This document shows positions 1-64,000 of a stretch of 64,000 nucleotides of DNA, in pieces (position 1 is the first letter of the stretch; every line of letters begins with the position of its first letter). The position numbers and the translations under genes are program-made. The DNA comes from Eledone cirrhosa (lineage: Eukaryota): positions 6,510,001-6,574,000 of the forward strand of contig OZ024756.1 of the NCBI GenBank assembly GCA_964016885.1. Reading direction: 5' to 3'. A model generated the notes under the pieces. The model was not told the origin of the DNA. It searched no databases and worked only from the letters and a program-made list of their open reading frames with translations.

Positions 1-14639: not shown

Positions 14640-14760
14640 AGAATGAGCAACGTGAAATAAAGTGTCTTGCTAAAGGACATAAAGCATCGCCTGGTCTGGG
14701 AATCGAACTCGCAACCTCAAGATTGCGAATCCAATTCTCTAGCCACTAACCCACGTGTCT
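14640..14760 (-). mobile_element. Second tRNA-derived SINE family (CORE-like), 5' part
   Basis: Minus strand has gagttcgattccc (B box) and gtcctttagcaagacactttatttcacg; relatives at 22240-22362 and 63900-64000. Confidence 0.65.
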
Positions 14761-15768
14761 GTTTATTATAAAGGGCTATTTATATATATCAAAATGCTTT
14801 CCGTCATAATTTTGGGTAAGAACATTTGTTAAGTTATGTTCCAAAATAACACTAAATTTCTCCTAAATTCTTGATCATTTTCAAAATTATTTGAAAATCA
14901 TAGGCAAATCTTAGGCAAAGTCTTACATTCGAAATATCGTAATGTGGCGATTAAACAAACACCACACCCAACACTCACACATCTATACACTCACACCTCT
15001 CTCACACACACATACATACAGCCACCACCATCCAAACCCACACACACACACACAATATACATGCAAATCTCTCTCATACATCACATACATACACACACAG
15101 CCCCCACCTCACACACACACACACACAGCTCCCACCTCACACACACACACACATCCCCCACCTCACACACACACACACATCCCCCACCTCACACTCACAC
15201 ACACACAGCCCCACCCAACATCACACTTACAGCCCCCACTTCATACACTCACACACACATGCCTCACCTCACACACAGCCCCCACCTCACACACACACAT
15301 CTACCACCTCACCCTCACACACACACACCCAACCTCTATCTCACACACTCACACACAGTCCCCACCTCATACACACACACAGCCGCCACCTCACACACAC
15401 ACATACATTATATACACACACACACACACATACATTATATACACACACACACACACTACACCTATATACAATAACGAGAAAACAAGAAAGTAAATATATA
15501 GTTTATATCAGATATCAAACATTTAACGAAACAATGAGAACAATGGCGAGGATATTGAGAAAAACGACGGCTCAAGTCTCTTGACCCTCACATATCTACG
15601 TCATCAACTAATTGTCTTGATAAACACTCCTATCTCTATATCTCACCTATTATACATAGCACACACACACACACACACACACACACAACCACGTATGTGT
15701 GTATGTGTGTGCAATTATATATAAATAAATCAACAGAAACTGTAATGTGAAACCTTGCTTTGTTTTCA

Positions 15769-15855
15769 ATATATATATATATATATATACCTATATATAT
15801 ATACCTATATATACCTATATATATATACCTATATATATATATATATATATATACC

Positions 15856-15886
<31 letters not shown>

Positions 15887-15933
15887 ATATATATATATAT
15901 ATATATACCTATATATATATATATATATATACC

Positions 15934-15964
<31 letters not shown>

Positions 15965-16033
15965 ATATATATATATATACCTATATATATATATATATAT
16001 ATATACCTATATATATATATATATATATATACC

Positions 16034-16099
<66 letters not shown>

Positions 16100-16101
16100 C
16101 C

Positions 16102-16165
<64 letters not shown>

Positions 16166-16176
16166 TATATATACAT

Positions 16177-16209
<33 letters not shown>

Positions 16210-16525
16210 TATATATACATATACATATATACATTTATATATATACATATACATATATACATATACATATATACATATACATATACATATATACATATAC
16301 ATATACATATATACATATACATATATATATATATACATATACATATATACATATACATATATATATATATACATATACATATATACATATACATATACAT
16401 ATATACATATACATATATACATATACATATATACATATACATATATATATATATACATATACATCTATATATATACATATACATATATATATATATATAT
16501 ACCTATATATATATATATATATACC

Positions 16526-16587
<62 letters not shown>

Positions 16588-16589
16588 CC

Positions 16590-16653
<64 letters not shown>

Positions 16654-16664
16654 TATATATACAT

Positions 16665-16697
<33 letters not shown>

Positions 16698-16938
16698 TAT
16701 ATATACATATACATATATACATTTATATATATACATATACATATATACATATACATATATACATATACATATACATATATACATATACATATACATATAT
16801 ACATATACATATATATATATATACATATACATATATACATATACATATATATATATATACATATACATATATACATATACATATATACATATACATATAT
16901 ACATATACATATATATATATATACATATACATCTATAT

Positions 16939-16980
<42 letters not shown>

Positions 16981-17025
16981 ATATATACATATATACATAT
17001 ACATATATACATATATATATAAAAT

Positions 17026-17056
<31 letters not shown>

Positions 17057-17401
17057 AAATATACATATATACATATATATATATATATTAAAATATACAT
17101 ATATAAAATATACATATATATATAAAATATACATATATAAAATATACATATATACATATATATAAAATATACATATATACATATATATATATATATAAAA
17201 TATACATATATAAAATATACATATATAAAATATACATATATATATATATATAAAATATACATATATAAAATATACATATATACATATATATATATATATA
17301 AAATATACATATATAAAATATACATATATACATATATATATATATATAAAATATACATATATAAAATATACATATATAAATAAAATATACATATATAAAA
17401 T

Positions 17402-17452
<51 letters not shown>

Positions 17453-17819
17453 CATATATATATACATATATATGTACATATATATATACATATATATACA
17501 TATATATATATACATATATATATACATATACATATATACATATATATATACATATATATATATACATATATATATATATACATATATATATACATATATA
17601 TATATACATATATATATACATATATATATACATATACATATATACATATATACATATACATATATATATACATATATATATACATATACATATATATACA
17701 TATATATACACATATATATACACATATATATATACATATATATACACATATATATACACATATATATACACATATATATACATATATATATATACATATA
17801 TATATACATATATATATAC

Positions 17820-17865
<46 letters not shown>

Positions 17866-17921
17866 ACATATACATATATATACATATCCATATATATACA
17901 TATACATATATATATATATAT
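15769..17921. repeat. 2.1-kb (TA)n-derived composite microsatellite
   Basis: Sub-domains with tacc, tacata and taaaatac variants. Confidence 0.97.
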
Positions 17922-18815
17922 TTCAAGACTATACAGAGCATTTGTAGTTGTCCCAAATTGAAGGTTGAGTACTTTAGACTTTGTTTCATCATGAGTTAAG
18001 ACTCTATTGATTTTTCCATGGATTTCTCTAAATTCTGTTGGATGAATCTATATCCTGATTCCTTTTGAATTGAATCTGAATTATTTTTCCCATATCTTAT
18101 GTTAACTATTTTCCCATTTTGACTCTATAGTCACATATATGTTATGGAATACTGTTAGCTTCTCGCTACAACAATTTCTATACTTTTCATTTATATATAT
18201 ATACTCGGATTTATTTCTTAGAGTGCTTAAATTATTTGTGACTAATCCCGGTATTTAAAAAAAAAAAGACCGCGATGATATTGCTTTTTGCTGATCGCTT
18301 TTGTAGAGTTTTCTTTCGGAATGTTTTTGACTGTAAACAAACATTTGTCTCATTCTGACGTCACCAGCCCTGTTTTTCCACATGTGCGTTTATTTTAATA
18401 ACCACGCATGATATTAAACTAGCCTGCTTTTAAATTCCCTTTTTGGCATATTACCAGTGAGACCTTGGTTACCATGTTGAGCTCTGCTGACGAACGAAAT
18501 CCAACCGTGACCATCTCTACTGAAAGTTTTCGTGAAATAGTCTTTTCAAGACAATACAGAGCATTTTAAGTTGTCCCAAATTGAAGGTTGAGTACTTTAG
18601 ACTTTGTTTTATCATCAGTTAAGGCTATTGATTTTTCCCTGCATTTCTCTAAATTCTGTTGGATGAATCTATATCCTGATTCCTTTTGAATCGAGTCTGA
18701 ATTATTTTTCCCATATCTTATGTTAACTATTTTCCCATTTTGACTCTATAGTCACATATATGTTATGGAATACTGTTAGCTTCTCGCTACAACAATGTCT
18801 ATACTTTTTCATTTA

Positions 18816-18820
<5 letters not shown>
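17922..18820. repeat. About 270-bp direct repeats (17922-18195 and 18544-18816) around a unique spacer
   Basis: ttcaagac..agttgtcccaaattgaaggttgagtactttagactttg..acaacaatttctatactttt occurs twice. Confidence 0.9.
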
Positions 18821-18896
<76 letters not shown>

Positions 18897-18902
<6 letters not shown>

Positions 18903-19210
18903 GGTAAACAGAAATAACAACAAAATCGGTACAGTATATGGAAGGGATATATTAAGTTAACGCTTGATATAGCAGGAAGGGGGTCATAACGTTTCGGGCG
19001 CTAGTCCTTCATCAGAATAAAGAATTAGAAATAAGATAGATTGAGGGAACGGGCGGGTTGGAATTGGAAAAAGCGTCTTTAGATAAGAATAGCAGATCCA
19101 TTCATGTTGACATCTCTTGCTACGGTAAACATTGATGCAATTCAATTCAAGCACTCTACGTACTTTTTCCACATAGGAATGGCGGACTATATTTAGAATA
19201 AGAAAATGCG
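18897..19210 (-). mobile_element. Penelope-like 3' end: GIY-YIG-like remnant plus pLTR with HHR
   Basis: Minus strand ctgatga-aggactagcgccc-gaaacgtta (palindromic aacgtt) at about 18987-19015; upstream ..EKVRRVLELNCI..; relatives at 19500-19630, 23048-23178 and 26143-26370. Confidence 0.7.
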
Positions 19211-19243
19211 GAGTAGTTTCAGATGTTAAATTTCTTTATTGAT

Positions 19244-19323
19244 AAGGCTGAGATACATATTTCAATGACGACAGTGGGCACGTGGTTCCGCGTACGCAGT
19301 GTCATGATCTCATCAGACAGCTT
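19244..19323 (-). ncRNA. Type I hammerhead motif
   Basis: Minus strand gctgt-ctgatga-(long stem II)-gaaa-tatgta-tc-tcagc. Confidence 0.55.
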
Positions 19324-19984
19324 CTTACATACTAAGGTTACGTTCTCGCGGCAATCTAAATTAAAACGACAAGGGAACGGACACATATGATGTTCTTGAA
19401 GCCTTTTATATGTAAATATATATACATATATATATATGTGTGTGTGTGTGTATGTGTGTGTATGTGTGTGTGTGCGTGTGGGTGTTTGTGTGTCATGTGT
19501 GTAAAAGGTTAACATAAACAACAAAGCAAACAATACAGTACAATGAAGAAGTATATTCGCTTAACGCTTGATATATTAAGAAAAGTTTCGTTACGTTTCA
19601 GACACTAGTCCTTCATCAGAAAATAAAATCAGAAAATAAAATGAGAAACAAAAAATGAAATAGAAAGATAGAGTGAGAAGAAGAAGGAAGAGAAAAAAGA
19701 ATTTAGAAAAAAACACATGTGCTTATTCAGTCATTATCGTATAACAGACGCACAGATTCTCTCTGGAAATAGGTGTGGGGGTGCTGGGGATTTTACGTGG
19801 CCGTGAGGGGCTGGGTGGCCCAAATAGTTTGAGAACCTCTCGTGTCGATGTTCGGCCTCTTCCAAAGAGATTGGATAAAAATGGAAGTTGTTAACCTATT
19901 ACCAACACCAGGGTCGTAGGAATATATTCCGAAAGACATCATTTATATATGATCATTACTGTGTCTCGTTATTACGTTAATAAC

Positions 19985-20561
19985 GGATTGGCAGTATCGG
20001 TAGAGGGTCGGACGCCATGCTTTGACGCATAGGGTTACGGCCGGTACCATTCTGAATTCAAATCCCGCCGAGGTTAACTTTGCCTTTCATCCTTATGGGG
20101 TCGAAAAAATAAAGTACCAGTAATGTACTGGTAATTGCTGGCCTTGTGCCAAACGTAGAAACAATTATTACGTTAATAACGGATTGGCAGTATCGGTAGC
20201 GGATCGGACGCCATGCTTTGCAGCATAGAGCTGCGGCCCTTTATCACCTGAATTCAAATCCCGCCGAAGTTAACTTTGCCTTTCATACTTACGGGGTCGA
20301 TAGAATAAAGTACCAGTAATACACTGGGATAATTGCTGGCCTTGTGCCAAATGTAGAAACAATTATTACGTTAATAACGGATTGGCAGTATAGGTAGCTG
20401 GTCGGACGCCATGCTTTGCAGCATAGAGTTGCGGCCCTTTATGACCTGAATTCAAATCCCGCCGAGGTTAACTTTGCCTTTCATCCTTACGGGGTCGATA
20501 AAATAAAGTACCAGTAATACACTGGGATAATTGCTGGCCTTTGTGCCAAACATAGAAACAG
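19985..20561 (+). mobile_element. Head-to-tail trimer of the Meta-type SINE
   Basis: Three copies separated and flanked by four copies of ttattacgttaataac. Confidence 0.9.
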
Positions 20562-20971
20562 TTATTACGTTAATAACTTATGTTACACATCACCACCCTT
20601 CCAACAATGGACACTACAAACAAATCACTACCACTATTAATACAACAATAAATTACAACAGCACTTATAAATGATAAATACCTTTGTCACGATAAACAAG
20701 ACAAGATAAATTTACTGATATCGGACCCAGCTCGAAATATGAGATGATTGCATTCACATTATACACTCGACTTTATGTATTTTTGAACATAAATCTATAA
20801 TGCTGTTTACAGTAACTCTATTGTTCTTGGGGAGTGAACTGGTTTTATAGTCTTCACGAAAACCTCGAGCTTACGTCTCGTAGGCACATACTCGAACACA
20901 CACTCACATACAGACAGACATAGACATACACACAGACACAGTCACAGACACACACGCATGTGTATATATAT

Positions 20972-21009
<38 letters not shown>

Positions 21010-21439
21010 TACATGGATACAGTTATATATATATATATATATATATATAACTACACGTATGTATAAATACAGATTGTAAACGTATACACACACACACAAA
21101 CAGACACCGACCATACACGCACATATATAAGACACACACTCACACATATATACACACACACAGAGCATACTCGAACACACTCCATAGTCGTGTGAATAGA
21201 AATACGAGCCACTGAAGTAACATGTACGCGGATAGAAAGTTAGATCTCTCATCAAATACATATTAAATTCACAGACTGTTCCTGTCCGAACTACTGGAAC
21301 ACTCATCGTCGAAAACGACGGAGGTCCAACTATATCAGTTCGTCTTATTTTACCTGGAAAATAGTGACTTACTGTGTTTCTCTAAATATTTCTATTCGTT
21401 TTGTTGTGATCTTTTATTTTTCATTTGCATAGAGGGTCA

Positions 21440-21600
21440 TATAGGCGACGAATTGGCAGAGCCGTTAAGATAGAATGGTTTGCAGTATTCCTTGCGACTC
21501 TCTGCTTCCTTAGTTCAAATCCTGCTGAGGGCAACTTTACCTTTCATCCTTTCGAGGTCGATAAACAATTGTACCAGTCTAATACTGGGGTCGATTCTCC
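21440..21600 (+). mobile_element. Old diverged Meta-type SINE
   Basis: gttcaaatcc..ctttcatcctttcgaggtcgataaac..gtaccag; other old copies on the minus strand at 22040-22130, 22390-22545 and 23790-23915. Confidence 0.65.
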
Positions 21601-23177
21601 TCGGTTTTCTCACTTCCGTTCTCACACTATCTATTCTTTTCTGAAAAAAAAGCTGCTGTGTTCAAACCTGGAGAGCAGATGGGTTCCGTCAGATTTAAAG
21701 ATGTCCAAGAAATACTGTATATCAATATGGCGCCCCAATGCCTCCCTCGGGAGTTACGGGACCATGCATACATATATCGCCGTATAAAACCACTAAGTAA
21801 ACCAATGTGAATGCCAGCACGGATTATGTATACAATAGAAATGTCATTGTTACAACAGGGTAACCTGGTAGAGTTTTAAACATTCTGACAGCCTGGAATC
21901 TTAAAAATAATCGAAAATAAGAAAACAATTCATAACGTTATCCTGAAAGAAAATATCTTCTAATTAGACCTGAGACCACTACATTTAAGTAGAAGGACAG
22001 TAATGTCGGGGGTAGCGATGTCGAGTACGTTGATCTAGGATTTCAGTCGTACTCTATTTGTATTTTCTCCGGAAGGATGAAAGACGACGATGTCTTCAGC
22101 GAGATTTGAATTCAGAACGTAAAGGATCGTATCTAAACAATTTCTTTTAATTTGTCGATCAACTTTCGTCAAATCGGACCGAGGAAACAATGTTTCCGTT
22201 GGACTTTCCAGTTGACTATCTATCTGTCGCAACTCCAGGTAGAAGGTGCAACGTGAAATAAAATGTCTTCCTCACGGACATAACGCATTGTCTGGTCCAG
22301 GAATCGAACTGACAGCCTCACCATTGCGAATCCAGTTCTCCAATCAATCAGCCACACGTCTTCACTAAAGCCACCAATAAATATTAGTTTCTGATTTAGA
22401 GAGAAGGCCAATAACTTGGGGGGTGGGGCGGCAGATTCGATTAAATCGACCTCAATGTGTTATTGGTACTTTATTTGATCGACCCGCATAAAGATAAAAG
22501 GCAAAATTGACCTCCGCAGGATTTGAACTCTGGTCGTTAAAGCCCGTAAATACAACCGTAAATACAGGCACCAATTAGGAAAAATGGTGAAATAAACAGA
22601 GCAGATAACGAATTCTTTTATTCTAAAGAAAGAGTTGCAGTTTTAAATATGGAAAACATTCCATCAGTTAAGAATATAATTATTACCATTTGCTGTCGTG
22701 GAGCATTTCACTTGACAAAGATTGGAATTCGGATAACACAGATGAAAAAAAGTAAAAATAGCCTGGAATATAAAATGTCAACTATTTATATTTTCTGTTT
22801 GTTTTACAGACTGCTTACTTTTTTTTTATCTTGGTTGCATTGCTATCAGAAAATTTCGATCTATAAGGAACTTTTTTTTTTTTCCTGGCAGAGAACCTCC
22901 AAATAAATCTGTTTACTCTACAAAAATATATGCTTTAACACGCATCGTATGTATTATAGAAAACCCATATAATACTTGACTAAGTAAATCATTAAAAAAT
23001 TGATAGAGAGAATTACATATATATATGTGTGTGTGTGTGTGTGTGTATGTAAAAGGTAAACACAAATAACAACACAATCGATACAGTATATGGAAGGAAT
23101 GTATTAGGTTAACGCTTGAAATAGCAGGAAGAGGGTCTTAACTTTTCGGACGCTAATCCTTCAACGGAAGAAAGAAT

Positions 23178-23246
<69 letters not shown>

Positions 23247-24344
23247 AAAAGTGTAATAAAATATTACAAAATAAATAGAAACATAATGAAGCCGACCGTC
23301 ATCTCAGACAAACAAAACTGTTTCTCCGCTTTTCTATGGTCCCAATTCCTGGTAGAAGCGTCACCACATTTCCCGTGATAGGAGGTAAGATTTTAGCTTA
23401 ACGCAGAGACAGGGCCGGAAGAGATACCATAAATCCCCCAATACGGCTCTTAAACAATTCTGCCGATGCACTAACCCTGAACTGATGTTTCATTTGTCGA
23501 GGCACCCCGTCCCAAAAATAAAAGCGAAGTAGACAAAGGTTATTTTGAGTTCAGAGCGCCAGAAAAAATACGAAAATCTTTCACACAAGATTCTAAAAAA
23601 AATCTTCCAATTGAAATGAACAGAGTTGGATCTAATTATCTGTAAAAGGTTACTAACATAAAGTAGAGTAAAAGTTATGCTTATGTAATCAGATCATTTC
23701 ATGTTACGTACAAAGATATAAAGAACCCATCTCATCTCCAGGTCCTGAACACAGCCGATTACTTTCCGGGGGGAGAGGGAATGACAGAAAGGGAGCGAGA
23801 AAGAAATATAGAAGAATCGACCTCAGTACTGGGCTGGTATATTTCTTTACCAACCTCGAAAGAATGAAAGGCAAAGTTGACTTCGGTGTCGGGATTTCAA
23901 CTAAGAGCGCAGAGAGCTGGAACAAATAACGGAATGCATTCCCTCTGTTCGACGTTCGAAAGATTCTCCGTTCTAAGTACATTAGAAGTGTGTGTGTATG
24001 TGTGTGTGCGTGTCCGTGTTTGTGTTTGTGTTTGTGTGTGTGTGCGCGTGTTTGTGTGTGTATGTGAGTTCCTGTTGTTTGTTCTCTCTATTATCTATAT
24101 GACATTTACTGTTTAATCTGCAAGCCGTTGCCTTGAAATGTCCTTATGGCACCGAGATTTTGTACAAACGACACCTGCCGTTAAAACTAAATTCAGGCAG
24201 CATAGCAATGTTACTAAAGTAAATCATATATTGGCCAAAAGGGCTTAATTATAAATACAAATCAAAACTTATCTTTAAAATAGGGACTAAAAATATGATG
24301 AGATGTGCATCTAAAATAAACGGTTGAAAATAACAAATGGAACA

Positions 24345-24490
24345 CAGTATGGTGGATGGAGTAAGGAGCTCGCTTCGCAATCATAATGTCCCGGGTTCAA
24401 TCCCACAGTGCGGCATCTTAACATAAGCCTTGGTTCCATCCATGCCTATTGAGTAAAAATAGAGAGATGAAATCTGTTTTGAAACCCGTC
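24345..24490 (+). mobile_element. tRNA-derived SINE fragment
   Basis: A-box-like ggtggatggagtaagg and B box ggttcaatccc. Confidence 0.5.
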
Positions 24491-25820
24491 TTTTGTACAG
24501 TCTATGTGATTTAAAAAAGAAAAAAACAGCCTTAATACAATTTAAAGTTCGGAGCTGCATCTATCTGGTCGTATTTAAGCTGGCGTTTTTAAAAAGAAGG
24601 GGTTTCAATCTGAAATATAAAGGACCTACAAAGAACTACAATGTAATATACCAGCATCATTGTTATATGTTTAACATTTAATGTCTAATTCACATTGTGG
24701 CAGCTTTCAAATAAATAACTATTGTCTCTGACTTTCTAACATTTAGTTTAAGACGATAGTATGTGATGTGAATGAAATTGGTTGCTATATCTAACAGGTG
24801 GAGAGACCAGAGTTTCTCGGCTTGGCTCATGTAATTTCCGCGGGAATCCTTTGCGGTCTAGTCCACGGGACGCAGCCCCTTTACCGCCGCGCCCTAGGCC
24901 CAGGGCCCAATCATCCTACCCCTCCCAATATTCTGTGACACTAGAGCTCTTGACATTCCCTCCCTTTTCCGTTTTTTAAAACTTTTTTTTAATATTTTCC
25001 TATTTTACATTCCATCTTTTCTTCTCAATCTAAATGTTCGGGTTTTTTTTTTCATTTCCTATTAAACTGTATTTACATGATATATCCCATAAATAAATTA
25101 TAATATCATTGTCATGTTGTTACAAAGTCAGTCCTAATCAAGCAAAGCTATGGTTATAGTCTTCCAGCCGTGACGATCCTGTCGATTTAGAGATATCTCG
25201 ACGACTACATTATCAAATGTGTCGTTTCTGTATTTAAGACAGTAGACTGTAATGGAGGCAGAGTTGTTTGCTATTTCTAGCAGGTTGAGCGACCAAACAG
25301 AGCCTCTCTCATTAACGGTATAAACAGATCCATGTATATAATTAGTTAGTGTATAATTTATTAGCTCATAATTAATTAGCGAGTTGATTATTGCAGCTTT
25401 GTAGAAATATCCTCTCATGGGGTCGTACAGATGAGAACCAACAGCCAACTGTTATTACAGAACAAGACACAACAAAAACCGTAGCACGTCTATTACATTC
25501 CAAATTAGTTGAACTGTCACAATTTATCTCAAGAATAATTAATTCGTCACTAATTAGTATTAAATTGTTGAGCCACTAATTAGCAAAATGTAATAATTAA
25601 GACCGTTAACTCGTCTTCTAAAGATATACAGAACATCTACTAATGCAACCAAATTAATCACGCAATCGATGACTTTACTGTCATAAACACATCGTTTTCC
25701 TGTTTCAGATATTGATAGTGAAGACACATAATGAAGTTAATATATCTGTTTAAATATTGACAGTGCTAAGATTATATATGTCTGTCTAAATACGTATACA
25801 TCCACACGTTCGTATATATG

Positions 25821-25854
<34 letters not shown>

Positions 25855-25861
<7 letters not shown>

Positions 25862-26076
25862 AAGTTTGTCCTCATCAGTGGCCGTCCAACCGTCGTAGGC
25901 ATTTCGTCGCATTAAAGGCCATATACCTCAGGTTGGTGCGAGCAACGGCTAAAAAGAGTTGCAACCTGAGGTATATGGCCTTTAATGCGACGAAATGCCT
26001 ACGACGGTTGGAAGGCCACTGATGAGGACAAACTTTTTCATATGTAACCCATTTGCAGCGCCGCAGCTCCATTATT

Positions 26077-26080
<4 letters not shown>
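25855..26080. mobile_element. Fold-back element with two inverted permuted-HHR motifs (family A variant)
   Basis: Arms 25855-25935 and 25962-26043 are near-perfect inverted copies; the 3' tail resembles 31490-31525. Confidence 0.85.
25961..26025 (+). ncRNA. Permuted, K-turn-containing hammerhead-like motif (copy C; mirror copy C' at 25872-25936 on minus)
   Basis: gcaacc|tga|ggtat|a|tggcctt|taatgcgac|gaa|atgcc|tac|ga|c|ggttgg|aaggcca|ctgatga. Confidence 0.72.
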
Positions 26081-26118
<38 letters not shown>

Positions 26119-26412
26119 GGGGGAGGGTATGTAGGTATGGAATGTAAGAGGTAAACAGAAATAACAACACAATCGGTACAGTATATGTAAGGAATATATT
26201 AGGTTAACGCTTGATATAGCAGGAAGAGGGTCTTAACGTTTCGGACGCTAGTTCTTCATCAGAAGAAAGCATGAGAAATAAGATAGATTGAAGGGACGGG
26301 CGGGGTGGAATTGGAGAAAATGTCTTTAGATAAAAATAGCAGGTCCATTCGTGTCGACATATCCAGTTATGAGAAAATATGTGAGTGTATAGACATGTAT
26401 ACAAATATATAT

Positions 26413-26600
26413 AATTGTTTCTACTTTAGGCACAAGGCCAGCAATTACCCAGTGCATTACTGGTACTTTATTTTATCGACCCCGTAAGGATGAAAGGCAA
26501 AGTAAACCTCGGCGGGATTCGAACTCAGATCGTAAAGGGACCTAACCATGCTGGAAAGCTTGGCGTCCGACCCTCCACCGATACTGCCAATCCACCGCCC
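26413..26600 (-). mobile_element. Meta-type SINE
   Basis: Family consensus; TSD tgtatacaaatatatataat. Confidence 0.88.
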
Positions 26601-26687
26601 TGTATACAAATATATATAATATTATTCTATTATGTGTTCCAGCCAACAGGCTAAGGCCCTGCTGGGGCACTGCCACTCCTATATAAC

Positions 26688-26749
<62 letters not shown>

Positions 26750-26789
26750 TATGTATATATAAATATATATAAATATATATATAAATATA

Positions 26790-27097
26790 TGTAAAAGTTA
26801 TATTTAATTTGTTGGTATACAACAAGCAAATAGTTTGATAACTGATATAAAGCACTCAACAAGTTATTGGAGTAAATATACAATATATTAATAAATGGAA
26901 ACTATATTTATAAAACCATATTAAATTCATTATACATATTTCAAGGACACCAAAGCAAATTATGGTGCGCTTTCATCAGATAAAATATAATATAATATAA
27001 TATAGATCAGTTTTATAAACAAATATTGATATACCCTTAAAAGAATGCGAACATGTCTGTTGGAAGCTCCCGGATAGTCTATCCGGGAACTTCCAAC
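26790..27097 (-). mobile_element. pLTR fragment with type I HHR (26925-26996) and a small terminal fold-back
   Basis: Minus strand ttttat-ctgatga-aagcgcacca..tggtgtcctt-gaaa-tatgta-ta-atgaa; inverted gttggaagctcccggatag/ctatccgggaacttccaac. Confidence 0.75.
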
Positions 27098-27241
27098 ATA
27101 TAATATATATATATATTATATATATATTATATATATATATATATAAGTATTGAAGTTTCCGTTGAAAATTGAAAAAGTCATAGGAGTGAAGAGTGCTCTA
27201 TGTAAGTACCAGAGCAATATTTTATGTATAATAAACAATAC

Positions 27242-27319
27242 AATTGCCTTGTCCGACGAACGAATGAGGACGTTTTTCGTATTCGTCTTATTCGGGAAAC
27301 CTCTGGTAATGAGGTAATT
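27242..27319 (+). ncRNA. Type I hammerhead motif (CCGACGA variant)
   Basis: Stem I aattgccttgt/atgaggtaatt, stem II cgaatgaggacg/cgtcttattcg, gaaa-cc-tct-gg-ta. Confidence 0.65.
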
Positions 27320-27669
27320 ATATTGTATTGTTTATATATATATATATATATATCATAAAATATATAAATCTGGACCTAGCTGTTGAACCGGCAAGAGCTT
27401 AACCGTCGGGGACCAGAATGTTTATAATATCTCTCGTCAAACTCGCCAGAAATGAATTGTTGACTTGATATGTTTCCTCTTTTTACGTTGCTTCACCCTT
27501 TGTGTCAGTTTACATTTTTTCTCTCTCTCCCCCCTTTTTTATCCAGATAACTTATTTTTAGTTATTGTTCGCCCTAGGTTGAGATATCTTGTCTCTAACG
27601 CGAAGAAATACCTATGATTCCTAGCAGACAACTGGCGATGGATATCACTCTCTTTCGTCCGTAACTTTT

Positions 27670-28005
27670 ATGTTCAGTTACCTCCCTTTACGATCTGAGT
27701 TCAAATCCCGCCGAGGTTGACTTTGCCTTTCATCCTTATGGGGTCGATAAAATAAAGTACCAGTAATGCACTGGGTAATTGCTGGCCTTGTGCCTAAAGT
27801 AGAAACAATTATATGTATGTATACATTGGCAGTATCGGTAGAGAGTCGGACACCACGCTTTGAAGCATTGAGTTACGTCCCTTTACGGTATGAGTTCAAA
27901 TCCTGCCGAGGTTAACTTTGCCTTTCATCCTTCCGGGGTCGATAAAATAAAGTACCAGTAATACACTGGGTAATTGCTGGCCTTGTGCCAAAAGTAGAAA
28001 CAATT
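27670..28005 (+). mobile_element. Two tandem Meta-type SINEs (first copy 5'-truncated)
   Basis: Consensus match; attatatgtatgtat follows each copy. Confidence 0.85.
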
Positions 28006-42465: not shown

Positions 42466-43431
42466 AGTTTAGTATATATAGGGTGTAATGGATGCGACAT
42501 ATATTATACGAGAATTGTACGATAATTCAAATTCAAGTTAAAGTTAAAATTAAAAGCACAGAGTGGAATACATGCGACAGATAATACAAGAGAATAGTCC
42601 AATAATTAGTGAGTCAATGAGAAAGCGGTATTCAAGCGTGTAGAGATTGTACATGCGTTAGTCATATATTTGGGATGCAAACAAGCAAACATATTAGCCA
42701 TATATGAGTACTGTATGGCAAGGTATTACATAAAAATGTCCAAGCTCTTAAACGTGTTATGGAGGATATAGATCAATATTTTCTGTATAGTTCAAATTTG
42801 TATGTGTGTAGAGTATGAGAGTTATTGATTTCTCATCCATTACATATGTTAAGTTATGTTTTAGTTAATGTTTGTAATGAATGTTTTAAGTTAGTTATAG
42901 TAATTGTTTCTACTTTTTGGCACAAGGCCAGCAATTACCCAGTGCATTACTGGTACTTTATTTTATCGACCCCGTAAGGATGAAAGGCAAAGTTGATCGT
43001 AACTAGGTCATATTGTATTCATATTCCTGGATTATAGTTATACAACATCGAGATCTTTCAACGGTTTAATATCCGGAAGTGGATACGGAATTAAGGGGAG
43101 CTAATTCGTAAGGGCTCATTATAATAATTAAATTACTTGTTCTAATAGACAATATAAATTGTCACAATTGAATCCATTATACTAAGTAATCATATATGCA
43201 TAATATATTTGCTTGGTTGCATCCCAGATATATGACTAACGCATGTACAATCTCTACACGCTTGAATACCCCTTTCTCATTGCCTCTCTAATTATTGGAC
43301 TATTCTCTTGTATTATCTGTCGCATGTATTCCACTCTGTGCTTTTAATTTTAACTTTAACTTGAATTTGAATTATTGTACAATTCTCGTATAATATATGT
43401 CGCATCCATTACACCCTATATATACTAAACT
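42466..43431. mobile_element. Fold-back/MITE-like element with about 230-bp inverted repeats
   Basis: 42466-42696 is the reverse complement of 43201-43431; the spacer contains a SINE 3' fragment at 42901-42996 (-). Confidence 0.75.
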
Positions 43432-43511
43432 GTTGTTCACAACATCAATATATATGTATCTATATGATTCTTCATTTAAATGTGAGGTTAATTATATGTA
43501 CAAACATTGAT

Positions 43512-43563
43512 AATGCTCCGATGACACCAAACTAAAATTTGGAAGAAACAATTGTCAGCGATT
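43512..43563 (+). ncRNA. Type I hammerhead motif (CCGATGA variant)
   Basis: gct-ccgatga-ca-ccaaa-ctaaaa-tttgg-aa-gaaa-caattg-tc-agc. Confidence 0.55.
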
Positions 43564-43604
43564 AAATGATTTAAACATAACTTTGATACTTGTGTAATCT
43601 ATAA

Positions 43605-43642
<38 letters not shown>

Positions 43643-43737
43643 TTTTGAGTTTATGTTGGTTGTATACCAACACCTCAGTATGCAGGATGGAGCACTCGAC
43701 GAAGTGCGCAGGTTGGTTTGGTTACTCCGGAGTAGTG

Positions 43738-44061
43738 TAAAATAAAGTTAAATAAAAGTCAAATGATTAAAATTTAGCTTCGTTTATTACTGCTATATAT
43801 ATTTCAGTGACAGCCATCTTTGGCTGTGACCTCTTCAGGCAGTTTGAATTAGTATGGTATAGACAAGTACATATGTACTTGTCTGTACCATACTAATTCA
43901 AACTGCCTGAAGAGGTCACAGCCAAATGTACTTGTCTATACCATACTAATTCAAACTGCCTGAAGAGGTCACAGCCAAAGATGGCTGTCACTGAAATATA
44001 TATAGCAGTAATAAACGAAGCTAAATTTTAATCATTTGACTTTTATTTAACTTTATTTTAT
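43738..44061. mobile_element. Palindromic pLTR fragment with two intact, outward-facing type I HHRs
   Basis: actgc-ctgaaga-ggtcacagcca-aaga-tggctgtcact-gaaa-tatata-ta-gcagt at 43955-44009 (+), mirror copy at about 43789-43843 (-); centre gtacatatgtac; 53-bp internal duplication. Confidence 0.85.
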
Positions 44062-45195
44062 ATATATATATATATATATTAGAAAGGGAAGTAAGATTCT
44101 ATTACAAAACAGTTGATAGAGAGAAAAGGTGAGATTGGAAATAACACTGACAATATATTTTAGGGTCTGTTTTTTTCTTTCTTTTCTTTGATTCGTCAAA
44201 GTGACATTATTGAAAAGATGACATTATTGAAAAAACGAGCGGGACAATTCTTTTAAAAAAGAGTTGCATAATGTATGTAAAGTATATAAAGTATATAAAG
44301 TATTACTGGTTTCGATGTATTAGTAAAATTCATCAAATGTTGTGATTTACAATTTAAAAGTATTAATAAGGATGATTTAAAACTAAAAATTAAAGATTTA
44401 AAATTAAGTTTTGAGGTACGATTTTACATCTTCCTTGTTGAGGAGAAGACTACAACATTAACACGAACAGTGTAAGGGACTAACTATAACGACTTGTTAC
44501 CTTTGCCATAACGTAAGGTGGTGGTGGTGGGGTGACGGTAGTGGTAGGGTGATGCTAGTGGTAGTTGTAAGGTGGTGGTGGTAGTGGGGTGATGGTAGTG
44601 GTATTTGTAAAATGGTGGTGGTGGGGTGATGGTAGTGGTAGTTGTAAGGTAGTGGTGGTGTCATGACGGTGTAGTGATGGCGGTGGGGGTGATGGTAGTG
44701 GTAGTTGTGATGATGATGGTGGCAGAAGTATTAGAAATAGCAGCAGAAACACAGCAGCAGCATCTGCAATGGCAGCAAACAGGTGGGTGTATACAGAAGA
44801 GGGAGAGGGGTGCGAAGAAGGAGTGGGAGTGGGTGGGTAAAAGGAAGAGTGGGTTGAGGAGAAGGGGGTTGGAAGGAGCGGGGTGAGTCGGAAGAGGGAA
44901 GAGAGGGGTCAAACGATGGAAGGGAGGGTGTAATTGTTGAAGCATGTCAGAGGTAAAACTGTCAGTAGAGAGAGAGAGAGAGAGAGATAGAGAGAGAGAG
45001 AAAGGGGGAGATAGAGAGAGAACGTGAGAGAGAGAGTGAGAGAGAGAGTGAGGGGGAGGGAGAGAGATAGAGGGAGAGAGAGAGAAATAGAGGTAGAGAG
45101 AGAGGGAGAGAGAGAGGGGGGGGGAGCAAGTGTCACATCTCGGGTTTCGATAGTTTTAAAAGATGAACCATTGACACTTTCAACCAAGTTATAGT

Positions 45196-46175
45196 ACAAC
45201 AGCGCCACCTACATTAATATGGACACGACACCAGCGCCACCTACATTGATATAGACGCGACACCAGTGCCACCTACATAGATTGATATAGACACGACACC
45301 AGCGCCATCTACATTGATATAGACACGACACAAGCGCCACCTACATTGATTAATATAGACACGACACCAGCGCCATCTACATTGATATAGACACGACACC
45401 AGCGCCACCTACATTGATATAGACACAACACCAGCGCCGTCTACATTAATATAGACACGACACCAGCGCCATCTACATTGATATAGACACGACACCAGCG
45501 ACACCTACATTAATATCGACACAACAACAGCGCCATCTACATTAATATAGACACGACACCAGCGCCACCTACATTAATATAGACACGACACCAGCGCCAC
45601 CTACATTAATATTGACGACACCAGCGCCACCTACATTAATATTGACACGACACCAGCGCCACCTACATTAATATAGACACAACACCAGCGCCACCTACAT
45701 TAATATAGACACGACACCAGCGCCACCTACATTAATATGGACACAACACCAGCGCCGTCTACATTGATATGGACACAACAACAGCGCCACCTACATTAAC
45801 ATCGACACAACACCAGCGCCACCTACATTAATATAGACACGACACCAGCGCCACCTACATTAATATTGACACGACACCAGCGCCACCTACATTAATATTG
45901 ACACGACACCAGCGCCACCTACATTAATATAGACACAACACCAGCGCCACCTACATTAATATAGACACGACACCAGCGCCACCTACATTAATATCGACAC
46001 AACACCAGCGCCGTCTACATTAATATCGACACAACAACAGCGCCACCTACATTAATATCGACACAACAACAGCGCCACCTACATTAATATCGACACAACA
46101 ACAGCGCCACCTACATTAATATAGACACTGCACCAGCGCCACCTACATTAATATAGACACGACACCAGCGCCGTC
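45196..46175. repeat. 32-bp minisatellite, about 30 copies
   Basis: Unit agcgccacctacattaatatagacacgacacc. Confidence 0.97.
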
Positions 46176-46348
46176 TTCCTTATCATGTGACCCACACCAC
46201 CACCCGTCCTACCACCCCATACATACACTGTCTTATACCACACACACACACACAAATAATTACATATATACATATACATACATACATCGTTGTATGTATG
46301 TGTATGTATGTATATATATGTATGTGTATGTATGTGTATGTATGTATA

Positions 46349-46379
<31 letters not shown>

Positions 46380-47199
46380 GTGTGTGAATGTATGTGTGAA
46401 TCTATGTATGTATGTGTCTATATGTATATATATATATGTATGTGTGAATGTATGTATGTGTGTGTATGTATCTATATATGTATGTATGTGTATGTATGTA
46501 TATATATATATGTATGTATGTATGTGTGATTGTATGTATGTGTGTGTGAATGTATGTGTGAATCTATGTATGTATGTGTATATATTCATATATTTTGTTT
46601 ATATAAAGGACATGTGTATATATATGTATTCTATGTATACATGTTTGTGCGTCTGTGTTTATACATATATATATATATATGTATGCGTGTATGTGCATGT
46701 ATGTATGTGTGTGTGCAGTGTGAATGTATGTGTGTTAGTGTGAATGTATGTATGTATGTGCGTGTGTGAATGTATGTATGTATGTATGTGCGTGTGTGAA
46801 TGTATGTATATGTGTGAATGTATGTATGTGTATATATATTCATATATTTTCTTTATATAGAGACATGTGTATATATATGTAGTGTATGTATGTATATATG
46901 TTTGTGCGTCTGTGTCAATGCATACACACACACATACACATACATATATATATATATGCATGTATTTGCCTGTATGTATGTATGTATTTGTGTATGTGCT
47001 TGTATGTATGAATGTATGTGTATGTATGTATATATATTCATATATTTTGGTTATATAGCGACAAGTGTATATACACGTGTGTGTAAATACGGAGGTATAT
47101 ATACTTTCCATAAATATGTCTTCACACATTCGTGTGATTCACATAAAACTGTCCAAAGGCTACTAACACTATCAAACACTATATATGTGTATATATATA

Positions 47200-47294
<95 letters not shown>

Positions 47295-47314
47295 TGTGTA
47301 TGTGTATATATGTG

Positions 47315-47377
<63 letters not shown>

Positions 47378-47458
47378 GGTGTGTATGTGTATATATTGTA
47401 TGTATATATATATATATATATATATATGCATACATATATGCATGTACATATATATACA

Positions 47459-47493
<35 letters not shown>

Positions 47494-47652
47494 TTATATA
47501 TACATATATGCATGTACATATATATACATACATATATGCAAGTACATATATATACATATATACATACATATATATATATATATTTATATATATATATATG
47601 CATGTACATATATATACATATATACATATACATACATATATATATATATATT

Positions 47653-47703
<51 letters not shown>

Positions 47704-47941
47704 ATCTTTATATATATATATATATGTATATATTTATGTATATATATATATATATATATACATATATAATATATACATACATATATACATATAACATAGA
47801 TATATACATACATACATGCCTACATACATATATATATATATACATACACACATATATACATACATACATACATTTATATATATATACATATATATGTATA
47901 TGTATATATATATACATACATATATATATACATATATATAC

Positions 47942-47972
<31 letters not shown>

Positions 47973-48039
47973 TATACTTACATACATACACACACACATA
48001 TACACACACACATATATATACACACACACACATACACAT

Positions 48040-48082
<43 letters not shown>

Positions 48083-48428
48083 TATATATATATGTAACCA
48101 AATATAAACAAACCGTGTACAATAAACATCCTGACATATGTATGTATGTAGGTCCCAGAACGACAGTTATTTATATATAAGAACATATATATATATAGGG
48201 AAAGGATGTCGTATATATATTTGACTCTACACCCCTAAATGCTTTGATCCAGAAAGAGTGACGCCGGGTCAGCGTGAGTGTGTACTCTGGGTAAGGACTG
48301 TAGGCAATAAAAACTACATGTCATGCCTTGACAATGAGAGCTGTACGAGGTTTCCCCGCCTGCTAGCAAGAGTAGTCAAAATTAATAAAATAAAAAGGAT
48401 ACATTAGACATGTAGTCCAACATATGTA

Positions 48429-48467
<39 letters not shown>

Positions 48468-48535
48468 CTTCGGTTAGAGTTGTGTGATAGGGTGGGGTTA
48501 AGTATAGATACTGTACATATGTATTAGTGTTATTC

Positions 48536-49335
48536 AGTATCGGTAGAGGGACGGACGCCATGCTTTCCAGCATAGTTACGGCCCTTTACGATCTGAGTTC
48601 AAATCCCGCCGAGGTTGACTTTGCCTTTCATCCTTACGGGGTCGATAAAATAAAGTACCAGTAATGCACTGGGGGATTGCTGGCCTTGTGCCTAACGTAG
48701 AAACAGTTATTAGCTCCCACGAGAATTTCTGCCCTTTATGATCAGAGTTCAAATCCCGCAGAGGTTAACTTTGCTTTTCATCCTTACGGGGTCGATAAAA
48801 TAAAGTACCAGTCACGCACTGAGGTCGAGGTAATCCAATTTGCCCTCCCCTGAAATTGCTGGCCTTGTGCCTAATTTAGAAATCATTATTAGCTCACTCT
48901 GTGGAGTAGCTGTATCGGTAGAGGGTCGGACGCCATGCTTTCCAGCATAGTTACGTCCCTTTACGAGCTGAGTTCAATCCCGCCGAGGTTGACTTTGCCT
49001 TTCATCCTTACGGGGTCGATAAAATAAAGTACCAGTAATTCACTGGGTTATTGCTGGCCTTGTGCCTAAAGTACAAACAATTATTAGCTCACCCTATTTT
49101 TATCAGCAATACGAGTCTAAGAAAGAAATTATAATTGTTTCTACTTTCGGCACAAGGCCAGCAATAAACCAGTGCATTACTGGTACTTTATTTTATTGAC
49201 TCCGTAAGGATGAAAGGCAAAGTTAACCTCGGCAGGATTTGAACTCACAATGGAAAGGGCCGTAATTCTAGTGGGAGCTAATAACACTAACTCTATGCGT
49301 CAAAGCATGACGTCCGACCCTCTACCGATAATGCT
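48536..49335. mobile_element. Cluster of four Meta-type SINEs (three +, one -)
   Basis: 48536-48708, about 48725-48888 (long variant) and 48912-49081 on plus; 49131-49335 on minus; ttattagctc follows each plus copy. Confidence 0.85.
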
Positions 49336-49460
49336 ATTCCACTAGAATAATGATCAGACTAACGTAAAGGGAGTCAATAGAATATCAGTGATGTAAAACC
49401 AAAGTACAAGTATTTTGAAGCAAATTATTGTAGGGTTTTAAGGCCCTTAGCACGGGAAAT

Positions 49461-49496
<36 letters not shown>

Positions 49497-49628
49497 AACA
49501 AGTAAGACCCCGACGGCTTGAGCTCAGCCGTCGGGGTCTTACTTGTTCCTATTACCCACTCTACTACCCTAAGTATTGAGTACTTTGGTGCGTTATGGTC
49601 CACCTGGTTCCTTACCACATTTCCTTCG

Positions 49629-49659
<31 letters not shown>

Positions 49660-49661
<2 letters not shown>

Positions 49662-49902
49662 CAAAGTTTAATGTGTTTCGTTGATTACTCAACGAATACA
49701 GTTTTACAATAGATTAGAATCACTCAACTGCCAATACGGGAATTGAATAATCAAGATCATAGCGGTATGTCATATATCAAATCATATATTTTGTCTGATG
49801 AGGACGTACTGAAAAAAACAGCACAGTACCTTTGAAATATATATAATAAAGTATATATTTTGATTATGCGAATGTTTTTCATTTGTTAACATTTTGAATA
49901 AT
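49660..49902 (+). mobile_element. Solo pLTR fragment of the Penelope family, with HHR (49788-49851) and inverted 5' piece
   Basis: Matches 55998-56170; 49680-49725 matches the inverted pLTR tail. Confidence 0.8.
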
Positions 49903-50258
49903 ATATATATATATATATATAAAATATATATATATATATATATGAGTGTGTGTGTATATGCATATCGTACTGAATGACGCGCGTTTCACCGGACGGATTT
50001 TGAACCCGAGTATGGCTGCGGTGATGACGGAAGTATATATGAGCTGACTGGATTCTGCGCAGCAGAACGGTTTGCTAATCCGGTCTGGAATTAACTCTAA
50101 ATCGAACTCCTCTTTTGCTCTACCAACTACGGATATAACCTCCTGGTGTTTTTCCTACTATATATATAGAGGCAGGAGAGTGTTGAAGGAAACTGAGGCT
50201 ACACAATAGCAACAACAACAGTGTTATAATGGTAACACAGCGTGTTCAGAATAATAAT

Positions 50259-50449
50259 AATTGTTTCTACTTTGGGCACAAGGCCAGCAATTTCCCAGTA
50301 CATTACTGGTACTTTATTTTATTGACTCCGTAAGGATGAAAGGCAAAGTTAACCTCGACGGGATTTGAACTCAGATCATAAAGAGCCGTAACTCTATGCT
50401 TCAAACCATGGCGTCCGACCCTCTACCGATACTGCCAATCCACCGCCCT
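50259..50449 (-). mobile_element. Meta-type SINE
   Basis: Reverse complement of the family consensus. Confidence 0.88.
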
Positions 50450-50481
50450 TATATAATAATAATTGTTTCTACTTTTGGCAT

Positions 50482-50720
50482 TTGAAATTGAGAAAGTGTG
50501 GCATCTTAAGCCCTGCACAATACCAGTGGTAGTTGGTACACATGGAATGATACAAACAGGAATAGAAAAATATTTGGACTGGATACATGGTAATCCATCT
50601 CTGCATGCGATTCAGAAATTAGTACTGACCGTTACTGTTCATGTTCTGAGAAGGACAGCATTATCAATTTAAAAACCTTGCAAAGACATTTACTGTTCTT
50701 CTGTGACCTTGAGGCATCAT
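50482..50720 (+). mobile_element. R4/Dong-like non-LTR retrotransposon C-terminal fragment
   Basis: EIEKVWHLK..IPVVVGTHGMI..IQKLVLTVTVHVLRR resembles the end of the restriction-like endonuclease domain of R4-clade elements. Confidence 0.7.
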
Positions 50721-50827
50721 TTGTGTGACAATTGATTGTAAAATGTATGTATGATCAAATTTTGCCTCAGGTGTCAGGTTGACACTCGGCATTATATGGG
50801 AAAGAAGCAGATTTCAAAGGAAGTTTC

Positions 50828-51134
50828 GAAGAAGAAGAAGAAAAAGAAGAAAAGGGAGAAAACGAAGAAAAAGAAAAAGAAAAGGAAAAAGAAGAAGAAA
50901 AAGAAGACGAAAAAAAAAAGAAGAAAAAGAAGAAAAAGAAGAAAAAGAAAAAGAAAAAGAAAAAGAAGAAAAAGAAAAAGAAGAAAAAGAAGAAAAAGAA
51001 GAAAAAAAAGAAGAAAGAAAAAAAGAAAAAAAAGAAAAAGAAGAAAAAGAAGAAAAAGAAAAAGAAGAAAAAGAAGAAAAAGAAGAAAAAGAAGAAGTAG
51101 AAGAAGAAGAAGAAAAAGAAGAAAAAGAAGAAGA
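50828..51134. repeat. Purine-only (GAA/GAAAAA) repeat
   Basis: About 300 bp of almost exclusively A/G. Confidence 0.95.
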
Positions 51135-52304
51135 TTCCCTGAAGAATGTGGTAAGTATATTTGATGTGAAACATATTTCACTGCCAATCAGTGTCTCTCC
51201 TTGTGGAAATCAAAATAACTAAAACATCATTAATTGGTTTGTGTGAAAGTGAAAGCAGAATTGTAACATCTCATTCTCCTCTCCACTTTCACTCTCCTCT
51301 CCCTCTCTTGCTCACGCTTCCTTGCTCTCTCTCTCTCTCTCTTCTTGTCTCTCCCTATTGTTCTCTCTCCCTCTCTCTCACCTTAGCTCACTCTCTCTGT
51401 GTCTCTCCCTCTCTCTCTCTATTCTTATCTCTCTCTTCTTGTCTCTCCCTCTTGCTGTCTCTCTCCCTTGCTTACACTCACTCCCCCCTCTCTCTCTCGC
51501 TAGCCCTCCTTCTCTCTCTTCCCTCCCCTTCCCCTCTTTTTCTCTCTCCTGGGGACTGCTACGTTCCATATAGTTAGAGAAACTCTTACAAACTCTCCTC
51601 CTTGCTGACTCAAAACTGTCGGCTAGTGACCTAAACTTGGCACCAACCAAACTCTCCTTTTCTCGACGTAACCCATTCACTCTCTTTTATATCTGATATT
51701 TTACTTTTTTCTTTGTTATTATATGGGGGGTGGAGGTGGGGGTGTTATATTTTTGTTTGTTTTGTTCTTTTTTCGTAAAGGCTTCGTTCGTTTCGTTGGA
51801 AAATTAAAATTACTGTTAATAGGGCTGAAAATCATCCATAATGGAGAGACCCATCCAGCTGGGGTGAAGGGGATTGACATTGAAGTGTAAAAGACTGGAT
51901 ATGAAAGCAAATGAAAGAAAAGGGGAGAAAAATAAGGAATGGGGGGACGGAGGGTAGTGGGGAGTGGAGGAAGGAACAAGAATTGTAATAAGAAGTGAGA
52001 AAGGTGGGGGGTGTGGTGTCGGTAGGGGGTGGGTTGTGGCTGTAGGTCGTGGAGAAGGTAGGAGTGGGGTGGTGTCGGTATAGGGTGGGGCATAGGGTGC
52101 GGGAAAGAATGCCTGGTGTTCTTTCTCTCTTGTGTTTCTTCTGTATGGCGATAAGTGGTTATCTACTGGGGTGACGAAAGGACAGCAAGGTGAAGGAAAG
52201 CTATGGTGACAGACTACAGAATGTCACACACACACACACATATAAATATATAAATACACACATATATATACATGCGTGCGTACGCATAGACATATATATA
52301 TATA

Positions 52305-52481
52305 TATTAATTCAAAATATTAATAAATATAGACATTCAACGTAATCAAAATATATTTTATTATATATATTTCGGAGGTACTGTGGTGTTTTTTTTTCAG
52401 TACGTCCTCATCAGATAAAATATATAAATTGATGTATGACATACCTCAACTGTGCTGATGGTTCAATTCCAGTCTTGGCAG

Positions 52482-52483
<2 letters not shown>
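52305..52483 (-). mobile_element. Solo pLTR fragment with HHR (52352-52424)
   Basis: Homologous to 52825-52993. Confidence 0.8.
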
Positions 52484-52580
<97 letters not shown>

Positions 52581-52589
52581 TGTATGTAT

Positions 52590-52635
<46 letters not shown>

Positions 52636-52643
52636 GTATGTAT

Positions 52644-52689
<46 letters not shown>

Positions 52690-52693
52690 GTAT

Positions 52694-52726
<33 letters not shown>

Positions 52727-52731
52727 ACCAA

Positions 52732-55700
52732 AGATTGATATGGTTCATTGACTACTCAATGAATATAGTTTTACAATAGATTAAAAGCACTCTACAATGA
52801 AATTTTCTGGAGTTATTAATATTATTCAGAATATTAATAAATGAAGACATTCATATAATCAAAATATATGTTTTATTATATATATTTCGAAGGTACTGTG
52901 TTGTTTTTTAAGTACGTCCTCGTCAGATAAAATACATGAATTGATGTATGACATACCTCAACGGTCTTGATAGTTCAATTCCAGTATTGGCAGTGATTTA
53001 TTACAACAAATCTCAACATTTATACACCACAAATAATAACATGATAAACTTAAATTTAAAGAAGAAGAGGATGTGGAGCGAGATATGGGTATAAGGAGGG
53101 GTGAATATGAGGAGATGCGAGAACAAATAAAATAAATAAATACATACATACATAAATATTTAAATGAGTAAATATATATATTAGGGAAGAAATATATAAA
53201 TATTGCATCTTAGGGAAGAAATATATAATATATTGCACCTTCGAAGGCAGACATTGGAATAATTAGTAAAAACCTAATAGATAGGATGTTGCCAATGTTA
53301 AAATTGAGGTCAAAGCTAAACCTATGGAAGGGCATTACTGAAGTCATAGATTGGTTCAATAATATCGAAAATAAGAAAAATCATAAATTCATTCAAATGG
53401 ACATAACGAGTTATTACTCCTCAATAACCCCTAAACTACTAAATAAGGCGCTTTCATATGGATATAAACACACGGATCAATCTAGTGACGAGATTAATAT
53501 TATTTTAACAGCAAGGCGAACATTGATAGAATGTAATAATGATCTTTGGACTAGATCTGATATGCATAAAAACTTTGACATTACTATGGGCTCGTCTGAT
53601 TCGGCGCAAGTTACCGATCTTGTGGGAATTTTCATCCTTAATATGATAACTAGAAAACTGCCGGAGATTACCGGTGGTTTATATAGAGACGACATATTAT
53701 TTACTGTGGTTAAACATAATAATAGTGAATTAAATAGAGTAAAGAAAGTAATTATAGAATTCTTTAAACATTATGACCTGAAATTAGAAGTAGAAAATAA
53801 CAATATAATAGTGAATTTTTTTAGACGTAACTCTTAATTTGAACTCAGGGCTCTATTACACCTTCCATAAACTCAATGAAAACTTAAATTATGTTAGTTT
53901 TTATTCTAAACATCCTAAAAGAGTTAAGAAGGCAAAAGTCAACAGTGTCCAACAACGAATATCCAGGCTATCTGCGAATAGATCCATATTTAATAGTAAA
54001 GCTGTATATTATAACGAAGCGTTACATAAAGCAGGATATAAAAATAATATTGAGTATATGGAAAAAAATAATATTAATTATAATCGCAGTAAACATAATA
54101 ATAATAATAGAAATGACTGTAAAAACAACAACTTGAGGAATAAATCGTGGAAAAAATAAGGACTAGATCTATTAAAACACCTTTAGCACATTTATTTTTA
54201 AAGCCTGGGATAAATGTTTCCCTATATCACATAAGTATTACTCTATCTTCAATAGACACACAGTTAAACTCTTATTCAACAACTATGAATATTGCTAAAA
54301 AAATAGCAAAAATAAATCTTAATTTGAACCAACATATAATTAGCGATAATAACAATAATAATAATAATAATACATTAGTTAATTGGAATAACAATAATAA
54401 TAGTTTAAATACGAATAATAGTAGAACACCTCTAAATAATAGTAATAATACGAATAATATAAATTATAGAAATTACATAGAGATGAATTGTAACTGTAGA
54501 AGGAAATCTGAAGGAAATCCCTTACAAAATAACTGCTTTGACAAGAATAGAGTGTACAAATGTACCATTAAGACAAATAATAATAATAATACATATAACT
54601 ACATTGGTGCCACTTCATCTAAGTTTAAATACCGCTTTTACAATCATAAGCATTTTTTTTCTAATCTAGATAACAAATTTCAACATGACTCTCACAATTT
54701 ATATGGTCTTTGAAGATAAACATATCAAATACTCAATTTCTTGGAGTAAATTAAAGCAATCTGATTCCTACCAGAACGCATCTATTTAACCAAATTGCAT
54801 TCTTTGCAATCTAGAGACTCTATTGATAATTACAAATTATGACAATTTAATTAATAAGAAAAATGAGTTATTTAGCAGCTGTCAACATAAGTCTGGTAGG
54901 ACTTTCCAAGCATTATACAAATTTCGAAAAAATATTGATTATTAATATTTTTTTTTTTTAAATTAGTTATATAACTTTTTGCCTTACCGAAAAAAAAATT
55001 TTTTGTCGTTTTTATCTAGTAAATTAATCTCATTATGAGTCTCAGTATCCTTTGTTTGGATTTAGAAAGGTAATTGTTTAAGTATAAATTTCTTGATTTG
55101 TGGTTTGAAATATCTTCTGGTTTCAAAGTACTTAAAAGTTTTAAATATTCACATATGATGAACGAGTTATCTTCCTTTGTTTACATTCTTCGTAAATAAT
55201 TTTGTTCTGTCTAAATAGCTTGCTAAATTATATTTAACATGAATTATGCAGTTTAATAATATATGAAAATCCTTAAAGGGAAACTATATATAATAATAAG
55301 TAATTACTGAAGTAAATATGAAATAATAAAACATTTGAGAGAAAATATAACTGCAACTTAAACCTGTAATTAAATGACAATCAATGATTCTATAAAGAAA
55401 ATAGAATAACTCAGATAATAAATGATCTTAATATAAAAATATATATATATACTGATGGTGATATATGCATGTGTTTTAATAAATATCCTAATACACATAA
55501 TTATTTAATTATGCTTTAAAGATAAAAATGTTTTTAAAAGTTTTAACAAAATATTTGGTGAATGTGTTACTTATTTAAACTATGTATCTGATGGCTATAG
55601 AAAATAATTTTATTTGTTTAATTTTGATATAATATATAAGTATAATTAGCTTAAACATAACCAAATAAAAAATATATTAACATTTTCATCTTATTTAATT

Positions 55701-56259
55701 GGTTGCCTCTATTTGACTTAATATTTGAAAACAACGGTATTTCTATCTACCCCCTCATTCCTTTCTTTTTGTCGTTATTTCTTTTCTTCTCTTTCTTCCT
55801 TTTTTTATTTTTATATACTTCTTCCTTAATACTCATTTAAATATTTATGTATGTATTTATTTATTTTATTTGTTCTTGCATCTCCTCATAGTCACCCCCT
55901 CCTTATACCCATATCTCGCTCCACATCCTCTTCTTTAAATTTAAGTTTATCATGTTATTATTTGTGGTGTATAAATGTTGAGATTTGTTGTAATAAATCA
56001 CTGCCAATACTGGAATTGAACATCATGACCGTTGAGGTATGTCATACATCAATTCATGTATGTTATCTGACGAGGACGTACTTAAAAAACAACACAGTAC
56101 CTTCGAAATATATATAATAAAACATATTTTAATTAAGTGAATGTCTTCATTTATTGATATTCTGAATAATATTAATAACTGTAGAAAATTTCATTGTAGA
56201 GTGCTTTTAATCTATTGTAAAACTATATTCATTGAGTAATCAATGAACCATATTAATCT
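52732..56259 (+). mobile_element. 5'-truncated Penelope-like element with inverted pseudo-LTRs
   Basis: 52732-53200 is the reverse complement of 55810-56259; each pLTR carries an HHR (52870-52933 -, 56060-56125 +); RT and GIY-YIG lie between; (TA)n on both flanks. Confidence 0.92.
53238..54945 (+). pseudogene. Frameshifted Penelope-like RT + GIY-YIG endonuclease ORF
   Basis: PSKADIGIISK..FIQMDITSYYSSI..FDITMGSSDSAQVTDLVG..GGLYRDD; CNCR..VYKCTI..YIGATSSKFKYRFYNH; C-terminal CILCNLE..LINKKNELFSSCQHK; several frameshifts; Asn-rich linker. Confidence 0.9.
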
Positions 56260-56282
56260 GTCATTATATATATATATATAAT

Positions 56283-56467
56283 GGCGGTGGATTGGCAGTA
56301 TCGGTAGAGGGTCGGACGCCATGCTTTGATGCATAGAGTTACGGCCCTTGCTATTCTGAGTTCAAATCCCGCCGAGGTTAACTTTGCCTTTCATCCTTAC
56401 GGGGTCGATAAAATAAAGTACCAGTAATGTACTGGGTAATTTCTGGCCTTGTGCCAATAGTAGAAAC

Positions 56468-64000: not shown

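What the first reader, a model, noticed from the sequence alone, without database searches (positions are those of the whole stretch)
25961..26025. Candidate new hammerhead ribozyme architecture: scrambled core order, pseudoknot and a kink-turn in stem III
SEEN: five complete 65-nt instances (3838-3902 -, 9690-9754 -, 25872-25936 -, 25961-26025 +, 31414-31478 +) and one partial (62380-62420 -) share identical segment lengths: P3b(6)-NGA(3)-P3a(5)-H-P1(7)-TAATGNNNY(9)-GAA-P3a'(5)-NNY-GA-Y-P3b'(6)-P1'(7)-CTGAYGA-R. The stems covary. P1: tggcctt/aaggcca, tgat(a/t)tt/aaaatc(a/c), ctgttta/taaacag. P3a: ggtat/atacc, ggtat/atgcc, gatgt/acatc. P3b: ccaacc/ggttgg, ctatgg/ccatag. The base after CTGANGA and the base before GAAA pair as A-T, G-C or G-T in all but copy E. 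KNOWN: hammerhead types I, II and III are circular permutations of the order CUGANGA > GAAA > NUH. Here the order is NUH > GAAA > CUGANGA, which is none of them. The GAAA strand sits inside the stem I loop, making a pseudoknot, and stem II is reduced to about 1 bp with the 3' end exiting there. INFERENCE: P3b' runs into P1' with no linker, which is possible in cis only if stem III bends sharply, and a K-turn consensus sits at that point. I do not know a description of this topology, but I cannot search the literature.
Basis: partly seen in the sequence, partly recalled or inferred. Interest (0 to 1): 0.95.

Follow-up and report, generated by a model that had tools for sequence, protein, structure and literature searches.

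The report
Re-wired hammerhead ribozyme in animal retrotransposons
The repeat is a predicted self-cutting RNA whose hammerhead core is strung together in an order close to, but not the same as, a rare form described in 2023 from environmental RNA; here it sits at the tail of animal retrotransposons and in many thousands of non-coding copies, so a curiosity may be a common part of animal jumping genes.

Summary
The motif is real: all six listed copies are there, two more lie in the window, and the genome holds about 25,700 pattern matches against 347 in the reversed control. The order NUH > GAAA > CUGANGA is not new: it is type SGC (Eckert et al. 2023), known only from metatranscriptomes. [quoted passage not shown] The published SGC descriptor finds 0 of 197 and 0 of 18 copies. 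A pairing-free pattern found 18 fully folded copies among 79 hits in outside collections, most at the 3' end of RT + restriction-like-endonuclease (Hero-like) retrotransposons; 21 of 30 such loci in this genome carry it too. A kink-turn consensus links stem III to the joining helix in most families, not all. Cleavage is untested. Verdict: new variant of a known kind, in a new setting.

The parts
3831..3936 (-).
   Evidence: CM from outside copies only: E 2e-10
3717..4170 (-). Non-coding pyrimidine-rich repeat unit carrying copy A; ends at a (TA)n tract
9683..9796 (-). Copy B, a separate family: 7-bp P0 directly after CUGACGA, decayed Pa, leader 9760-9755 supplying G10.1 opposite C11.1, one mismatch in stem II, kink strand AUA, cut after 9740 (GUU)
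   Evidence: CM E 1e-10
25872..25942 (-). Copy C: leader and stem II intact (5/5), one mismatch in stem I, P0 5' strand lost at the inversion junction; cut after 25922 (AUA)
25961..26025 (+). Copy D, the finding's own coordinates: inverted 5'-truncated twin of copy C; no leader (2/5), no Pa, no P0; probably inactive, and a transcript across C and D would fold back on itself
   Evidence: (inverted repeat 25851-26046)
27540..27644 (+).
31380..31485 (+). Copy E: leader 31408-31413 (5/5), kink strand mutated to UCA, mismatch at pair 1.1-2.1; cut after 31428 (AUC); lies in a whole repeat unit 31013-31529
57288..57356 (+).
   Evidence: (E 5e-4); family assignment by eye
62380..62420 (-). Partial copy F: 3' half only, 5' part replaced by (TA)n

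Best explanation
A self-cleaving hammerhead ribozyme of the pseudoknotted (SGC/CSG/GCS) wiring class, with the chain opened at a new place: between A9 of CUGANGA and stem II. Order 5' to 3': P0, optional hairpin Pa, stem II 5' strand, joining helix PI, kink strand, stem III, NUH cut site, stem I, UAA, stem II 3' strand, GAAA, stem III', kink bulge, PI', stem I', CUGANGA, P0'. Stems I, II and PI meet in a three-way junction above the core, and a kink-turn (or a plain bulge) bends PI back onto stem III, so one molecule can close the cage (inferred). Its native home is the 3' UTR of RT + restriction-like-endonuclease non-LTR retrotransposons (Hero-like). In head-to-tail inserts it lies about 135 nt before the next copy's first AUG, so the likeliest job is to cut tandem or read-through transcripts into unit-length RNA and free the element's 5' end, as R2's 5' ribozyme and Penelope pseudo-LTR hammerheads are thought to; four helices bridge the cut, so re-ligation to a circle is plausible (inferred). 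The window's copies belong to non-coding, retrozyme-like families that took over the ribozyme and spread to over 20,000 places; whether Penelope-like or Hero-like enzymes move them is open (about 55:35). Shown: sequence, pairing, covariation, placement. Inferred: cleavage (about 0.85), one-molecule fold with a kink (about 0.6), processing role (about 0.55).
For: Core letters and a cleavable NUH: AUA 46, AUC 32, GUU 16, GUA 6, other 3 of 103 own-genome copies with intact PI and stem III. Own-genome alignment, 51 distinct copies: 88.8% of cells paired, 20 of 24 pairs with changes on both sides, slid controls 31-46%; leader stem II alone 84.3% against 16-48% slid. P0 follows CUGANGA directly, up to 11 bp or more. 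A model built only from those 18 ranks the five window copies first (E 1e-10 to 2e-6). Placement: 6-92 nt from stop codon to cut site in six outside loci; 21 of 30 own-genome loci chosen by protein likeness carry the fold, 22 of 30 by the model against 3 of 40 Penelope-like loci. Tandem junction identical in two loci. SGC ribozymes with the same 3-nt I-II linker, joining helix and a U inserted after A9 cleave in vitro (PMC10085705). The same motif, 89% identical, lies behind the same host-like gene in two contigs whose other UTR sequence does not align.
Against: No cleavage data. Splitting the A9-10.1 step with a helix is beyond what was tested in the 2023 paper. Many own-genome families lack G10.1-C11.1: 11.1 pairs with the tail base in 37 of 51 rows, with the leader in only 3 of 12 families, and some pair with neither. 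Two central stem II pairs hardly vary in this genome, and own-family versus cross-family leader pairing is only 4.0 versus 3.3 of 5. An unbiased mutual-information ranking put only 2 predicted pairs in its top 40 (unaligned flanks and decayed singletons). The number of pairs with two-sided change is no higher than in shuffles for alignment A1 (184 of 500). The kink consensus is broken in some families (2n-1n = UC in 8 of 103; U-rich loop in L351-L353). The 3D fit was not modelled. A cut in the 3' UTR would separate the ORF from the 3' end where reverse transcription starts, so cleavage must be slow, reversible or switched off at times. One non-coding unit folds no better than shuffles (z 0.04), unlike described retrozyme circles. 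Own-genome Hero-like copies mostly hold stop codons.
Confidence: 0.65

Rival explanations
1. Same pairings and same chemistry, but the active form is a strand-swapped dimer (two units of a tandem transcript), because PI cannot reach both the top junction and stem III in one molecule.
For: Zero-length links PI' to stem I' and stem II to PI; the 2023 paper flags the same geometric puzzle; amphibian type I hammerheads cleave as dimers (PMC7229834 passage); 26 of 45 neighbouring pairs of copies are tandem; several tails are near-palindromes.
Against: The path from stem III' to the top junction (6 nt plus 6 bp) is no shorter than in SGC-1 (3 nt plus 5 bp, parsed by eye from the oligos), which cleaves during transcription; a kink consensus sits where a monomer needs a bend; most autonomous copies carry one ribozyme.
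Confidence: 0.13
2. The fold is kept as the 3' recognition element for the retrotransposon protein (as R2's structured 3' UTR is); cleavage is negligible or vestigial.
For: It lies in the last 150 nt of the elements; cutting there would harm reverse transcription; a kink-turn is a typical protein site (PMC5061560 passages).
Against: A binding element has no reason to keep all hammerhead core letters plus a cleavable NUH across unrelated stems; the motif also persists behind a host-like gene with no retrotransposon ORF (L406, L375).
Confidence: 0.12
3. One reading: a 65-nt ribozyme with a one-pair stem II and the 3' end leaving there; the leader pairing is incidental.
For: 11.1 pairs with the base after CUGANGA in 37 of 51 own-genome rows with four pair types.
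Against: Leader pairing holds in 18 outside copies of unrelated sequence; there the tail pair forms in 1 of 15 rows.
Confidence: 0.04
4. On mobility only: the non-coding families are moved by Penelope-like enzymes, as ordinary animal retrozymes are, and merely borrowed the ribozyme from a Hero-like 3' UTR (the alternative, Hero-like enzymes, about 0.35).
For: 128 of 166 terminal copies end at (TA)n within 150 nt against 28% background, at variable distances; 16 of 45 neighbour pairs are head-to-head inversions; both are Penelope-like traits (PMC8557442 passages) and are seen in this genome's Penelope-like family; Hero-like copies end at one fixed site, only some of them at (TA)n.
Against: Two sampled Penelope-like families carry type I cores, not this fold; Hero-like copies also show tandem joins and some inversions; no non-coding unit was found joined to either kind of ORF.
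Confidence: 0.55

Closest known systems
Type-SGC hammerhead ribozymes (HRIMA-1 motif and SGC variants; Eckert et al. 2023, PMC10085705)
   Same: Order of core blocks S, G, C; about 3 nt from stem I to stem II; a helix joining the far ends of stems I and II whose 3' partner runs into stem I'; pseudoknotted core; insertion tolerated after A9.
   Different: In SGC the stem II 5' strand and the joining-helix strand follow CUGANGA at the 3' end; here they are at the 5' end and are tied to stem III. CUGANGA runs into a new helix P0. Kink-turn consensus. SGC was found only in metatranscriptomes (583 sequences); this form is in animal-type genomic DNA and retrotransposons. Published descriptor matches 0 of 197 and 0 of 18.
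Type-CSG hammerhead ribozymes (same paper; two sequences from metagenomes)
   Same: Stem II, then joining helix, then a 2-3 nt link into stem III; UAA-like linker between stems I and II (read by eye from the alignment).
   Different: CSG begins with block C intact and ends after GAAA; here both links to stem III exist at once and the opening is inside block C.
Non-LTR retrozymes of animals (Cervera and de la Pena 2020, PMC7229834; Li et al. 2026, 10.64898/2026.07.22.740005)
   Same: Non-coding tandem units of a few hundred bases, one hammerhead per unit, very high copy number.
   Different: Described retrozymes carry type I hammerheads and are highly self-paired; these carry the permuted fold and are pyrimidine-rich, 375-706 nt by tandem spacing.
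Penelope-like element pseudo-LTR hammerheads; R2 5' HDV-like ribozyme
   Same: A ribozyme placed so that it can cut a tandem or read-through transcript just upstream of the element's ORF.
   Different: Penelope-like elements use type I; R2 uses an HDV-like fold at the 5' end. Here an R2-group element has a hammerhead-type fold at its 3' end.
Kink-turns Kt-7, box C/D and Kt-23 (PMC5061560)
   Same: 3-nt bulge then G-A and A-G; G, U or A at 2n as in Kt-23; U-U at the third pair in several families as in box C/D (the box C/D comparison is recalled).
   Different: No kink-turn inside a hammerhead was found in the searches made; it is replaced by a plain bulge or U-rich loop in some families.

Membership tests
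Hammerhead ribozyme (class) | Core CUGANGA, GAAA and NUH flanked by stems I, II, III | tested here: met
   core letters were part of the patterns, but loci picked by protein likeness also carry them
Hammerhead ribozyme (class) | G10.1-C11.1 closing pair of stem II | tested here: inconclusive
   met from the leader in 11 of 15 outside rows and in family B; variable in other own-genome families
Hammerhead ribozyme (class) | Site-specific self-cleavage after NUH | not testable with these tools
   needs in vitro transcription
Hammerhead types I, II, III (Rfam) | Circular order C-G-S; match to an Rfam model | tested here: not met
   no match in the window at gathering scores; none at E up to 1 in six loci
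Type-SGC hammerhead | 5'-3' order S, G, C | tested here: met
Type-SGC hammerhead | [quoted passage not shown] | tested here: met
   UAA linker; PI 91.8% and 96.7% paired
Type-SGC hammerhead | Block C intact: stem II strand directly 3' of CUGANGA | tested here: not met
   my coding of the published descriptors matches 0 of 197 own-genome cores and 0 of 18 outside loci
Type-CSG hammerhead | 5'-3' order C, S, G | tested here: not met
   CUGANGA lies last
Kink-turn | 3-nt bulge followed by G1b-A1n and A2b-G2n (or U/A at 2n) | tested here: met
   2n-1n = GA 68, UA 20, UC 8, other 7 of 103; G2n in 18 of 18 outside copies though not asked for; G1b and A2b were fixed by the pattern
Kink-turn | Kinked fold and L7Ae/15.5K binding | not testable with these tools
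   needs FRET, gel mobility or structure
Non-LTR retrozyme | Non-coding tandem repeats with one hammerhead per unit | tested here: met
   no blastx match of three units to four Hero-like proteins
Non-LTR retrozyme | Type I hammerhead | tested here: not met
Non-LTR retrozyme | Highly self-paired unit | tested here: not met
   one unit folded, z 0.04
Non-LTR retrozyme | Expressed as linear and circular RNA | not testable with these tools
   see Tried and rejected
Penelope-like element pseudo-LTR | Ribozyme joined to an RT + GIY-YIG ORF | tested here: not met
   two families, 60 loci; the model hit 3 of 40, each a neighbouring non-coding copy; other families not sampled
Hero clade (R2 group) non-LTR retrotransposon | Single ORF with N-terminal zinc finger, RT, CCHC knuckle and PD..E..K endonuclease | tested here: met
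   P0001, conserved columns, RVT_1, best solved relatives are R2 proteins; motif names recalled
Hero clade (R2 group) non-LTR retrotransposon | RT phylogeny groups with reference HERO elements rather than NeSL, R4 or Togen | not tested
   no reference set on hand; named relatives are from fish and lancelet, which fits the range given in PMC9004415

The most novel reading that the evidence does not exclude
An old, animal-wide ribozyme family native to R2-group retrotransposons: a seventh natural wiring of the hammerhead, gated by a protein bound at its kink-turn, that cuts and re-seals the element's RNA so that an autonomous LINE replicates through a circular RNA; the module has jumped into retrozyme-like parasites and has been kept in at least one host 3' UTR.
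Probability: 0.2. Interest if true: 0.93.

Novelty: new variant of a known kind. Interest (0 to 1): 0.8.

Why it matters
The 2023 paper found no SGC ribozyme in the genome of a known organism and allowed six block orders. This form breaks one of the blocks, was invisible to the published descriptors and to Rfam, and appears in tens of thousands of genomic places and in unrelated animal-type contigs. It gives R2-group elements a second ribozyme type at the opposite end, makes testable how such elements make unit-length RNA without a known promoter, and offers a natural hammerhead with a built-in kink-turn and a free helix next to the core, which is a ready handle for structure work and switch design.

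Tried and rejected
Expression: no RNA holder listed. Three runs of unrecorded kind were laid as contigs: one contig of run X5 (organism B) covers 1446-1603 of the unit, ribozyme included, at low depth; run X4 shows five 'go back' joints; neither can be read as expression, circles or range. Penelope-like partner: my first idea; two families checked carry type I cores. Viral contigs: a loose pattern gave chance matches in coding DNA (80 loci examined, best 8 of 12 pairs), a tighter one 0 of 3, and no Hero-like ORF. Prokaryote genomes: 1 of 20 hits folds, on a 2.7-kb contig that reads like host DNA. Mutual-information ranking was uninformative. Identity of the gene upstream of L406: Pfam, Atlas and a homolog search gave nothing usable. 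Earlier findings of the scan: nothing by sequence, place or words. Nested folding cannot show the pseudoknots and gave weak z-scores for window copies (-1.6, -0.4) and strong ones for two outside copies (-4.7, -4.0). No 3D model and no R-scape run were possible. Only 3 longer Hero-like stretches could be read, so how often the 3' end precedes a full-length copy is open.

Full report
1. Observation. The five full copies and the partial one are at the stated places. The pattern TAATG-N4-GAAA-N23-CTGANGAR finds exactly those five in the window and none in 100 shuffles. The window lies in a 3.0-Gb, microsatellite-rich genome of animal type (organism not named). GAAA-N7-GA-N14-CTGANGA occurs 22,273 times with a purine next (control 225) and 3,404 times with a pyrimidine next (control 122). 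These are pattern matches, not intact ribozymes. Rfam has no match.

2. What is already in print. Eckert et al. 2023 (PMC10085705; I read the abstract, parts 2-5 of 8 of the text, the first part of the Discussion, supplement parts 1 and 8 of 42, and search passages; figures not seen) split the hammerhead into blocks S, G and C and showed that the non-circular order SGC exists and cleaves (0.007-0.13 per min for SGC-1 to SGC-5).

3. The real anatomy. That is stem II. The UAA between stem I and this strand is then the 3-nt linker of SGC ribozymes, and 'P3b' is their stem I/II joining helix (PI). After CUGANGA the chain enters a further helix, P0, made with sequence 5' of the leader, often with a hairpin Pa between. 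So the molecule is the SGC/CSG/GCS cycle with both links to stem III closed and the free ends moved to a helix inserted at the A9-10.1 step. Counting on alignment A1: 199 distinct cores were found in the loci then held, 146 passed a filter that asks for UAA, U16.1 and no microsatellite, 56 were drawn at up to five per cluster, 7 were left out by eye (mostly 5'-truncated or shifted; not checked one by one) and 4 window copies added (copy D not included), giving 53 rows, 51 distinct. Of the cells 88.8% pair; 20 of 24 pairs change on both sides; slid controls give 31-46%. Stem II alone: 84.3% against 16-48%. Against: the count of two-sided pairs equals that of shuffles (184 of 500), two stem II pairs barely vary, cross-family leader pairing is nearly as good as own-family (3.3 vs 4.0 of 5), and relatedness inflates all such counts.

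4. Independent test. A fixed-spacing pattern with no pairing demand and no leader was run over metagenome, prokaryote-genome and viral contigs: 56, 20 and 3 hits. In these 18 the leader pairs at 79 of 90 positions, with sequences unlike the window's (GCCCCA/TGGGGC, GACCCA/TGGGTC, TCTCCA/TGGAGA, GCTCCG/AGGAGC). On their alignment (15 distinct rows; chosen on pairing, so the 91.1% is partly built in) position 11.1 pairs with the leader's first base in 14 rows, 11 of them the canonical G-C, and with the base after CUGANGA in 1. A covariance model built from these 18 alone ranks the five window copies first and finds two more. My coding of the published SGC descriptors matches 0 of 197 own-genome cores and 0 of 18 outside loci, which explains why the 2023 searches missed this form.

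5. Kink-turn. The loop between PI and stem III is 3 x 6 nt. By the nomenclature in PMC5061560 (passages) it has G1b, A2b, A1n and a variable 2n. Among 103 own-genome copies with intact flanking helices 2n-1n is GA in 68, UA in 20, UC in 8, other in 7; U and A at 2n are known from Kt-23. All 18 outside copies have G2n, which the pattern did not ask for. But some B-type copies pair through and leave a plain 3-nt bulge, and another family has a U-rich loop. A bend seems required; a kink-turn is the usual, not the only, solution (inference).

6. Where it lives. Seven outside loci show an ORF end with a restriction-like endonuclease motif just upstream (L416, L404, L399, L379, L430, L384, L380), and several more share upstream DNA with them. 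Stop codon to cut site is 6-92 nt in the six measured; in L380 the stop codon is the UGA of the kink strand. The full protein P0001 (1,132 aa) has a zinc finger, RT, CCHC knuckle and PD..E..K motif; its nearest solved relatives are R2 proteins, and named relatives come from fish and lancelet. I call it Hero-like; no tree with reference elements was built. L404 and L416 are 99.8% alike with open frames and different 3' flanks, so that family is young. Flanks suggest animal host DNA in these assemblies (an immunoglobulin exon; cnidarian-like proteins by eye). In the window's own genome the same protein search gave old, mostly broken copies; of the best 30, 21 carry the fold just downstream in two families (main family with a 6-bp stem III), 22 by the model, against 3 of 40 Penelope-like loci, two of which had been picked because they neighbour a copy. 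L470 holds a 611-nt 3' piece joined without spacer to a full-length 3.6-kb copy; L462 has the same junction; the cut site lies 136 nt before the first AUG.

7. The window's copies. They sit in non-coding units (tandem spacings 375-706 nt, 26 pairs; about 39% U) that form arrays of up to five, end near (TA)n at variable distances (128 of 166 within 150 nt; background 28%) and often have an inverted 5'-truncated neighbour (16 of 45 neighbour pairs). Copies C and D are such a pair; D lost the leader, Pa and P0 at the junction. This resembles animal retrozymes (PMC7229834, passages; bioRxiv 10.64898/2026.07.22.740005, parts 1-2 of 5; its supplements were not seen), which are described with type I hammerheads only. 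The insertion pattern is Penelope-like (PMC8557442, passages); the ribozyme is Hero-like. No shared upstream ORF was found among 168 copies.

8. Mechanism. Most likely the ribozyme cuts tandem or read-through transcripts once per unit. The 3' product starts with a 5'-OH shortly before the next ORF; the two products stay held by P0, II, PI and III, which favours re-ligation and could give circles. Reverse transcription starting just 3' of the ribozyme and running through a sealed site, or jumping between templates, would give the 1.2- to 5-unit inserts seen. None of these steps is shown.

9. Novelty. Ten full-text searches found 'type-SGC' only in the 2023 paper and, in listings and in the passages read (PMC7650587, PMC13708176, PMC4640811, PMC9004415), no ribozyme for Hero-clade elements. 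Most listed papers were seen as listings only; subscription journals and Repbase Reports are not covered. Verdict: a new variant of a known kind, with a new wiring detail and a new, apparently broad, home. Interest 0.8.

Noticed in passing
L406:897-968 (+) and L375:872-943 (-): The same ribozyme (89% over 93 nt) lies about 330 and 840 nt behind the stop codon of the same single-pass membrane protein gene, while the rest of the two 3' UTRs does not align: looks like a copy kept by a host gene. Gene not identified.
   Followed up: partly
L380:553-561 (+): The retrotransposon ORF runs through Pa and the leader, and its stop codon is the UGA of the kink-turn strand.
   Followed up: partly
window 53229-54713 (+), inverted repeat 52711-53203 / 55807-56280: Broken Penelope-like ORF (weak RVT_1 match, GIY-YIG-like motif by eye) inside an inverted repeat.
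   Followed up: partly
window 9273+, 19015-, 19619-, 26262-, 26979-, 43838-/43960+, 49795+, 52414-, 61239+, 62703+: Many ordinary type I-like hammerhead cores (CUGANGA...GAAA) of Penelope-like ends; pairing not checked; none reaches an Rfam threshold.
   Followed up: no
L251-L280, about 1.1 kb after the GIY-YIG ORF: A young Penelope-like family whose type I-like core reads CAGAAGA instead of CUGANGA, with a 3' UTR over 1 kb and variable ends in (TA)n.
   Followed up: no
L281-L310, about 205 nt after the match end: A second young Penelope-like family with a canonical type I hammerhead at a fixed place.
   Followed up: partly
L351-L353, L100, L106: B-related families in which the kink-turn is replaced by a U-rich loop or a plain bulge and the stem I-II linker is shorter: natural controls for the role of the kink.
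   Followed up: partly
L430 (contig CAMQSH010000302.1): A 2.7-kb contig in a bacterial genome bin carries a Hero-like ORF end and the ribozyme; probably host DNA in the bin.
   Followed up: no
window 8951-9199 and about 15 other places: A 190-nt dispersed repeat family, SINE-like, some copies in tandem (19969-20577); not examined.
   Followed up: no
PMC8557442, Motif Identification: The authors note Naiad elements with hammerhead 'half cores' 35-50 nt apart that fit no descriptor; these could be permuted forms like this one.
   Followed up: no
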